Below, piece after piece: positions 1 to 64,000 of a stretch of 64,000 nt of DNA. Origin of the DNA: Acidimicrobiales bacterium (GTDB taxonomy: Bacteria; Actinomycetota; Acidimicrobiia; Acidimicrobiales; Aldehydirespiratoraceae); the NCBI GenBank assembly GCA_965116965.1, contig OZ220743.1, positions 3,958,628-4,022,627 of the forward strand, in the 5' to 3' direction. Every line of letters begins with the position of its first letter. Positions within the stretch are counted from its first letter, which is position 1. The notes under the pieces were generated by a model. The model was not told the DNA's origin. It worked only from the letters and a program-made list of their open reading frames with translations, and made no database searches. The translations under genes were made by a program, and so were the position numbers.

Positions 1-660
1 GAACACGAACTTGGCCATCGCGGCGCCCTGGTACAGGTCGTTGTGGGCCGTGCGGTAGTAGCCCACGCTGTAGTTGGGTCCGGCGGTGCCGGCCAGGTCG
101 GACGTCAGCGCGGGCGAGGTGTTCCCGCCGGAGATAAGCACCATTCCGGCGTCGGTGATGAGCGGGGCTGCCGCCACCGCCGCGCCCGAGCACGACGTGC
201 CGATCACCCCGACGACGTCCTCGTCGGCCACGATCTGCTGGGCCGCGGCCTGGCCCCCGTCGTTGGAGCACAGGTCGTCGAGGCTCGTGCCGGTGTCCAC
301 GTCGAAGCCGTGGATCTGGCCGTAGTCGTCGACCGCGATCTGCGTGGCCCGATCGATCGGCAGGCCGAAGAAGGCCACGTCGCCGGTGATGGCCTCCAGC
401 GAGCGGATCTGGATGGCGTCGCCCGGCTCGACCGTCACAACACCCAGAGAGCCGTCGCCGAGATGGTCCATCATCTCGTCCATCTCGTCGGGGGCCTCGT
501 CAGGGGCCTCGTCGGGCTCGTCTGGGGTCGGCGCATCGTCGATCGGCGTCGCGACCGGCTCGTCTGCGGCCTCTTCGTCGTCGCCGCATGCGGCGGCTAC
601 GAGGCCGAGAGCCAGCAGCACCGCCAACCAGCGGAGCAGGTGCTTCCTCTTTTTTCTCAT
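1..660 (-). CDS. ABC-type substrate-binding lipoprotein, Leu/Ile/Val-binding (type-1 periplasmic binding protein) family; C-terminal part runs off the window
   Basis: This ORF is absent from the ORF track because it has no stop in the window. Manual reverse translation from the ATG at 660-658 stays open for all 220 codons. It begins MRKKRKHLLRWLAVLLALGLVAAAC (signal peptide plus lipobox Cys), followed by an acidic linker. Later segments such as ...DDLCSNDGGQAAAQQIVADEDVVGVIGTSCSGAAVAAAPLITDAGMVLISGGNTSPALT...YYRTAHNDLYQG are typical of LivJ/K-like binding proteins. Confidence 0.75.
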   Translation of the reverse strand, partial: MRKKRKHLLRWLAVLLALGLVAAACGDDEEAADEPVATPIDDAPTPDEPDEAPDEAPDEMDEMMDHLGDGSLGVVTVEPGDAIQIRSLEAITGDVAFFGLPIDRATQIAVDDYGQIHGFDVDTGTSLDDLCSNDGGQAAAQQIVADEDVVGVIGTSCSGAAVAAAPLITDAGMVLISGGNTSPALTSDLAGTAGPNYSVGYYRTAHNDLYQGAAMAKFVF

Positions 661-746
661 ATTCCCTCCTAGGGACGATCCGGCGGTAGCCGGATGCTTC
701 TATTGGAGATCTGGGTTCGGTTCTGGAGCCTAGGCTCCTGCGGGCG

Positions 747-1670
747 TCACTTCTGAACGGTCTCGTGCCACTTGCCGATGATGACGTTCTGGAGCCAGCC
801 GAAGGTCCAGAACACCGCGATGCCGAGCGCTGAGGACAACATCACTGCGGCCAGCAGTTCCTCGCCTTGAAGGTTGTTGGCGTAGCGCCGGAGCAGCTGG
901 CCGATGCCGACCTCGCCGCGGCCGAAGAAGAAGTCGCCGACGATGGCGCCGATGACCGACAGCCCGGCCGAGATTCGCAGGCCCGCGAAGACGGCCGGCA
1001 GCGCCGCCGGGAACATGAGCTTGCGCAGGCGTACGACCCGGTTGGCGTGGTGCAGCGTGAACAGGTCGTGCATGGCCCTGTCGGCCGACAGCAGCCCGAA
1101 CAGCGTGTTCATGATGATGGGGAACAGTGAGATGATGATGCACACCACCACCCGCGACGTCTGCCCGTAGCCCCACCAGAAGCCGATCAGGGGCACGATG
1201 GCCAGGATCGGTATCGCCTGGAGTGTCACCGCGAACGGGAACACGGCCCGCTCCACGATCTTGGCCTGGCTCATGATGGTGGCCAGAAAGAAGCCGATCG
1301 AGATGGCGATGGCCAGCCCGATCAACGCCACCTTGGTGCTCGACCAGAGCCCCCGGAGCATCTCGGTGAGGTTCGCCGATTCAAGGAATCCGACGTTGAC
1401 GACGTCGTGCACCGGCTTCATCAGGAAGCGGCGACTCTCGTCGATGACGACGAAGGAGACGTAGTACCAGAGCCCGATGACGCCCATGCCCAGCACGGCG
1501 GGAGGCAGGATCGTCTCAGCCGCCTCCCGCCGCCGCGACTTCACCCGGTAGGCCTTGGGGGCGTCGTCGGGCAGTTCCGGCGCGAATTGGCCGTCGGCGG
1601 GTGCGGTGCTCTGCTCGTCGGGCGCGGTGACGGCGCCGGCTTCGGACTCGGGGGATGCTTGCACGGTCAT
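747..1670 (-). CDS. ABC transporter permease (NitT/TauT, SsuC-like family)
   Basis: The 307-aa ORF is predicted to have multiple TM segments. It carries a binding-protein-dependent permease EAA-type region (...RKLMFPAALPAVFAGLRISAGLSVIGAIVGDFF...). Its start overlaps the stop of the upstream ATPase gene by 4 bp (1667-1670). Confidence 0.85.
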   Translation of the reverse strand: MTVQASPESEAGAVTAPDEQSTAPADGQFAPELPDDAPKAYRVKSRRREAAETILPPAVLGMGVIGLWYYVSFVVIDESRRFLMKPVHDVVNVGFLESANLTEMLRGLWSSTKVALIGLAIAISIGFFLATIMSQAKIVERAVFPFAVTLQAIPILAIVPLIGFWWGYGQTSRVVVCIIISLFPIIMNTLFGLLSADRAMHDLFTLHHANRVVRLRKLMFPAALPAVFAGLRISAGLSVIGAIVGDFFFGRGEVGIGQLLRRYANNLQGEELLAAVMLSSALGIAVFWTFGWLQNVIIGKWHETVQK

Positions 1671-2419
1671 GAGTGGGAACCTCGCAGGGCCAACGAGACC
1701 TCGCCGCTCAGCAGGGCGAAGTCCGGCTCGAACCGTAGCTCAGGCTGACGCGGGTAGCCGAACGGCACGTCGAAGCCGGCCACGATGCGGCCCGGGCGGG
1801 CCGACATGACGCACACCTTGGTGCTCATGAACACGGCCTCGCTGATCGAGTGGGTGATGAACAGCCCGGCGAACCCCTCCGACTGGAAGAGCCTCTGAGT
1901 CTCCTCGTTGAGGTGCTCACGGGTGATCTCGTCCACCGCGCCGAAGGGCTCGTCGAACAGGAACAACGGCGGCTTCAGGGTGAGGGTGCGGGCCAGCGAG
2001 GTCCGCATCCTCATCCCGCCCGACAGAGACTTCGGATAGTGGTTCTCGAAGCCGGTCAGACCGACCAGATCGATGGCTGCGGTCGACAATGATCTGCGTT
2101 CGCCGGAGTCGAAGCCGTGCAGTTCGGCAAAGAGTTCCACGTTCTGGCGCACGGTGCGCCACGGGAGCAGCGTGGCGTCCTGGAATACGTAGCCCAAGCG
2201 GTCCCGGTCGACTTCGACGCTGCCCGCGGTGGGCTCCAGCAAGCCCGAAGCGATTCGCAGCAGCGTGGACTTGCCGCACCCGGAAGGGCCGACGATGGTC
2301 ACGAACTCGCCTTTGTCGATCGACAGCGTGACGTCACGCAGCGCTTCGGTTCCATCCGGGAAGATCATGCCTATCCCGTCGAAGGACAGGGCGCCGTTGG
2401 CGGTCGCGGTCGTCACCAA
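1667..2419 (-). CDS. ABC transporter ATP-binding protein (NitT/TauT, SsuB/TauB-like)
   Basis: The 250-aa ORF has a Walker A motif (GPSGCGKST), an ABC signature (LSGGMRMR) and a Walker B motif (LFLFDEPFGAVD). Confidence 0.9.
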   Translation of the reverse strand: MVTTATANGALSFDGIGMIFPDGTEALRDVTLSIDKGEFVTIVGPSGCGKSTLLRIASGLLEPTAGSVEVDRDRLGYVFQDATLLPWRTVRQNVELFAELHGFDSGERRSLSTAAIDLVGLTGFENHYPKSLSGGMRMRTSLARTLTLKPPLFLFDEPFGAVDEITREHLNEETQRLFQSEGFAGLFITHSISEAVFMSTKVCVMSARPGRIVAGFDVPFGYPRQPELRFEPDFALLSGEVSLALRGSHS

Positions 2420-2518
2420 GTCTCTGTCCCCTTCGTAGCCAACGATGCTGACGGTTGCTGATCGCAGGGATGACCATACAGTACCGCCACCAGTCTCTGA
2501 CCAGACCGGCGAACCTCA

Positions 2519-3079
2519 ATGCGAGTCCTCCTGCTAGACGGCTACGACCCCTCAGACCCCGACCGCCTCGTCGTGGACGAGGCGGTGCAGGAGTTGGGCG
2601 CCGGGCGCCACGAACTGGACCTGCTGGTGGTGCACAGCTTCAACTCGGTGATGTCCGCGGCCGAGCGAGTCGCGTACCACAGCGACCAGCCGGTGATCTC
2701 CGACGATGTTCGGGACTCGGCCTCCAGGCTGCGGGCTGCGGAGGCTCTGCTGTTCTGCTACCCCACCGTGGCCTTCAACGTGCCGGCAACGATGAAGGGC
2801 TGGCTTGAGCGGGTTCTTGTGCCCGGCGTCGCCTTCGTGTTCGACGACAGGCGCCGGGTCAAGCCGGGCATGGAGAACATCCGCCGGATCGGCGCGATCA
2901 CCACCAGCCCGCATGGCCGGATGGCCCGGCTGCGGGGCCGGGACGCGGGCAAGCGCACGACGGCCCGCACGCTGCGGCTGAGCGCCCACAAGCGCTGCCG
3001 CACCACCTTCGTTTCCGTGCCCACTCCGGCTGACAACGAGGGCACGGCCAGGATCCGCCGGGCCCTCCGCCGCTGGTAA
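2519..3079 (+). CDS. Flavodoxin-like fold NAD(P)H (quinone) dehydrogenase family protein
   Basis: The 186-aa ORF starts MRVLLLDGYDP... and contains ...LLFCYPTVAFNVPATMKGWLERVL..., a pattern typical of the Flavodoxin_2/NQO-MdaB-type family. It is transcribed divergently from the ABC operon. Confidence 0.65.
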   Translation: MRVLLLDGYDPSDPDRLVVDEAVQELGAGRHELDLLVVHSFNSVMSAAERVAYHSDQPVISDDVRDSASRLRAAEALLFCYPTVAFNVPATMKGWLERVLVPGVAFVFDDRRRVKPGMENIRRIGAITTSPHGRMARLRGRDAGKRTTARTLRLSAHKRCRTTFVSVPTPADNEGTARIRRALRRW

Positions 3080-3202
3080 CGGCCGCCGACCCACCAGGCC
3101 GGGGGTGGCGACGGGTCCGGGCGGCCGACAATGGGGCGCAGCCCCGCCGGGCCGAAGGGAGCCCGGCGACAGGATCCGCCGGCCCGAAGGACCCGTCCGC
3201 GA

Positions 3203-4360
3203 TCAGGAGCTGGGCAGCAGGGGCAGTACTTCCTCGGCGATGCGGTGCAGATGCTCCTCGACCTGTTCGTAGGGGTCGCCGGGCATGGCCGGGAACAGCA
3301 GCAGGTTCTCCAGGCCGATCTGCTCGTCGTAGGCGTTGATGGTCTCGGCCACGTCCTCGGCCGTCCCGACCAGGTACATCTTCTGGTCGATGGACTGCTC
3401 CAGGGTGGGGATCAGCCCCGGCTTGGCCGGTTTGCCGTCGGGACCCATGTAGCCCTTGCTCCATCCGTAGGGGCCGAGGAACTTCCAGAACTCGTCGTGG
3501 CCGCCGCGCACCGACGCCACCGCCTCCTCATGGCTGTCGCCGACGCGGACGTTGAGCACCAGCAGGCGGTGCTCGCCCCGGTCCAGCTCACGGCCGTGGG
3601 TGGCTGCGTGGATCTCCGCGAACTTCTCCCACCGCTGCTTGACGAAGGAGTGGTGGTTGTTCCAGAACACGCCGCCCCAGCCGCAGCGGGGTACCTGCGC
3701 GAGGGTGGGGGGCGAGGTGATCGCCTGCCAGATCTCGTAGGGGTACAGCGGGCGGGGCACCAGCGACAGCTCGGTCACGAACCCGCCCCGGTCGGGGATC
3801 CCGGCCGGCGGGAAGTCATAGACGTCGCCGTGGAAGCTGAACGTGTCGTTGTCCAGCGCCAGACGGATCACCTCCATGGCCTCGTCGAACTGCCTGCGGT
3901 TCAACTCGTCGGCCGCGGCCTTGTCGGGATTGTCGAAGCTGCCGATCCTGGTGCCCAGCGTCTCAGCCTCACGCGGCACCGTTCCCCGGCCCACGCCCAG
4001 GATGCCCCGGCCGCCCGAGATGTTGTGCATCGTGGCGAAGTCCTCGGCCAGCCGCAGCGGATGCCACTGCGGCACGATGTTGAACGCCATCCCGATGCGG
4101 ATCTGCTCGGTGCGCTCGGCCAGGATCGTCCCCACCAGGATCCCGTTGGGTATGACTTCGTAGCCCTCGTGCTGGAAGTGGTGCTCGGTCAGCCAGAACG
4201 AGTCGAACCCCAACCGGTCGCACACCACCCCGGCGTCGATGATCTGCTCGGTGGCCCGCCAGATCTCCTTGGAGCTGTAGCGACGGTCGGTCGGAGCAGG
4301 CGGGCCCGCGCCTGCGTCCGGGAACTCGACCCCGCCGAACAGGAATACCCCGGTACGCAC
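3203..4360 (-). CDS. LLM-class (luciferase-like) flavin-dependent oxidoreductase
   Basis: The 385-aa ORF contains ...FDSFWLTEHHFQHEGYEVIPNG...IRIGMAFNIVPQWHPLRLAEDFATMHNISGGRGILGVGRG..., which is characteristic of luciferase-like monooxygenases. Confidence 0.85.
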   Translation of the reverse strand: MRTGVFLFGGVEFPDAGAGPPAPTDRRYSSKEIWRATEQIIDAGVVCDRLGFDSFWLTEHHFQHEGYEVIPNGILVGTILAERTEQIRIGMAFNIVPQWHPLRLAEDFATMHNISGGRGILGVGRGTVPREAETLGTRIGSFDNPDKAAADELNRRQFDEAMEVIRLALDNDTFSFHGDVYDFPPAGIPDRGGFVTELSLVPRPLYPYEIWQAITSPPTLAQVPRCGWGGVFWNNHHSFVKQRWEKFAEIHAATHGRELDRGEHRLLVLNVRVGDSHEEAVASVRGGHDEFWKFLGPYGWSKGYMGPDGKPAKPGLIPTLEQSIDQKMYLVGTAEDVAETINAYDEQIGLENLLLFPAMPGDPYEQVEEHLHRIAEEVLPLLPSS

Positions 4361-4381
4361 GCCGCCTACTGTAGAACCGGC

Positions 4382-4672
4382 TCAGCAGTCGCGGATCACT
4401 CGGAAGGCCCGCATCGTGGCCTCCCGGCGCCACTGGCCCATGGCCTCGTCGACGGCCCCGACCTCGGCGGGCGGCACGGCGTCCCACGCCTCCATCGACT
4501 CCCAGTGGATCACCGCGTGGACCCTGCCGGGGTCGTCGTCGGCGATCCACATCTCCTTGCCCGCGAAGCCGGGCCGGCTCTCCAGGTAGCGGCTCCAGTG
4601 GAGCTCCTCGACCGCCAGCCACTCGTCGCGCTCGTCGGGGTCCACCTCGAAGGTCAGGAACTCGATCACCAT
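4382..4672 (-). CDS. Small ABM-fold / TIGR03792-like protein
   Basis: The 96-aa ORF reads MVIEFLTFEVDPDERDEWL...PGFAGKEMWIADDDPGRVHAVIHWESMEAWDAVP. This resembles the small dimeric alpha-beta barrel (antibiotic-biosynthesis-monooxygenase-like) family as I remember it. It lies 21 bp downstream of the LLM gene. Confidence 0.5.
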   Translation of the reverse strand: MVIEFLTFEVDPDERDEWLAVEELHWSRYLESRPGFAGKEMWIADDDPGRVHAVIHWESMEAWDAVPPAEVGAVDEAMGQWRREATMRAFRVIRDC

Positions 4673-4883
4673 CGGTTTCAGACTAGAGGCCGGGCGGGAG
4701 CCGCAGCCCGGCTACAGCCTCCGAAGGCGTGGAGCGAGGCCGCGGCCCGAGCGGCCCGCGAGCGAAGCGGACAAGAGCGGGGAACTAGAGCGCGGCCGGC
4801 CGGAATCGATGTCGAAGGCCGCCCTCCAAGGGCCGGCACTTCATCAATTTCGGGCGAAGCGGGGCGCGGCGTAGGGTGAGAGG

Positions 4884-6230
4884 GTGACCGGAGCCGTCTG
4901 CGACCTGCGCAGCTACATGGCGGTCGCCGAGGCCGCCGGGATGCTCAACCGCATATCGCGCCCCGTGAGCCTCGAGCACGAGCTGGCCGATGTGGCCGCC
5001 GCGCTGGAGCGCTCCGGCGCGGGGCCGGCGCTGTTCGAGGCGCCCAAGGACTCGCCGTGGCCGATCTTCTCGGGCGCGGTCAGCAGCCGGCGCACCGCCG
5101 CGCTGGCCCTGGGCTGCGAGCCCGACGAGGTGGTGGACCGCATGGGCCGCGCCCTGGAGCCGGCCAACGGGGTGGCCGCCGCCCGGGTCGGCTCGGCAGC
5201 CTGGCACGACGACTGCCTCACCGGCGACGACGTGGACCTGGCCGCCATACCGGTACCCACGCACTCGCGGGGCGACGGCGGCGCCTTCATCACCGGCGCG
5301 GTGAGCGTGACCAAGGACCCGATCAGCGGGCGGGGGAACCTGTCGTACAACCGGATGCTGATGCTGGACCGCAACGTCCTGGGCTTCAACGTCAACGAGT
5401 GGCGCGACGTGGGCACGTTCATGCGCAGCCGGCCCGACCCCGGCGCGCCCTTCGACGTGGCCCTGGCCATCGGCCTCGACCCGGCGGTGATGATCGCGGC
5501 CGGGGTGCGCACGCCGGTCGACGAGCTGCTGATCGCGGGCGCCCTGCGGGGCCGGCCGGTGGAGGTGTGCCGGGGCCGCACCGTCGACGTCGACGTGCCC
5601 GCGCATGCCGAGGTGGTGATCGAGGGCCGGATCCGTCCCGACCAGCGGGCCGACGAGGGGCCGCTGGCCGAGTTCCACGGCTACCACGGCGAGATGTGGC
5701 CCAGCCCCACCGTGGAAGTGACGGCCATCTCCTGGCGCCACAGCCCCATCTACCAGACGATCATCCCGGGGTGGTACGAGCACGTGTTCATCGGCAACGT
5801 GCTGCCCCGCGAGCCCCTGCTGCGCCGCTTCGTGCGCCACATCGACCCCGGCGCCGATGTGTACATCCCGCCCTACGGCAACGGCTTCCTGGCCGTGATC
5901 CAGATCGACCGCGACAACCCGGGCACGCCCAAGAACCTGGCCATGGCGGCCATGGCGGCCCACATCAACATCCGCAACGTGATCGTGGTTGACCGCGACG
6001 TCGACGTCAGCCAGCCCTCCGAGCTGCACTGGGCCCTCACCAACCGGGTCCACTGGCTCGACGACGTGTTCACCACCGGCCACGCCCAGGGCCATGAGAT
6101 GGATCCCACCGCCGACAACCGGGGCGTCGGCACCAAGGTGGGCATCGACGCCACCTACAAGCGGGAGCGCCGCGAGTACGGCGAGCGGGTGGCCTACGCG
6201 CCGGTTGATCTTGGGAAGTACCTGTCATGA
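4884..6230 (+). CDS. UbiD-family (prenyl-FMN-dependent) decarboxylase
   Basis: The 448-aa ORF starts with GTG. Its N-terminus, DLRSYMAVAEAAGMLNRISRPVSLEHELADV, and its overall length match UbiD-like decarboxylases. It is followed directly by the ubiX partner gene. Confidence 0.8.
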   Translation: MTGAVCDLRSYMAVAEAAGMLNRISRPVSLEHELADVAAALERSGAGPALFEAPKDSPWPIFSGAVSSRRTAALALGCEPDEVVDRMGRALEPANGVAAARVGSAAWHDDCLTGDDVDLAAIPVPTHSRGDGGAFITGAVSVTKDPISGRGNLSYNRMLMLDRNVLGFNVNEWRDVGTFMRSRPDPGAPFDVALAIGLDPAVMIAAGVRTPVDELLIAGALRGRPVEVCRGRTVDVDVPAHAEVVIEGRIRPDQRADEGPLAEFHGYHGEMWPSPTVEVTAISWRHSPIYQTIIPGWYEHVFIGNVLPREPLLRRFVRHIDPGADVYIPPYGNGFLAVIQIDRDNPGTPKNLAMAAMAAHINIRNVIVVDRDVDVSQPSELHWALTNRVHWLDDVFTTGHAQGHEMDPTADNRGVGTKVGIDATYKRERREYGERVAYAPVDLGKYLS

Positions 6231-6276
6231 GCGTTGGGAGGCGGGCTCCCGCCCGCGCCCCGGAGAAGTACCTGTC

Positions 6277-6846
6277 ATGACGGGGCCGCGGCGGGTGGTG
6301 GTGGCCATCAGCGGAGCCACCGGCGTGGTGTACGGGATCCGGGCGCTGGAGCTGCTGCGCGAGGTCGAAGATGTGGAGACCCACCTGGTGATGACCGGCC
6401 CCGGTCGCCAGACGCTCGCCTACGAGACTGACCTGGCGCCGGCCGATGTGGACGCCCGGGCGGATGTGGTCCACGGCTCGCGTGACATCGCCGCCCCGAT
6501 CTCGTCGGGCTCCTACCCCACTGCGGGGATGATCATCGCCCCCTGCTCCATCAAGATGCTCTCCGCGGTGGCCAACTCCTACTGTGCCGACCTCGTGTCG
6601 CGGGCGGCCGACGTGACGCTCAAGGAGCGGCGGCCGCTGGTGCTGATGGTGCGCGAGACGCCGCTGCACCTGGGCCATCTGCGCCTGATGGTCCAGGCCG
6701 CGGAGATCGGTGCGGTGGTGTACCCGCCGGTTCCGGCCTTCTACACCCGGCCGGAGTCGATCGAGGACCTGGTCACCCACTCGGTGGTGCGGGCCCTCGA
6801 GCATCTGGGCGTCGAGGTCGGCGACGTCCCCCGCTGGGGCGAATAG
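6277..6846 (+). CDS. ubiX: UbiX flavin prenyltransferase
   Basis: This is an internal ATG (6277) of track ORF 5989..6846. The product reads MTGPRRVVVAISGATGVVYGIRALELL...GMIIAPCSIKMLSAVANSYCADLVSRAADVTLKERRPLVLMVRETPLH..., which is classic UbiX/Pad1. The upstream extension of the track ORF overlaps ubiD out of frame and is rejected. Confidence 0.9.
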   Translation: MTGPRRVVVAISGATGVVYGIRALELLREVEDVETHLVMTGPGRQTLAYETDLAPADVDARADVVHGSRDIAAPISSGSYPTAGMIIAPCSIKMLSAVANSYCADLVSRAADVTLKERRPLVLMVRETPLHLGHLRLMVQAAEIGAVVYPPVPAFYTRPESIEDLVTHSVVRALEHLGVEVGDVPRWGE

Positions 6847-6965
6847 CCGCGGCAGCGCAGCGCGTCCCCAGCGGCCTCATCAGGATACAAAGATATTTTC
6901 ATGCTATTAGGTTGTAGGACACGCTGTCGTCGCTACGCTCCCTGAGGGAGCTGAGAATCTCTGAG

Positions 6966-7394
6966 GTGAGCCCGATGACAACGACCGACATGAGCGACAT
7001 GACCTCAGAGCAGCCGGCTGCCGATCGTGCCGCCGCGCTGTTCGCGGACGCCCGGGTACTGCACAACGCAGCGCTGGCCCGCCTGGAGGCCGGCGACGTC
7101 AGGGATGCCGCCGAGAAGGCGTGGTGCGCCACCAGGCGCGCCACCGACGGCCTCATCGTGGCCCGCACCGGCGAGGAGCCCGCGAAGTCCCCAATCACGA
7201 CGCGGGAGATGCAACGCCTCGCCGCCGACGACCCGGGCATCGACCGCCTCTCGGATCGCTACCACGTCGTGAGGGACACCCTGCACGGCGACTGCTTCTA
7301 CCTCGGTCTCTGCGAGCCGCTCGACCGCACCGAGCGCCGCGTACGCGACACCGTCGACCACATCGGAGAAGCCGAGTCCCTCGCGGCCGGCTAG
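6966..7394 (+). CDS. Hypothetical helical protein, possibly HEPN/PaREP1-like
   Basis: The 142-aa ORF follows the only AT-rich stretch of the core region (6870-6960). The segments ...AAEKAWCATRRATDGLIVA... and ...LHGDCFYLG... resemble PaREP1/HEPN-type four-helix proteins. There is no canonical Rx4-6H motif, so the call is weak. Confidence 0.35.
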   Translation: MSPMTTTDMSDMTSEQPAADRAAALFADARVLHNAALARLEAGDVRDAAEKAWCATRRATDGLIVARTGEEPAKSPITTREMQRLAADDPGIDRLSDRYHVVRDTLHGDCFYLGLCEPLDRTERRVRDTVDHIGEAESLAAG

Positions 7395-7432
7395 AGGACG
7401 CTGGCCGCGGCCTGCTCGGTCTGGGCCGCGCG

Positions 7433-9049
7433 TCAGGCCAGGCTGCGAAGGACGGCGTTGGCGGTGTTGCGGCCGGATGACCCCCAGATTCCAGACCCCG
7501 GATAGGTACCCGCGCCCGACAGGAACAGTCCGGGCACCGGCGCCCGGTACCGGCTCAGCTCGCGGCGCCGACCGAACAGCGACGACAGTGGGGAGCCCGC
7601 GTACGACGGCGTGTATCCCCGGGCCAGGTAGAACTCGCGCTCGTAGCGGTCGGGGGTCATGGTCCGGTAGCGGTCCACCGACTCGAGGAATCCGGGCTGC
7701 AGCAGGCCCGACCACACCTTCAGCCACCGGGCCGGCTCGGGCGAGTCGGCCCAGCCGCCCTCTATGTCATAGGGGGTGAACAGCGCCTCCAGGCTGAGCA
7801 CGTGGAGTCCGTCGCCACTGCGCATCGTCGGGTCCAGCACCGACGGCACGTTGGCCATCATGGTGGGCCGCTCAGCCACCCGGCCCAGGCTCCGCAGCCG
7901 GTGGGCGTCGGCCAACTCAGCCGCGGTGGGTGAGATGACGACGTTCGACTGGGCCGGATCGCGTCCTTCGAACAGATCGAGCAGAGCCGAATCCTCCAGA
8001 GCCGGGTATCGAGGGAGGTCGGTGATGACGGCGTCGATCTTGGACTGGTAGCCGTCGGTTGGGGTCTGCGATCGGGCCCGAGCGACGAAGCGGCGAGCCC
8101 CGCCGGTGGGCTCGGCGAGCCACCGCGACGCCACCGAGGCCGGATCGACAGCGGTCACCACCGCGGCCGCAGTGACTTCGGCGCCGTCGGCCAAGCGCAC
8201 GCCCTGCACGCCCCGGCCGTCGCCGAGCAAACCGGTCACCGCCGTGCCGCATCTCAAGACGCCTCCGGCCGCGGTGAACGAGGCGGCCAGCGCGTCGGTG
8301 AGCGCGCCGCTGCCGCCCACCGGGCGGCCCGTCTTGACCATGTGGCGCATGGCATAGGACGCGCCGGCCAGACCGGTGCCGGGTCTGTCTCCTGGAGCGC
8401 CCCAGACTGTGGGGCCGTTGGAAATGGCCGGCATGACCAGGGCTTCGTCATCGAAATAGGACCTCAGCACGTCCAGCGCGCCGGCCCGGCTCCACTGCAG
8501 CAGCCGGGCTCCGCCGCGGGCTCGGCGGGCGGCCAGCCGTGCCAGCATCCGTGGCGTGGACGCCGGCCCGGTGCCCATCTCCAGGATGAGTTCGGCGACC
8601 GGTCTGGCGTCGGCCAGATATCGGCGGTAGGCGGTGGCTTGCGCGGGCCGGTGGCGCCCGATGGACTCGATGGTGCGCTCGCTGTCGTTGAAGAACAGCC
8701 ACGGCGGGCTGCCGTCGTAGCCCATGTAGACGGTGGTCGGGTCGGCTTCCAGGTATCGCAACCCGTGGGCGGCCAGGTCCAGGTCGTCCATGAAGGGCAT
8801 GGCCCGCACCAGGGTGTGGTCGCAGCTGCAGATGTTGAAGCGGGCGTCCAGGTCGCTGACCGTGGAGGCGCAGCCCCCCACTTCGTCGCGGGCCTCCACC
8901 AGCAGGGTGTCCACTCCGGCCCGGGCCAGGTAGGCCGCGCAGATGAGGCCGTTGTGGCCGCCGCCCACCACCACGACGTCGGCGTCGCCGACGGTTCCGG
9001 TGCGGCTGGACCCGGCGCCGACCTCCGGAGCGACACCGGCGGCGGTCAT
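7433..9049 (-). CDS. NAD(P)/FAD-dependent oxidoreductase (phytoene desaturase/CrtI-like family)
   Basis: The start is taken at the internal ATG at 9049, giving MTAAGV...DADVVVVGGGHNGLICAAYLARAGVDTLLVEARDEVGGC, a Rossmann GxGxxG dinucleotide-binding N-terminus. This ATG overlaps the upstream yqeC stop as ATGA. The longer track ORF (to 9391) would overlap yqeC. Confidence 0.8.
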   Translation of the reverse strand: MTAAGVAPEVGAGSSRTGTVGDADVVVVGGGHNGLICAAYLARAGVDTLLVEARDEVGGCASTVSDLDARFNICSCDHTLVRAMPFMDDLDLAAHGLRYLEADPTTVYMGYDGSPPWLFFNDSERTIESIGRHRPAQATAYRRYLADARPVAELILEMGTGPASTPRMLARLAARRARGGARLLQWSRAGALDVLRSYFDDEALVMPAISNGPTVWGAPGDRPGTGLAGASYAMRHMVKTGRPVGGSGALTDALAASFTAAGGVLRCGTAVTGLLGDGRGVQGVRLADGAEVTAAAVVTAVDPASVASRWLAEPTGGARRFVARARSQTPTDGYQSKIDAVITDLPRYPALEDSALLDLFEGRDPAQSNVVISPTAAELADAHRLRSLGRVAERPTMMANVPSVLDPTMRSGDGLHVLSLEALFTPYDIEGGWADSPEPARWLKVWSGLLQPGFLESVDRYRTMTPDRYEREFYLARGYTPSYAGSPLSSLFGRRRELSRYRAPVPGLFLSGAGTYPGSGIWGSSGRNTANAVLRSLA

Positions 9050-9777
9050 GGCGGTGTCGCTGCCGGGTCCCCGTCCGGGCGGACCACCACCGACCCGGTC
9101 TGCCGCTGCCCGAGTTCGGCGACCAGGTCCTGCACCTGCGGGTCGTCGGGGTCGGCCCCGGCGACCGCCACCGTGAACCGGGCGGACTCCGGGACGTTCT
9201 TCATCATGCCCACCGGGCTGGTCAGCGCCTGTGCGGCCCTCGCCGGAGTGAGCCGCTCGTACGGCGCGCACCCCGCGGCCGCGGCCACCCGCAGCGGTCG
9301 GTGGACCCGGTCGGCGATCACGTAGCCGAGCGCGTCGGCGCCGATGCAGGCCACCACGTGGGTGGAGGTGGAGGGGATGGGCGGCTCCCACGGCGCGGGA
9401 GCGGTGAAGGGACGGCGACGGGCTCCATCGGCCTCAACAACTATGTGATCGGCGGCCCCGTTGGCAAACCAGCGGTCTACTTCGGTGGGCGCGAACCCGA
9501 GGGCCTTGCGCTCGTCGGTCGTCCTCCACACCAGCACCGCGTCGTCATCGTCGAGGGCGGTGGCCAGTTCGTCGTCCGTGGGCCCGATCAGGCACGGGAA
9601 CCCGCCGGTGCGGTCACACCCCATTCGGGTGGTGGTGGTCAGCAGGGTTCGGGCCGGCAGGTTCCGGCCCAGCGCGAACAGCAGGGTCGTCTTGCCGCCG
9701 CCGCCGACCAGAGCCACCAGCGACCGGCGTCCCAGCCCGAGGGCAACGGCTACGCCGGCAGGGTCGGTGACGCGCAC
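9046..9777 (-). CDS. yqeC: YqeC-like selenium-dependent hydroxylase accessory protein
   Basis: The 243-aa ORF contains ...SLVALVGGGGKTTLLFALGRNLPARTLLTTTTRM... and ...IVVEADGARRRPFTAPAPWEPPIP..., which match the YqeC (TIGR03172-type) pattern from memory. Confidence 0.7.
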   Translation of the reverse strand: MRVTDPAGVAVALGLGRRSLVALVGGGGKTTLLFALGRNLPARTLLTTTTRMGCDRTGGFPCLIGPTDDELATALDDDDAVLVWRTTDERKALGFAPTEVDRWFANGAADHIVVEADGARRRPFTAPAPWEPPIPSTSTHVVACIGADALGYVIADRVHRPLRVAAAAGCAPYERLTPARAAQALTSPVGMMKNVPESARFTVAVAGADPDDPQVQDLVAELGQRQTGSVVVRPDGDPAATPP

Positions 9778-9792
9778 GGCTCCTTCGCCGGG

Positions 9793-9918
9793 TCAGGTCT
9801 CCCTGATCTTGCGGGCGAGCACGACGATCACAGCCACGAGGGCGCCCAGGATTATGAGCCGCTTGAGGTTCTTCACCGCGCGAAGCGTAGTGGTCGCGCG
9901 CGTGACCGCGGCGGGCAT
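9793..9918 (-). CDS. Possible small single-pass membrane protein (41 aa)
   Basis: This is an internal ATG of track ORF 9793..10056. The product is MPAAVTRATTTLRAVKNLKRLIILGALVAVIVVLARKIRET, with one hydrophobic helix. It ends 16 bp upstream of the yqeC start. The longer version would run antisense through the tRNA and is rejected. Confidence 0.3.
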   Translation of the reverse strand: MPAAVTRATTTLRAVKNLKRLIILGALVAVIVVLARKIRET

Positions 9919-9968
9919 AATCTGGGCGACGGCGAGGCAGGGCCTCAAGGACCGATACGCTGCCTCCC

Positions 9969-10064
9969 GGAGGTGTCTGAGCGCCTGGTGGGCTCCCCCG
10001 CCTTCAAAGCGGGTGGGACGGGCGATCCCCGTCCGGCGGGTTCGATTCCCGTCCACCTCCGCCA
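9969..10064 (+). tRNA. selC: tRNA-Sec (anticodon UCA), encoded CCA end
   Basis: The gene is 96 nt. The 5' GGAGGTG pairs with CACCTCC, followed by G-CCA. A CCCGC/GCGGG stem carries the loop CTTCAAA, giving anticodon TCA. There is a long extra arm (GGACGGG-CGAT-CCCGTCC) and a T arm (GCGGG-TTCGATT-CCCGT). The layout and length are the same as E. coli selC. Confidence 0.85.
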
Positions 10065-10096
10065 GAACTTATTCCAAAAAAGGCTTTTGACCTGCA

Positions 10097-10142
10097 TATT
10101 TCAAGAATTCTAAATAGTCAGTTATTATTTCAAGTATTCTAA
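10097..10142. repeat. Two 17-bp direct repeats (TATTTCAAGAATTCTAA / TATTTCAAGTATTCTAA) in the AT-rich stretch just 3' of selC
   Basis: The copies sit at 10097-10113 and 10126-10142, differ at one position and are spaced 29 bp start to start. They lie inside the most AT-rich roughly 130 bp of the window. Confidence 0.6.
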
Positions 10143-10386
10143 TTGATCCGCTTAGGATCGGAGCCAACCTGTAACACGGGTACCGGGACTTGACACCGGA
10201 TTGCTCAGGATCATCAAGCGGTTGGAGCGCATCCTCGCCGGGGAGCCGGGCGTGCAGCTGATGGATTAAGTCGTTGCGGCACCGTTGATCATCGGTTGAC
10301 CGGGGTCGTTGTTGTTGACGGAGCTCTGAAGTCAGCCACCAATTCACTTCACCCATACGACAACGTCGCGTCGGGCCGCTCCCGTC

Positions 10387-13300
10387 GTGAGCTTCGGCTC
10401 GAATAGCGTGCTTGTGGTGCCAGAGCTCTCCACACTCGAATCAACAGTTCTGGGCGCCGTCATCTCAGCTGTTGTGGGCGCACTCATCCCCCCACTAAGG
10501 CGATGGGTTGTAGGCATTGTGCGCCTGTGTGTGGACCGCAGCCGGGGTCTCTACCGGAGAGCGCGGTCTCGCGGACACGATGCTCCGGTGGCGCGCCCCA
10601 GTCTCCGGGAGCCCATCGGTGAAGCGGCTCGTCCCCAGCAGTCGATGATTGCGCAGACGGCGTATCGCTATGAGCGGCTGTGGAGCATGTCGCGCGTGTT
10701 GGATCTGTTGGACGGAAAGGTTCGCTGGATTCGATGGGAGCCGCCAGGCGCGAGCGGGGTGGCAGTTGACTGGGTTCTCGAAGCGGATGGCGACGTTTGG
10801 GTGGAGGAGGTCAAGTACCGGTCTCGCGGGTGGACGATCAGCGAACTCGATGAGCGACGTGTGCTCGCTGTTGCGAAAGGCCAGATCGATCAAGGGCGAC
10901 GTTTCCGCTTACTGACGGCCTCAGGTGCTGCGAAGCTTGAGACGCTGGCGGATTGTGCCAGGAGGTCTGAGTCCTTCGCCGACTACGAAGCGCTCTTGAC
11001 CGGAGGGCTTAGGGCTGACCTTGAGAGGGTTGCCGCTTGCTGGAGTGTCTCACCGGAGAGCGCTTGGTCGGTTCTGCAAGACATAGAGGTTGAGCACGAG
11101 CCTGTCCGCTCGTTAGAGCGGTTCATTGAGATGAGGTTGCGGATTCGGTATGCGGACAGAGCTGAGAGTGTCTGGGAAGCGCTGGAGCGCTTTTACATGG
11201 CACACATCCACGAGCACCTAACGGCCCAGCAGGTTCTGGAACATCTCGAGTCCGAGGGTCTTCGCCAACTGCCGAGAACTGGCGATACGGGCGTCAGCAG
11301 ACGGCTGCGCCAGTCCCGGCGACGCCATCAGGAGCATGTCAAGCAGTTCGAGCCGCCGGGAGGTCTAGCGCCAACAGGCGACGTGGACGCAGTGGTGGGG
11401 ATGCTGCGTGACCCCGACGGCAAGCAGATTGTCGTTGTTGAAGGTCGGGCGGGATCGGGCAAGTCGACCGTGGCCGCCGCGGCTGCAGCCGCGCTAGCAG
11501 AGAGCGGCTGGCACGTCGCTGCTGTCCGGATGGATGTCGCCGAGACGTTGTTGACGTCGGATGCTCTGGGCCGGGCGATGGAACTGACCGAATCGCCGTC
11601 TGTGCTGCTGGCGGTTGTTTCCGACGGGCAGCCGGCGCTTCTTGTTGTGGACCAACTCGACGCGGTCAGTCTCCACAGCGGCCGAGTTCCTGACAGCTTT
11701 GACGCCGTCAACGAGGTCCTGTTGGAGATCGAACACTACCCCAACCTCAAGGTGCTGCTTGCTTGTCGTACCGTCGACCTTGAGCGCGACCAACGGCTCG
11801 GTTCATTGCGGACCGGCGAGCGGGTCGGTCGCCACGCTGTGGGTGAACTCGACATCGAGACTGTCAGGACACATTTGGCTGCATGTGGCATCGACGCGCC
11901 GGGCTCGAGCCCGACGATGGAGTTGCTACGCATTCCTCTGCACTTGTCGCTGTTCATCCGGCTTTCCGATGAGGGCCGTGCCCGCCCGTATGTGACCCTG
12001 CAGCAGCTCTATGACCGCTACACCCAGGAGGCGCGCTCCAGAGTCGCTCGTAACGTCGGGAGCCTGGATTGGGATCAGACCGCGGGTGCCATTGTTGACT
12101 ACATGAGCCGTGAGGGGATGCTGGCGGCGCCGGCTGCAGTGCTCTATGGGGCATCTCCACAACAGGCCGAGGCTCTCGTGTCTGAGTCGGTGATCGTGCG
12201 CCACGGCGCGGTCGTCACGTTCTTTCATGAGTCGTACTTCGACTACCTCTTCGCGGTGTCGTTCGTCGGCGCAGGCCGTGACTTGCGGGCTTTTCTGGTT
12301 GACTCCGACCAAGGCCTGTTCCGGCGTGCCCAGACGCGCCAGGTGCTTGAGCATCTCGCCGCGACTGACCGGAAGCGGTTCATATCGGTCGTGGTCGAGT
12401 TGCTCGAAGGCGAAGACATTCGGTTCCATCTCAAGGTTGTCGTCGTAGGCGTGCTTCGCCAGATCGAACCTGTGCCCGGGCACTGGGCGGCGTTGGAGCA
12501 TCTGGCGTGGAGCGGCTCACCGCTCGGGGTGAGGCTGCTCAGGCTGCTGTGCAATCCGGGATGGTTCGATGCAGCGGACAGCCTTGGTCGGTGGGACGCA
12601 TGGCTTGAGGATCCGCAGCGGGCCGAGACCGCCCACGACGAACTCGCGATCGTCGCGAAGCATCGTCCCGCCCGGGTCGCGGAACTCATCCGCCCCCGCT
12701 TGGAGGACTCGGAGCAGTGGCGCCACTGCCTGCAGAGGATCATGTGGTTGTCGCTGTGCAGCGAACTTGTCGACCTGATCGCCGACGCGATCACGATGGG
12801 ACTCTTCGACGACGCTGACCGCCCGACGGGGGGCCTTGGCTTCTGGATGAACCTGCACCGGTTCAAGGACGACGATCCTGCTGGCGCGGCCCGGCTCATC
12901 GGGGTGTTCCTTGACCGCGGCCTAGAACGCGCCAAGCTCGCCGGCAGCGATGATCCGTTCAAGTCCGGACACCTGCGTTCGGACTCTCAATCCGAGTCAG
13001 AAATCGCCGACGTGGCTCGCAAAGCCCCAGCGGAGTTCATCAGGCACGTGCTGCCGTTCGTCATCGAAGTAGCGGGAGCCGACCTGCACTATCCCGACGG
13101 GGGACTACCTGTCGGGCGATGGCATAGCCGCTTGTCGTTGGTACACGGCGTGGACAACGTCGTGTTCGCCGCCACCGAGAAGGCTCTGCTGGCGCTGGCG
13201 GAACAAGACCCGGCGCAATGCGCCGACGCTCTGCCACCGCTGCGCTCCGCTGAGATCTTCGAGTTGCGGTACCTGGCCTGCCGAGCCCTGGCGAACATGG

Positions 13301-15009
13301 GTGACGCTGATGATGCGGTCAGCTGGCTAGTGTCGGACGAGCGCAATCTCATGCTGGGATCGGGCGGCGTCTCGAAGTCAGCGGCACGCGAGCTGATCGA
13401 GCAATGCTCGCCCGGATGCCCTTCCGGCCTGTTCGACGCGCTGGAGGCCGCGATACTCGACCACTGGCCGATCTGGGAGACAGACGCATCTCGCGGCCAT
13501 TCGCAATACGAACTGCTCGCAGCGCTGGACTCCACGAGACTGTCCCCAACAGCACGGCGAAGGCTCCACGAACTGGAGAACCGGTTCCCGGACTGGCCAC
13601 CGCAACCAGCGGAGCCGGCCGTTTGGTCCGGGGCTGTGGGGTCACCGATCGACGGCGACGAGTCCGTGAACATGTCCGACGACGACTGGATCGCCGCCCT
13701 GCAGCGATACATCGACGAAGAACCGCGGTGGGACGGCGACCGCGTCGTCGGCGGCGCACACCAGCTAGCCAGCATGCTCGGCGAACAAGCCAAGGGCGAC
13801 CCTGCGCGCTTCTCGCGAATCGCGCTCCGCTTCGACGCAGACATTCCCGATGCCGCGATGAACGCAGTCATCCGCAGCGTCGAGAGCCACATCGGGGTCG
13901 AGGCCCTGACCGACCTTTGCGAGCACGCCTACAGCGTCTACGGCTCAAGGGTCGGGCGGGCCGTGTGCAGCGCGATCGGTCGTGCCGATGCTGTGAACCC
14001 GCGCCTGGTGGCACTACTCACCGCCTACGCCAGCGACGCCGACCCCGAGCGCGAGGAAGCCCGAACCGAAGCGTTCACTGGCGACTATCTCTACGGCGGC
14101 GACTTCCTCACAGCGGGGTTGAACTCGACGCGGGGACAAGCAGCCCTCTCAGCCGCCGCGCTGCTGTTCAGATCAGCCGACCACCTCAACGCTCTGATGC
14201 CCACAGTGGACGCCCTCACGCAAGACGACATAGTCGCGGTGCGAGTCTGCGCCGCCGAAGCGGTCACCGCCTTGTTGAACCATGCAGCCGCACAGGCGCT
14301 GGATCTGGCTGAGCGCATGCTTAACGCCGACATCGAAGTCCTCGATGCGCAAACCAGCGAGAGACTCCTTACTCATGCTGTGCTGCGCGACCCCGACCGA
14401 TTCGCCGCAACACTGGCCGAAGCCATCGCAGGACCAGAAGACATTGCGGTGCGGGGCGGGCGGATCTGGGCGGTGACGCGCTGGAGCGGACGACTACCCG
14501 CCGGACTCGACACCGACGTGTGTGCCCTGCCGGCAGCGGCCCGCCGTGGTGCCGTCGAGGCATTCGCGTCCAACGTTGCGGACAGCCTCGAGGACCTGCG
14601 CCGCGTGTTCGACGACGACGATCCCGAGGTTCAGGCGAACCTCGGGATAGCGATTCACAGACTCGACAATGTCTCGGCATCCGAGATGGAAGGCCTGATC
14701 AGTGCTCTCACAACGAGCAGTGCATTCCCCCGACACATGGACAGCCTCATGTACGCGCTTGAGCAGCTGCCTGCCGAGATGCCGGCCAACGCCGTCACCG
14801 CATGCGAGCGCGTCGTCGAGATCACCGGAGCTGACCTCGTAGACCCATCCAAGGCCAGCGCGCTCACCGGTCTCCACATGGTCACCGTGGTGCTGCGCCT
14901 ATACCGACAGGGAGACCAAGAAACCAGAGTCCGCTGCCTGAACATCATCGACCGGCTCGCAGAGTTCAACCTGTACGACCTAGAACGGGCGCTCGACGAC
15001 GAGAGATGA
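10387..15009 (+). CDS. Giant nuclease / NACHT-like P-loop NTPase / HEAT-like repeat protein (Avs/bNACHT-like)
   Basis: The ORF is 1540 aa from a GTG start; an alternative ATG at 10645 gives MIAQTAYRYERLW.... It has a PD-(D/E)xK-like module (...VDWVLEADGDVWVEEVKYR), a Walker A motif (VVVEGRAGSGKST) and a NACHT-style Walker B motif (ALLVVDQLDAV). About 950 aa of helical repeats follow. Confidence 0.75.
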   Translation: MSFGSNSVLVVPELSTLESTVLGAVISAVVGALIPPLRRWVVGIVRLCVDRSRGLYRRARSRGHDAPVARPSLREPIGEAARPQQSMIAQTAYRYERLWSMSRVLDLLDGKVRWIRWEPPGASGVAVDWVLEADGDVWVEEVKYRSRGWTISELDERRVLAVAKGQIDQGRRFRLLTASGAAKLETLADCARRSESFADYEALLTGGLRADLERVAACWSVSPESAWSVLQDIEVEHEPVRSLERFIEMRLRIRYADRAESVWEALERFYMAHIHEHLTAQQVLEHLESEGLRQLPRTGDTGVSRRLRQSRRRHQEHVKQFEPPGGLAPTGDVDAVVGMLRDPDGKQIVVVEGRAGSGKSTVAAAAAAALAESGWHVAAVRMDVAETLLTSDALGRAMELTESPSVLLAVVSDGQPALLVVDQLDAVSLHSGRVPDSFDAVNEVLLEIEHYPNLKVLLACRTVDLERDQRLGSLRTGERVGRHAVGELDIETVRTHLAACGIDAPGSSPTMELLRIPLHLSLFIRLSDEGRARPYVTLQQLYDRYTQEARSRVARNVGSLDWDQTAGAIVDYMSREGMLAAPAAVLYGASPQQAEALVSESVIVRHGAVVTFFHESYFDYLFAVSFVGAGRDLRAFLVDSDQGLFRRAQTRQVLEHLAATDRKRFISVVVELLEGEDIRFHLKVVVVGVLRQIEPVPGHWAALEHLAWSGSPLGVRLLRLLCNPGWFDAADSLGRWDAWLEDPQRAETAHDELAIVAKHRPARVAELIRPRLEDSEQWRHCLQRIMWLSLCSELVDLIADAITMGLFDDADRPTGGLGFWMNLHRFKDDDPAGAARLIGVFLDRGLERAKLAGSDDPFKSGHLRSDSQSESEIADVARKAPAEFIRHVLPFVIEVAGADLHYPDGGLPVGRWHSRLSLVHGVDNVVFAATEKALLALAEQDPAQCADALPPLRSAEIFELRYLACRALANMGDADDAVSWLVSDERNLMLGSGGVSKSAARELIEQCSPGCPSGLFDALEAAILDHWPIWETDASRGHSQYELLAALDSTRLSPTARRRLHELENRFPDWPPQPAEPAVWSGAVGSPIDGDESVNMSDDDWIAALQRYIDEEPRWDGDRVVGGAHQLASMLGEQAKGDPARFSRIALRFDADIPDAAMNAVIRSVESHIGVEALTDLCEHAYSVYGSRVGRAVCSAIGRADAVNPRLVALLTAYASDADPEREEARTEAFTGDYLYGGDFLTAGLNSTRGQAALSAAALLFRSADHLNALMPTVDALTQDDIVAVRVCAAEAVTALLNHAAAQALDLAERMLNADIEVLDAQTSERLLTHAVLRDPDRFAATLAEAIAGPEDIAVRGGRIWAVTRWSGRLPAGLDTDVCALPAAARRGAVEAFASNVADSLEDLRRVFDDDDPEVQANLGIAIHRLDNVSASEMEGLISALTTSSAFPRHMDSLMYALEQLPAEMPANAVTACERVVEITGADLVDPSKASALTGLHMVTVVLRLYRQGDQETRVRCLNIIDRLAEFNLYDLERALDDER

Positions 15010-15591
15010 GGCCGAAGACACCTGCCTCGTCCCGCGAAAAGGGATCCGCCCGAGCCGTGGTCCGTACGCACCTGGTGTGCCCTGGGGTCTCACGCGGTGA
15101 GCTTGGTTGATTCCGGGCATCGGTGATGGCGTGACGGAGTTCGAGCGTCGCCGGGTGTTGCATGGAGTTCAGGTGGGTGCGATGTGTTGTGCCCAGGTTT
15201 CCATCAGTGGCCTGCGGCGCTCGCGCATGTCGGATCTGGCTTAGGCGGCTTCGGTGCGGTCTCTGACGGCGTGGCCGAGTGCTGTCTCGGCGAAGTCCCG
15301 GGGAACTGCGGTGTCGCTGCCGGGGGCACTCTCTTCGATCAAAAAATAGCGTTTGAACTGGTCTTATACTTCATTCTCAGAGTTGGTTACCACTCAAGCT
15401 ATTCACAATGCGGGCCGCGGGTTGGCACGCTGACGGTGCTTGTTCGCTCATCTGAGCCGCGCGGCGAAACTCCGAGGGCGCATGAAGAGAATCGACGCTA
15501 CGGAGCTTGTGAAGCTAACCCCGGCCTGGCAGCAGCGCTGACGGGCTGGGAGCCGCTAGAAGTGATCAGGCACACACCGGGGGCTAGAGCG

Positions 15592-16077
15592 ATGTCATCA
15601 ACCCACACGCTGACGCTGCCAGGCGCCATGATCGAACGCGGATTCTGGCTCTATGTGTGGAGGATCGCATCGCCCATCGGCGAATTGCTGTACGTGGGAC
15701 GCACCGGGGACAGTTCGTCGACAAACGCGGCAACTCCATTCGCGCGCATGGGTCAGCACCTCGGCACTAACTACCGCCAGAACCCCGTGCGACGCCACTT
15801 GGAACGTCGCCTGGTCCCTCCAGAGACGTGCACGGCGTTTGATCTGATCGCCCACGGTCCGATCTTCGAGGAGGCACAGGACTGGGCAACGCACCAGAAA
15901 CGTCGAGATGTCGTTGCCGTTCTAGAGAAGGCTCTCGCCGACGCCTTGACACGTTTGGGATACGACGTACTCAACGAGGTCAAGGATCAGCACGACTTGG
16001 ATGTTCGTCTCTGGGCGAAGGTCCGCGAGGAGTTCGCTGCTTACTTCCCACGATTGGGCGAGACCCGTGAGGAATAG
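15592..16077 (+). CDS. Small hypothetical protein, possible GIY-YIG-like nuclease fold
   Basis: This is an internal ATG at 15592, preceded by GGGGG, within track ORF 15184..16077. The segment ...GFWLYVWRIASPIGELLYVGRTGDSSS...FARMGQHLG... fits the spacing of the GIY-(about 10 aa)-YIG...R...H pattern only loosely. Confidence 0.4.
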   Translation: MSSTHTLTLPGAMIERGFWLYVWRIASPIGELLYVGRTGDSSSTNAATPFARMGQHLGTNYRQNPVRRHLERRLVPPETCTAFDLIAHGPIFEEAQDWATHQKRRDVVAVLEKALADALTRLGYDVLNEVKDQHDLDVRLWAKVREEFAAYFPRLGETREE

Positions 16078-16427
16078 ACGAGCACGACACAGACCACACT
16101 CACCGAGGCCGTCCGTCGCGTGATGGGTTGATCCTTGCCGCGCCATCATGGAAACCACGTTGTAGGTTCTGCGAACCCCGCCGTACGCCCCATTACACGG
16201 AGTCCGCCGCCTTCCTGACTCGCCTGGGGCGCCGCAGAGCTGACGGCAGCGGAGCGTAGCTGCGTACTGCCGCCACTTATCAAGAGAGGTACCGCTGACC
16301 GACGTTGAAGGGCCTTGGCGGTCTTGGCTTCAGCGATGATCGATTCGCTTCTCTCGGTCGCAGCACGGGCCTCGGCTGCCGCTTCCATCGGTTTGCGCTT
16401 CTGTTGGGCCGCGAAGTCCGATAATGG

Positions 16428-19400
16428 GTGACGATGGCAAGTCTGTGGCCAACGCATCGGGGCTACGCATACCAGGATCTGATGGTTGCGTGCCGGCTTG
16501 TTGACATGGTGTTGGGCACCTTGATCGAGGCACGTGTGGACGACCGTGTGATGCCTGACGACTGCTTTGACGATCTGAAGACTGTGGAAGTCAGCGGAAC
16601 TCGCGAGCACATTCAGATCAAGCACACCCAACATGGTGAGCGCTCCTTGTCATTGGCGACCTTTACGAGCGATTCGCGTCGGTTGCGGCTCGACAGGGTC
16701 ATCGGGGCGGTTCTCGCCAACCGCGTGGTGACGGGATTCGATGCGAATGTTCAGCTGTTCCGGATAGTCGTTCGCGATGCGGCTCCAGCTGACGCTCGTC
16801 TCCGGTCTGTGCTTGTGTCAGCCCCGGTTGATCCTGGACCGTTCGTGCCCGGTGCGGGGACGACCCGCTTAGCCTTTGACTCTGCGGCGTTGTGGGCCCA
16901 GGTACATCAGCAGCCCGCAGCCGACACGCGGTCCGGTGAATTCCCCTTCGCCTTTGTGGGGAATCAGCTAACGGATCTGTCGCGATCAGATCTCGACTGG
17001 GTTTGTGACCGAGTTGTGGTCGAGGTCGCGGCCCCGCCCAGTAGTGGCGACCTGCTTGAGCCGGCTGCAGCTGAGCGGCTGTTGCTGAGGCGTGTTCGAG
17101 ACGAGCTTGGAGCCGGAGTGTTCCCGAATGTGGACCGGTCTCCAGTCGATGTCGCAGCGGCAGTGATCGCAACGGCCCGTGCGGCGCGAGAGGGCAGGGT
17201 CGACGCAACAGCTACAGAGATCCTGCGGTGGGCACGGTTGCGCAGCGATTACGGAGCAGTGTCGCGAGCTCATCCTGTAGACGAGTCGGTGAAAATCTTC
17301 AGGCAGGCTGCGGTGCAGCTATTCGTGGACTCTGCCGCTGATCGAGCACAGGCCGGAGGGGCGCTGATCGCTGTAGGACCGCCGGGCCAGGGCAAGTCCT
17401 GGTTGTGTCACCAGGTATTGAAGGAGTTCGAGAAGTGGGGTTGGTTGACTGCGGAGCACTACTGCTATCTCGGCGACGCTGACCAGGAACGCGCCCAGCG
17501 GGTACTCGCCGAAAGGGTGTTCGGCAGCCTCATCGCCCGGCTCGCGGAGGCGGACGCCAGGCTGGTCACCGAGAATCGACCGCTGCTAGCGGCCGATGAA
17601 GACAGCCTCGCGGCATGCGTAGCAAGATCCATCGAGTTGGAGCCTGAGCGTCGTGTCGCTCTGGTAGTCGACGGTTTGGACCATGTCAGCCGGGTCCGTG
17701 CCAGCGATGCTCGGGAATGCGATCCCTCCCAGAGTCTCGCCGAAGCGCTCGCGTCGCTGGAACTGCCAGCGGGCAGCGTCCTCATCGTCTTGAGTCAACC
17801 AGGCTCCCACTTGTCGCCGCTTGAGCGCTCTGGTGCCGCAACCCTGAAGGTTCCCCGTCTTGATGAGATGGAACTCTGCAACCTCGTCGTGAGGCACGGC
17901 CTGATGCCAGATGATGCATCGCACGGAACTGAAGGGACTTGGTTGCTTTCTGGAGAGATGGAGATTGCCGAATTCCTCGATGCTTTATCGACTCGGTCCG
18001 ACGGCAACGCCCTGTACGCCACCTACTTGTGCCGCGAGGTATTGAGACACGATCAAGCTCAAGCAGGCGCGGCGGCGATTGTGATGGGGCTGCCAGCATT
18101 CGACGGAACGCTCAAGAGCTACTACGAGCACCTGCGGTCTGCTCTGACCCCCGGAGGGGCGTGGGTCGCGGATCTGATAGCCCTGATCGACTTCTCAATT
18201 ACGCGCAGCGAGCTGAAAGCGATACGGCCTGACACGGAGCACCACATAGACGACGCGCTCGCGGTTCTTGCTCCTGTTCTCTGCGAACATGCGATGCAGG
18301 GCGGCGTCCGCATATACCACGAGTCCTTCGCAAGGTACTGGTGCGAACCCTTCCAAGCGAACCCATCTGTGCGCGCCGCGCTCCTTGAACACATGACGGA
18401 CTGGTTGACGAGCCTGGGCTTCTTCGACGATCAGCGTGCCTACTGCCACCTGATTCCGCTGTTGGCTGATTCGGGGCGTGACAGCGAAGTGGTGGAGATG
18501 ATCGGCATCGACTTTGTAGTTCGGTCGATCGCGGCGGGATTCGCAGCCTTCGAGATCACCAAGAACCTGGCTCGCGCCATCCGGTGTGCCTCGCGAGTCG
18601 GCGACTGGGCCAAGGTTGCTCGCTTCGTGGAACTGGTTCGTGCCGCCGAGTGCTACCAGCGAGAACGCTACGACTCCGTCCTCGTCGATTTTGCTGATGT
18701 CCCCGTCGGGCTTCTGGGCTCAGAAGCGGTTGCGGAGCGTCTGCTTCATGACGATCGCACAGTCATGCCCGTTCGGGCCGGTCTTCAGATGTGTGCTGCT
18801 GTTGATGGGTTGGGGGGCGTCGCTCCCTGGGAGCACTATCTGGACCGGTTTGATCGCGAGCCCGACTTCGACGGCGTCGTGTACGACGGAGACTCCGATC
18901 GAGCTGTCGCGCTGGCCTACCTGCGCGGATGGCTTCGCCTGGAAGCGGTCACCGGACTCCGCGGACTGCGTCGAGACACCTCCCCCACAACTGCACCAGC
19001 AGGAGTTGACCTAGCCGTCCGGCAAGACCCCGGCGAACCGCCCGATCATCCCGCGGCAGCAACAGATCAGACCGACTGGCAGGAGGTGGCCGCCTACATC
19101 GGCGAGAATCAGCTTGACGCATATGACGTAATGGAGGTCATCCTCGACACGTTCGGCTCAGATGGCGTGCGGCAGATCACCCCCCTGCTGGAACAGCCCG
19201 CGACCGTGTTCCTGAGCGTGGCGCGACACGTCGCGGATCGCCACTTGGAGGCAGAACTCGGAACGGCACGATCCTGGGCGCTCGAAGCTGTGCAGCACGG
19301 AACTGCCGCAGGCGCTCTGCACGTCGTGCTTTCACTCGGCGTCGATGTGAACGAAGTAGTCGGCTCCGGTCCGGAGGAGGCACGAGACACCCTGGTGAAC

Positions 19401-22400
19401 CTTACGCACAGAGTCCAAGAGCCAAACATCCTGTGGGAGATCACCGATTCGTGGATGCGCTACGAGGGCGAGGACGGCAGCGATCGCTCGGAGAGTGCCG
19501 ATCTCTATCTGTGGCTGGATGCTTGCACCGCCGCGGCTCACAAAGACCCGCTCAGTCTCAACACCGCGGAGGCACTCATCGCGGGGGAGGGCTGGTACAA
19601 GTGCTGGCTGCGCTCCACGATAGCGCTGGCTCGAGCCGAGGCTCCCTGTGCTGAGGAGCGAGCTCTGCTGGCGGTCGAGGCGATTCGACATCTGGCCTCG
19701 GATCTTGAGCCTTTCGCGGGCGAGCCACGTGCCTGCGATCTCTTCTCGATCCACCCCACGATCCAACAAACAATCAGACGCGCGATGAGGCTCGTCGATG
19801 ACGAGCGATGGTTCGAGTGCATCGAGACGCTCTACAACGTCAGCGCTTCGATCACCACGACACTGCGTGGGGAGATCGGCGGGCCGGTGCCCCCCGCATT
19901 CGTTCTGGATGTCGCTGTCGAACGCGGTACCGCCTCGGCGCAGGACGCCGCGGCGGCGCTTCTTCGCCGAGAGCTCGAACAGTCCTCAGCCGGCCGCTAC
20001 TACTCGGACCTAGCGGAGTTCCATCTGCTGGGGGCGCGCCTGGCGCTCCGTGCAGACGACCGGGATGAGGCGCGTCGACAGTGGCTAAAGGCATGCACGA
20101 TGCTGAGTGCCTACGGGTGGCGAAAAGACAGCACCGTCTACGAACTGCTGGATCCGCTGTCCAGTCTCATCGCTGCCGACGAAGTACGCGGCCGAGAGTG
20201 CTTGACAATGGTCCAGCCTCTATGTGAGCGCGTCGCTTCGCACACCGACGGCAAGGAGACCTGGTATGCGCCGTGGCGATGGGGGGCTCTGCTCGCCCAG
20301 GCGGACCCTTATGCGCTCGCACGCATTGCGGCGCGCCGCTTGCTGGCCGAATGCAACCAACCCAACGGCCGACTGCACGACGCCCTAGAAGAGATTTGGA
20401 CCCGGTGGTTCAAACAAGTTGACCCTGTGATCGCGGGATCGCTGCGCTTGGCGCTTGATGTGGCGCTCAAACCCGAGGACCCTGAAGCCCTCTCACTCTT
20501 GGGCAGTTGTCCTCGACCAGACGACGCCGTCGAGTCGCTAATGAGGCTGTTGCTCGCGCGAGCCAACGAGCGGCCCATTTCCAGCGGGCCTTCACAGGAT
20601 GACGAGGTGGGCAACCTCGACGAGCTCTTGGAAGGAATCAACGCCGTTGCGCGAGCCGAGGGTCTGCCTGAGGTGAATCCCCATCTCGGTGACGGCCACG
20701 CAAACCGGCAGGGTTCCTCCCGGGCAACGTCGCTGCCAACCGCGCAGTCAACTAAGCCGCGGCAAGAGGCGCCCCCCGAGCCGTTTCCTGTGGGCGCGCC
20801 CGGGCTAGCCACGGCCATTCGTTGGTGGCGCAAGCGTCCCTACCAGCACTCAGAAGCTGGCTGGGCAGTGGAGCGGTTCGCCAACGCAGTCGGTTATCGC
20901 ATGGTCGAACTCGCAAACACTGGCCGCGAGGCAGACGCGGAGCACGGGCTGCGGCTACTGGCTCAGGCATCGCGGGGCAATGAGGGCTGCAGCGTTCTGC
21001 AGGCGATCGCAGCCGGTCTAGAGCGGCATCAGTTGTCTCGTCTCGCCGCCATCGCACACGCACTTACCTGGACCCGAACTCGTTCAGGCGGCTGGCTGAA
21101 CTTCGGCGGCGAGACAGCGATCGCGTCGCTGCACCGGGCCAGCCAACATGATCCGGCACTCGCGCTGGAAGTGGTAGGCGGCGAGATCGAGCGCGTTGTG
21201 GCCGGAGACACCTACGGAACGGACGGCGTGACTCGCGCGCTAGTTGTTGCCTTCGCCTCCGGAGCCCTATCCACACCGACTGGCGAGTCGCTCGACCTTG
21301 CTTTCGACTATTGGCGTGAGGCCTACGACGTGATTGCGAGCAGAACGCCACGAGTCCACGAATGGGACGATCCAAGTGATCTCTACACGTCCGCGAACTC
21401 GACGGGCCCAACGGAGACCCAAGATCTGGACGGGGCGTTCGCGCTTGGAGTTGCGGCAAGCATTTCCGCCGCGCCACGAGAGCAGAAGAGGCGAGCGTTC
21501 CTGGCCGTGAAGCTGCTGATCTCAAACCGTCCAGCCGCGATGGCCGCTGCGTTGGATTTCGCCCTTGGGGCCGTCACGGATCCCGCCACCCTGGTGTGGC
21601 TGCTGCGACTGATCGAGACCGACAACAGTCATCGCGAGGCGATCATCGAAGCGTGCAAACAGCAGATCCTGCGGCTGTCGACGGACCGACATCTGGTGGT
21701 TCGCGCTCTCGCCAGACGCCTCGTGGCGCAGGACGCACCTGCGTTGCCGCCGCCCGAGACGGCCGACCGTGCGCTCATAGAAGACCCGCACCGGCGTCTC
21801 TGGACCCCCGACGGCTACCAGAATCTCGAGCACTCCGAACCCGTCGTCGAACTCGTGGAGTCGGTTGCACCACACCGACTCCACAAGGCGGAGACACTGC
21901 TACCAGGGATTGGAGCAGCCGTATGCGAGCGCGTGGCGGCCGCGACCGACGGTGAGCGCTTTCGACAACAACTGAGGAGACAGCTGAATGCGTTCGACCC
22001 GGCGCAAGAACGACCTCCGAACGCTTACTTGGCAACGCACCAGATGGTCGAACAGGCACTGCAACGTTCTGCAGCCGGCGGTCGCGCTGCCTGCATCGCT
22101 CGGGGCATCGCGTTACCTGACCCGATCCGCTGGGAGGATGATCTCGCAGAAGCGCTGCTCGATGACCCACGGCTTGCGTTGGCGCTGGAGGCAACACGGA
22201 TCGCGAGGCCTCCCGTTGCGCCTCCGCCCTCAGTGCCAACCCAATCGTGGAACGACCTCCAGCCAGCAGACTCCCCGAACCCTCTGGAAGCCGTTTCGGA
22301 AGATCAGGTTTCATCCGGTAGCGAACGGTACATCACGATGGGGCTGAGTGATCCCGACGCCGCACCGATGACATCCCAGCGCTGGATCCGGGGTTGGTAT

Positions 22401-22964
22401 CCACTCGCCGTCGTCGAGCGCCGAACCCTGCGACCACCGAACCCTTCCGACCAGAGAGAGTCTCGGGCGACTCGATTCCATGCTCTGGAGATCCGAGATC
22501 CTGAAGACGAGGAAGGACTCCGACACCCACCAGTTGCCCGAAGCGACATCCGAATGTGGACGACCGAAGTTGATCTGCAGCCAGTGATACGACCGCCCGA
22601 CCGAGCAGCGCCGATCATCGGGCTAGACCTGCGAGCAGACGTAGCTGAGGACGGACACTCCGGGCTAGGCGTCCATCTTCCGCTGCTAACGCCGTCACCC
22701 CTCCTGATGGCACTACTGGACCTTCATCCCGGCGAACTATTTTCGCTGAGAGACAGCCGTGGCCGCGGGCTGGCGCTGCTGACCTGGCGCACCGACTATT
22801 GCTCACGGGGACGCGACCTGGCGTACCCACTCATCGTCGGCTCGGCCGTGATGGCACGCACCGACCTGTTCGAGAGACTGCTCGACACGGACCGAGGCAG
22901 GTTCTTCGTCCGAGACTTCCTGATCACGAGTTCAGCTCTAGCGAGCATTCCTCTAGAGCGCTGA
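16428..22964 (+). CDS. Giant Cap4/DUF4297-like nuclease / NACHT-like NTPase / helical repeat protein (Avs/bNACHT-like)
   Basis: The ORF is 2178 aa. Its N-terminus reads ...THRGYAYQDLMVACRLV...FDDLKTVEVSGTREHIQIKH, combining a GYxYQ motif with a D...ExK nuclease signature. It has a Walker A motif (LIAVGPPGQGKSW) and a Walker B motif (RVALVVDGLDHVSR). More than 1500 aa of mainly helical sequence follow, ending in a non-repeat tail. Confidence 0.8.
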   Translation: MTMASLWPTHRGYAYQDLMVACRLVDMVLGTLIEARVDDRVMPDDCFDDLKTVEVSGTREHIQIKHTQHGERSLSLATFTSDSRRLRLDRVIGAVLANRVVTGFDANVQLFRIVVRDAAPADARLRSVLVSAPVDPGPFVPGAGTTRLAFDSAALWAQVHQQPAADTRSGEFPFAFVGNQLTDLSRSDLDWVCDRVVVEVAAPPSSGDLLEPAAAERLLLRRVRDELGAGVFPNVDRSPVDVAAAVIATARAAREGRVDATATEILRWARLRSDYGAVSRAHPVDESVKIFRQAAVQLFVDSAADRAQAGGALIAVGPPGQGKSWLCHQVLKEFEKWGWLTAEHYCYLGDADQERAQRVLAERVFGSLIARLAEADARLVTENRPLLAADEDSLAACVARSIELEPERRVALVVDGLDHVSRVRASDARECDPSQSLAEALASLELPAGSVLIVLSQPGSHLSPLERSGAATLKVPRLDEMELCNLVVRHGLMPDDASHGTEGTWLLSGEMEIAEFLDALSTRSDGNALYATYLCREVLRHDQAQAGAAAIVMGLPAFDGTLKSYYEHLRSALTPGGAWVADLIALIDFSITRSELKAIRPDTEHHIDDALAVLAPVLCEHAMQGGVRIYHESFARYWCEPFQANPSVRAALLEHMTDWLTSLGFFDDQRAYCHLIPLLADSGRDSEVVEMIGIDFVVRSIAAGFAAFEITKNLARAIRCASRVGDWAKVARFVELVRAAECYQRERYDSVLVDFADVPVGLLGSEAVAERLLHDDRTVMPVRAGLQMCAAVDGLGGVAPWEHYLDRFDREPDFDGVVYDGDSDRAVALAYLRGWLRLEAVTGLRGLRRDTSPTTAPAGVDLAVRQDPGEPPDHPAAATDQTDWQEVAAYIGENQLDAYDVMEVILDTFGSDGVRQITPLLEQPATVFLSVARHVADRHLEAELGTARSWALEAVQHGTAAGALHVVLSLGVDVNEVVGSGPEEARDTLVNLTHRVQEPNILWEITDSWMRYEGEDGSDRSESADLYLWLDACTAAAHKDPLSLNTAEALIAGEGWYKCWLRSTIALARAEAPCAEERALLAVEAIRHLASDLEPFAGEPRACDLFSIHPTIQQTIRRAMRLVDDERWFECIETLYNVSASITTTLRGEIGGPVPPAFVLDVAVERGTASAQDAAAALLRRELEQSSAGRYYSDLAEFHLLGARLALRADDRDEARRQWLKACTMLSAYGWRKDSTVYELLDPLSSLIAADEVRGRECLTMVQPLCERVASHTDGKETWYAPWRWGALLAQADPYALARIAARRLLAECNQPNGRLHDALEEIWTRWFKQVDPVIAGSLRLALDVALKPEDPEALSLLGSCPRPDDAVESLMRLLLARANERPISSGPSQDDEVGNLDELLEGINAVARAEGLPEVNPHLGDGHANRQGSSRATSLPTAQSTKPRQEAPPEPFPVGAPGLATAIRWWRKRPYQHSEAGWAVERFANAVGYRMVELANTGREADAEHGLRLLAQASRGNEGCSVLQAIAAGLERHQLSRLAAIAHALTWTRTRSGGWLNFGGETAIASLHRASQHDPALALEVVGGEIERVVAGDTYGTDGVTRALVVAFASGALSTPTGESLDLAFDYWREAYDVIASRTPRVHEWDDPSDLYTSANSTGPTETQDLDGAFALGVAASISAAPREQKRRAFLAVKLLISNRPAAMAAALDFALGAVTDPATLVWLLRLIETDNSHREAIIEACKQQILRLSTDRHLVVRALARRLVAQDAPALPPPETADRALIEDPHRRLWTPDGYQNLEHSEPVVELVESVAPHRLHKAETLLPGIGAAVCERVAAATDGERFRQQLRRQLNAFDPAQERPPNAYLATHQMVEQALQRSAAGGRAACIARGIALPDPIRWEDDLAEALLDDPRLALALEATRIARPPVAPPPSVPTQSWNDLQPADSPNPLEAVSEDQVSSGSERYITMGLSDPDAAPMTSQRWIRGWYPLAVVERRTLRPPNPSDQRESRATRFHALEIRDPEDEEGLRHPPVARSDIRMWTTEVDLQPVIRPPDRAAPIIGLDLRADVAEDGHSGLGVHLPLLTPSPLLMALLDLHPGELFSLRDSRGRGLALLTWRTDYCSRGRDLAYPLIVGSAVMARTDLFERLLDTDRGRFFVRDFLITSSALASIPLER

Positions 22965-22990
22965 GAACAGGCCACTACGGATGAGCCGTG

Positions 22991-23345
22991 TCAATGGCCA
23001 CTAAGATCTGTCCGGTGGCGGGCAGTAGAACTGCCCAGCCGTGGCCAAAGGGATTGCCCAGCGGCGGTCAGGTGTTCTGCCCCGCAGTTCAGTTGGTCAA
23101 TGGCATCACCTCCTGACCGGCGGTGGGCTTGGGTGAGGCGGATGCTGTCGCCGCCTGTCACGACGACGTGAACGTGGTGCAGGAGCCGGGTCGAGGGTGG
23201 CGTTGGCTAATGGTCTTGGGCATGAGTCTGTCGAACGCGGGCCGGGTGAGAGTCTTTCGACGGGGTGTAGAGCGCCTCGGCGGTGTCGGTGTCGGCTGAG
23301 AGTGGGCCGATGTCGTCGATCCCGACAATGTCGGCGCGGATGCAC
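22991..23345 (-). pseudogene. IS21-family IstB helper ATPase remnant (C-terminal fragment, frameshifted)
   Basis: Minus-strand pieces appear in three frames: ...DIVGIDDIGPLSADTDTAEALY..., ...AFDRLMPKTI... and ...RLLHHVHVVVTGGDSIRLTQAHRRSGG.... Together they match the conserved IstB C-terminus (..LDRLLHHxHvv.i.GeSYRL..). The Walker A part and istA are missing. Confidence 0.55.
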
Positions 23346-23593
23346 CCACCCGGGCCGACTCTGAGCAGACGCGGACATCAACACAGGCAGATCAGACGGC
23401 CGCTAACGGCGAGTACTGCTGACCACCCCAGCGGGAGCCCACATGGCGCCACCGGGCACGATCTCACCTGCCGATATTCGGGTAGTGGCGAGACGTAACG
23501 CTTCCTCAGGCGCGAGGCCTTCTTGGAAGTCCTCCGGGTCTTCTAGGCTGCTCGGCCTGCGGGCGTATCGCCCAGTAGGAGGGATCTCCGTTC

Positions 23594-25333
23594 ATGTCTT
23601 CCCCGGAGTTGCTTGACGCCGTTCCCTACTGGACGGAGAAGATGTACCCGCCTGGAGGAGGCCAAGATCACCTCGGCCTGGGCTCGGTCGTGACCGACGG
23701 AATCCTGCCTCGTCTATCGCCGGGGATCAATGTGCTGACGATTCACCCCCGTTACTGGTCGTTCTATGCCTTCGTGCTCAGCGAGTTCTGGATGCGTGAT
23801 CTCCCTCGGACCAAGGCGGCCTTGAAGGCGTGGTATCGCCCACTTGAGTGCATCTACTCGGTTGCGTGCAGCTTGTGCGACGGCCCGGACCATCGAGGGG
23901 CACCGATCGGAACGCGCCGCATCAGCTCTGTCGTGGCGCAGGAACCCGACGGGTTCGATCCGCAGTTTCACTACATGGACTCGCCAATGGGTGGCTACGG
24001 CCTCTACTACGCGACCGTTATGCAGGCGGTCGGCCTTGTCGCACTCGCTGATCGGCGGCTGGGGCTGACGGTCGATGCCGTGACGCCGGCAGGGCAACGC
24101 GTCGCCAAGGCCTTCCAATCGGTGATAGCCGACACTGAGTACTACCGGCATTGGATCGACCGCCACGACGAACCGGTTCCGCACACAGTTGCCGCCGAAT
24201 ATGGTCAGCGAGCCTGTTTCTGCCGGCTGCGAGAGCCAGGAGCACACGACCGTCCGATCCTGGTGGACGCCTTTCTTCACCTCGGGAACCCTGGCGAGTC
24301 AGCCGCTCGACGCGACACGCTCCGCTTCATGTGCGAGCTCTCTGCACAATCAGCGGCGACGCCCGTCGACGAGTCATCGTTCCGACGCCTGATCTACTTC
24401 GGCGCCGACCGTGGCGATGAACACTCCAAGGGGCCGATTTTCGTTCCGAGCGAGCCGATCCTGAGCACAGCTCGACGATGGCGCCTGTATCAGGCTCGCG
24501 AGTACTTCAACGCTTCTGTCAACGAGATGTGGCGTCGCCTGACCTATTGGGGGCTCCAACGCCAGGGGGATTCCGTTCCGGTACCGATGACCGAAGTGCG
24601 TGCGTCGCTTGAGGAGATCGATTTCGCGTCGTTCGCGTCGTCAATCGGAGTCGATCTGCCGGATGCCGGTCTTTCGGCGGGCTCCTCCTACCAGGTCCTT
24701 CTCGATTGGGTTATGAGTGTTGGCGGTGTTTCGGGGGAGTTGGACGATCGATGGAACCTGGACGCGGCGCTATCGGAGGACAAGATCATCGAATGGCTCG
24801 ACTACGAGGGCTCTTCGACCGAGGCAGGCGCGGATTACCTAGCAGCGGCTCTGACCCTCATCACTTTCGTGGCTGCGCGGCTTTGGAGGGCTGAACTGGC
24901 GCTGGTGGAACCCGACGATTGGTTCCCCGTGCTCGCAGGCGGACGCAAGCGCCTCGGAATGCAGCGCTTCTTGGGTCAGCTTCGCGAACGGGTGAATGAT
25001 GGTGCGACCGTCGGGGACGTGGCTGAGTGGCTCACGTTCGACTACGTGATCTCGCAGCACGAGCGAGTCGCCATGGCGAAACTCCCCACGACTGGCGACA
25101 CGTTCCGGTTCCGGCGCGAAGCTGGCCGGTTGCGGTTCTTCCCAAAGGTCACACGGGTCGGCATGAACGATTCGAGGTTCAACGCCTTGGCGACCTTCCT
25201 CTTCGAATTCGGATGGTGCGGGTACCTATATGAGGAGGATCACGACCTCAACGACGAGGGCGAGGCGATGCGGCTGGCAGGAGATCTCCAGCCGACGGGC
25301 GACTTCGACTTCTTGAGCCCGGGGGATGGATGA
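23594..25333 (+). CDS. Hypothetical protein (579 aa), partner of the PLD nuclease
   Basis: This is a long ORF with coding-like composition. Its stop overlaps the next gene's start as ATGA (25330-25333). I recognise no motif in it, and it has no P-loop. The N-terminus reads ...HLGLGSVVTDGILPRLSPGINVLTIHPRYWSFYAFVLSEFW.... Confidence 0.6.
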   Translation: MSSPELLDAVPYWTEKMYPPGGGQDHLGLGSVVTDGILPRLSPGINVLTIHPRYWSFYAFVLSEFWMRDLPRTKAALKAWYRPLECIYSVACSLCDGPDHRGAPIGTRRISSVVAQEPDGFDPQFHYMDSPMGGYGLYYATVMQAVGLVALADRRLGLTVDAVTPAGQRVAKAFQSVIADTEYYRHWIDRHDEPVPHTVAAEYGQRACFCRLREPGAHDRPILVDAFLHLGNPGESAARRDTLRFMCELSAQSAATPVDESSFRRLIYFGADRGDEHSKGPIFVPSEPILSTARRWRLYQAREYFNASVNEMWRRLTYWGLQRQGDSVPVPMTEVRASLEEIDFASFASSIGVDLPDAGLSAGSSYQVLLDWVMSVGGVSGELDDRWNLDAALSEDKIIEWLDYEGSSTEAGADYLAAALTLITFVAARLWRAELALVEPDDWFPVLAGGRKRLGMQRFLGQLRERVNDGATVGDVAEWLTFDYVISQHERVAMAKLPTTGDTFRFRREAGRLRFFPKVTRVGMNDSRFNALATFLFEFGWCGYLYEEDHDLNDEGEAMRLAGDLQPTGDFDFLSPGDG

Positions 25334-28074
25334 CGTCTCCACGGATACAGATCCCGCCGCTGTTGGACGCGGCTTGGGACAGTGCTCTCATCATGACCTA
25401 CGGGGCTGACCTGGAGTTCTATGAGCAGCACCTTCTTCCGCTGCTGACTAGGAGCCGGAACAGGGTGATCTTCTCCGACGGTCGTCAGACCGCTCGAAGA
25501 CTCACTGACACGAACAGCCGAGTGCAGCTTCGCCAAGTGAACCGGACCTATGTGATCGCGCCCCTTCAGACCGGCACCGCGGCTCACGCGAAGCTGATCA
25601 TGCTCCTGAGCGAGGATCAGGGCCTACTCGCTGTTGGGTCGGGCAATCTCGACATGAGCGGCTACGCCTCACAGGGCGAGTGCTTCTCGTCGTATCACTG
25701 GTCACAAGATGATCAGAGCCAACGAGGAGAGTTCCTCGCCGCGAGGGACTTCATCGATCAGGTGTGCGAGAAGCGACTGGTCGACTCTTTCGTGCAGACA
25801 CGTGTTCACCAGGCCTGGCGGGACGCACCATGGCTGTACGGCAGAGCGGAGGACAGCGGCTCACGGTTACGCCACAACCTTGATCGGGCCCTGCTAGATC
25901 AGTTCGCAGAAGCCATTAGCGGACGCACCGTGGACGAACTCGTCGTGCACGCACCGTTCTATGACCACCGATGTGAGGCACTTGCCGAGCTGATCCAGCG
26001 CATGTCGCCGGCGACGCTACAAGTGCTCGTGCAGGAGCATCGCACCTCGGTGGACCCTCAACGACTCACAGCCGTGCTCGATGCTGCCCCCGGGCTCAGC
26101 GACGTTCGGTCCGTACGGGCACCGGACGCGGGAACCTTCCTGCATGCGAAGTTCCTGATCGCTCGCTGCGAGGGGACCGCGATCTGTTTGCAGGGCTCAC
26201 CGAACATCTCTTCGTCTGCCCTCCTCGGTGCCTACCCCAACGGCAACATCGAACTCGCGAACCTCCTGATCGGTGAACGGACGGCCTTTGACCACCTCAT
26301 CAACAGCCTCGTCGTCAGCCCCGATTCGATCGACATCACTCAGCTCGGCCTTGGCCTCACAAACGACGGCGACGATGATGAACACGGGTCTCCGTCGCGG
26401 CATGCCGCTACGGAACTCTCGTGGGACACTCCCACGCTGAGCGGCGTCTTCGACCGAGAAGTGCTGGTGCCCCCGCGGCTCATCGTCGACGGCGCCATAG
26501 TCGCTGAGGTCGCATGGGAGTTGAGCGAGCCCTCCGCCGGCAGGACCAGATTCGCGGTGAACCTCGAAGAGCAGGCCGCGTCTGCGCTCAACGGCGTCGC
26601 TGCGGTGCGCTTCATCTTCGAGACTGGCGAGGAGACGTTGCCGACATTTCCGTACCACGTCAACGCGCTGAACGCCCTGGCGTCAGGCCAGGCACGCACA
26701 GACCTCCTCAAGCAAGCCGGGGACCTCGATCTCGGAGACGCCGAACTCGAAGAACTGCTAGCACAACTCGACGCGGCCCTTGTCGTCGACCGCGGGAGCA
26801 TCTGGCGGATGCTGAAGCGCAAAGCGCCCGAAGCAAGCGACGACGACACTTCGATTTCGATCGCGTACGACGAACTGGACTGGGACGCCATCCAGTCGCA
26901 TCCGAAGCTGGCTCAATACCGAAACTGGGATCAACGCTCCGCGTCAAGTCCCACTGATCTCGGGATACTCCTCACATCGATAGCCGAGCGGTTCGAGGCC
27001 GATGTGCGGCGGGCCCGAACGGGCGATCCAGGAGCGGATGGGCCCGACTCGTCCGCTGATGGGCTCAATGATCTGGCGAGGGAGATCGAGGCTGAAGACG
27101 AGGAGGCTGCTGAGGAGAACGACGCCGTACAGGAGCAGCGCCGGTTGAGTCTACGATCGAGAGCCAAGCGGCAGTTCCACGGCTTCGTCAAGCGGTTCGT
27201 GAACGGACTCACCGACGAAGAATTCACTCGCTACGTCGGGCCACCTGTCATCGTTCCCAGCTACGTGATATTCAACCATCTGTGCTGGAAGCTCATACAG
27301 ATCGACCTAGCCGACCCCATCAGAATCATCAACGCTCAGACGGCTCTCTGGAAGTTCTTCTGGGGGGACAAGAACGAGTCCGGATACTTCGCAGCACTCA
27401 GCACCGCCGAACAGGAAGCCGCACTTGACATTCTTGACCGCCACCATTCTGAGGCGGTCCTGCTTTGCTCGCTATTCCAAGCCCACGCGCACACCCTGCA
27501 CGAACCAGACGACAGAACGCTCGTCGAAGTACGCGACATGTGGCGGACGGTGCTTCCTCACCCGCTGTGGCAGCCGACCAAGCCGGCCCTGGACGACTCG
27601 GCGACGCTGCTCCGACACTCGTGCAAGAGGACGCATAACCTAGTCGAGAAGCTGGACACCCTCGCGTCGTACGTCTCTGATGGCGAGCCGCTAGCCACTG
27701 TCGGTCAGGCCCTCGGTTGCCGATCCGAACGGGTCACCATCACATCCGGGCGTGTGAACCGCGGCTCGCTGGGAACCCAGCATGTACCCATCTACACCAT
27801 CGAAGATCCCGACGCTTCCCTCACGCCCGGCACGGCGTCGCGCGCCTTCTCGTCGCTCGCCGCCCTACATCCCGAAGTCGAGTACATCCGACTTGAGGAC
27901 CGATCACACGACGTAATTGCCTTCGCCGACTTCCGCGACGACAACTTCCTCCATGTGAACCGAGCGACTGACGACAGCCAGGTTCTTGATCCGCCAGCCA
28001 CCGAGACGCCTCCTTGGCGCACCGCGCTGGAATCGCTCCATGACATGGCCGGAGCCGAAGTTACTGCCACCTGA
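25330..28074 (+). CDS. Phospholipase-D-family (double HKD) nuclease-like protein with about 550-aa unknown C-terminal region
   Basis: The ORF is 914 aa. The first HKD motif is TAAHAKLIMLLSEDQGLLAVGSGNL and the second is TFLHAKFLIARCEGTAICLQGSPNISSSAL. An acidic stretch, EIEAEDEEAAEEND, occurs mid-protein. Confidence 0.8.
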   Translation: MTSPRIQIPPLLDAAWDSALIMTYGADLEFYEQHLLPLLTRSRNRVIFSDGRQTARRLTDTNSRVQLRQVNRTYVIAPLQTGTAAHAKLIMLLSEDQGLLAVGSGNLDMSGYASQGECFSSYHWSQDDQSQRGEFLAARDFIDQVCEKRLVDSFVQTRVHQAWRDAPWLYGRAEDSGSRLRHNLDRALLDQFAEAISGRTVDELVVHAPFYDHRCEALAELIQRMSPATLQVLVQEHRTSVDPQRLTAVLDAAPGLSDVRSVRAPDAGTFLHAKFLIARCEGTAICLQGSPNISSSALLGAYPNGNIELANLLIGERTAFDHLINSLVVSPDSIDITQLGLGLTNDGDDDEHGSPSRHAATELSWDTPTLSGVFDREVLVPPRLIVDGAIVAEVAWELSEPSAGRTRFAVNLEEQAASALNGVAAVRFIFETGEETLPTFPYHVNALNALASGQARTDLLKQAGDLDLGDAELEELLAQLDAALVVDRGSIWRMLKRKAPEASDDDTSISIAYDELDWDAIQSHPKLAQYRNWDQRSASSPTDLGILLTSIAERFEADVRRARTGDPGADGPDSSADGLNDLAREIEAEDEEAAEENDAVQEQRRLSLRSRAKRQFHGFVKRFVNGLTDEEFTRYVGPPVIVPSYVIFNHLCWKLIQIDLADPIRIINAQTALWKFFWGDKNESGYFAALSTAEQEAALDILDRHHSEAVLLCSLFQAHAHTLHEPDDRTLVEVRDMWRTVLPHPLWQPTKPALDDSATLLRHSCKRTHNLVEKLDTLASYVSDGEPLATVGQALGCRSERVTITSGRVNRGSLGTQHVPIYTIEDPDASLTPGTASRAFSSLAALHPEVEYIRLEDRSHDVIAFADFRDDNFLHVNRATDDSQVLDPPATETPPWRTALESLHDMAGAEVTAT

Positions 28075-28744
28075 TGCAGGAAACGCTGACCTGTCGGCAA
28101 GAGGTTCTCCGAGTTGCCGTGCGGTCGCGTTCTGGCAGACCTGCGGTGGCCGCTCTTGAGAGGCGGTGATCGACTATCACGCCGACTGTGCTGATGACCC
28201 TCAAAATGGGCCACCGGGATGAGACAGCGCTACGGTGCCGAGACGGAGCGCAGCTTGTAGGTGATGGGACTTGACGAGCAGCCCAGGACGTTGGGGCCGT
28301 CAGAGCGAAGCCCGCACTAGCACCAGAGTGGGGCTGTTCCGGGCGGGCTTGAGCGTTCGGGTAGATCTGTACAGACACCCTCCGAGGCTCAAATCAACGT
28401 CGAGGGCCACCACGCGACAGCACCACGACAGAACTCAACGCGTACGAGGCAGCAGACGTCACCCTTCCCTGCCAGCCTTTCGCGGATGCGGATCTTGGCT
28501 GGCATCGCAGCGATTCAGTTCAGCCCACGGGCGAGCAACCGCCGGGTCACACTGCAAGCTGGCCAGGTCTGGAACGACACGGGTGTCGTTGGACGGCACG
28601 CCGCCTGCGAAAGTGCCACCCCCCTACTCTCCACGCCAGGAGACCGAACCCGTCCCAACCCAGCCAGAAGAAGGGTATCGCCCATGCCCACGGGTCAAGG
28701 AATCCCACAAGGGATTGGGTTGGGCCCAATGGAGGGAGGCAAGA

Positions 28745-29032
28745 ATGGCCAAGGCATCGAATCGAAGTCCAGAGAACAAGCTGCAGTTGGTGTTGTCGGT
28801 GCTGCGCGGGGAGGTGTCCTCGATGGAGGCGGCACGCGGCGCGGGCGTGGCCGAACGCACCGTCCGCAAGTGGCAGCAAGCGTTCCTAGAGGGCGGCCGA
28901 GACCGCCTAGCTTCCGGCGAGCGGCGCCAGTCGGACCGCGAGCTGGAACTGGTGGCCGAGAACGAGGAGCTCAAGGCCGCGCTCGGTGAGGTCCACATGC
29001 AGATGCGGCTGTGGAAGAAAGAGGCGGAGTAG
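28745..29032 (+). mobile_element. Orphan IS3-family OrfA-type transposase HTH protein (no OrfB)
   Basis: The 95-aa ORF starts at ATG 28745, preceded by a GGAGGGAGG ribosome-binding site. The product reads MAKASNRSPENKLQLVLSVLRGEVSSMEAARGAGVAERTVRKWQQAFLEGG... and ends in a leucine-zipper-like tail, typical of IS3/IS911 OrfA. The next gene lies on the opposite strand 39 bp away, so the catalytic OrfB is absent. Confidence 0.6.
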
Positions 29033-29070
29033 CGCGGAAGACGGACATGGGGCAACCAGGTCACGGCGTA

Positions 29071-30609
29071 CTAGACCTCGGCAATTGAGCGGCTTGTTTC
29101 GCAATCTCGCGGATGGCCATCTAGCCAGTTGATGACGGCCTGAGCGCGGTTGTCGATCCATCGGAGCATTCGCAGGTTGCTGCCGGGCGATGTAGCCAGT
29201 CGTCGCAGGCGTTCGGCCTGTTCATGGCGGCAACTGAGGTTAGTGCGGTGATCTCCGACGCTCTCGGCCGCCTCAACGGGGCAATTCGCTCTCGTGACGG
29301 CTGCCAGTCTGTCCAGATGGTGGCTGCTGAGGAGGTATTGCAGTGGTCCGGGATCTCCCAGTCCGCCCGGAGCTACCGACGTGCTTACGTATTGAGCGAG
29401 CAGGCTTGCTGAGACGCTTGCCGAGAGGGGTGCCACGTTTTGGCCCAGGGTGGTCTCTTGCCGATCCGTTCCTTGGATGTAGGAGGGGTCGTCAAGCAGG
29501 CCTTGCATGTCCGGCACGACCTGGCCGAGGTCAAGCTGGCCGTTGCAGCTCATGCAGGGTCGCCCGGGTCTGACGACGTGAGATCGCCATGTGGCGTTGC
29601 GTAGCGTGCCGTCCCCAAACGTATCGATGGCGATGCCGCCGTCGATCACCGGTATCAGGTCTGTGTAGGCCAACGCGTTGAGGACCGCTCGGGGCCATGG
29701 CCGGTCAACGCAGCAGAAGATGAGGTCGTGATCGAGCGCGAGCAGGAGTCCGTCGGGTTCGCAGATGGACAGGTCGGATACGTCGATGCGGGAGGTCATG
29801 GCAGTCGCGGCCGCGTTCGCTGCGCGACGGGCAACATGGATCTTGGGTCGCTTCAGCCGAGCATCGCGGAATGTGGCGCCAAGCAGTCGATCCAGATTGT
29901 GAGGCTCAACGACATCGAAGTCCATGACCGTCAGGTGGCAGAGCCCCGACGCGGCTAGTCGGACGGCAACGTCAAGGCCGACGCTGCCGACACCTACGAC
30001 TAGCACTCGTCGTCGAGCGAGATCGGCCTGGCACTGCTCTCCCCAGGCGCTCACGGTCCGTTCCTGCCTGTGCGTGGACTGTGGTAGGGGACAGAGATCG
30101 TCGTTCCACGACACGGCAAGCCGGTCGCCGATGACCCGCACGTTGGTTGCATGCGTGCAATCGATGTCGCGGCCCAGTCCGATGTCCCAGAGGCGTGCTG
30201 ACCAAGTGCGGACACCCGTCGCAAGGGTCATGCCCACGAGCGGTAGTCCCGTCATCTCGCGTACGAGGTTCGCATAGCTGGACTCAGCGTCTCGGTCCGG
30301 TCCGCTCATCGACTGCCATCCGCTTGCGCCCGGGTGGCTGTGCAGCAGAACGAGACCGCTCTCGTGCTCTTGGGCGATGCCGGCTCCGCGCAGGATGTAT
30401 TCGGCGGTGACGGTCGCGTTCCCGTGAACCTGCCGATCCCCCGGCTCCGGTGGGATGACCGAGGTGATCAGGCCGCTGACACGCGTCACGCCGTTCGACG
30501 GCCGGTAGGTGGCCAGACACAAGTCTTCCTGGCCGTCGGAACGAACGAGGCAGTCCGTGAGTGCCTCTTCAGTTACCGCGGTCATCGCGACCGAGGCACG
30601 ACCCGTCAC
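29071..30609 (-). CDS. JAB/MPN deubiquitinase-like domain fused to E1-like (ThiF/MoeB) adenylyltransferase
   Basis: The ORF is 512 aa. It has a JAMM-type motif (LLHSHPGASGWQSMSGPD), an E1 Rossmann motif (RRVLVVGVGSVGLDVAVRLAASGLCHLTVMDFDVVEPHNLDR) and a CxxC element (RPCMSCNG). Its start overlaps the upstream gene's stop by 4 bp. Confidence 0.85.
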   Translation of the reverse strand: MTGRASVAMTAVTEEALTDCLVRSDGQEDLCLATYRPSNGVTRVSGLITSVIPPEPGDRQVHGNATVTAEYILRGAGIAQEHESGLVLLHSHPGASGWQSMSGPDRDAESSYANLVREMTGLPLVGMTLATGVRTWSARLWDIGLGRDIDCTHATNVRVIGDRLAVSWNDDLCPLPQSTHRQERTVSAWGEQCQADLARRRVLVVGVGSVGLDVAVRLAASGLCHLTVMDFDVVEPHNLDRLLGATFRDARLKRPKIHVARRAANAAATAMTSRIDVSDLSICEPDGLLLALDHDLIFCCVDRPWPRAVLNALAYTDLIPVIDGGIAIDTFGDGTLRNATWRSHVVRPGRPCMSCNGQLDLGQVVPDMQGLLDDPSYIQGTDRQETTLGQNVAPLSASVSASLLAQYVSTSVAPGGLGDPGPLQYLLSSHHLDRLAAVTRANCPVEAAESVGDHRTNLSCRHEQAERLRRLATSPGSNLRMLRWIDNRAQAVINWLDGHPRDCETSRSIAEV

Positions 30610-30956
30610 GAGATCGCCTCACTCAGGACGGCTTGCAGGTGGCTGGTCCAACCGGCCGCTGGCTCGGCATCGCCCCACCCTGCGACGTTGCGGCTGTGCA
30701 TCAGCCACGCCGGCTTCGATGACGGCTGGCTGTTCGTTCGTTCGAAGCGGATGTCGCTGCTCAGGTGGATCCAATGGGGCGGTGCCTGAGGCCAAGGGGC
30801 GAGTTCATCAACCGAGACGCCCACCTCGATGGAGTCTCCGGCTCGGGCACCCTCCACGGGCGTGAAGCAGCAGATAACCAGCCCGAACTCCACCCTGGGT
30901 GCTAGGCAAAGCTGCGCCATGGCATCAGCGAAACCCCGTTGACCCGACTGCATCAC
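30606..30956 (-). CDS. E2/UBC-like (possibly UEV-like) small protein
   Basis: The 116-aa ORF is translationally coupled on both sides. The segment ...APWPQAPPHWIHLSSDI...LMHSRNV... resembles the E2 fold's PP-x-hydrophobic strand and HPN region. The operon position between a Ubl and an E1 fits prokaryotic E2 families. No Cys follows the HPN-like region. Confidence 0.5.
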   Translation of the reverse strand: MMQSGQRGFADAMAQLCLAPRVEFGLVICCFTPVEGARAGDSIEVGVSVDELAPWPQAPPHWIHLSSDIRFERTNSQPSSKPAWLMHSRNVAGWGDAEPAAGWTSHLQAVLSEAIS

Positions 30957-31207
30957 GCGACGGGCGCCTTCTGGCGGATCGACACGAACCGTGCGTCCTT
31001 GTGGATCCTGACGATCTCGTCGTCAGCGAACCGCTTGGTCTGGGGGCGCTCCTTGCCCTGCAGTTCGCCGAGGTCGAAGACCGCTGGATCGAGCCCAGCC
31101 AAGCGAAGCAGGTCAGCGGCCCGCTGACTCAGATCGCTCGTCTCGAAGTGCTGTCCGTCGATCGTGAACGGGATCAACCGCCGAAGCGGCGTAACCGACT
31201 CATCCAT
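30953..31207 (-). CDS. Multiubiquitin-type ubiquitin-like (beta-grasp) protein
   Basis: The 84-aa ORF reads ...IPFTIDGQHFETSDLSQRAADLLRLAGLDPAVFDLGELQGKERPQTKRFADDEIVRIHKDARFVSIR.... This fits the Multiubiquitin-domain pattern found in E1/E2/JAB operons. It is the first gene of the minus-strand operon. Confidence 0.6.
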   Translation of the reverse strand: MDESVTPLRRLIPFTIDGQHFETSDLSQRAADLLRLAGLDPAVFDLGELQGKERPQTKRFADDEIVRIHKDARFVSIRQKAPVA

Positions 31208-31328
31208 CTCTTTGGTGTCCTTTCATCCGTGGGGGGAAGTCCCGTCCCATATGTCGCGAATGCCTGCCGCGACGAAACTCGCCATATCGCTTTCGTTCTC
31301 GCGCTGGATCGCGACAATTGGGACAGCA

Positions 31329-32045
31329 ATGGAAACGACAGCTAGCCCCGCGGATCCTGAACACCCCCTCCGTGCCGATCGAGGCTTTCTCGATGAGGTC
31401 CGCGTGGTGATGTACGCGAAGATCCACAAGGTTCTCGGATGGCCCAACCCGGGACTAGTGCCGGCGAGTCGTCGCCTTGAAGGCTCAGGCCAAGAGGAGC
31501 GGGCACTTGTCGGGACAGGAGTCAGCGCCGACGACATCCTCGCCGATGCGCTCGTTGCGCTGCTGGAATTCCCCCCGGACCAGCTTCGCGGGAGTTGGAG
31601 GGCGCTGGCGGTGATCATCGCCCGAAACAAGGCGATCAAGGCACTCCGAACCGCCGGCAAAGGCCTCCGGGGAACCGATCATCGGCCCGAGTTCCACCTC
31701 GTTTCAGGAGACGCCGAAGGAACAGGGCCGGACGGCACGGCGCAGAAACCAATCCTGGAGGTGCTACCGGCGGAATGGGCCGATCTTGAGACCGAGTACT
31801 TTGCGCTGCTCGGCGTAGAGGATCTGAAGGGCCTCGCCCGGCAGCTTCTCGACAAGACAAGCCTCGACGTCTATTTCGCGGTGCACTTCGAGGGTTACTC
31901 GCGCGTGGAAGTCGGGCAAGTGCTTCAGTGCTCCCCGCAGCGCGCAGGGCAGATCTACAAGGCCGCCGTACACCGCCTCAGAGCCGACCCCGGGTACCCC
32001 TATCCGATCACGACGCACACCGAAGATGAAGGGACCAGCAAGTGA
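31329..32045 (+). CDS. Sigma-70/ECF-like HTH protein
   Basis: This is an internal ATG at 31329; the longer track ORF would overlap the divergent Ubl gene. A region-2-like segment reads ...ADDILADALVALLEF...AVIIARNKAIKALR. A region-4-like HTH reads ...DVYFAVHFEGYSRVEVGQVLQCSPQRAGQIYKAAVHRLR. Confidence 0.55.
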   Translation: METTASPADPEHPLRADRGFLDEVRVVMYAKIHKVLGWPNPGLVPASRRLEGSGQEERALVGTGVSADDILADALVALLEFPPDQLRGSWRALAVIIARNKAIKALRTAGKGLRGTDHRPEFHLVSGDAEGTGPDGTAQKPILEVLPAEWADLETEYFALLGVEDLKGLARQLLDKTSLDVYFAVHFEGYSRVEVGQVLQCSPQRAGQIYKAAVHRLRADPGYPYPITTHTEDEGTSK

Positions 32046-32956
32046 ACATGGAACAGAACGATCTTGAGGCCTTCCTAGACGGCTTCATCGACGCGTACTT
32101 GGACTTCCTTGAGGGCGCTAGAAGGGAACCTCCTGGACTCGACGACCTGACCAGCGAGCAGCGCCGAGCAGCAGAGGGTTACATCCAGTCGATCACGGCG
32201 GCTCGAGGTGTCGACCCTCATGCGTCGCCACCCTCGATTGAGCAACTGCTTACGGCCGGTGCCCGCGCCAGGGAAGCCGCCCCGGAGCTGGGTGAGGCAC
32301 TTCAATCTCACCTGCGTGCCTTTGTGGACCCAAGGTCAAGAGTCACGGCCGATGTGGCGGCGGATGCCGCGGGGCTGGCATCGGCGCTCGTCGTTCACGC
32401 ACATGGGATGCGGCTTCGGGTAGTGGCGGAACCGCCCTCCGTGGATCTCGACGCCGCTTTCCCCACCCGCGTCGGGGACATCGCCGCCGTCTTCGGCGCC
32501 TTCCCAGATAGCAGCGTCGTGCTCTATGCCACTACGGGCGCTGAAGCGGCTGGCGTGATCGTTGAGCGAGAAGACGTCCACAGCGCCATTGAGACACCGT
32601 CCGGTGCGGTCAGTGCTGCGCGCCTGCGGAGACCGGTCATGGATGCTGCATCAGCATGTGGCATGTGGCTACAGGAGGCGGTCCCTGAATTCGAGCCTCC
32701 GCAAGCCGACCTTCTCGGGTCCTCGGCTGCTCCCGATGCGTTGCCGGACCCCTTGGGCCTGGCGACACGTGTTGTAGATGAGCTGGTGGTTGCTGGCAAC
32801 AGAGCGCGAATCGGCGCCAAGCGAGTCGCCTGGGGCACGCTGGGCGAGACCGAATCGCAGGGCTTGGCGGCGATCGTCGACGACGCTCAGCATGGGCGAC
32901 TGTCGAGCGACGAGTACAGACGCCGCCTAGAGGACACAGTGGGGATGGCGGCATGA
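32042..32956 (+). CDS. Hypothetical protein (304 aa)
   Basis: A GTG at 32042 overlaps the sigma-like gene's stop; an alternative ATG lies at 32048. Its stop overlaps the next gene's ATG as ATGA (32953-32956). I recognise no motif. The N-terminus is helical and acidic: LEAFLDGFIDAYLDFLEG. Confidence 0.55.
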   Translation: MNMEQNDLEAFLDGFIDAYLDFLEGARREPPGLDDLTSEQRRAAEGYIQSITAARGVDPHASPPSIEQLLTAGARAREAAPELGEALQSHLRAFVDPRSRVTADVAADAAGLASALVVHAHGMRLRVVAEPPSVDLDAAFPTRVGDIAAVFGAFPDSSVVLYATTGAEAAGVIVEREDVHSAIETPSGAVSAARLRRPVMDAASACGMWLQEAVPEFEPPQADLLGSSAAPDALPDPLGLATRVVDELVVAGNRARIGAKRVAWGTLGETESQGLAAIVDDAQHGRLSSDEYRRRLEDTVGMAA

Positions 32957-34785
32957 TTCATCGGCTGCTTCTCCAGAATTGGAGATCATTTGAGAGGCTT
33001 GACCTTTCCTTCGAATCAGGCACGACCTTCGTCGTCGCGCCCAACGGCGTTGGCAAGTCCTCGCTTGTTCTTGGCTTGGCGTGGGCGGTGTTCGGCGATC
33101 ACAGCAACGTCGATTCGAAGTCCTGCATCCGAGCTGGGGCTGATCAGGCGGAAGCCCGGGTCGACATGGACCTGCCAGACCAGCGACGGCTTGTCATCTC
33201 ACGAGTCGCTCGACGCCGCGGCGGGGATCGGTCCACTTACAGCATTGACGGCACGACCCTGAGTGAACAGTCAGCCCGAGTTCAGATGGAAGCAGCTCTG
33301 GGTGTTGACCTTCCTCTCGCAGGTCGGCTGTCGATGATGCTGGGTGGTGGTCACCTTGCCGCCCAGGATGAACTCAACCTCGAAGCCCATCTTCACCATG
33401 CCTTCGGCGTCTCTCACCTCCTTGAGGTGGCTCGAACGGCGGAGACTCTCGCAAAGGAGGCCGATAGGGCTCGAGCCGCCTTTCGGTCCTCAAGCAAGAA
33501 GCAGCTAGCTAACCGCTCCGAACTGGAAGACGAGATCGCCGAACTCGAAGCGGAGATGAAGCGCCTCGTGGAGCGGGGTGCCGAACTCCAGCAACTCCGA
33601 GACAGTGCGGACGCTCAGCGCTCCCTAGTCGAGCGCCACCACGCAATCGCGGAGCAGATCCAACGCCATGAACAGAGGCGTTCTGAACTCATCGCCCAGG
33701 CATGGAGGGTTCTCGACAGTGAAACGGTGGCCGACGACGTTGAGGCGGCCTGCTCAGCCCTGCACGAGGAGCTTGCGAAGATCGAACAGTCGGTAAGCGA
33801 CGCGACCGAAGGGATCGCTGCCGCGCGCGTGGCGATGGAGTCCGCTCGTGAGGCTGTCGGTTTGCTCGCCGCGGACGCAGCTGTTTGTCCCACATGTATG
33901 CGTCCGCTTGCGGCTGAGGAGCTGGCGTCGGCACGAGTCGCCCATGAGACGCGTGAGCTAGAGGCCCGCGTCCAGATCCAGAACCTCGACGCCGTCCGGC
34001 AGTACGGGCGACCACGCGTAAGGTCGGTCGCCGGCCTGCTATCGCAGCTTGAATCGCTCGAACCCCCTGTCGCAGAACCCGACGCCCTCGACACCTCCGA
34101 TCGATCTCAGACTGAGACTCTGTACCGGGAAGCGAGCGTTGCCCTCGACGAACACAACCAACGAATTGGCGCCGTGAGATCCCGTCTGGAATCGCTGCAG
34201 CGTCAAGTGGCGTCGGATGAACAACTCCAACAGGAGGAGCGGGAACTGCAACTCGTCTACCGCAAAGAAGCCCTCGCCATTGCAGGAGCAAGGGTGTTGA
34301 GAGAAGCCGCAGACCAGGTGATCGAGTCTCGGATCGAACCCATCGCAAGAGAGGTTCGCTGGCGCTGGAAGCGCCTGTTCGCCGATGATGGTCTCACCCT
34401 GAGGGCGGACGGATCGATTGTGCGGGTTCACGCGGCCGAGGAACTCGGGTGGGACACGCTCAGTGGCGGTGAACGGACCTGGGCCAGAATCGTCACGCAC
34501 TTGCTCGTGCTCGCCACCACCACGTCACTGCCATTCGCTTGGTTCGACGAGCCACTGGAACATCTCGATCCACAGTTCCGTCGTACCGTCGCAGCGACCC
34601 TGGCCAAGGCCACCGTCGGCGGTGCTCCTCGTCAGCTCCTTGTTACGACCTACGAGCACTCCCTTGCCCGGCAGTTGGCCGAAGACACTGACAGCGCCGA
34701 CATCATCGCCATTCGAGCGCCACACGGTCGGCATACGCCTGACCCCGATCAGGCATCCGTCCAACCGATGAAGCGCGCCTCCTAG
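32953..34785 (+). CDS. Rad50/SbcC/SMC-like ABC ATPase with coiled coil and CxxC hook
   Basis: The ORF is 610 aa. It has a Walker A motif (VVAPNGVGKSS), a long coiled coil, a central CPTCMRPL element (hook-like CxxC), an ABC signature (LSGGERTW) and a Walker B motif (FAWFDEPLEHLD). Confidence 0.8.
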   Translation: MIHRLLLQNWRSFERLDLSFESGTTFVVAPNGVGKSSLVLGLAWAVFGDHSNVDSKSCIRAGADQAEARVDMDLPDQRRLVISRVARRRGGDRSTYSIDGTTLSEQSARVQMEAALGVDLPLAGRLSMMLGGGHLAAQDELNLEAHLHHAFGVSHLLEVARTAETLAKEADRARAAFRSSSKKQLANRSELEDEIAELEAEMKRLVERGAELQQLRDSADAQRSLVERHHAIAEQIQRHEQRRSELIAQAWRVLDSETVADDVEAACSALHEELAKIEQSVSDATEGIAAARVAMESAREAVGLLAADAAVCPTCMRPLAAEELASARVAHETRELEARVQIQNLDAVRQYGRPRVRSVAGLLSQLESLEPPVAEPDALDTSDRSQTETLYREASVALDEHNQRIGAVRSRLESLQRQVASDEQLQQEERELQLVYRKEALAIAGARVLREAADQVIESRIEPIAREVRWRWKRLFADDGLTLRADGSIVRVHAAEELGWDTLSGGERTWARIVTHLLVLATTTSLPFAWFDEPLEHLDPQFRRTVAATLAKATVGGAPRQLLVTTYEHSLARQLAEDTDSADIIAIRAPHGRHTPDPDQASVQPMKRAS

Positions 34786-34842
34786 CAGCCAACTGCCCCA
34801 CTTCGCTCTCCCCAGACCGCAACCCAGTCAAGGCCACCGAGC

Positions 34843-35922
34843 ATGTGTGGAAGGAACGTCACCATGTCAGAGACTCGCCACAACGAGAATGACCAGAGTT
34901 CAGAGGATCACTGGGACACGAGAGGGCTGGGAATCGCTGGCCTCAAGGGCCGCGCTGGTCCGTTAGGTTGGCCGGCCGTCCTGCTTCTTCTATTCTTGTT
35001 TGTGTTGGTGGGAGTACACATCGAGTCTCTCCATCTGACAGAAATGGTGAAGGTGGCCATCGCACCGCTCACCGTGCTACTCGCTGTTGGCGGGGCGCCG
35101 TTGCTCTTGCTCATTGCCGACCGAGCCGACAAAAACCCCAACAGGCAGGCCACCACTCTAGAGAAGTGTTCAATGCTGATTGCGCTGGTAACGACTCTCG
35201 CGATTGTGTCAATCCTCGTCCATATTATTCTTCCTGTCGGGGAAGCCCGCGATCTCGCTGGCGTGACATCGGTGTGCTTGATCATATTGCTGCCTATCGC
35301 TTTGCTACGCATTCGGGCCATCATCAGCTTCATCGATCGCCTAGGTCGTAGTAGCGATCCGTCTCCACCTCTACCGACAAAGGCTCGCAGATGGGCCTGG
35401 ATAGTGGATCTACTTTCCTCTGGACTAGTTGTACTCGCTATCGTATGGCTACTAGCGCCCAGAATCGAAGGACTCGCTACTACGGCTTGGCCCGAGTCAG
35501 TAACTCTTTGGACATCGATTATTGTTGTGTACTATGTGTATCAGGTGATTGCGATACGCACTTGGGGATGCACGTTGGGACAACAGTTCGTACGTGTGCG
35601 GATCGTATCTGCCCGGAACGGGGGGAGACCTCGTCTAGTCACGATCATGGTTAGGACTCTTATTCCAACACTCACTGGCTTCCTTTATCTGCTGTTTCCA
35701 ATCCTCGCATCCTCGACCAGCACCCTCATGAGTTCCAAGACTATTCCTTACCTCGTCAGTCTTGGATTCGCACTGTCAATGATCGTGCTGATCGTAGGCG
35801 TCGCAAGTCTCGTTTGGCTGAGAGAGATTCATCCCCGCGGTCAAGGGCTGCTTGATCTGATCACCAAGACAGTCAGCATTCCCCATCCCAGAGGACAGAG
35901 TAAGCTACAGACCGAGGTGTGA
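34843..35922 (+). CDS. Polytopic membrane protein with C-terminal RDD domain
   Basis: The ORF is 359 aa; an alternative ATG lies near 34864. Several hydrophobic helices are present. The RDD-type elements are ...ARRWAWIVDLLSS..., ...RTWGCTLGQQFVRVRIVSARNGGRP... and ...LLDLITKTV.... The gene is visibly more AT-rich than its neighbours. Confidence 0.7.
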   Translation: MCGRNVTMSETRHNENDQSSEDHWDTRGLGIAGLKGRAGPLGWPAVLLLLFLFVLVGVHIESLHLTEMVKVAIAPLTVLLAVGGAPLLLLIADRADKNPNRQATTLEKCSMLIALVTTLAIVSILVHIILPVGEARDLAGVTSVCLIILLPIALLRIRAIISFIDRLGRSSDPSPPLPTKARRWAWIVDLLSSGLVVLAIVWLLAPRIEGLATTAWPESVTLWTSIIVVYYVYQVIAIRTWGCTLGQQFVRVRIVSARNGGRPRLVTIMVRTLIPTLTGFLYLLFPILASSTSTLMSSKTIPYLVSLGFALSMIVLIVGVASLVWLREIHPRGQGLLDLITKTVSIPHPRGQSKLQTEV

Positions 35923-36026
35923 GCTATCATGCGAACTCGTGTTCTGCGATTGCGCGAATTGCGTTGGGTGATCGAAGCCCGTCTGGACAAAGGATGGACA
36001 CCTTAGCCTCAAGTCGACGGCGGGTT

Positions 36027-37964
36027 CTATGTGCTTGCGCGGGACGCCAACCAACTACCGCCGCGTTCGCTTCTCGGTGCAGAAGGCCCCAGTTCGGCGA
36101 TATACGGACTCGTGATGGTCCGCACGGTGAATCGATCACCAGACCTGCGGATGGTCGACTTGTCGTACTTCACACCTCGGGCGTTCGCGTCTGCAAGGTC
36201 CATAGCGGCGCTCGCCGAAATGACGAGACTGTGGACCGCTCTAGTCAGAGCTACGTAGAAGAGGCGACGACCCTCCTCGGCCGCTGCTTCTGCCTCAGCT
36301 TGATGGGTTGACGTGATGGTTGGGAGTATCCCAGCGACTGACCCTACGACGTATACCGAGTTGGCGGTTAGCCCCTTTGATTTGTGAAGGCTCATGACGC
36401 GAACGAAGTTCGGGTTCTGTGGAACGTCATCTTGTGTGACAGCAGAGACGATGTCGTCCAGAACATCGACTGCCGCCTCGGCCGCTTCGAGCGAGTCGAG
36501 TGCGATGCCTCTGAGATTGGCGAGGTCATCGCTGCCTGGCGGAAGCAACTCGTCGACTAGGTTGGGAAGATCCAGGGTCCGAAGATGCTGAACCCGGTTC
36601 TCGGTTCGTTCGTAGCGCTCGAGCAATGCGGGCACCTTCAGCCCCGCGAGGCGTTCGCCAGCCGCCATGCGGCGGAGGGCGTCCAATGGATCGAGCGAAC
36701 TGTCGAGGCAGTGGCTCAGTAGCCGCCGGTATGCACCGGACCGGCCGGAAGCCTCACCCAGGCCGAGCAACACGCGCATCGCGGGTAGGTCGTTAGCCTT
36801 GACCACGAGACGCAGCAGAGCCACCGCTTCGCGTCCGTCATCGGATGCAAGCTCTTCTTCTGTGAAGTACGAGCGCACAGGGATGTCAAGATCATCGAGC
36901 CGCGCGCGGATGCGCTCGCCGATCCTTCTCCAGTTCGTTAGTACCAGGATGTCGCCGGGCTCAACCTCTCGACGGCCGACATCATCAGCGATGGCCGAGA
37001 CGATTCCGTCGATTTCGGAAGGTACATCTGTCCACTGAACAATGGACACATCGCCCTGTCGGTCCGCTTCAAGGGGCACCAAGGCCGGCTTGTCCCGGTC
37101 GACAGCATGCTCGATCAGTGAATTGGCCATCTCGACGATGTTGGCCGGTGACCTTCCGCACACCACAATGCCGTGAGGCTCTACGTCATCACGGGAGACG
37201 AATGCCCGGATTCCGCTGGGATTCGCGTACCGCACGCTGTAGATCGATTGATCGTCGTCGCCTGCAACGCAGAGGGTGCTGGCATGAGTGGACAAGACCT
37301 CCAATAGATCTTGCTCGAGTGCGTTCAAGTCTTGATACTCGTCAACGACCAAGTGGTCGAGGGCCTCGAGTTCTTCGGCCGCAGGGTTGGTGGATAGGTA
37401 GCGATGAGCAATTGGCACAACCTCGCCGATCAACATTGCGCGATGGAAGAGCAGCCACCGAAGAACCTCGCGCTCGAACACTCGGTCATCATCGTCTACC
37501 GCGACTCCGGGATGGTCGGCAGTTCGGCGCGCCCAGCCTGCGAGTAACGCTTCAACACGTCTACGACGATCGTGGATCGAACCAAAATCGCCGCCAACGT
37601 CGCGAAGCATCAGATCCCTCTCGTGGTTCATCAAGATCCTCGGATGTCGACCAGTCAGCGCGAGGACTGAGTCCCGCATCAGGAGGCCGAGGCAGTAGGC
37701 GTGAAGCGTTGTGGCGCGTACGTCTTCAGCTCCAGGAACATCGAGTTCAGCCACCTTGTCGCGTAGGTCTGCTGCAGCGACTCTTGTGAATGAGACGAGG
37801 AGGATTCGATTGCCCCTGACGCCCTCCGAGAGCAGACGCGCAACTCGTCGCATGAGGCCGTACTTCGTCTTGCCAGTACCCGGTCCCGCCATTACGCCGA
37901 TCTTTGGCGCATCACTTGCAGCAATCTCCAGATGCGGACTGTCCAAGTTGTCACGCCATATCAT
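36027..37964 (-). CDS. UvrD/Rep-family (SF1) helicase
   Basis: The ORF is 645 aa. It has a Walker A motif (VMAGPGTGKTK), motif II (LVVDEYQDLN) and motif VI (FYVALTRAVHSLVI). Confidence 0.85.
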   Translation of the reverse strand: MIWRDNLDSPHLEIAASDAPKIGVMAGPGTGKTKYGLMRRVARLLSEGVRGNRILLVSFTRVAAADLRDKVAELDVPGAEDVRATTLHAYCLGLLMRDSVLALTGRHPRILMNHERDLMLRDVGGDFGSIHDRRRRVEALLAGWARRTADHPGVAVDDDDRVFEREVLRWLLFHRAMLIGEVVPIAHRYLSTNPAAEELEALDHLVVDEYQDLNALEQDLLEVLSTHASTLCVAGDDDQSIYSVRYANPSGIRAFVSRDDVEPHGIVVCGRSPANIVEMANSLIEHAVDRDKPALVPLEADRQGDVSIVQWTDVPSEIDGIVSAIADDVGRREVEPGDILVLTNWRRIGERIRARLDDLDIPVRSYFTEEELASDDGREAVALLRLVVKANDLPAMRVLLGLGEASGRSGAYRRLLSHCLDSSLDPLDALRRMAAGERLAGLKVPALLERYERTENRVQHLRTLDLPNLVDELLPPGSDDLANLRGIALDSLEAAEAAVDVLDDIVSAVTQDDVPQNPNFVRVMSLHKSKGLTANSVYVVGSVAGILPTITSTHQAEAEAAAEEGRRLFYVALTRAVHSLVISASAAMDLADANARGVKYDKSTIRRSGDRFTVRTITSPYIAELGPSAPRSERGGSWLASRAST

Positions 37965-38024
37965 CGGCTGGTTCCAACGGCTCTTGTTGAACGATCATTG
38001 AAGACGATGCATAGCCAACTCTGG

Positions 38025-38807
38025 CTATCTGACACGCCTGCAGATAGTTGTGCCGAGCCAGGCGGTCCTACCTGCAGTAGATAGGGTGTCCATCTGTTGT
38101 TTGTAGGCTGGCATTAGGCGCGAGACGACTGCCCAGAATGCTGGGGTGTGGTGGAGTTCGCGGAGATGGGCCAGTTCGTGGACTAGGACGTAGTCGATCA
38201 GGGTTGGGGGGAGTTGGAGGGTGGCCCAGTGGATGTTGATGCGTTGGGGGCCTTCCGTGGGGCGGGCTGAGCCCCAGCGGTAGCCGAGATCGCGCACTTC
38301 TACCGCTACTTCGTGTTCGCCCATGCGGGTTGCCCAGGAACGGACTCGGCGTTGCAGCCACTGACTCCCGGCCTTGGTGTACCAGCGGCGCATCAGAGCG
38401 GCGCCTTCGGGGGCTCGGGCGACGGGGATGTGGAAGCGGCCTGCTTCTAAGCGGACATCGGTGGCAGGACCGGTCGTGAGGGTCAACCGGTAGTTGCGAC
38501 CCAGGTAGGCGAAGCCCTCGCCCTCTACGAACTGCTTGGCCACTGGGGGGCCGGTCAGGGCGTCCTTATCGGCGAGTTTGCGGTAGATCCAGCCTTGTTT
38601 GGCGTTAACGAACTGCTCGGCCCGGTGGACTGTTGCGGTAGGTGGGGCCTTGATGGTGAGTGAGGCATCGCGTTCTACGACTATCTCGATGGTCTTGCGG
38701 TCGCTGGGCGGCGACACTTGTAGTACCAGGTCACCGACGACCAGTTGCTCTAGGTCGTGAAGCGCAGCCTCGACGGTGACGGTTCTGGAGGCGCTCGTGT
38801 TGGTCAT
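38025..38807 (-). CDS. YgjP-like (DUF45/M48-type) zinc metallohydrolase
   Basis: The 260-aa ORF has an HExxH motif (VLVHELAHLRELHH). Its start overlaps the hsdR stop by 4 bp, the usual position for YgjP-like genes next to type I R-M systems. Confidence 0.8.
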   Translation of the reverse strand: MTNTSASRTVTVEAALHDLEQLVVGDLVLQVSPPSDRKTIEIVVERDASLTIKAPPTATVHRAEQFVNAKQGWIYRKLADKDALTGPPVAKQFVEGEGFAYLGRNYRLTLTTGPATDVRLEAGRFHIPVARAPEGAALMRRWYTKAGSQWLQRRVRSWATRMGEHEVAVEVRDLGYRWGSARPTEGPQRINIHWATLQLPPTLIDYVLVHELAHLRELHHTPAFWAVVSRLMPAYKQQMDTLSTAGRTAWLGTTICRRVR

Positions 38808-41800
38808 CGGAGGCGGTGCTGGTTGGCTTTGGCTAGCGCAACCAGGTCTACGGCGAGTTCGTCGAGGCTCTCGAAGCTGAACAGGGTGCTGTCGTCTAGA
38901 GCGCGTTTGATGGTCTTGCGGAGGTCGTCTTGTTTGGTCGGATTGTCCCAGAAGCTGACGACGCTGATCATCTGTCGGATGTCGTCTACCAGGCCGCTTG
39001 TGAGGCGGATGAGGCGGTCGGTCGTGTCGGGCTCGGAGCTGGCGACCCGCTCGGCCATGAGGCTGTGGAAGGGCAGTTCGGTGACGGGGTCAAGGCCGGT
39101 CTGGTCTGCATCGGTGCGGCCGGCCTTGACTTCGTCGATGAGCTCTTGGAACTCGAGTGCGATCTGTTCCCAGCGCTCTTTGAGCCGGTCGAGGATCTCG
39201 TCGACCCGTCTGGAGAGCTTCACGTAGTAGGCGGGGTCCTCGTCGAGGTGCTCTCGGATGTGGTGGCGCACGGCGTGCTCCATCTCTGATGCCTTGGCCC
39301 GGTGTGAGCCGATGCCGCGGATGTGCTCGGCGAATTCGGGGGCGGTGATGCGTACGGGCTCGATCTTGCGGCTGAGGTCCAGGGCGGTGATGTGGCGGTC
39401 GAGCAGCGAGCGGACCTTCTCCTTGTACTTGTGGGGGTCGAAGTCACCGTCGGGGGTGTCGCGGTAGCGGCGGCGGGTATCGATCTGGACTTGGCCGAAG
39501 AGGCTGGCATCCTCCACGTATGGGAGCGCTTCAGGGCGGGGCAGGACGGTGTCGAAGGTGTCCAGGAACTTGTGCAGCGCGGCGTCGAATTCCGCTCGGA
39601 GCCGCTCGTCGGCCAACAGATGGACGCACGCTTCGACGGAGCTAGCGGTTGGGGCCGGCTCGACGCCCCGCACCACGAACAGCTGGCGGACGCGTTGGCG
39701 CTGCGGTTCAAGCCGCTCGATCTCGGCGGTCAGCGGTCGCAGCGCGGCCTCGGCGTCGGGGTCCATCTGGCCGTCGCTGCTGTAGGCGGCTAGGGCTTCG
39801 GTGAGTTGGGTGGACACGCCGTAGTAGTCGACGACGAGTCCGTGGCGCTTGTTGGGGGCAGTGCGGTTGACCCGGGCGACGGCCTGCAGCAGTTCTTCTT
39901 GCTGGATCATCCGGTCGAGGTAGATGGCCTGGGCTTGGGGGGCGTCGAAGCCGGTTAGCAGCATCGACTTGACGATCAGCAGGCCCAGCCGGCTGTGGTT
40001 GTCGCTGGTGCCGAGGGGCAGCTTGAAGCTGTCGATGTGGGCCTGCTGGCGCTGTTTGTCGGTCCATGGGGCGTAGTGCGGCGGGTCGTTGGTGCCTTCG
40101 GAGACGACCGGAGCGAACCGCAGCTGCCGGATCGTGTCGATCCGGCCGGCGGCGTCTCGCAGGAACGACGCGTCAGCGTCGAGCGGCGTGGCGGGACCGT
40201 CGGCATGGTCCCTCTGCCGCAACTCGATCTCGGTGAGCAGTTCGTCGCGGGCGTTGTTCAAAGCGTCGTGGTAGCGCAGGCAGGCCTCCCGGCTGGTAGC
40301 CACGATGATCCCCTTGAACCCGCCGGGCATCACCGTGGAGACGTAGTGGCGCAGGATGTCCGCGGCCTTGACCGAGATCAGCTCGGGCGCTTCCAGCACT
40401 TGAGCGGCGGTTGCGTACCTGCGCTGGAGCGTCTCGCGCTGTTCGTCGGTGAGGCCGCTGAACCACTGGAAGAACAGGTCGTCCATACGCGACGCGCCCC
40501 GTACGGCGGCGTCGGTGGTGCGGCCCTCATAGAGGATCGGCACCGTCGAGCCGTCGTCCTCGGACTGGCGCAGCGTGTAGGTGTCGAGGTAGTCGCCGAA
40601 GATCTCTGTCGTCTTCTTGCGGCCGCCCATGATTATGGGTGTGCCGGTGAACCCGATGCGGGCAGCGTTGGGCAGTGCTCCCATCAGGTTGGCGTGCAGC
40701 TTCCGTGCGTGCGAGCGGTGAGCCTCGTCGACCATCACCAGGATCTCGCCGGAGTCGTTTAACGTGCCGAACGTTTCCTCCTCGCCCAGCCCCTCACCGT
40801 CGATGTCGTCGGGTGTGTCGCGGTACTTCTGGATCATCGCCATCACCACCGCCGGCCCCGGCAGGCTGAGCTGCTCGCGTAGCTCGCTGCCTTTGCGGGC
40901 GACGGTGACGGTCTCGCCGGTCAGCGCGGCGGTGTCACGCAGTTGTCGTTCGAGGTCGGTGCGGTCGGTGACCAGAACGATCTTGAACCGGCGAAGGTCG
41001 GGGTGGCTGCGCATCGCCCGGATGAGGAACACCATCGTCAGGCTCTTGCCTGATCCCTGGGTGTGCCAGATGATCCCGCCCCGGCGGTCCACATGCCCGT
41101 CGGCTGGGCGGGTGTCGCCCTCGATGAGCCGCCGCAGCGCGCTCTGCACGCCCCGGTATTGCTGGTAGCGGCCCACCGCCTTGACGGTGCGGCCCGAGCC
41201 CGTCGCCATGAACAGCGTGAAGTGCCGCACAATGTCCAACAGCCGCCCCGGTGCCAGCATCCCGGCTGCCAGCAACTCCTGCTGGGTGACCGCTTGAGCA
41301 GGCTTGCCGAGCGACGCGGCGACCTCGCCGACGGTGGCAGGGAACGGATCCCTCCAGGCCATGTAGTGCTCCGGCAGCGCTGTGAACGTCGCTGCCTCGG
41401 CCCGTTCACCGGTCGTAGCGATGGTGAGCTGGTTCGTCCAGAACAGCTGCTCCGCGCCCTCAGCCGTTTCCCCGCCGCGCTGGTTGGCGTAGCGTCGGAG
41501 CTGATCGATGGCGTCGACGATGGCGCTGTCCGAGCCCGGCGGCTTGGCCTCGATCACGACCAGCGGGATCCCGTTGACGAACAGGGTCACATCAGGCCGG
41601 ATGTTGGGCGCGTGCCCTGACGTGGCCACAGCGAACTGCGACACCGCCAAGAACTCGTTGACTTCCCAGTTGTCCCAATCGACGTAGTCGATGGTCTGAT
41701 CCCGGCCACCGTCCCATCCGTCGAGCCCGGCGACTGTCACCCCACCCAGCAGCAACTCGGTCGAGCGCCGGTTCGCCTCCAGCAGCTTGGTCCCCGCCGG

Positions 41801-42049
41801 CATAGACCGCAGCTCCGCCACCGCCGCACCGATCCGACCCTCATCAAGCCACGGCTCGCCGTCTGGGCCACGGTTGATCGCCACCAACGCTGACCGGAGC
41901 CGACGCTCCAGAAGCACATCCCGACCCGACGACCGGAAGTCAACCCCGTCTGGCTGCCGCTCCGACCAGATCAGCGTCTCCCACCCCAGCGAGAACAACT
42001 GCTCCAGCAGCGGCCGCTCAACCTGCTCCCACTCCGGGCTGGAGTTCAC
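38804..42049 (-). CDS. hsdR: Type I restriction endonuclease subunit R
   Basis: The start is taken at the GTG at 42049, which overlaps the hsdS TGA (GTGA). The product has a nuclease motif (DVTLFVNGIPLVVIEAKPPGS), a Walker A motif (IIWHTQGSGKSLT) and a DEAH box (VMVDEAHRSH). The track ORF's extra 53 codons lie inside hsdS. Confidence 0.9.
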   Translation of the reverse strand: MNSSPEWEQVERPLLEQLFSLGWETLIWSERQPDGVDFRSSGRDVLLERRLRSALVAINRGPDGEPWLDEGRIGAAVAELRSMPAGTKLLEANRRSTELLLGGVTVAGLDGWDGGRDQTIDYVDWDNWEVNEFLAVSQFAVATSGHAPNIRPDVTLFVNGIPLVVIEAKPPGSDSAIVDAIDQLRRYANQRGGETAEGAEQLFWTNQLTIATTGERAEAATFTALPEHYMAWRDPFPATVGEVAASLGKPAQAVTQQELLAAGMLAPGRLLDIVRHFTLFMATGSGRTVKAVGRYQQYRGVQSALRRLIEGDTRPADGHVDRRGGIIWHTQGSGKSLTMVFLIRAMRSHPDLRRFKIVLVTDRTDLERQLRDTAALTGETVTVARKGSELREQLSLPGPAVVMAMIQKYRDTPDDIDGEGLGEEETFGTLNDSGEILVMVDEAHRSHARKLHANLMGALPNAARIGFTGTPIIMGGRKKTTEIFGDYLDTYTLRQSEDDGSTVPILYEGRTTDAAVRGASRMDDLFFQWFSGLTDEQRETLQRRYATAAQVLEAPELISVKAADILRHYVSTVMPGGFKGIIVATSREACLRYHDALNNARDELLTEIELRQRDHADGPATPLDADASFLRDAAGRIDTIRQLRFAPVVSEGTNDPPHYAPWTDKQRQQAHIDSFKLPLGTSDNHSRLGLLIVKSMLLTGFDAPQAQAIYLDRMIQQEELLQAVARVNRTAPNKRHGLVVDYYGVSTQLTEALAAYSSDGQMDPDAEAALRPLTAEIERLEPQRQRVRQLFVVRGVEPAPTASSVEACVHLLADERLRAEFDAALHKFLDTFDTVLPRPEALPYVEDASLFGQVQIDTRRRYRDTPDGDFDPHKYKEKVRSLLDRHITALDLSRKIEPVRITAPEFAEHIRGIGSHRAKASEMEHAVRHHIREHLDEDPAYYVKLSRRVDEILDRLKERWEQIALEFQELIDEVKAGRTDADQTGLDPVTELPFHSLMAERVASSEPDTTDRLIRLTSGLVDDIRQMISVVSFWDNPTKQDDLRKTIKRALDDSTLFSFESLDELAVDLVALAKANQHRLR

Positions 42050-43293
42050 GCTGCCACGGTACTCACCTGACCCGACAACAGATCGGTGGCGAGTCCGGAA
42101 CGAAGTTGTCGAAGCTTGCCGAGTTGCTCTTCGTTGGCTTGGATGGCTTCGTCGATCGTGTCGAGAATCGCGGTGATTCTCCGTTGATGATCTGTCGCCG
42201 GAAGCCATATTCTCAAGTCACCAAGCAATGACGTTTGCAGCCGACCGGTTCCGTGGGTGGCCTCATCGACCATCTTCAGCACATCGGTCTCGGCGGCTTC
42301 GAGAGCAAACAGAAGGTACTTCGGGTCGACTCCGTCAGCCGGGACAAGCGCCTTACAGTCTTGACCAAATGCGACCGAGCGAACGGTCATTCCGACCCGA
42401 AACTCCTTCTTTAGGCTCATTCCTCGGATGACGAACAGAATCGTCTGTGGCGGGACGACTCGTGTGCCTGCCCTAGCGCCCGCTGGCGTGAGGCGACGTC
42501 GCGATGTACTCAAATACCTGCCCTGCAGGGAGCTTGCCGTGATCCATGGGATCTCGCCTCCCCAGTAGTCAGGGTTACCCGTATCGGGAGTTCCTCCACT
42601 GAGCCAGCACCCGCAGTCTTTCAGTAGGACCTCATCCGAAGTCAACCCGGTTGAGGTTCTGGTTGGTGCTGGCGGCGATTCTGTCTCGCGCTGGTCCAGC
42701 CTCGGTGGAGGTATGCATCTGGATGACTCGACAAGGAGATCCCTAGCGAGGCCAGCTCGAACTCTCACATGCTTGGAGATGACTCGTTCTGTGGCTCGGA
42801 TGGACTCGTCGATTTTGTCGAGAACCTTTGCGATCCGCCGCTGCTCCTCTAAGGGCGGCAGGTGGACTCTGAGCTTCTCGAGCGTCGTCTTGTTGAGAGT
42901 AGATCCCTTAACTGCGGTGTCGGTGATTCCGCTGCGGGCGATGCCAGGTAGGGCGTGATAGAGCCAGCCGTCATCAGCCCTGCCTTCCAATCCGTGTACC
43001 GAAACGATCGCTTCGTTGGTCAGCAACTTGGTTCCTGCCCGGGCTACCCGACCTACGGTGAGCTTGAAGCTCATCATTACCGAACCTGGGAGAACTGAGC
43101 GGCCGGCGAGTGGTAGCCCAGCATCGGAGACGGTTTCGGCAGTCTCCAGTACTGGGTCGGTTCGCAGGTCCGCGATCGTCGCCCACGGATGCCCATCCGG
43201 CGGGTTCCAATACCGTGTTTCACTGCGTGGCGGCGTCTTTCCGAACCGAAGTTCTGCGATCTCTCCCAGGCTGGACTTGATCCATTCACCCAT
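42046..43293 (-). CDS. hsdS: Type I R-M specificity subunit S
   Basis: The 415-aa ORF has two target-recognition halves. The conserved spacers are ...[28 protein letters not shown]... and ...[21 protein letters not shown].... Confidence 0.9.
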
Positions 43294-45664
43294 ACCCCAG
43301 CTCCTTGAGGTGTTGGTCTAGGCGAGCAGAGGCAGCGTCTCGCTCGGCTTCCAGATCCCGAAGGATCGTGCCGTACTTGCGGATGAGGTTGTCGTACCAG
43401 GCGAGTGTGCTGCGCTTGAGGGCAGCGAAATGGTCGGCCACTTGCTTCTTGATTCGGCTCCGGAGGACGCCGATGGCTTGGACGGTAGCTTCGGCCGGCG
43501 GAATCGCATCAAGAGCTTGGCGGGCGGTCGCTAGCAGTGAGGCGTCTATGGTCTTGAGCTTCTTCTTGGCCTTGGTGCGCTCCGACTTCAGCGTCTTGAC
43601 CTCGGTTGGGCTGCGCCAGCCGTCGTCGTCTTCGTCGTCGATTGCTTCGGCAGCCTTGATTTCGGCGTCGAGGCTGACCAGGGCGGCTGCGAGCTCGTGC
43701 CGATTGGCCAGCTGTGGCCCTGCGAGGAGTTGAATGGCGATCTGGTCGGCCAGGTCGGGTGCTTTCTTGTCGTCCTGGCTGGCATCAGCGGTGGTGAGCC
43801 AGGCTTCGATCACTGCCTTCCATCCGCGGTTGGCGGCGGTCTGAAGCTCGTGGAAGCTGTCTTGCCACCAAGTGGCGGCCATGCCGGCGGCGTCAAAGCG
43901 ATCCATGCCAGCGGGAGCCATGCACGCCGCCAAGTTCTCGACGAGTTGCCGGCGCAAGCCGACGAGGCTGCGTTGGCCGGGCAGCGAGAGCAGAATGGGT
44001 TCTACGGTGTCGTCCCACCATTGGGGCCACGGGCTTGCGGCAGCACGCTGGGACACCGCGTCGGCAATGGCGCTGTGCGCGGCCTCTCGACCTTCTTCGG
44101 AGGCGATGTTGTGACACCAGTTGGCGTAGCCGTCGCCCCGGTCGGCGAACAGGACCTCCAGCGCTCTTAGTCCGGCCCGGTCCATCAAATCCTTGGCGCC
44201 TTCGATCTCGGTTATGGGCACGCCGCCGTGGAGATGGGCTCGCACGTCCTGAGGCTCCGGGGGCGGGGAGTTGTCGGCGTAGCGGCGGATGTTGCAGTTG
44301 AAGTCGTTGGCGGCCAGCTCGTCGATGGTGACGACTTTGGCGAAGCCGTCGATGTCGGCGAAGTCCCGGTAGGCGGCCGTGATCTTCTGTTCGTCTCGGG
44401 GGCGCAGGTGGTTCTGGGCTCGGCCTTGGCGGTAGTCGCGGTCGGCGTTGATGAACAACACCCGTCCGCGGCGCTCGGGCGGCTTGGAGCCCTTGGCCCG
44501 CAGTATCAGGATCGCCGCGGGGATACCGGTGGCATAGAACAGGTTGGGGCCCAGTCCGATGACGGTGTCGAGCAGGTCGTCTTCGATGATGCCTCGACGG
44601 ATGGTTGCTTCGGCGCTGCCGCGGAACAGCACCCCGTGGGGCATGACGGTGGCCACGATGCCTGCGGGCTTGAGCACGGCAAGCATGTGCTGCAGGAACA
44701 TCAGGTCGGCCTTCTTGCCTTCTTCGGGGGTGTAGCCGTACACGAACCGCTCGGGATGAGCGAGGCCGGCCCGGTCGTAGTTCTGGCTGAACGGCGGGTT
44801 GGTGATCACCCGGTCGAAGCGCTCCAGCTCGCCGTCGCGGAGATGCTCGGGGCTGGCGAGGGTGTCCTCGTTGCGCAGATCCGCGTCGCGGATGCTGTGC
44901 AGCAGCATGTTCATCTTCGAGATCGACCAGGTGGTGCCGCTGTTCTCCTGGCCGGCGAGCCGCAGGTTGTCGGCGTTGCCGCCGTTGTCGGCCACATGAT
45001 TGCGGGCATAGATCAACATGCCGCCCGAGCCCGAGCACGGGTCGTACACCGACATGCCCTCCTGAGGGTCCAACATGCGCACCATGAGCTGCACCACTGG
45101 CCGGGGGGTGTAGAACTCGCCGCCCTTCTTGCCCGCTGAGTCCGCGAAGTCCCTCACCAGGTACTCGTACGCGGCACCCAACAAGTCGGGGAACTCGAAG
45201 TCGGAGTTGCGCAACCGGTACTTCGAGAAGTGCGCGATCAGGTCGCGCCACTTCTTGTCCGACACCGTCGTGTTGCCGACCCGCCGGTTGAAGTCGATGT
45301 ACTGCAGCACTCCCTCCAGCGACTCGTTGGCCTCCTCCAGAGCGGCCAGCGCCTTGTTCAGCCCGTCGCCCACCTGATGGTGCAGGTCGTCGCGCAGGCA
45401 CGGCCACCGGGCCAGTTCGGGCACAAAGAACGCTTCGGAATAGAAGTCGCGGTCCTCAGCCCGCCGTTCGGCCTCGGCCTGAGAGCGCCCCTTCTCAAGT
45501 TGATCTGTCACCACCCGCTGGCGCTCCTCTTCGAACTCGTCGCTGGCTCGCTTCAAGAACAGCGCGCCGAAGATGTACTCCTTGAACTCCGACGCATCCA
45601 TCTTGCCTCGCAAGATGTCTGCCGCCGCGAACAGATGCCGCTCAAGCTGCGGAAGCGTCAACAC
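43286..45664 (-). CDS. hsdM: Type I R-M N6-adenine DNA methyltransferase subunit M with long C-terminal extension
   Basis: The ORF is 792 aa. It has an AdoMet motif ([12 protein letters not shown]) and the catalytic motif [10 protein letters not shown]. The last 250 aa or so are coiled-coil-like and charged. The gene overlaps hsdS by 8 bp. Confidence 0.9.
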
Positions 45665-45813
45665 GCCGAAAGGCTAGACGCACGCCAACGTCCAAGCGCC
45701 TGTCGCAGAGTGCCGAGACCGCCAGCCCTCCGCTCGGAACCGTGCGGGCACATCCGCGCAGACGCCGACAGGCTCCGCTATGCGCCATAACTGGGCCGAG
45801 ATGTACCGCTGAG

Positions 45814-47412
45814 CTACACGAGACCCTTCTCGCGAGCAGTGAGCCAAATCAAGACCACGGCGTCGGCACACGGCCCGGCGAGCGTTCTCGCTTCACGGGA
45901 CGACAACAGCAGATGCCGGTGGCTGACGAGGTTCCGGGTCGCGACCGCGGCAGCGAGCGTGTTCGCGATGACGTCGTCTCGTTCAGCGCCGACGGCGTGC
46001 GCCGCCTCGGCCAGACGTACGGCAAGCTGGTCGAGGTTCCCCTGCTTGTCCGATGTCTGGCCAGCACTGATCAACTGTCTGAGCGGAGCGAGCCAGGGCA
46101 ACCCTTCACCGAGAGTCATGACGAGTTTGGAGTACGGCATCCCGTGGGGCTTCTCTGATTTCTCGTGCTCGGCCTGTTCGTCGAGGACGCCGCGGGCGAG
46201 CTGTTCGCCCGACAGGGCCAGCAGCCTCAGTCCCCGGTGGAAGAAACCCGGGAATCGATCCCGGCGCAGTTCAGTGAGGCTGTATGAGTAGCGCTGGAGA
46301 CCGGAAAGTACCTCTAACAGATCGCGACGCAGGCAGAACTGCACAATCTCGTCGGGCATTGTGCCGGTGTCGCCGTGCTCGTCGGCGGACGCCGTCACGG
46401 AGCTCTGGTCGAGGATCGCCTTCAGGTTCTCCTTGGCGTCGCGCAGGACAGCCTCGACCGGATCCAACCAGCGCAGCTGTGTAGACAGGCCCGGTCCGAC
46501 ATGCTCCTCGGCAGCGGCGAGGAGGCCATCCCAGTCGTACTCGAACGCGTACCCGGCCAGCTTCTGGGCGTCGAGGAGGTAGTCCTCCGCGTCGTTGGCC
46601 AGCGCGATGCGCTCGTCGCGTCGGTAGGCGTCGATCAGGTGAGTGAGTTCGTGGAGGAACCGGAGGAACGCCGGCTCATCCAGGCCCGAGATCTCCAGGG
46701 ATCGTCGCGCCCAGGTTGTCACGGTCGTATCCAGCCGTTGTTGCGCTGGCTCCGGCAGTGTCACCTCGTCCACGCCGTCGAATGCCTCTTGGAGGGCAAT
46801 CTGGTCCGCTAACAGGAAGCGCTCTAGCGCCTCGAAGCCGTTGGCCATGCCTCGAAGCGACCGTATCGGCTCGGTATTGTCGGGTAGTCGATGCCAGCGC
46901 CACAGATCGTGAGACGAGTCGATGTGTCTCAGGAACCCCGCGTGCGCGTAGTAGTACTTCCGCTGACGGAGCCACTCGACGACATGGACCTGCCAAGGCG
47001 AGTAGTAGCGCTCGACTGTCTCCCGTTGCACGGTGAGCCCGTCCGGGGCCGTCACCGTGACCTTGGCGTCGGCGTCCCACGGCTCGAACGTGGTGCAGTC
47101 CGGAGTCAGCAGGAAGGGATTGTGCTCACGCTCCGCGTCAAACGGGTGCAGGCCATCGGCGCGGGGCCGCTGCAGCCTTCGCAACGCCTCGGGTGGCTCA
47201 AGATCCTCAGGGTTCTCCACCGGCCAGTCGTTGTTTCTCTGGGTCACGGCAAGGAGGTGGGCGGTCGGCTGGTGGCGGACCACCGCTGGCAGCAGCAGGC
47301 AGTGCTTCTCGTAGAACTCCAGTTCGTCATCCTCCAAGCGCTTCACGTTGAGCGACCTCGCGTGGGACTTGAAGCCCCGGAGTTCAATGAAGCGTCGGTC
47401 GTGTCGGTTCAT
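45814..47412 (-). CDS. Hypothetical protein (532 aa) with C-terminal HEPN-like RxxxxH motif
   Basis: This long ORF lies upstream of hsdM on the same strand. Its C-terminal helical region reads ...LAAAVATRNLVSHRHLLLS..., which contains R-N-x-x-x-H spacing as in HEPN RNase motifs. The rest of the protein is unrecognised. Confidence 0.5.
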   Translation of the reverse strand: MNRHDRRFIELRGFKSHARSLNVKRLEDDELEFYEKHCLLLPAVVRHQPTAHLLAVTQRNNDWPVENPEDLEPPEALRRLQRPRADGLHPFDAEREHNPFLLTPDCTTFEPWDADAKVTVTAPDGLTVQRETVERYYSPWQVHVVEWLRQRKYYYAHAGFLRHIDSSHDLWRWHRLPDNTEPIRSLRGMANGFEALERFLLADQIALQEAFDGVDEVTLPEPAQQRLDTTVTTWARRSLEISGLDEPAFLRFLHELTHLIDAYRRDERIALANDAEDYLLDAQKLAGYAFEYDWDGLLAAAEEHVGPGLSTQLRWLDPVEAVLRDAKENLKAILDQSSVTASADEHGDTGTMPDEIVQFCLRRDLLEVLSGLQRYSYSLTELRRDRFPGFFHRGLRLLALSGEQLARGVLDEQAEHEKSEKPHGMPYSKLVMTLGEGLPWLAPLRQLISAGQTSDKQGNLDQLAVRLAEAAHAVGAERDDVIANTLAAAVATRNLVSHRHLLLSSREARTLAGPCADAVVLIWLTAREKGLV

Positions 47413-47614
47413 GGGTCCCAGTCAATCGGGCGAGACTGAGCCGCGTGAGCGAGTGGACCCTGCCACGCGTTCGTCATCCGGGGGCTGGCCAACCCGACCC
47501 GGTGCCTACGAACTGGCAGAGGGGCTGTGGCCGACCTCTCGAAGGGGGACCCGCTAGTGAGTCACGCTGACTCAATGAGGGTCCACCAGAGCCTGCCCAA
47601 TACCCGGTGGGGGC

Positions 47615-48040
47615 TCAGTCTGGTGTGCAGGACTTGTGTTGTGCCGCTGTGTGGCGCACGGCCGCATCAGGATCGTCTGAGAGTCGGCGCAGCGCTGCTG
47701 GCGGGCAGGATGGATGCGCCGCTGCTTTGCGGCGCACCAACGGAGATGGATCTGCAGCGAGTCGCCGCAGCAGGGATCCCGGACAGTTCGGGTCCTCAGC
47801 CGCATGACACCGGTCGTCGTCGTTGGGGCTTCGGGCCAGCTGGTCGAGCGCCTGAGCGGGATCAGGCGCTCGTTCGTTCGGGTCAGCACGGCGTTCGCGC
47901 GCCGTTGCCTCTAGTGCTTGGCGGACCTCGTCGACATCGCAGCCTGTGCTGTGGGCTATTGCCTCTGCGGACAGGGTTGGTGTCGTTCGCTTCATGCGTC
48001 GGATCGTCTTGTTGGTCGCTGCGGACTCGGTGTCGCTCAT
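47615..48040 (-). CDS. Small protein with LRV/HEAT-like repeats
   Basis: The 141-aa ORF contains repeats (...LLRRLAADPSPLVRRKAAAHPSCPPAALRRLSDDPDAAVRHTAAQH...) like those of the 596-aa protein at 50743-52533. It is the last gene of the minus-strand cluster. Confidence 0.55.
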   Translation of the reverse strand: MSDTESAATNKTIRRMKRTTPTLSAEAIAHSTGCDVDEVRQALEATARERRADPNERAPDPAQALDQLARSPNDDDRCHAAEDPNCPGSLLRRLAADPSPLVRRKAAAHPSCPPAALRRLSDDPDAAVRHTAAQHKSCTPD

Positions 48041-48059
48041 TTGTGTTCCTCCTCGGTTT

Positions 48060-49493
48060 TCAGGTTGGGGGGTGTTCAGTGATGTTGATGGTCTGGATCC
48101 AGCCGGGGATTTGGTCGATGCGGTGCTGGTCGGTGAGGGCCGCGATGACGGTGTGTGTGCCGGGGGGTGGGGTGTGGGGCCAGGGGGTCCAGCCGTCGGT
48201 GATGACGATGATGGCGTCGGGGTTGTTCTCTGCGGCGGTGGTGATGCCTGCGGCCATGTCAGTACCGCCTGCGCCGGTGAGGGTGATGTGGTTGGGGTTG
48301 TGGATGTGTTGGTCGGTGTGGACTTCGGTGTCTACTGACAGGACTCGGATGCTGTCGCCGGGTGTGACGGTTGTGATGATGGCTTTGATCTCGGCGAGGG
48401 CTCGGCCTAGTTCGTGGGGGCTCATGGATCCCGACGTGTCGACGACGACGGTGATCGCTGGGCTGGGGCGGGTGAGCGCGGGCCGCAGGACGGGGTCGTG
48501 GGATTGTTGGCGGCGCGAGGGGCGCTGCCAGGTGTAGTCGGCGGTGCCGGTCTTGTGGTGTGCGGCTGTTCGCACCGCGGTGGCGAGCTGTTGTTGCCAG
48601 TTGATTTGCGGGTGCAGTGTCTGGTTGGCCCAGCGTTGGAGCCCTTCGGGCACCGAGTCGGCGCCGTGGTGTTTACGGTGCTGGGTGACGGCGGTGGCGA
48701 CGGCGTGTTTGAGCAGGGTCTGGTCGAGGTCGGTGAGCGGCGGGGTGTCGTCGTGGAGTTCGTGGGGGAGGTGTTGGCTGTGGCTGCCGGATCCGCAGTC
48801 GACATAGATTTCGATAGTGGTGGTGTTGTCGCGCAGGTGCTTCCAGTAGCGCTCGGCGGGCAGGCATTCGTCGAGGTCGAAGAGATCTGGCAGCAGCGCG
48901 GTGTCGTCGAGGAGGTCGTCGTAGTAGAGGTCGTCGTTGATCTCGCAGTCCGCGGCGACGTTCCACAAGATGGCGGTGGCGGCGTCGACGCCGGCGTTGC
49001 GGGCTCTTTGTGCGTGGTCGCGTAGCACGTGGTTGACGGCATGTATGAGCTCTGCGGCGGCCTGCTCGACGGTGAGGGATTCGAGGTGCTGGGAGCTGGT
49101 GTAGATGCGCCAGCCTTCGTCGATGCCTAGCCGCATCGGTGCGGCGGTCGGGACGATGGGGCATGAGAAGACGGCTTTGGAGTAGTAGGGGCGGTTGGCG
49201 GCGATCCACAGCCTGGCTGCTCGCAGGCGCCGCTGGGCCTCACCGCTGAGCCGCTGGGGCCGCCGCGGCGGCGGTGTTGGGGGTTGGGGCGTGTCTGGAT
49301 CGTGATGGTGCTGTAGGACTTCGCGCTCGGTGCCGGGGTGTGGGCTGTGTGCGCCGCCCGGTTCAGCGCCGGGGTGTGGGCTGTGTGCGCCGCCGGGTCC
49401 GGCGCCGGGGTGTGGGCTGTGTGCGCCGCCGGGTCGAACTTGGCGAGGTGTGCGGTGCCGGCGGTGGCGGTGGTGGGGGTCGTGGCGGCTCAT
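48060..49493 (-). CDS. vWA-domain protein with N-terminal metallopeptidase-like domain (DUF2201-type MoxR partner)
   Basis: The start is taken at the internal ATG at 49493, downstream of the MoxR stop. A MIDAS motif is present (VVVDTSGSMSP). The upstream segment reads ...AAELIHAVNHVLRDH...WNVAADCEINDDL. The N-terminus carries three copies of GAHSPHPGxxPG, encoded by a 36-bp repeat. Confidence 0.75.
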   Translation of the reverse strand: MSRHDPHHRHRRHRTPRQVRPGGAHSPHPGAGPGGAHSPHPGAEPGGAHSPHPGTEREVLQHHHDPDTPQPPTPPPRRPQRLSGEAQRRLRAARLWIAANRPYYSKAVFSCPIVPTAAPMRLGIDEGWRIYTSSQHLESLTVEQAAAELIHAVNHVLRDHAQRARNAGVDAATAILWNVAADCEINDDLYYDDLLDDTALLPDLFDLDECLPAERYWKHLRDNTTTIEIYVDCGSGSHSQHLPHELHDDTPPLTDLDQTLLKHAVATAVTQHRKHHGADSVPEGLQRWANQTLHPQINWQQQLATAVRTAAHHKTGTADYTWQRPSRRQQSHDPVLRPALTRPSPAITVVVDTSGSMSPHELGRALAEIKAIITTVTPGDSIRVLSVDTEVHTDQHIHNPNHITLTGAGGTDMAAGITTAAENNPDAIIVITDGWTPWPHTPPPGTHTVIAALTDQHRIDQIPGWIQTINITEHPPT

Positions 49494-49537
49494 GGCGTCT
49501 GCGCTGCGGGATGTCGGGTCGTGTGGATGTTTGGGGG

Positions 49538-50680
49538 TTATGTGTCGGGGTCGAGGAGGCCGGCGTCGGTGAGGATCTCGGCGAAGATCTCGTGTCCGGG
49601 CGGCAGAGCCACCGCGGCGGGTCTGGTGCGGGCGAGGCGCATCGCAGCCGACGCGGCGACGTCGGGGGCTCCGCAGCCCGCGGCGACGATGCACACCTTG
49701 AACGCGTCGCGCCAGGCTTTGGGATCCGCGGCAGCGGCGACCACGACGGCGTCGAGCGCGGCGAGTTGTTGGTCTGTGCGGGACAGTTCACCGAACGCGG
49801 CGGGATGTGCGAGCAGTTCTTTGGGGTCGGGCAGGTCGAGGTTGCGCAGATAGGCCAGGTACTCAGCCGCGGCGCCTTCTCCCACCAGCGCGCATGCCAG
49901 CAGCAGGCGCACGTCGTCGGACACTTCGGTGGTGTCGGCGATGGCGAGACAGTCCGCGAGGCGTTCCCATGACCTTGGCGAGGGCCAGCCCCGCACCTCG
50001 GTGCCGTTGGAGGGGACTTCGCACAACAGGTTCGGGCGGGCGTCGAGGAACGATGTCTGGAGCCATTTGATGATCTCGACGCTGTAGGGGTCCACCGCGG
50101 ACGGGTCGATGTCGGCGGGTGTGGGGTCGGGCCACCCGGTGAGGTAGCCGGTCTTCCAGTCGTTGACGCTGACGGGCCAGTCGAGGTGCGCGAACCGGTT
50201 CGCCAACGGTGCGGAGAGGTCCCAGGCGGCGCTGTTGTGCGCCGGCGGGTTGGCCGCAGCCGCGAACCGCACCTCGCTGCCAAGGTCGAGGTCGCCGACG
50301 CGGCCGTCCAACACGACACGCATCAGCGCGTTCTGGGTGGCGGGCGCGGCGGTGTTGATCTCATCGAAGAACACCAGCGACACCCCGTCACATCCCGCTG
50401 CGGTGTGGGCCCAGGCGGGAGGCTCGAACACCACACCGGATGCGGTGCGCACCGGCAGCCCCGAGAAGTCAGTCGGGTCATGGATCGACGCGATCACCGA
50501 CACCGTGGGCCATCCGGCTTGTTGTGCGAACGCCTCGATAGTGCGGGTCTTGCCGGTGCCGGGGTCGCCCCACAACAGCACCGGAATGTTCGCGGACAGC
50601 AGGATCTGCATCGCGACGAGAGTGTCGCCCTGGGTGGGGCCCGCCGTAGTGGGCGGACTGGGTTGTGTGGTCGCAGCCAT
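49538..50680 (-). CDS. MoxR-like AAA+ ATPase (AAA_5)
   Basis: The 380-aa ORF has a Walker A motif (VLLWGDPGTGKTR) and a Walker B/sensor region (LVFFDEINTAAPATQNALMRVVLDGRV). Confidence 0.85.
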   Translation of the reverse strand: MAATTQPSPPTTAGPTQGDTLVAMQILLSANIPVLLWGDPGTGKTRTIEAFAQQAGWPTVSVIASIHDPTDFSGLPVRTASGVVFEPPAWAHTAAGCDGVSLVFFDEINTAAPATQNALMRVVLDGRVGDLDLGSEVRFAAAANPPAHNSAAWDLSAPLANRFAHLDWPVSVNDWKTGYLTGWPDPTPADIDPSAVDPYSVEIIKWLQTSFLDARPNLLCEVPSNGTEVRGWPSPRSWERLADCLAIADTTEVSDDVRLLLACALVGEGAAAEYLAYLRNLDLPDPKELLAHPAAFGELSRTDQQLAALDAVVVAAAADPKAWRDAFKVCIVAAGCGAPDVAASAAMRLARTRPAAVALPPGHEIFAEILTDAGLLDPDT

Positions 50681-50742
50681 CGTCAGATCCCTTTCTCAGT
50701 CGAGGGTGTGCGCTCCGGTGTGGGCGCCCGTGTTTGGGCGTG

Positions 50743-52533
50743 TCATCTGGCGTCGTACGGGGATGCGGCGCCGGCCGCGGTGCGGGCGGGGGCGTCGGCT
50801 GGGGTGTCGGATGGGGCGGGGTCGCGGGTGCGGCGCCGAGAGGCTGCGGTGTGGGTGCGGCGGCGGCCGGTCTCGGCTGCGGAGGCGGCGCGTACCCAGT
50901 AGTCGACGTCGCGGCTGAGGGTGTCCAGCACCGGCTGCGGGGTGCGGTGGTTGTGGCACACGCAGCACCGCACGTCGCGGTCGTCGTCGGTGGCGAGCTT
51001 GCGCAGCAGTCTTGGCGAGGTGTTGGGGTGCAGCGCGACACCGGCGCGCACCGCGTGGTCCTCATGGGCTGCCAGGGTGCCGAGCTCGCTGCGGGGCATG
51101 TTGGTGTTCTGTGCGGCTGAGCTGCTGACGTCGGGGTCCTTGTCGCCGGTGAGGCCCAGCAGCGTCTCGACCGGCGCCGCGGTGTTGGAGGCGAGGCAGT
51201 GACGTACCCACCAGTAGTCGTCTGCGGCCAACGCTTCGAGCACCCCCGGTGGTGTGTGGGGGTGGAATGCGGCTGCGGCGCGCACCTCTCCGCAGTCGTC
51301 TGTGGCCAGCAGCTCCAGCACCTGCGGCGGGGTCTGCTCGTTGTGCGCGACACCCTGTCGCACCTCAATCTTGGGATCAGTGGCCAGCACAGCCAATGCG
51401 TCGGCTCCGATCGGGCGTGCGGCAACCTCGGCGCGCACCCGTTTGGCCCGGTCACCCACACACGCGGCGACAGGCTCCAGCGGAGTGTTGGCGTTGGCGG
51501 CGGCCGCGGCGCGCACCTGCGAGAACCGGTCTGCCAGCAGCGCCTCAAGCACCTGCGGTGACGTAGAGGGGTTGGCTGCGACGTTTCGGCGCACCCACAC
51601 GTCGGGATCCTCTGCCAGGGTCTCCAACAGCCGCGCCGGTGCCGCCTCGGCGTGCGCCACCGCGGAGCGCACCTGAGACGACTCGTCACCGCACAGCCGC
51701 CGCAGCGCCGATGTCGGCACCTTCGGGTGCCACGCGGCCACATTGCGCACCTCCCAGTCACGACTGCGGGCCAGCACACCCAACAGCGCTGGTCTGGCCC
51801 GGTGGTTCTGGGCTGCCCGCAACCCGGGGTGCCCGGCGCCGATTGTGGGCTGCGCCAGACGGCCCAGCATCCGAGCCGGCGTGCTGGGATTCGATGCGAT
51901 CAGGTCTGTGACCTCGACGTCGCCATAGTGGTCCTCGACGATCCATTCGAGCACCGTGCGCGACACCGCTGGGTCAGACGCCGCGGCCATAGCCGACAGC
52001 CGCGGGTCGCGGTGGCCGGCGAGTCGTTCCCAGAACACCGCCGGCATCTCCGACATCCAATGGGTGTCGCGATCGGAGGTCCGCCATCTGTGGTGATGGG
52101 GCACATGCCATGACCACCAGCCCGCCCCCGGCAACAGGCCCCGCACCAGATTCGAATCCAGCCGCGCCGCCAGCGCATGTCCCAGCCAACGCGACAGGCC
52201 CTCGTCGTTCGCCGACACGCACGCGAACGCGGCCGCTCCGCACAGCTCCGCGGGCACATGCACCCGCCACAGCCGCTCAGGCTCCGCAGCCGCGATCACC
52301 GACAGCCGGTCGTTCAACCACCTCACATCAGCCGGCTCCACCAGACCCGCCTCCAGCGTCGCCGCCAACGCCCGCAACCTCCCCAGCGCGCCGCGCACCC
52401 CACACAGCGCCTCCAACAGACGCACCTCGGCCTCATTGGCGACCACCCAGCCGCCGTCGCCGAGCTCCAACACGCCGCGCGCGCCGCCAACCGACACCAC
52501 CCGGCGAAGCCTCCGGCCGCTCACCGCGCACAC
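50743..52533 (-). CDS. Leucine-rich-repeat-variant (LRV)/HEAT-like repeat protein with unknown N-terminal domain of about 230 aa
   Basis: The ORF is 596 aa from a GTG start. It has more than 10 repeats of the type ...ATDPKIEVRQGVAHNEQTPPQVLELLATDDCGEVRAAAAFHPHTPPGVLEALAADD.... The start codon is uncertain. Confidence 0.65.
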   Translation of the reverse strand: MCAVSGRRLRRVVSVGGARGVLELGDGGWVVANEAEVRLLEALCGVRGALGRLRALAATLEAGLVEPADVRWLNDRLSVIAAAEPERLWRVHVPAELCGAAAFACVSANDEGLSRWLGHALAARLDSNLVRGLLPGAGWWSWHVPHHHRWRTSDRDTHWMSEMPAVFWERLAGHRDPRLSAMAAASDPAVSRTVLEWIVEDHYGDVEVTDLIASNPSTPARMLGRLAQPTIGAGHPGLRAAQNHRARPALLGVLARSRDWEVRNVAAWHPKVPTSALRRLCGDESSQVRSAVAHAEAAPARLLETLAEDPDVWVRRNVAANPSTSPQVLEALLADRFSQVRAAAAANANTPLEPVAACVGDRAKRVRAEVAARPIGADALAVLATDPKIEVRQGVAHNEQTPPQVLELLATDDCGEVRAAAAFHPHTPPGVLEALAADDYWWVRHCLASNTAAPVETLLGLTGDKDPDVSSSAAQNTNMPRSELGTLAAHEDHAVRAGVALHPNTSPRLLRKLATDDDRDVRCCVCHNHRTPQPVLDTLSRDVDYWVRAASAAETGRRRTHTAASRRRTRDPAPSDTPADAPARTAAGAASPYDAR

Positions 52534-52656
52534 CCCCGAAACCGGCTGCGGCGCGCGCGTCGCCGGCGGTGCGCCTGTGCGTCGCTCCGGCCCGACACCC
52601 GTCGCGCCGTCCGCCGCGCAGGCCCGACACCCGACCGGGATCTATATTCCCAGAAC

Positions 52657-52672
52657 ATCAGCATATGCTGAT
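52657..52672. promoter_or_regulatory. Perfect 16-bp palindrome ATCAGCATATGCTGAT in a divergent AT-rich intergenic region (candidate operator)
   Basis: The palindrome was read directly at 52657-52672. It lies between the LRV gene start (52533, minus) and the XRE gene (about 52745, plus), within the AT-rich stretch tctatattcccagaacatcagcatatgctgattatacg. Confidence 0.5.
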
Positions 52673-52744
52673 TATACGTGCACCGGGTCCCGGCGCCACC
52701 ATGGAACACCCCCGAACCCCCCGCGGCGGGTACTGTCACCTGTC

Positions 52745-53077
52745 GTGGCGCCCAAGGCCCCCAGCGGCCCGCATGGCAAGTACCGGCGGCTCAAGCTGCG
52801 CAGCCAACCCAAAGACCACCTCATCGCGGGCCACGCCTGGCCCCACGGACGCCTCACCCCGGCCGCGCCCAAAGAGGCCCGCCTGGTCCAAGAGCTCGTC
52901 AAACGCCTCAAAGAAGCCGTCGCGGACCGCAGCCTCGAGGAGATCGAACACCTAAGCGGAGTCAACAAGACCTCCATCAGCCGCCTGCTGAGAGGCGAGT
53001 CATGGGGCACGCTGCCCGTCATCGCCCGACTCGAACACATCCTCGACACCGACCTCTGGGGCAACGAACACCGATAA
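52745..53077 (+). CDS. XRE-family helix-turn-helix regulator
   Basis: The C-terminal 60 aa read ...RSLEEIEHLSGVNKTSISRLLRGESWGTLPVIARLEHILDTDLWG, a Cro/C1-type HTH. The start is provisionally placed at the in-frame GTG at 52745. The long track ORF (from 52436) runs through the promoter and the LRV gene. Confidence 0.6.
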   Translation: MAPKAPSGPHGKYRRLKLRSQPKDHLIAGHAWPHGRLTPAAPKEARLVQELVKRLKEAVADRSLEEIEHLSGVNKTSISRLLRGESWGTLPVIARLEHILDTDLWGNEHR

Positions 53078-53078
53078 G

Positions 53079-53192
53079 CCCCACCATCGGGCAGCATCCC
53101 CACCATCGGGCAGCATCCCCACCATCGGGCAGCATCCCCACCATCGGGCAGCATCCCCACCATCGGGCAGCATCCCCACCATCGGGCAGCAG
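53079..53192. repeat. Tandem array, 19-bp unit CCCCACCATCGGGCAGCAT x6
   Basis: By manual indexing the units start at 53079, 53098, 53117, 53136, 53155 and 53174; the last unit ends in G instead of T. The array begins 2 nt after the XRE stop codon. Confidence 0.9.
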
Positions 53193-53230
53193 CCGCGGGC
53201 GACCAACCGGCAGCGGCCGTCCGTACCTTT

Positions 53231-53398
53231 GGCGTGTATGCGCAACCGCGCGGCGTGCGTTTGCAACGGCCCGGCGGGTATACGCAACCGCTCGGCGGGT
53301 ATACACAACGGCCCGGCGGGTATACGCAACCGGTCGGCGGGTATACACAACCGCTCGGCGGGTATACGCAACCGGTCGGCGGGTATACGCAACCTCTG
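53231..53398. repeat. Tandem array, 21-bp unit GGCGGGTATACGCAACCGnTC x8 (iteron-like, GTATAC core)
   Basis: Units occur every 21 bp from 53231. The first two are degenerate (GGCGTGTATGCGCAACCGCGC and GGCGTGCGTTTGCAACGGCCC). The other six each carry GTATAC. Confidence 0.9.
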
Positions 53399-53592
53399 GG
53401 GGCAGGACGGCAACCGGGGGTGGTATCGCCCCCGAGATCGCTGCGATGATGCTGTCCGCGGTGCGCTCTGAGATTCCCGCCGTGGTGGTGGACGGCGATT
53501 CCACGCGGCATGGCCCTACGTGTGGGCTCTTCGGGGTCGCGACGCAGCCGAGACCGGGTGGCCGACACTGGTTTGGTGTTCGCTGTGGTTGG

Positions 53593-54961
53593 CTATGTGT
53601 GTGTCACGTCGATGTCGGCGCCGAGCTGTGTGAACTTGTCCAGGACGCTGTCGTAGCCGCGTTCGAGGTGGTGCACCCCTGACCGCAGGCTGTCGCCTGT
53701 GGCTGTCACCGCGGCGACGGCGAGCCCGAACCCGGCGCGGATGTCTTCCATGACGACTTCGGTGCCGTGGATCTCAGTCGGTCCGGCCACCAGCGCGGAG
53801 TGGCGGTGCCGGCCGGCGCCGAACCGGCAGCCGTTGGCGCCGAGGCAGCCGTTGAAGAGCTGGACGGTGGCGCCCATGTTGTTGAGCTGCTGGGTGCAGC
53901 CGAGACGGTCCTCGAAGACCGTCTCATACACCGCCGACACGCCGTTGGCTCAGGTGAGCGCGGCGGCCAGAGGCGGCTGCCAGTCGGTGGCGAACCCCGG
54001 GTAGGGGCCCGTGGAGATTCGCGATCGGATCGAGGCCTGTGGGGGCTTCTGCTTCGATGCGGCCGTCGGCGTCGATGGTGACCGTCGCTGCGAGGCGTCG
54101 CATCAGCGCGATCGCAGGCGACACGCGGCTCGGGTCACAGCCAACGACCGCGACCTTGCCTTGGGTCGCGTTCGCGGCCGCGAGGTAGGAGAACGCTTCG
54201 ACGCGGTGGCCTGCGATGTGCTGGCGGCTGGGCTGGAGGCGTTGCACGCCGTCTATGACGTAGCGCCCGTCCCTCGGCGGGTTCGATGATGGCGCCCATG
54301 GGTTGCAGGAACTGGATCAGCTCCTGTATCTCGGGCTCGACCGCGGCGTTGTGCAACACGGTGCGGCCCTCAGCTCTCACCGCGGCCAACAGCACCGTCT
54401 CGGTGGCTCCGACGCTGGGATACGGCAGCGTGACGTCGGCGCCGTGCGGCTCTCCCTGTGCGCTGATGCCGTCGCTGTCCACCGTCACGTGCGCGCCCGT
54501 CGCGGTGAGCGCGTCGCGATGGAAGTCCACGGGCCGCAGCCCGATCCCGTCGCCGCCCGCCACAGGCACCCGGGCCTCCCCGAAGCGGTGCAACAGCACC
54601 GGCAGACACAGAATCGGCATGCAGGCTCACCAGCGTCGATGCGTCCACCACCCCACGGCCCGACCCGACCGCCACGCCCGCGCCGACGGCCGCGAGCACG
54701 GCTGCGGTCACGCGGCACATCAGCGCCGGCGGGCACGTTGTCGAACTCGCAGACGCCGTCGGTCAGGCACGCCGCGATCATCAGCTTCGTGACGGCGTTC
54801 CTAGCGCCCGCAACGACAACAGTCCCCGCCAGCGAGACGCTGGAGCGCGCATACCAGATGCGGTCCCGTGTCGCCGCGAACTCCTCGACCAGCGCCGACT
54901 CCAACCCCCGAGAACCCTCCTCGGAGCCACCCGCAGCGGGGGCGGCGCGACGGCGGGCCAA
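53593..54961 (-). pseudogene. murA-like (UDP-GlcNAc 1-carboxyvinyltransferase / EPSP-synthase fold) gene broken by multiple frameshifts
   Basis: MurA-like segments appear in order but in different frames. They are ...LAGTVVVAGARNAVTKLMIAACLTDGVCEFDNVPAGADV (54961 frame), ...VTAAVLAAVGAGV..VVDASTL, and ...LLHRFGEARVPVAGGDGIGLRPVDFH...SVGATETVLLAAVRAEGRTVLHNAAVEPEIQELIQFL (54620 frame). These are followed by ...HRVEAFSYLAAANATQGKVAVVG (54247 frame) and ...EDRLGCTQQLNNMGATV...HHLERGYDSVLDKFTQLGADI (53940 frame). Confidence 0.7.
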
Positions 54962-55297
54962 TGGGCCCCGGAAGCTACCCCAGATCGCGGCGGCGACCTG
55001 AACGGCCCGCCAGGGAGCAGACCCTTCATGAGACCGGGCCAGGATGCGTCTCGTGACCGAACTCGGGCCGGCTGCCGATCCCGCGTCGCGACATGCTCAG
55101 ATGGACGGCGCGCGGCGAACAACCCGACCAAGACCGCAGACTCCTCCACAACAGAATGAAACAACTCACAGCCACCTTCGACGACACGAACCGGGCCCCT
55201 GCGGCCCCGGCAGCATCGCTTGTGCCTCAACAGCGCCAGCGTGAGCACACCGCTTGACGATGCCCACAGCTTTTGGCAACGAGCAGCTGGTCGCGGC

Positions 55298-55645
55298 CTA
55301 TCGGGTGTCGGTGCGGCTGGGCAGCGTTGGTAGATCCTGCCCGAACACGACACTGAAGTAGGCCCAGCCGAACAGGACCGAGCGCATCTCGTCGATCGCT
55401 TCCTGTTCGCTGTAGCCGCACGCGATGGCTCCCCGCGCCGGTGCACACAGCGCGACGAAGCCCTTCGGGTCGTCGATCTGTTCCACCGCGGTGTGCGGGT
55501 GCGCACGGTCGACCCATTCGTGGATGAGACCTTCCTGGTCTCGAGGCAGCCCGGTGGTCGTGCCGTAGCGGACGCGGCCCACCCACCGCCGAAGCCTGAG
55601 CGCCACCGATGCTCGCAGCTGTCGCCACGAGTGCCTCAAACTCAC
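55298..55645 (-). CDS. HicB-like antitoxin-fold protein (start uncertain)
   Basis: The segment ...HTAVEQIDDPKGFVALCAPARGAIACGYSEQEAIDEMRSVLFGWAYFSVVFGQDLPTLP matches the HicB/UPF0150 pattern (...G.va.vP.l.Gc.a.G.t.eEA...). No HicA-like partner was seen. Confidence 0.45.
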   Translation of the reverse strand: MSLRHSWRQLRASVALRLRRWVGRVRYGTTTGLPRDQEGLIHEWVDRAHPHTAVEQIDDPKGFVALCAPARGAIACGYSEQEAIDEMRSVLFGWAYFSVVFGQDLPTLPSRTDTR

Positions 55646-55688
55646 AAGCCGCCTGTGACGCGGGCCCAGCTAGCACCCACACCCAGCA

Positions 55689-55958
55689 CTACGGCCCCCG
55701 CGGATCGGGTATCGGGTCGCCGCGCCCTTGGAGCATCCCGATCGCTTCTCCGACGATCACGCGGATCCCTCGCTCAGCGGCTTGCCTGTCGGCGTCCAGC
55801 CAACCCACCTGCGGGCCGAACTCCTCGCAGACGCCCACCCACTCCCGATCGGGTCCAAACCACAAGACCCCTGCAGGCGCACCGGTCATCACCAGCCACA
55901 ACGACATCCGATACCGAACCAGGACATCGACTGCCTGCACCCCATGACAGCCCCCCAA
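55689..55958 (-). CDS. Second possible HicB-like small protein
   Basis: The segment ...LWFGPDREWVGVCEEFGPQVGWLDADRQAAERGIRVIVGEAIGMLQGRGDPIPDP is loosely HicB-like. An internal ATG (MSLWLV...) is a plausible start. Confidence 0.35.
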   Translation of the reverse strand: MGGCHGVQAVDVLVRYRMSLWLVMTGAPAGVLWFGPDREWVGVCEEFGPQVGWLDADRQAAERGIRVIVGEAIGMLQGRGDPIPDPRGP

Positions 55959-56674
55959 TGTATGCGGTCAGCGCAGAGCCTCGAACCACTCCCACGAAAC
56001 TGAGGGGCCCCGACACCATCGTGGGGACGACCTCGGCGGCCGCCGCCCGCTCTGAGTCTCAGCGAAGACGCTGACCTCCGCGTTTCCCAATCCGCGCCGC
56101 CCCCTTACCCGGGCCTGCGGCACGAGCAGCGGGCCGCTCCCCTATACGAACAGAGCACCGGTTCGGATCGCTCCACTGGGCTCCCGAAACTCGGCTCCGA
56201 TTATGCGCTGGCCGGGTTCGCTCGGTTCGGGAGCGGATCCCTCCCATGGCTCGGATCAGCTTCCGACCAAACCTCGGGGACAGACCCCCAAGTCGCCTCG
56301 ATCCGGTCAGTCTGCTCGGGGTCGGCGCTATCTGAGATCGGGTGGTTCGCAGTGGCTCGGGTCGGGCCCGACGAGCAAGAAACATCAAGCCCCATAGGGC
56401 TCGACGCGTCCAGGCCGGCCAGCTTGCACCCGGATCGGATCAGCTGAACTCGGTGCCTCGGACGGTTCACACCACGGTTCGGATCTGTGTCAGATCCGCT
56501 CGCGTCATGCAGGTGGCGTGCGCGGCTCAGGCCCGGACCCTGACCGGACCCTCGGTCCGGCGCAGGCCTTCGACCAACTCGGTCGCCCGCGTAAGAGCCC
56601 GGTCGAGTCGGCCCGGACGGCTCCCAGACCTCCCTCGACTCGATAACCCCGCGCTCAGGCTCGACGCGTGCTCC

Positions 56675-57110
56675 CCGGTCGGGTCGATCTCTCGCGTGGT
56701 CCCCCGGTGGGCTTCGCGTCGGCCCGGTCGGGTCGATCTCTCGCGTGGTCCCCCGGTGGGCTTCGCGTCGGCCCGGTCGGGTCGATCTCTCGCGTGGTCC
56801 CCCGGTGGGCTTCGCGTCGGCCCGGTCGGGTCGATCTCTCGCGTGGTCCCCCGGTGGGCTTCGCGTCGGCCCGGTCGGGTCGATCTCTCGCGTGGTCCCC
56901 CGGTGGGCTTCGCGTCGGCCCGGTCGGGTCGATCTCTCGCGTGGTCCCCCGGTGGGCTTCGCGTCGGCCCGGTCGGGTCGATCTCTCGCGTGGTCCCCCG
57001 GTGGGCTTCGCGTCGGCCCGGTCGGGTCGATCTCTCGCGTGGTCCCCCGGTGGGCTTCGCGTCGGCCCGGTCGGGTCAGTGTCCCGCGTGGTCCCCCGGT
57101 GGCCTGGCCC
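56675..57110. repeat. Tandem array, 49-bp unit x8 identical plus 1 degenerate copy
   Basis: The unit is CCGGTCGGGTCGATCTCTCGCGTGGTCCCCCGGTGGGCTTCGCGTCGGC. Units start at 56675 and recur every 49 bp to 57066, and a diverged ninth copy follows. The period is not a multiple of 3. Confidence 0.95.
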
Positions 57111-57339
57111 ATGTCGGCTCGATGCTGATGGCCCGACACAACGGCCCGGTCGGCTCGGCTCGAAGGGCTCCGTTCCGGCTCCCGTCGGCTTCCGCTCCGC
57201 GTCGGCTCTCGCTCCGCTTGCTCCCCACCGACTAGCGCCCGCCGGGAGTCCCTTTCGTGTCGGCTTGGGGCTGTCCGAATTGCGTGGTGCCTCATTGTTC
57301 CGGCTCCCGGACTCGTTCCGGCTTCCGGCTTCGCGTGCC

Positions 57340-58470
57340 TATCGGCCCGGCTCCGGGTCCTGTCGGCTCCCGGCCCGCTCCCGGTCCGGCTCCGGGCTCC
57401 GGGTCCTGTCGGCTTCCGGCCCGCTCCCGGTCCGGCTCCCGGCTCCGGCTCCTGTCGGCTCCCGGCCCGCTCCCGGTCCGGCTCTCGGCTCCGGGTCCTG
57501 TCGGCTCCCGGCCCGCTCCCGGTCCGGCTCCCGGCTCCGGCTCCTGTCGGCTCCCGGCCCGCTCCCGGTCCGGCTCCCGGCTCCGGCTCCTGTCGGCTCC
57601 CGGCCCGCTCCCGGTCCGGCTCCCGGCTCCGGCTCCTGTCGGCTCCCGGCCCGCTCCCGGTCCGGCTCTCGGCTCCGGCTCCTGTCGGCTCCCGGCCCGC
57701 TCCCGGTCCGGCTCCCGGCTCCGGCTCCTGTCGGCTCCCGGCCCGCTCCCGGTCCGGCTCTCGGCTCCGGGTTCTGTCGGCTTCCGGCCCGCTCCCGGTC
57801 CGGCTCCCGGCTCCGGCTCCGGGCTCCGGGCTCTGTCGGCTCCCGGCCCGCTCCCGGTCCGGCTCCCGGCTCCGGCTCCTGTCGGCTCCCGGCCCGCTCC
57901 CGGTCCGGCTCCCGGCTCCGGGTCCTGTCGGCTTCCGGCCCGCTCCCGGTCCGGCTCTCGGCTCCGGCTCCGGGCTCCGGGCTCTGTCGGCTCCCGGCCC
58001 GCTCCCGGTCCGGCTCCCGGCTCCGGCTCCTGTCGGCTCCCGGCCCGCTCCCGGTCCGGCTCCCGGCTCCGGGTCCTGTCGGCTCCCGGCCCGGCTCCCG
58101 GTCCGGCTCTCGGCTCCGGCTCCTGTCGGCTCCCGGCCCGCTCCCGGTCCGGCTCCCGGCTCCGGGTCCTGTCGGCTCCCGGCCCGCTCCCGGTCCGGCT
58201 CTCGGCTCCGGGTCCTGTCGGCTCCCGGCCCGCTCCCGGTCCGGCTCTCGGCTCCGGGTCCTGTCGGCTCCCGGCCCGCTCCCGGTCCGGCTCCGGGCTC
58301 CGGGCTCCGGGCTCCGGCTCTCGGCTCCGGGTCCTGTCGGCTCCCGGCCCGCTCCCGGTCCGGCTCACGACGGTCCGGCTCTCGGCTCCGGGTCCTGTCG
58401 GCTCCCGGCCCGTCACCCCGGCCCGCTCCCCGGTCCGGCTCTCGGCTCCCGGCCCGGCTCACGACGGTCC
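57340..58470. repeat. Tandem array, about 46-bp unit, roughly two dozen imperfect copies
   Basis: An example unit is CTGTCGGCTCCCGGCCCGCTCCCGGTCCGGCTCCCGGCTCCGGCTC. The period of 46 bp was measured at 57361 to 57407 and at 57541 to 57587. Units differ by point variants and small CCGGGCT insertions. All frames are open on both strands. Confidence 0.9.
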
Positions 58471-58665
58471 GGCTGACCACCACCACGGTCCGGCATCGTC
58501 AACAGTACAGAAACAAACAACCCGACAACCCGACCACACAACCCGAACGAACGGACAGCACACAAAACCGAACGGAACCCAAAACCGCCGCGGCGAGGAC
58601 CGTACATGCGGATCGTCGAACCCGGGAACCGGACCCGATCCGGGACAGAAAACCTGTACCGGATC

Positions 58666-58935
58666 GGGGCGCTCCGCTGGGAGGGGGCGCTCCGCTGGGA
58701 GGGGGCGCTCCGCTGGGAGGGGGCGCTCCGCTGGGAGGGGGCGCTCCGCTGGGAGGGGGCGCTCCGCTGGGAGGGGGCGCTCCGCTGGGAGGGGGCGCTC
58801 CGCTGGGAGGGGGCGCTCCGCTGGGAGGGGGCGCTCCGCTGGGAGGGGGCGCTCCGCTGGGAGGGGGCGCTCCGCTGGGAGGGGGCGCTCCGCTGGGAGG
58901 GGGCGCTCCGCTGGGAGGGGGCGCTCCGCTGGGAG
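58666..58935. repeat. Tandem array, 18-bp unit GGGGCGCTCCGCTGGGAG x15 identical
   Basis: The array spans exactly 270 bp, which is 15 units by manual indexing. The plus-frame translation reads GALRWE fifteen times in track ORF 58606..59814. Confidence 0.95.
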
Positions 58936-59517
58936 GGGGCTTGCTGTGTGTGTCCCGGCCGGGATTGCTTGTCTTGGGCCAGGTTGCCGGGGATGGCTGC
59001 GGACCTGGAGCAGGGTCGACAGCGAGCCCGCCGGCCTGTGGGGCTGCGGGCAGGCTGCTTGTTGCTGGCTGCTTGCTGCTGGGGGGCGTCGCCGGTCGTT
59101 GCGTGGGGCTGTTGGTCGCGTCCCGGCCGTAGGGGCGTGTTGGGGCCAGGTTGCCGGGGACGGCTGCGGCCTGAGCAGGGTTCAGCGAGAGCCCGCGGCC
59201 GGTGTCGGCTGCGGGTGGCTCACTGGGGGCCTCGCGGCTCTGGAGGGGCCTTGGCCGCGACGGCTGGGCCAGGTTGCCGAGGACGGCTGCGGACCCGGAG
59301 CAGGGCGTGCCGCAGGGCCGGGCAGGGCTGCTCGGCATCTAGCAGGGTGCTGCGCGCTGTCCGCGGGCTGCTCTGTGCTGGCCGCAGGCTGCTGGAGGCT
59401 GGCGAAGCGGCCGGGCTCGTCGGCGCTGTTGCGCTGGTCGGGAGGGCGGGCCACCGAGCGCCTCGGGCTGCGGATCGGTGTGGTTCTCCGGTCCGGAGGC
59501 CTTGTGCGGGGGTGGGG

Positions 59518-60027
59518 TCACGGTTTGGCGCGCGCCCGTTTTGGTCTTTTATTCTGCGCAGCTTCGATTTCGGTGAGGTAGAACTCGAGGAGGGCGCTGA
59601 CGCTGGAGGAGACGGACCAGGCTCGTCTTTGGGCGATTCTTTGGAGTCTTCTGTGCTCGGTGTCGGTGAGTCCGACGACTATGACTTGGCGGCCTGGGAG
59701 GTCGTTGCGGGGGGTGTGGGCGATTTCGTCGGCGTAGCGTTCTGCGGCCATGACGATGAGGTCGGCTCGCTTCATGCCGCTTGCTTTGATGCAGGTGACG
59801 AGGTCGGGGTGTAGGCAGAAGGCTCGCTTCTTGCGTTTGGTGTTGCGTGGGTTCGGGGCGGTGGTCGGGGCGGTGTGTTGGCCGGAGAGGATCTCGCTGT
59901 GTCCGACGACGCGGCCTCGGCCTCCGCGGCCGCGTTCGCGGTGTTGGGGTGTGGCTGGGGTGTCTGCGGGTGGTGGGGGTGGGGGCGCGTTGGGGTCGGC
60001 GGGGTCAGGTGCGGGTGGTTTGGCCAT
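59518..60027 (-). CDS. Partition-type small DNA-binding protein (ribbon-helix-helix-like C-terminal half), downstream of parA
   Basis: The start is taken at the internal ATG at 60027, 12 bp after the parA-like stop. The N-terminus is Pro-rich and basic. The C-terminal half reads ...KRAFCLHPDLVTCIKASGMKRADLIVMAAERYADEI...TDTEHRRLQRIAQRRAWSVSSSVSALLEFYL. The call rests mainly on the gene's position and its beta-strand/helix pattern. Confidence 0.5.
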   Translation of the reverse strand: MAKPPAPDPADPNAPPPPPPADTPATPQHRERGRGGRGRVVGHSEILSGQHTAPTTAPNPRNTKRKKRAFCLHPDLVTCIKASGMKRADLIVMAAERYADEIAHTPRNDLPGRQVIVVGLTDTEHRRLQRIAQRRAWSVSSSVSALLEFYLTEIEAAQNKRPKRARAKP

Positions 60028-60038
60028 GGAGCCGGGGC

Positions 60039-60930
60039 TCAGCTGTCGCTGGCGATGCGTTCGATGTCGGCGATGCGGTCGTTGACCTCTTTGGCGAGCT
60101 CGCGGAACTCCGCTACAACGTCGGGCAGGTTGCGGGCGACGCTGATGCGTTCTGCGATCATGTCGCCTACGGATTTGGTGTCGGCGCGCTCGAGGTACTC
60201 GTGGATGAGTTTGCCTTGTTCGAGGGCGCCTCTTGTGGGCGTTGGGGCGTTGCGGATGATGGTGTGGAAGGGTCCGGCGGCTCCGCCGACGATGCGGCGG
60301 ACTTGTTCGTAGGCCTGGTAGCGCGAGCGGAGTGCTGCGGCTCCGATCTTGTGGAGGGGACGACGCCGAGCAGCACGATTTGGGAGTGTGAGGCTTCGAG
60401 GTCGTCTCTGTGGACTCTGAGGCCTCGAGGTCGTGTGGGTGATCGGTTGCGGCGACGATGAGGTAGGCGCCGACCTGTAGGGCGACGGTGGGGATCATGG
60501 AGGCTCCGCCGACAGTGGGAGGTCTATGACGATGCGGTCCTAGCGGCCGATGACCGCCTCGAAGGCGTCGGCGAACTCTTGTGGGGCCTAGGGCTCGGTT
60601 ACGAGGGCTTGGGCGAAACGGGTGATCTCGCGTCCGGCGACTACGACATCGAGTCGTTCTTTGGCTGCGACGACCTTGAGTGGGTCGCCTCAGGTGACTG
60701 CTTCTACGAAGTGTCGGCCGTGTCCGTGGCAGACGGGGCTGAAGCCCATTGCGAGGGTCGCGTTGGCTTGTGCGTCGGCGTCTACGAGCAGGACACGCAG
60801 GCCGTGTTCTGCGGCCCAGAGCCCTGAAAGTGCTGTCGCGAGGGCGGCCTTGCCTACGCCGCCTTTTCCGACCCCGACAACGAGGCTCTTGGGTATCCGC
60901 TCATCAGTGGTCCTCCATGGGGATCATGAC
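60039..60930 (-). pseudogene. parA-like Walker ATPase gene with lost start, in-frame stops and frameshifts
   Basis: The minus-strand reading is ...IPKSLVVGVGKGGVGKAALATALSGLWAAEHGLRVLLVDADAQANATLAMGF...VEAVT(TGA)GDPLKVV...VTEP(TAG)APQEFADAFEAVIGR(TAG)DRIVIDLP.... The frame then shifts to ...MIPTVALQVGAYLIVAATD... and shifts again to ...FHTIIRNAPTPTRGALEQGKLIHEYLE...EVNDRIADIERIASDS(stop at 60041-60039). There is no in-frame start upstream of the P-loop. Confidence 0.7.
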
Positions 60931-61114
60931 ACAGAATTATTGCCGTCTTATGCCGTTCCTATAACCCTCTTATTGCTTTTGATATAGGTTGGCGCGAAGT
61001 TGGCTATAAGAATGTCCTAGTTCGGCAATAGGACTCTTGGCTATAGCACATCTGTGGTTAATGTCCGTGTTCGGCGGGGAGGGGTCGCGCCGGGGGTCTG
61101 GGGCTGCCGCGGGG

Positions 61115-61242
61115 CGCGACATTGTCGCGACACAAGCGCGCGATAGCTGTGACATTTCCGCGACATCGCTGCGGTGCTCGGGGGTGTGACAACAGCGCGA
61201 CACAAGCGCGCGATAACTGTGACATTTCCGCGACATCGCTGC
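61115..61242. repeat. 15-bp palindrome (CGCGACATTGTCGCG) plus two copies of a 47-bp direct repeat, upstream of the parA remnant
   Basis: The palindrome is at 61115-61129. The repeat CGCGACACAAGCGCGCGATA(G/A)CTGTGACATTTCCGCGACATCGCTGC occurs at 61126-61172 and 61196-61242, with one mismatch and a 70-bp offset. Confidence 0.75.
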
Positions 61243-61534
61243 CATGGGCGCCAAAGTGGTGTCTGGGGCGTCGCCGGGCGGCGTCGGCGCGGCTGTCGCG
61301 GGCCGGGCGCGAGCCGGTTCGCAGTCAAGGTTTCGGCGGGACTCTCGATGGGGCCGCACTGGGGGGTAGCCGGCTGGCGGCGCCGGCGCGGCGGCGGAGG
61401 GTCTGGGGGGCGGCGGGTCGGCGCGGCGCGGCTCTCGACGCCGGCTGCAGGGCGCTGCCGGGCGGGGTCTTTGGGGCTTCGACCGCCTCGGGGAGCGGCG
61501 CCGATGCCCGGCGGAGCGCGGGGCGGGGTCCGCG

Positions 61535-61960
61535 GGCTCGACACGGGCCGCCGTCGGCGGCTCGACGCGGCTGGGCGCCTCGACGCGGCCCGGTGTGGGC
61601 GGGCTGCGGGCTCGACGCGGCCGGGAGCTCGACGCGGCCGGGGAGCTCGACGCGGCCCGGTGTGGGCAGTCCGGCGGCGGGTTGGGGGCTCGACGCGACC
61701 CGGTGTGGGCGGCTCGACGCGGCCGGGAGCTCGACGCGGCCGGGAGCTCGACGCGACCCGGTGCTCGACGCGGCCGGGGAGCTCGACGCGGCCCGGTGTG
61801 GGCAGTCCGGCGGCGGGTTGGGGGCTCGACGCGACCCGGTGCTCGACGCGGCCGGGAGCTCGACGCGGCCCGGTGTGGGCGGTCCGGCGGCGGGTTGGGG
61901 GCTCGACGCGGCCCGGTGTGGGCGGGCTGCGGGCTCGACACTGCCCGGGCTCGACACGGC
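61535..61960. repeat. Dense array of about 18 (G)CTCGACGCGGCC-type boxes with a higher-order period of about 136 bp
   Basis: CTCGAC recurs at irregular 17-43 bp spacing from 61537 to 61950. The block CAGTCCGGCGGCGGGTTGGGGGCTCGACGCGACCCGGTG occurs at about 61667 and about 61803. Confidence 0.7.
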
Positions 61961-62337
61961 CGAGCGTCGGCGCCTCGGCGCCGGGTGTGGGCGCCTCAAG
62001 GGGTTTGACGCGGCTCGGGCTTGACGTGGCTGCGGGGCGGCGCGGCCGGTAGGGCTCGACGCAGCTGCGGGGCGGCGGATCGGCAACAAAGGCTCGTCCT
62101 CGCGGCGGGCGCGGTCTCGGCGCGGCGCGGGCTGGGCGCGGCCCGAGCGGGCGGATCAATCAGGAGCCCCGACGCGGGCCGAACGGGCCGGGGGCGGCTG
62201 CGGGTCCGGCCCGGCGAGGGGCTCCGCAACAGCCCCGTGCATCGCCGCTACGGCGCGCCGCTGCGAGGGCGCTGAGAGCGGCTCCGGCGACCCGCCGCGA
62301 GCGGCCCGCGGGCTGCAGCCAGCCAGCGGCGCCTACT

Positions 62338-62667
62338 TTGACGCGAAAATCCGAATCGGGGGTCCCGGGGAGCCGGAACTCGGGGCCGCCGATTTTCGCG
62401 TCGAGTGCTTCGATCAAAAAAGCCGGAGCCTCCAGAACTCGACGCGAAAATCCGAATCGGGGGTCCAGAACGATCAAAAAATCGGATTCGGGGCTCCGGA
62501 ATCGACGCGAAAATCGGTTTCGGGGCCTTCGCGGGCCTCCCGCCGGGCGCGGCGCGAGAGCCTCTCGCGATCGACGCGGAAATAGGTGCGGAGCCTCCGC
62601 GGGGCCTCCCATCGGTGCTCGCCGCGAGAGGCTTTTCCGATCGACGCGAAAATCATTTTCGCGTCGA
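62338..62667. repeat. Field of GACGCGAAAAT boxes in both orientations, ending in a 27-bp perfect palindrome
   Basis: Direct boxes are at 62340, 62441, 62504 and 62643, with the variant GACGCGGAAAT at 62573. Inverted boxes are at 62392-62402 and 62655-62665. The palindrome TCGACGCGAAAATCATTTTCGCGTCGA is at 62641-62667. The longer unit TCGACGCGAAAATCCGAATCGGGGGTCC occurs twice, and CGATCAAAAAA occurs twice. Confidence 0.85.
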
Positions 62668-64000
62668 TCGAAAAGGCCCTTCCACACCCGCGTCACCCAT
62701 GGGCACACGTCCACGAGCACCGGTGCGGCCCTGGGCATCGGAGGTGACGGTGAGCATCGGGGCTTGCGTTCGCGAGTGCGAGAAGTTGGTCAAGATCCCC
62801 GACCCCATCGAAAGGACATCCCCGACATCGGTCTGCAGGGGATCGCTGACTCGGCCCGGTACCGCCTCGGTGTGGTCAACGTGCTGGTTCGAAACGCGGG
62901 GGCGGCTTGGCCACGGCGTTGGCTCGCGGCCTCATCGAACAGGCCGCCTGTTGGGACTGGGCGCTCGCGACCGGTGCCGGTGTGGACCACCCCGACCAGT
63001 GGGCCACCGCCTCGAAGTCGACGGCCTGCCGAGAGCTGGCCCGAGATGCCGATGACGAGACCTGGCTCGCAATGGCTGCTCCCGACAGGTGTATCCGTCG
63101 CCTCGTCGGCGGGTCCCGCCCAACCCGACAACGCCGGCGACGCGGTTCGCCGTATCGGCCCAGGCCTGCACGGCGCGGGCTCAGCCCGCTCGGGTTCGCT
63201 GGGCTGACGTCGGCGTACCGGATCCTCGACGTGCCCGCCCACAGCCACCACCTCGGCGCAGTCATCTTGGCCGAGCAACTCGATCCGGAACTCCCGGACC
63301 GTCTCGCCGCGGTCGCCACCCAGCTGGGCGCCGCCGGTACGACGGCGGCGACGTTCGCTGTGGCCGATGACACCGTCACGTCGCGACGCGGCGACCACAC
63401 GGTTCGAGGTCGTGGCACCACAGGTGAGTGCGATCCACGGGGCTACCGGCCCAAAACATCACCTCCACAGCGCCGCCCGCCGCACTCCAGGCAGACGCGA
63501 CCGGTGACTGTTGCGTCATCGATCAGCCGCATGCCGCCGGCCACGCCTGACATGACCGAACTCGGACTGAAGTTCCTGCAGCCGTCGACGGCCTCACCCG
63601 CGTCGCGGCGTCCGCAGAGAGGTCGAGGCCGAAGACCTCTGTGCGTGGATCGCACATCACAGGCTTCCGGCTCTCACTGTCGAACCTGCCGATCATGCGC
63701 GGAGCGCTGGAAGGGACTCTCGGCAAAGCGCTGTTGCCGATCAGCGCCCGGATGCTCTATGGGGACGGCGCCCGATCGCACTGGCTCCCCCACAGCGCCA
63801 CCACCGCAACCAGGTGTGAGTCGCTGAAGGCGCTCGTCAACGACGGCGCGCAACGTCGAGATCGAATCGCCACCAGCCTGCAGTCCGACAGCGTCCCAAG
63901 ACCCATCATCGAGGAACTGCTCGGACCCGCCGTCAACACCCCACACTTCGACCCAGGAGAGCCGGGCCATGCCCACTCCGGGCGAGATGCTCCCACTCGC

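What the first reader, a model, noticed from the sequence alone, without database searches (positions are those of the whole stretch)
62338..62667. Field of GACGCGAAAAT boxes in both orientations ending in a 27-bp perfect palindrome
At least seven copies of an 11-bp box, five direct (one a variant) and two inverted, lie within 330 bp. They are interleaved with CGATCAAAAAA tracts and a twice-repeated 28-bp unit. The field ends with TCGACGCGAAAAT-C-ATTTTCGCGTCGA (62641-62667). Clustered short boxes, A-tracts and a strong hairpin are what one expects at an origin (oriV or oriT) or at a heavily regulated promoter. The region lies between the par remnant and an unresolved coding region. No relaxase or Rep gene is recognisable in the window.
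Basis: seen in the sequence. Interest (0 to 1): 0.55.

Follow-up and report, generated by a model that had tools for sequence, protein, structure and literature searches.

The report
Conserved protein-binding box array upstream of parA
A 330-bp stretch holding about ten copies of a 13-bp box is real, and four related environmental bacteria keep it almost unchanged at a fixed distance from a plasmid-type DNA-partition operon, so it is very likely a docking platform for a DNA-binding protein, although which protein binds it and for what purpose remains open.

Summary
GACGCGAAAAT (at most 1 mismatch) occurs 7 times, all within 62340-62665 and nowhere else in the window (0.79 expected). The full box is 13 bp, TCGACGCGAAAAT. 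Three weaker "B" boxes (TCGAYCRAAAAAT) lie among the seven.

The field lies about 1.45 kb upstream of a minus-strand partition operon. That operon is a decayed parA plus an intact protein with two ribbon-helix-helix (RHH) motifs in one chain, whose closest solved fold is F-plasmid TraY.

Four related metagenomic loci carry the same field. Box order, orientation, spacing and distance to parA are all kept. Box columns are 96% identical, spacers 56%, and synonymous sites of the neighbouring gene differ by 15-32%. In the window two spacings are longer by about 11 bp, roughly one helical turn.

My best reading (about 0.4) is a phased array of asymmetric protein-binding sites that builds a large DNA-protein complex belonging to the par module, that is, a centromere-like or accessory maintenance site.

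oriV and oriT are not supported by gene context: no Rep, relaxase, DnaA-box cluster or unwinding element within 10 kb in three loci. They are not excluded. The binding protein is unidentified. The boxes do not change along with the RHH protein's DNA-reading residues, whereas the repeats next to the parA promoter do.

The box, the field and the RHH family appear undescribed.

The parts
62338..62350 (+). A box, site 1 (TTGACGCGAAAAT). In L018 and L086 this site has an inverted A-box partner 14 bp away, and in L017 and L046 an inverted B-type partner. That partner is lost in the window.
62392..62404 (-). A box, site 2 (TCGACGCGAAAAT on the minus strand)
62410..62422 (+). B box 1, degenerate here (TCGATCAAAAAAG). 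It reads TCGACCGAAAAAT in all four relatives.
62439..62451 (+). A box, site 3
62471..62482 (+). B box 2, degenerate here (CGATCAAAAAAT). It reads CGGTCGAAAAAT or a close variant in relatives.
62502..62514 (+). A box, site 4
62571..62583 (+). A box, site 5, variant TCGACGCGGAAAT
62641..62667 (.). Inverted pair of A boxes (sites 6 and 7), the 27-bp perfect palindrome. The pair is conserved in all relatives with a 1-2 nt spacer.
62630..62678 (.). Window-specific extension of the palindrome (24-nt arms, 92% complementary). Homology with relatives stops at about 62667-62670, where relatives carry a third B box. About 4.2 kb of other DNA follows here.
61562..61911 (+). G+C-rich polar array: 15 copies of (G)CTCGACGCG(G/A)CC in 17-, 43- and 67-nt units, all in one orientation. 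It shares the TCGACGCG core with the A boxes. Relatives have 2-5 copies in the same orientation, in a zone that cannot be aligned but has the same total length.
60990..61242 (.). Repeats next to the parA promoter: two 70-nt units carrying ATGTCGCGGAAATGTCACAG (61111-61242) and CTATAGC-type boxes in the AT-rich promoter zone. They differ between lineages and are the better candidate for the operator or centromere of the RHH protein.
   Evidence: (D19)
60039..60904 (-). parA pseudogene (Walker-type ParA with no N-terminal HTH): 3 in-frame stops and at least 3 frameshifts, also present in the ENA copy of the contig
59518..60027 (-). Intact 169-aa protein with two RHH motifs in one chain and an N-terminal RGxGGRGR..EIL motif. 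It is the partner of ParA and the only DNA-binding protein encoded in the conserved block.
56674..57102 (-). Downstream array: 49-nt unit x 8.8, each unit carrying CCGACGCGAAGCC on the minus strand. The core is therefore inverted relative to the upstream array, so the operon is bracketed.

Best explanation
The field is a conserved, helically phased array of about ten asymmetric 13-bp protein-binding sites: seven A boxes (TCGACGCGAAAAT) and three weaker B boxes. Each box is probably bound by one protein unit. Together the bound units would form a large DNA-protein complex. The field belongs to the cis-acting region of a plasmid-type partition module (Walker-type ParA plus a single-chain tandem-RHH adaptor). 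It most likely acts as a centromere-like or accessory partition/maintenance site, together with the adjoining polar array that shares its TCGACGCG core. Shown: the boxes exist, are selectively conserved, keep their order, orientation, spacing and distance to parA in five sequences, and occur nowhere else in about 150 kb of related DNA. Inferred: that a protein binds them. Also inferred: that this protein is the adjacent TraY-like tandem-RHH protein. A pseudo-dimer in one chain would read an asymmetric site in either orientation, as TraY does. Also inferred: that the complex serves segregation.
For: (1) The boxes are far more frequent than chance and confined to the field. (2) Four related loci carry the same field: L017, L018, L086 and L046. 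A-box columns show 95.6% pairwise identity (82 of 91 invariant) against 56% in spacers. Per pair, 1-5.5% of box positions differ against 15-32% at synonymous sites of the neighbouring gene (P 1e-3 to 1e-10). (3) Site order and orientation are the same, and centre-to-centre spacings in the relatives are 14, 38-40, 18-20, 29, 32, 32, 57-59, 57-59, 14-15 and 19 bp. The window's two deviations are each about +11 bp, roughly one helical turn. (4) The field is 309 bp long in three relatives. It ends 1451-1495 bp before the ParA Walker-A codons in all four loci, although the G+C-rich zone in between cannot be aligned. (5) Spacer indels of 1, 2, 10 and 13 nt and flat codon-phase G+C rule out coding. 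There is no Rfam hit and no covariation support for an RNA structure. (6) The neighbouring operon is ParA plus a tandem-RHH protein (AF2 pLDDT above 90 in both RHH units). Its best PDB matches are F TraY chains (E = 2.6e-4). TraY is a monomeric pseudo-dimer that binds direct and inverted sites side by side (PMC12117103). (7) The RHH family keeps an N-terminal RGLGGRGR..EILA motif. In the one family member that includes upstream sequence (P0017) it is fused behind a ParA C-terminus. In all four loci with context it sits directly behind parA. (8) The TCGACGCG core is also repeated in one orientation between field and parA (15/0, 4/0, 5/1 and 2/1 copies) and inverted downstream of the operon. This resembles par loci bracketed by centromere repeats.
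Against: The field is not built like characterised type Ib centromeres, which are contiguous short repeats overlapping the par promoter (PMC3074162). It lies about 1.45 kb away with 14-70 bp between sites. The A boxes are invariant, yet the predicted DNA-facing residues of the second RHH strand differ (V/V/G in the window, T/V/R in L017 and L018, R/C/R in L086). The promoter-proximal repeats change in step with those residues (CTATAGC type against TGTCACAG type). This suggests the RHH protein reads the proximal repeats and something more conserved reads the field. parA is a pseudogene in the window while the boxes are still nearly perfect, so the function may not need ParA. No binding data exist. 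All relatives are metagenomic contigs of unknown replicon type.
Confidence: 0.4

Rival explanations
1. Iterons or a copy-control array of a replication origin (oriV). Initiator monomers would bind the single boxes and dimers the inverted pairs, with the initiator encoded elsewhere on the replicon.
For: The field has direct repeats plus inverted copies of the same box, with spacing kept in phase with the DNA helix. The boxes stay invariant although the partition protein's specificity changes, and they persist although parA has decayed. This fits a site read by a different, conserved protein. Origins commonly lie next to par loci (general plasmid biology, own knowledge). After the parA promoter, the field holds the most AT-rich spots of the locus.
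Against: No Rep-like gene lies within about 10 kb on either side in L016, L017 or L018, whereas iterons are almost always adjacent to rep. There is no DnaA-box cluster and no AT-rich stretch beyond the boxes themselves; the lowest 40-mer G+C in the field is 0.38-0.45. Neighbouring genes (aroA, lipoprotein, RCC1, MoxR/VWA) look chromosomal. There is no clear GC-skew switch.
Confidence: 0.2
2. Operator or architectural array for an unlinked, conserved host DNA-binding protein. It would silence or regulate transcription across the 2.6-kb leader of the par operon, or drive an unannotated RNA.
For: The boxes are invariant although the local RHH protein diverges fast (dN/dS 0.4-1.0). The boxes are conserved although parA has decayed. 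A conserved distance to the promoter could reflect DNA looping.
Against: No A box occurs outside the field in about 150 kb of related sequence: the window, L014, L015, L017 and L018. This argues against a regulon-wide factor. No sigma-70-like promoter is in the field, and no Rfam family matches. Ten sites over 310 bp is far more than ordinary operators need.
Confidence: 0.2
3. An oriT-like relaxosome assembly site. TraY-like monomers would bind the boxes, and the ParA-like ATPase would act like VirC1 with VirC2 to recruit a distant relaxase.
For: The best structural matches of the RHH protein are TraY chains of the F relaxosome, followed weakly by VirC2. TraY binds direct and inverted sites in a train (PMC12117103). 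The field ends in a strong hairpin-forming inverted repeat. From own knowledge, not tested here: VirC1 is ParA-like and works with the RHH protein VirC2 at overdrive.
Against: No relaxase, coupling protein, T4SS or TraB lies in the 64-kb window or in the 20-kb loci. There is no conserved non-repeat candidate nick sequence. The fold match reflects only the shared tandem-RHH architecture (16% identity). The conserved N-terminal RGLGGRGR motif and the tight parA linkage look like a partition adaptor.
Confidence: 0.07
4. Functionless decaying minisatellite, or arm-type sites of a recombinase (attP-like) left over from an integrated element.
For: The region is full of tandem repeats. In the window, homology with relatives breaks exactly at the field's distal edge, next to inserted DNA. 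L017 has two integrase genes and an ISL3 transposase 1.5-5.8 kb away.
Against: Box-specific purifying selection and fixed architecture across five sequences exclude neutrality. Integrases are absent from L016 and L018 and from the 4.6-kb contig L086, where only ORFs were listed.
Confidence: 0.05

Closest known systems
Type Ib plasmid partition loci (ParF/ParG-parH of TP228, delta/omega of pSM19035, ParA/ParB of pCXC100)
   Same: A Walker-type ParA without an N-terminal HTH, followed by a small RHH protein with a flexible, arginine-rich N-terminal tail. Repeated DNA boxes in direct and inverted orientation lie upstream of parA (definition in PMC3074162).
   Different: The RHH protein is a tandem RHH in one chain rather than a homodimer. 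The field lies about 1.45 kb from the promoter rather than overlapping it. Boxes are 13 bp with 14-70 bp between them rather than contiguous 4-9-bp repeats. The boxes do not co-vary with the RHH protein's reading residues, whereas the promoter-proximal repeats do.
F-plasmid TraY at oriT (sbyA) in the relaxosome
   Same: A single-chain tandem-RHH fold (Foldseek E = 2.6e-4, TM about 0.6 on the target). Monomers bind asymmetric sites arranged as direct and inverted repeats and bend the DNA (PMC12117103).
   Different: Only 16% sequence identity. The partner here is a ParA, not a relaxase, and no transfer genes are nearby. TraY sites are three adjacent sites of about 10 bp each, not ten sites spread over 310 bp.
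Iteron arrays of theta plasmids (P1 oriR/incA, F ori2/incC, pPS10), from own knowledge
   Same: One box used both as direct repeats and as inverted repeats. Spacing is kept in register with the helix. The arrays lie next to partition genes.
   Different: No adjacent rep gene, DnaA boxes or unwinding element. Spacing is 3-6 helical turns rather than about 2.
F sopC and pB171 parC1/parC2 centromeres, from own knowledge
   Same: Many protein-binding repeats separated by whole numbers of helical turns (sopC has 12 units of 43 bp). In pB171, repeat arrays lie on both sides of the par operon, as the TCGACGCG-core arrays do here.
   Different: sopC is read by an HTH ParB and lies downstream of the operon. 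The pB171 repeats are contiguous 6-bp units. No sequence similarity.

Membership tests
Type Ib partition centromere (parH/parS-like) | Lies upstream of an operon encoding a small Walker-type ParA (no HTH) followed by an RHH centromere-binding protein | tested here: met
   parA runs 60904 to 60039 (pseudogene) and the RHH gene 60027 to 59518, with the field upstream. The same order holds in L017, L018 and L086.
Type Ib partition centromere (parH/parS-like) | Contiguous short repeats overlapping or adjoining the par promoter, so that the binding protein also autoregulates | tested here: not met
   The field ends 1451-1495 bp before the Walker-A codons. Boxes are separated by 14-70 bp. Other repeats occupy the promoter zone.
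Type Ib partition centromere (parH/parS-like) | The site co-varies with the DNA-reading residues of its cognate binding protein | tested here: not met
   The A boxes are invariant while beta-2 residues 115, 117 and 119 differ among lineages and the proximal repeats change. Only four loci, and which residues face the DNA was inferred from sequence pattern.
Type Ib partition centromere (parH/parS-like) | Bound by the cognate protein and required in cis for stable inheritance | not testable with these tools
   Needs EMSA or footprinting and plasmid-stability assays.
Iteron-type origin of replication (oriV) | Adjacent gene for the initiator (Rep) that binds the iterons | tested here: not met
   No Rep-like Pfam hit in the window ORFs scanned or in the genes called within 10 kb in L016, L017 and L018. 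Several ORFs have unknown function.
Iteron-type origin of replication (oriV) | AT-rich unwinding element and/or DnaA boxes next to the iterons | tested here: not met
   There are only isolated one-mismatch DnaA-box matches (two in the window, one in L017, none in L018 or L086), none inside the field. The lowest 40-mer G+C in the field is 0.38-0.45 and falls within the boxes themselves.
Iteron-type origin of replication (oriV) | Supports autonomous replication | not testable with these tools
   Needs a replication assay.
Origin of transfer (oriT) | Linked relaxase or transfer genes and a nick site next to an inverted repeat | tested here: not met
   No relaxase, T4SS or TraB in the window or loci. 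An inverted repeat is present, but no conserved unique sequence stands out as a nick candidate.
Origin of transfer (oriT) | An RHH accessory protein of the TraY/VirC2 type binds beside the nick site | tested here: inconclusive
   The adjacent protein has the TraY-like tandem-RHH fold, but its binding site is unknown.
Structured non-coding RNA | Conserved secondary structure with compensatory changes, or a match to a known family | tested here: not met
   No Rfam match at E up to 1. The RNAalifold covariation term is +6, and the box-box helices never vary.

The most novel reading that the evidence does not exclude
The field and the polar TCGACGCG-core arrays that bracket the operon are together a new kind of composite centromere. 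A single-chain, TraY-like tandem-RHH adaptor would bind as monomers to asymmetric 13-bp sites held in helical register and hand the complex to a ParA. This would be a partition system that merges the DNA-reading logic of relaxosome accessory proteins with type I segregation, in an uncultured high-G+C lineage. Alternatively, the field is the origin of an undescribed actinobacterial replicon family whose initiator is unknown.
Probability: 0.25. Interest if true: 0.6.

Novelty: new variant of a known kind. Interest (0 to 1): 0.5.

Why it matters
Multi-site DNA platforms next to par operons decide how low-copy replicons are inherited and which replicons can coexist. Here a 310-bp platform is preserved box by box at a fixed distance from parA, while everything around it turns over. 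That includes the partition protein's own reading head and, in this window, parA itself. Such a pattern points to a binding partner and a function that current par, rep and transfer models do not name. Its neighbour is a rare single-chain double-RHH protein: only 26 cluster representatives among 1.84 billion proteins. Its nearest solved relative is the conjugation protein TraY. The locus therefore offers a compact, testable case, with one protein and one 13-bp site, for how monomeric RHH pseudo-dimers build ordered complexes on asymmetric sites. It may also give a handle on replicon maintenance in an uncultured lineage.

Tried and rejected
1. Close DNA matches of 60.5-64 kb in PLSDB plasmids and INPHARED phages: none. 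A distant blastn of the L086 par region against plasmids also found nothing.
2. A genome-contig scan for GACGCGAAAAT-N0-30-ATTTTCGCGTC gave 11 hits, all isolated hairpins in unrelated taxa with two boxes only. I treat these as chance or terminator hairpins.
3. Two viral-contig scans found nothing relevant.
4. The metagenome scan for two boxes 40-68 nt apart gave 78 loci, of which only L086 and L046 are true relatives. The rest are coding tandem repeats with periods of 21, 33 or 66 nt, and one CRISPR-like array, L068.
5. Five exact-protein look-ups failed because the window differs from the ENA record in homopolymer lengths or because of my choice of start codon. I reached the contig beyond the window through homology searches instead.
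6. The gene downstream of the field (the 263-aa family, P0001-P0005) is not linked to the field. Homology with its relatives starts only at 63385, and those loci have no boxes.
7. The conserved upstream neighbour (257 or 385 aa) is a secreted lipoprotein, not a DNA-binding protein or Rep.
8. A Zur-box-like reading of the palindrome centre (GAAAATCATTTTC, from memory) was rejected. The spacer between the two boxes varies by 1-2 nt and the centre is not conserved in relatives.
9. A Streptomyces clt/TraB-type reading of the polar 8-mer array (from memory) was not pursued, because no TraB is present.
10. A literature search for the box sequence gave only coincidental primer matches.
11. The 192-aa ORF over the field (62160-62738, minus strand) is spurious, given flat codon-phase G+C and spacer indels that are not multiples of three.

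Full report
**1. The observation**

The 11-mer GACGCGAAAAT (at most one mismatch) occurs seven times in the 64-kb window. All seven lie between 62340 and 62665, five on the + strand and two on the - strand. Shuffles give 0.79 on average and never more than 4. The 27-bp palindrome at 62641-62667 is exact and continues imperfectly to 62630-62678. As single-stranded DNA it folds at -23.8 kcal/mol, z = -7.4.

The 26-nt unit repeated at 62340 and 62441 and the CGATCAAAAAA tracts are also present.

- The conserved unit is 13 bp, TCGACGCGAAAAT.
- The TCGACGCG core recurs 15 more times, all on the + strand, in a very G+C-rich repeat zone at 61562-61911.
- A related core (CCGACGCGAAGCC) sits in each unit of a 49-nt tandem array at 56674-57102, on the opposite strand.

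**2. Surroundings**

The window comes from a 216-kb long-read metagenomic contig, ENA ERZ25072196 ctg193596_5x_l. It differs from the stored copy only in a few homopolymer lengths and two substitutions.

Codon-phase G+C is flat over 56.4-59.5 kb and 60.9-62.9 kb, so these stretches are non-coding and full of tandem repeats. Between them, on the minus strand, lies a partition operon.
- The parA gene (60904 to 60039) has the Walker-A motif at its very start and no N-terminal HTH. It carries three in-frame stops and at least three frameshifts.
- An intact 169-aa gene follows at 60027 to 59518.

ParA's nearest annotated relatives are ParA proteins of actinobacterial plasmids, at 30-35% identity.

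The 169-aa protein has no Pfam or NCBIfam match. AlphaFold2 models it with pLDDT above 90 as two consecutive ribbon-helix-helix units in one chain. Its best matches among solved structures are the TraY chains of the F-plasmid relaxosome (E = 2.6e-4), followed weakly by VirC2. TraY is described as a monomer holding a whole RHH dimer fold in one polypeptide. It binds direct and inverted sites side by side (PMC12117103).

The family is rare: 26 cluster representatives with E of 1e-3 or better among 1.84 billion proteins. Members share an N-terminal RGLGGRGR..EILA motif. One representative (P0017) is fused behind a ParA C-terminus. Arginine-rich flexible tails that stimulate the ParA partner are typical of type Ib centromere-binding proteins (PMC3074162).

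The rest of the window looks like a chromosomal or megaplasmid defence island. It holds a type I restriction-modification system, UvrD, an SMC-like ATPase, two giant STAND NTPases, MoxR/VWA genes and an aroA fragment. Beyond the window end lie a gene of a 263-aa family of unknown function, AbiEi/AbiEii, a lipoprotein gene and an RCC1/fn3 protein. No Rep, relaxase or TraB is present.

**3. Relatives**

Homologues of the RHH protein (55-65% identical to the window's) led to two long contigs from another sample, L017 and L018. Both have the same gene order as the window: AAA/MoxR, DUF2201, aroA, repeat-rich DNA, the RHH gene, parA, and a long non-coding leader.

A pattern scan of JGI metagenomes found two more sequences.
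- L086 is a short-read contig with an intact 273-aa ParA and the RHH gene.
- L046 contains the field only.

All four carry the field, and several properties are shared.
- In the orientation of parA the sites read: inverted pair, three boxes on one strand, one box on the other strand, then a final box or a second inverted pair.
- Three B boxes (TCGACCGAAAAAT or CGGTCGAAAAAT) are conserved as well.
- Centre-to-centre distances in the four relatives are 14, 38-40, 18-20, 29, 32, 32, 57-59, 57-59, 14-15 and 19 bp.
- The field is 309 bp long in three of them and ends 1451-1495 bp before the ParA Walker-A codons in all four loci.
- This distance holds although the G+C-rich zone in between cannot be aligned even among the relatives.

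The window's field departs in four ways. It is 21 bp longer, because two spacings are 69 and 70 bp instead of 57-59, each about one helical turn more. It has lost the partner of site 1. Both of its B boxes have mutated. Homology ends at about 62667, where about 4.2 kb of other DNA follows.

**4. Selection**

In the five-way alignment, A-box columns have 95.6% mean pairwise identity (82 of 91 invariant). B boxes have 79% and spacers 56%.

Per pair, 1-5.5% of box positions differ and 14-46% of ungapped spacer positions differ. Synonymous sites of the neighbouring RHH gene differ by 15-32%. The probability of so few box differences at the synonymous rate is 1e-3 to 1e-10.

Spacer indels of 1, 2, 10 and 13 nt exclude a coding reading. 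No Rfam family matches. RNAalifold gives a positive covariation term, which is a penalty, and the box-box helices never vary.

The full box occurs nowhere else in the window or in L014, L015, L017 or L018. The field is therefore a set of DNA sites under strong constraint, dedicated to this locus.

**5. What it most likely does**

These are the marks of an ordered DNA-protein assembly site:
- an asymmetric 13-bp box used singly in both orientations;
- inverted pairs whose spacer varies by 1-2 nt, so each box is an independent unit rather than half of a rigid dimer site;
- spacings of about 1.3, 1.8, 3, 3.7 and 5.5 turns that change only by a whole turn;
- a fixed distance to parA.

The only DNA-binding protein in the conserved block is the tandem-RHH protein. 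A pseudo-dimer in one chain is the kind of reader that fits an asymmetric site in either orientation, as TraY shows. The same core also forms polar arrays on both sides of the operon in inverted orientation. This recalls par loci bracketed by centromere repeats.

I therefore rank first, at about 0.4, a centromere-like or accessory maintenance site of this par module.

There are real objections.
- Characterised type Ib centromeres are contiguous short repeats at the promoter (PMC3074162). This field is 1.45 kb away and its sites are spaced out.
- The predicted DNA-facing residues of the second RHH strand differ among lineages: V/V/G, T/V/R and R/C/R.
- The repeats next to the parA promoter change with those residues. 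They are CTATAGC-type in the window, L017 and L018, and TGTCACAG-type in L086. The A boxes stay the same.
- parA is dead in the window, yet the boxes are almost intact.

These points favour a different, conserved reader. That is why an origin or iteron array with an unlinked initiator (0.2) and a host-factor operator or architectural array (0.2) remain serious rivals. An oriT-like site (0.07) survives mainly through the TraY-like fold. A neutral repeat or recombinase arm-site remnant (0.05) is largely excluded by the selection data.

Against an origin:
- no Rep within 10 kb in three loci;
- no DnaA-box cluster, no parS and no unwinding element;
- no clear GC-skew switch.

**6. Comparison with known systems and novelty**

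The locus works most like a type Ib partition module, but the field fails two defining features of a type Ib centromere: contiguity at the promoter and co-variation with the binding protein. It also fails the gene-context features of oriV and oriT.

The box sequence is absent from the searchable literature. The field has no counterpart in PLSDB, in the phage collection, or in the GTDB representative genomes when scanned for a pair of inverted boxes. The partner protein belongs to a small, unannotated family.

I rate it a new variant of a known kind, namely repeat-box cis sites of replicon-maintenance modules, with an unidentified reader.

**7. Limits**

All evidence is comparative and comes from five metagenomic sequences of one narrow lineage. 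Replicon type is unknown. Which RHH residues face the DNA was inferred from sequence pattern, not from coordinates. Long-read homopolymer errors affect gene integrity calls in L017 and L018, where the parA frameshifts there may be artefacts. In L018 the shift falls at a run of five G where four would restore the frame. The stops in the window's parA are substitutions and are present in both versions of the contig.

Noticed in passing
window 59518-60027 (-); P0006-P0035: The ParA partner has two RHH motifs in a single chain and its best fold match is F TraY. It belongs to a very small family (26 representatives among 1.84 billion proteins) with no Pfam or NCBIfam model and a conserved N-terminal RGLGGRGR..EILA motif. 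A tandem-RHH partner for a ParA is unusual.
   Followed up: partly
window 60039-60904 (-): parA is a pseudogene with three in-frame stops (TGA, TAG, TAG, where relatives have W, E and Y) and at least three frameshifts. The downstream RHH gene is intact. The stops are also present in the ENA copy of the contig.
   Followed up: yes
window 56674-57102, 57346-58366, 58666-58940: Three large tandem arrays lie downstream of the operon: 49 nt x 8.8 at 98% identity, 46 nt x 22, and 18 nt x 15.3 at 100% identity. They are non-coding by codon-phase G+C, yet gene callers read them as 759-1211-aa ORFs. Repeats of the same types occur at the equivalent place in L017, L018 and L086.
   Followed up: partly
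window 61111-61242; L086 about 2030-2420; L017 about 8830-8950: Units next to the parA promoter contain ATGTCGCGGAAATGTCACAG. L086 has GTCACAGCGATGTCACAG, that is, GTCACA direct repeats 11 nt apart. From memory this resembles the MtrA-type response-regulator site GTCACAgcg. This is a lead only and was not tested.
   Followed up: no
window 61562-61911 versus 56715-57058; L018 8014-8363 versus 13705-15848: The CGACGCG core is strongly polar: all copies upstream of the operon lie on one strand and all downstream copies on the other. The par operon is thus bracketed by inverted arrays, an arrangement conserved in L018.
   Followed up: partly
window 53587-54903: aroA (EPSP synthase) is broken into fragments of 161 and 115 aa, whereas L017 and L018 have intact genes of 442 and 461 aa at the same place. 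Together with parA this suggests that this copy of the locus is decaying.
   Followed up: partly
window 63385-64000 and beyond (L016 about 5730-6060): A gene of a 263-aa family of unknown function (P0001-P0005, 66-85% identical) starts near 63505 with a frameshift near 63600. Its relatives lie in unrelated contexts (next to IS110, a reverse transcriptase, restriction-enzyme-like genes), so it looks like a mobile cassette. AbiEi/AbiEii follow beyond the window end.
   Followed up: partly
window 52713 and 58886 versus L002/L016: The window and the ENA record of the same contig differ by single-base homopolymer lengths (C5 against C4, G5 against G6) and two C/T substitutions (59957, 60276). These are two polishing versions of a 5x long-read assembly, so isolated frameshifts in this window should be treated with caution.
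   Followed up: yes
window 10387-45664: A dense defence-type gene set: two giant STAND/NACHT-like NTPases (1540 and 2178 aa), a ThiF-like protein, an SMC/AAA_23 ATPase with a sigma-70-like gene, UvrD, a YgjP-like peptidase and a complete type I restriction-modification system (hsdR, hsdS, hsdM).
   Followed up: no
L017 6153-6731; L018 6964-7089: Remnants of the C-terminal part of a UvrA-like ABC ATPase lie just distal to the field in two relatives. The distal flank of the field differs in every locus (lipoprotein gene, ISL3 plus two integrases, AbiE cassette), so it seems to be an insertion hot spot.
   Followed up: no
L068 2670-3965: One metagenome hit is a CRISPR-like array: 19 identical repeats containing TCGACGCGAAAAG at a 70-75-nt period. 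It is unrelated to the field and matched the search pattern by coincidence.
   Followed up: no
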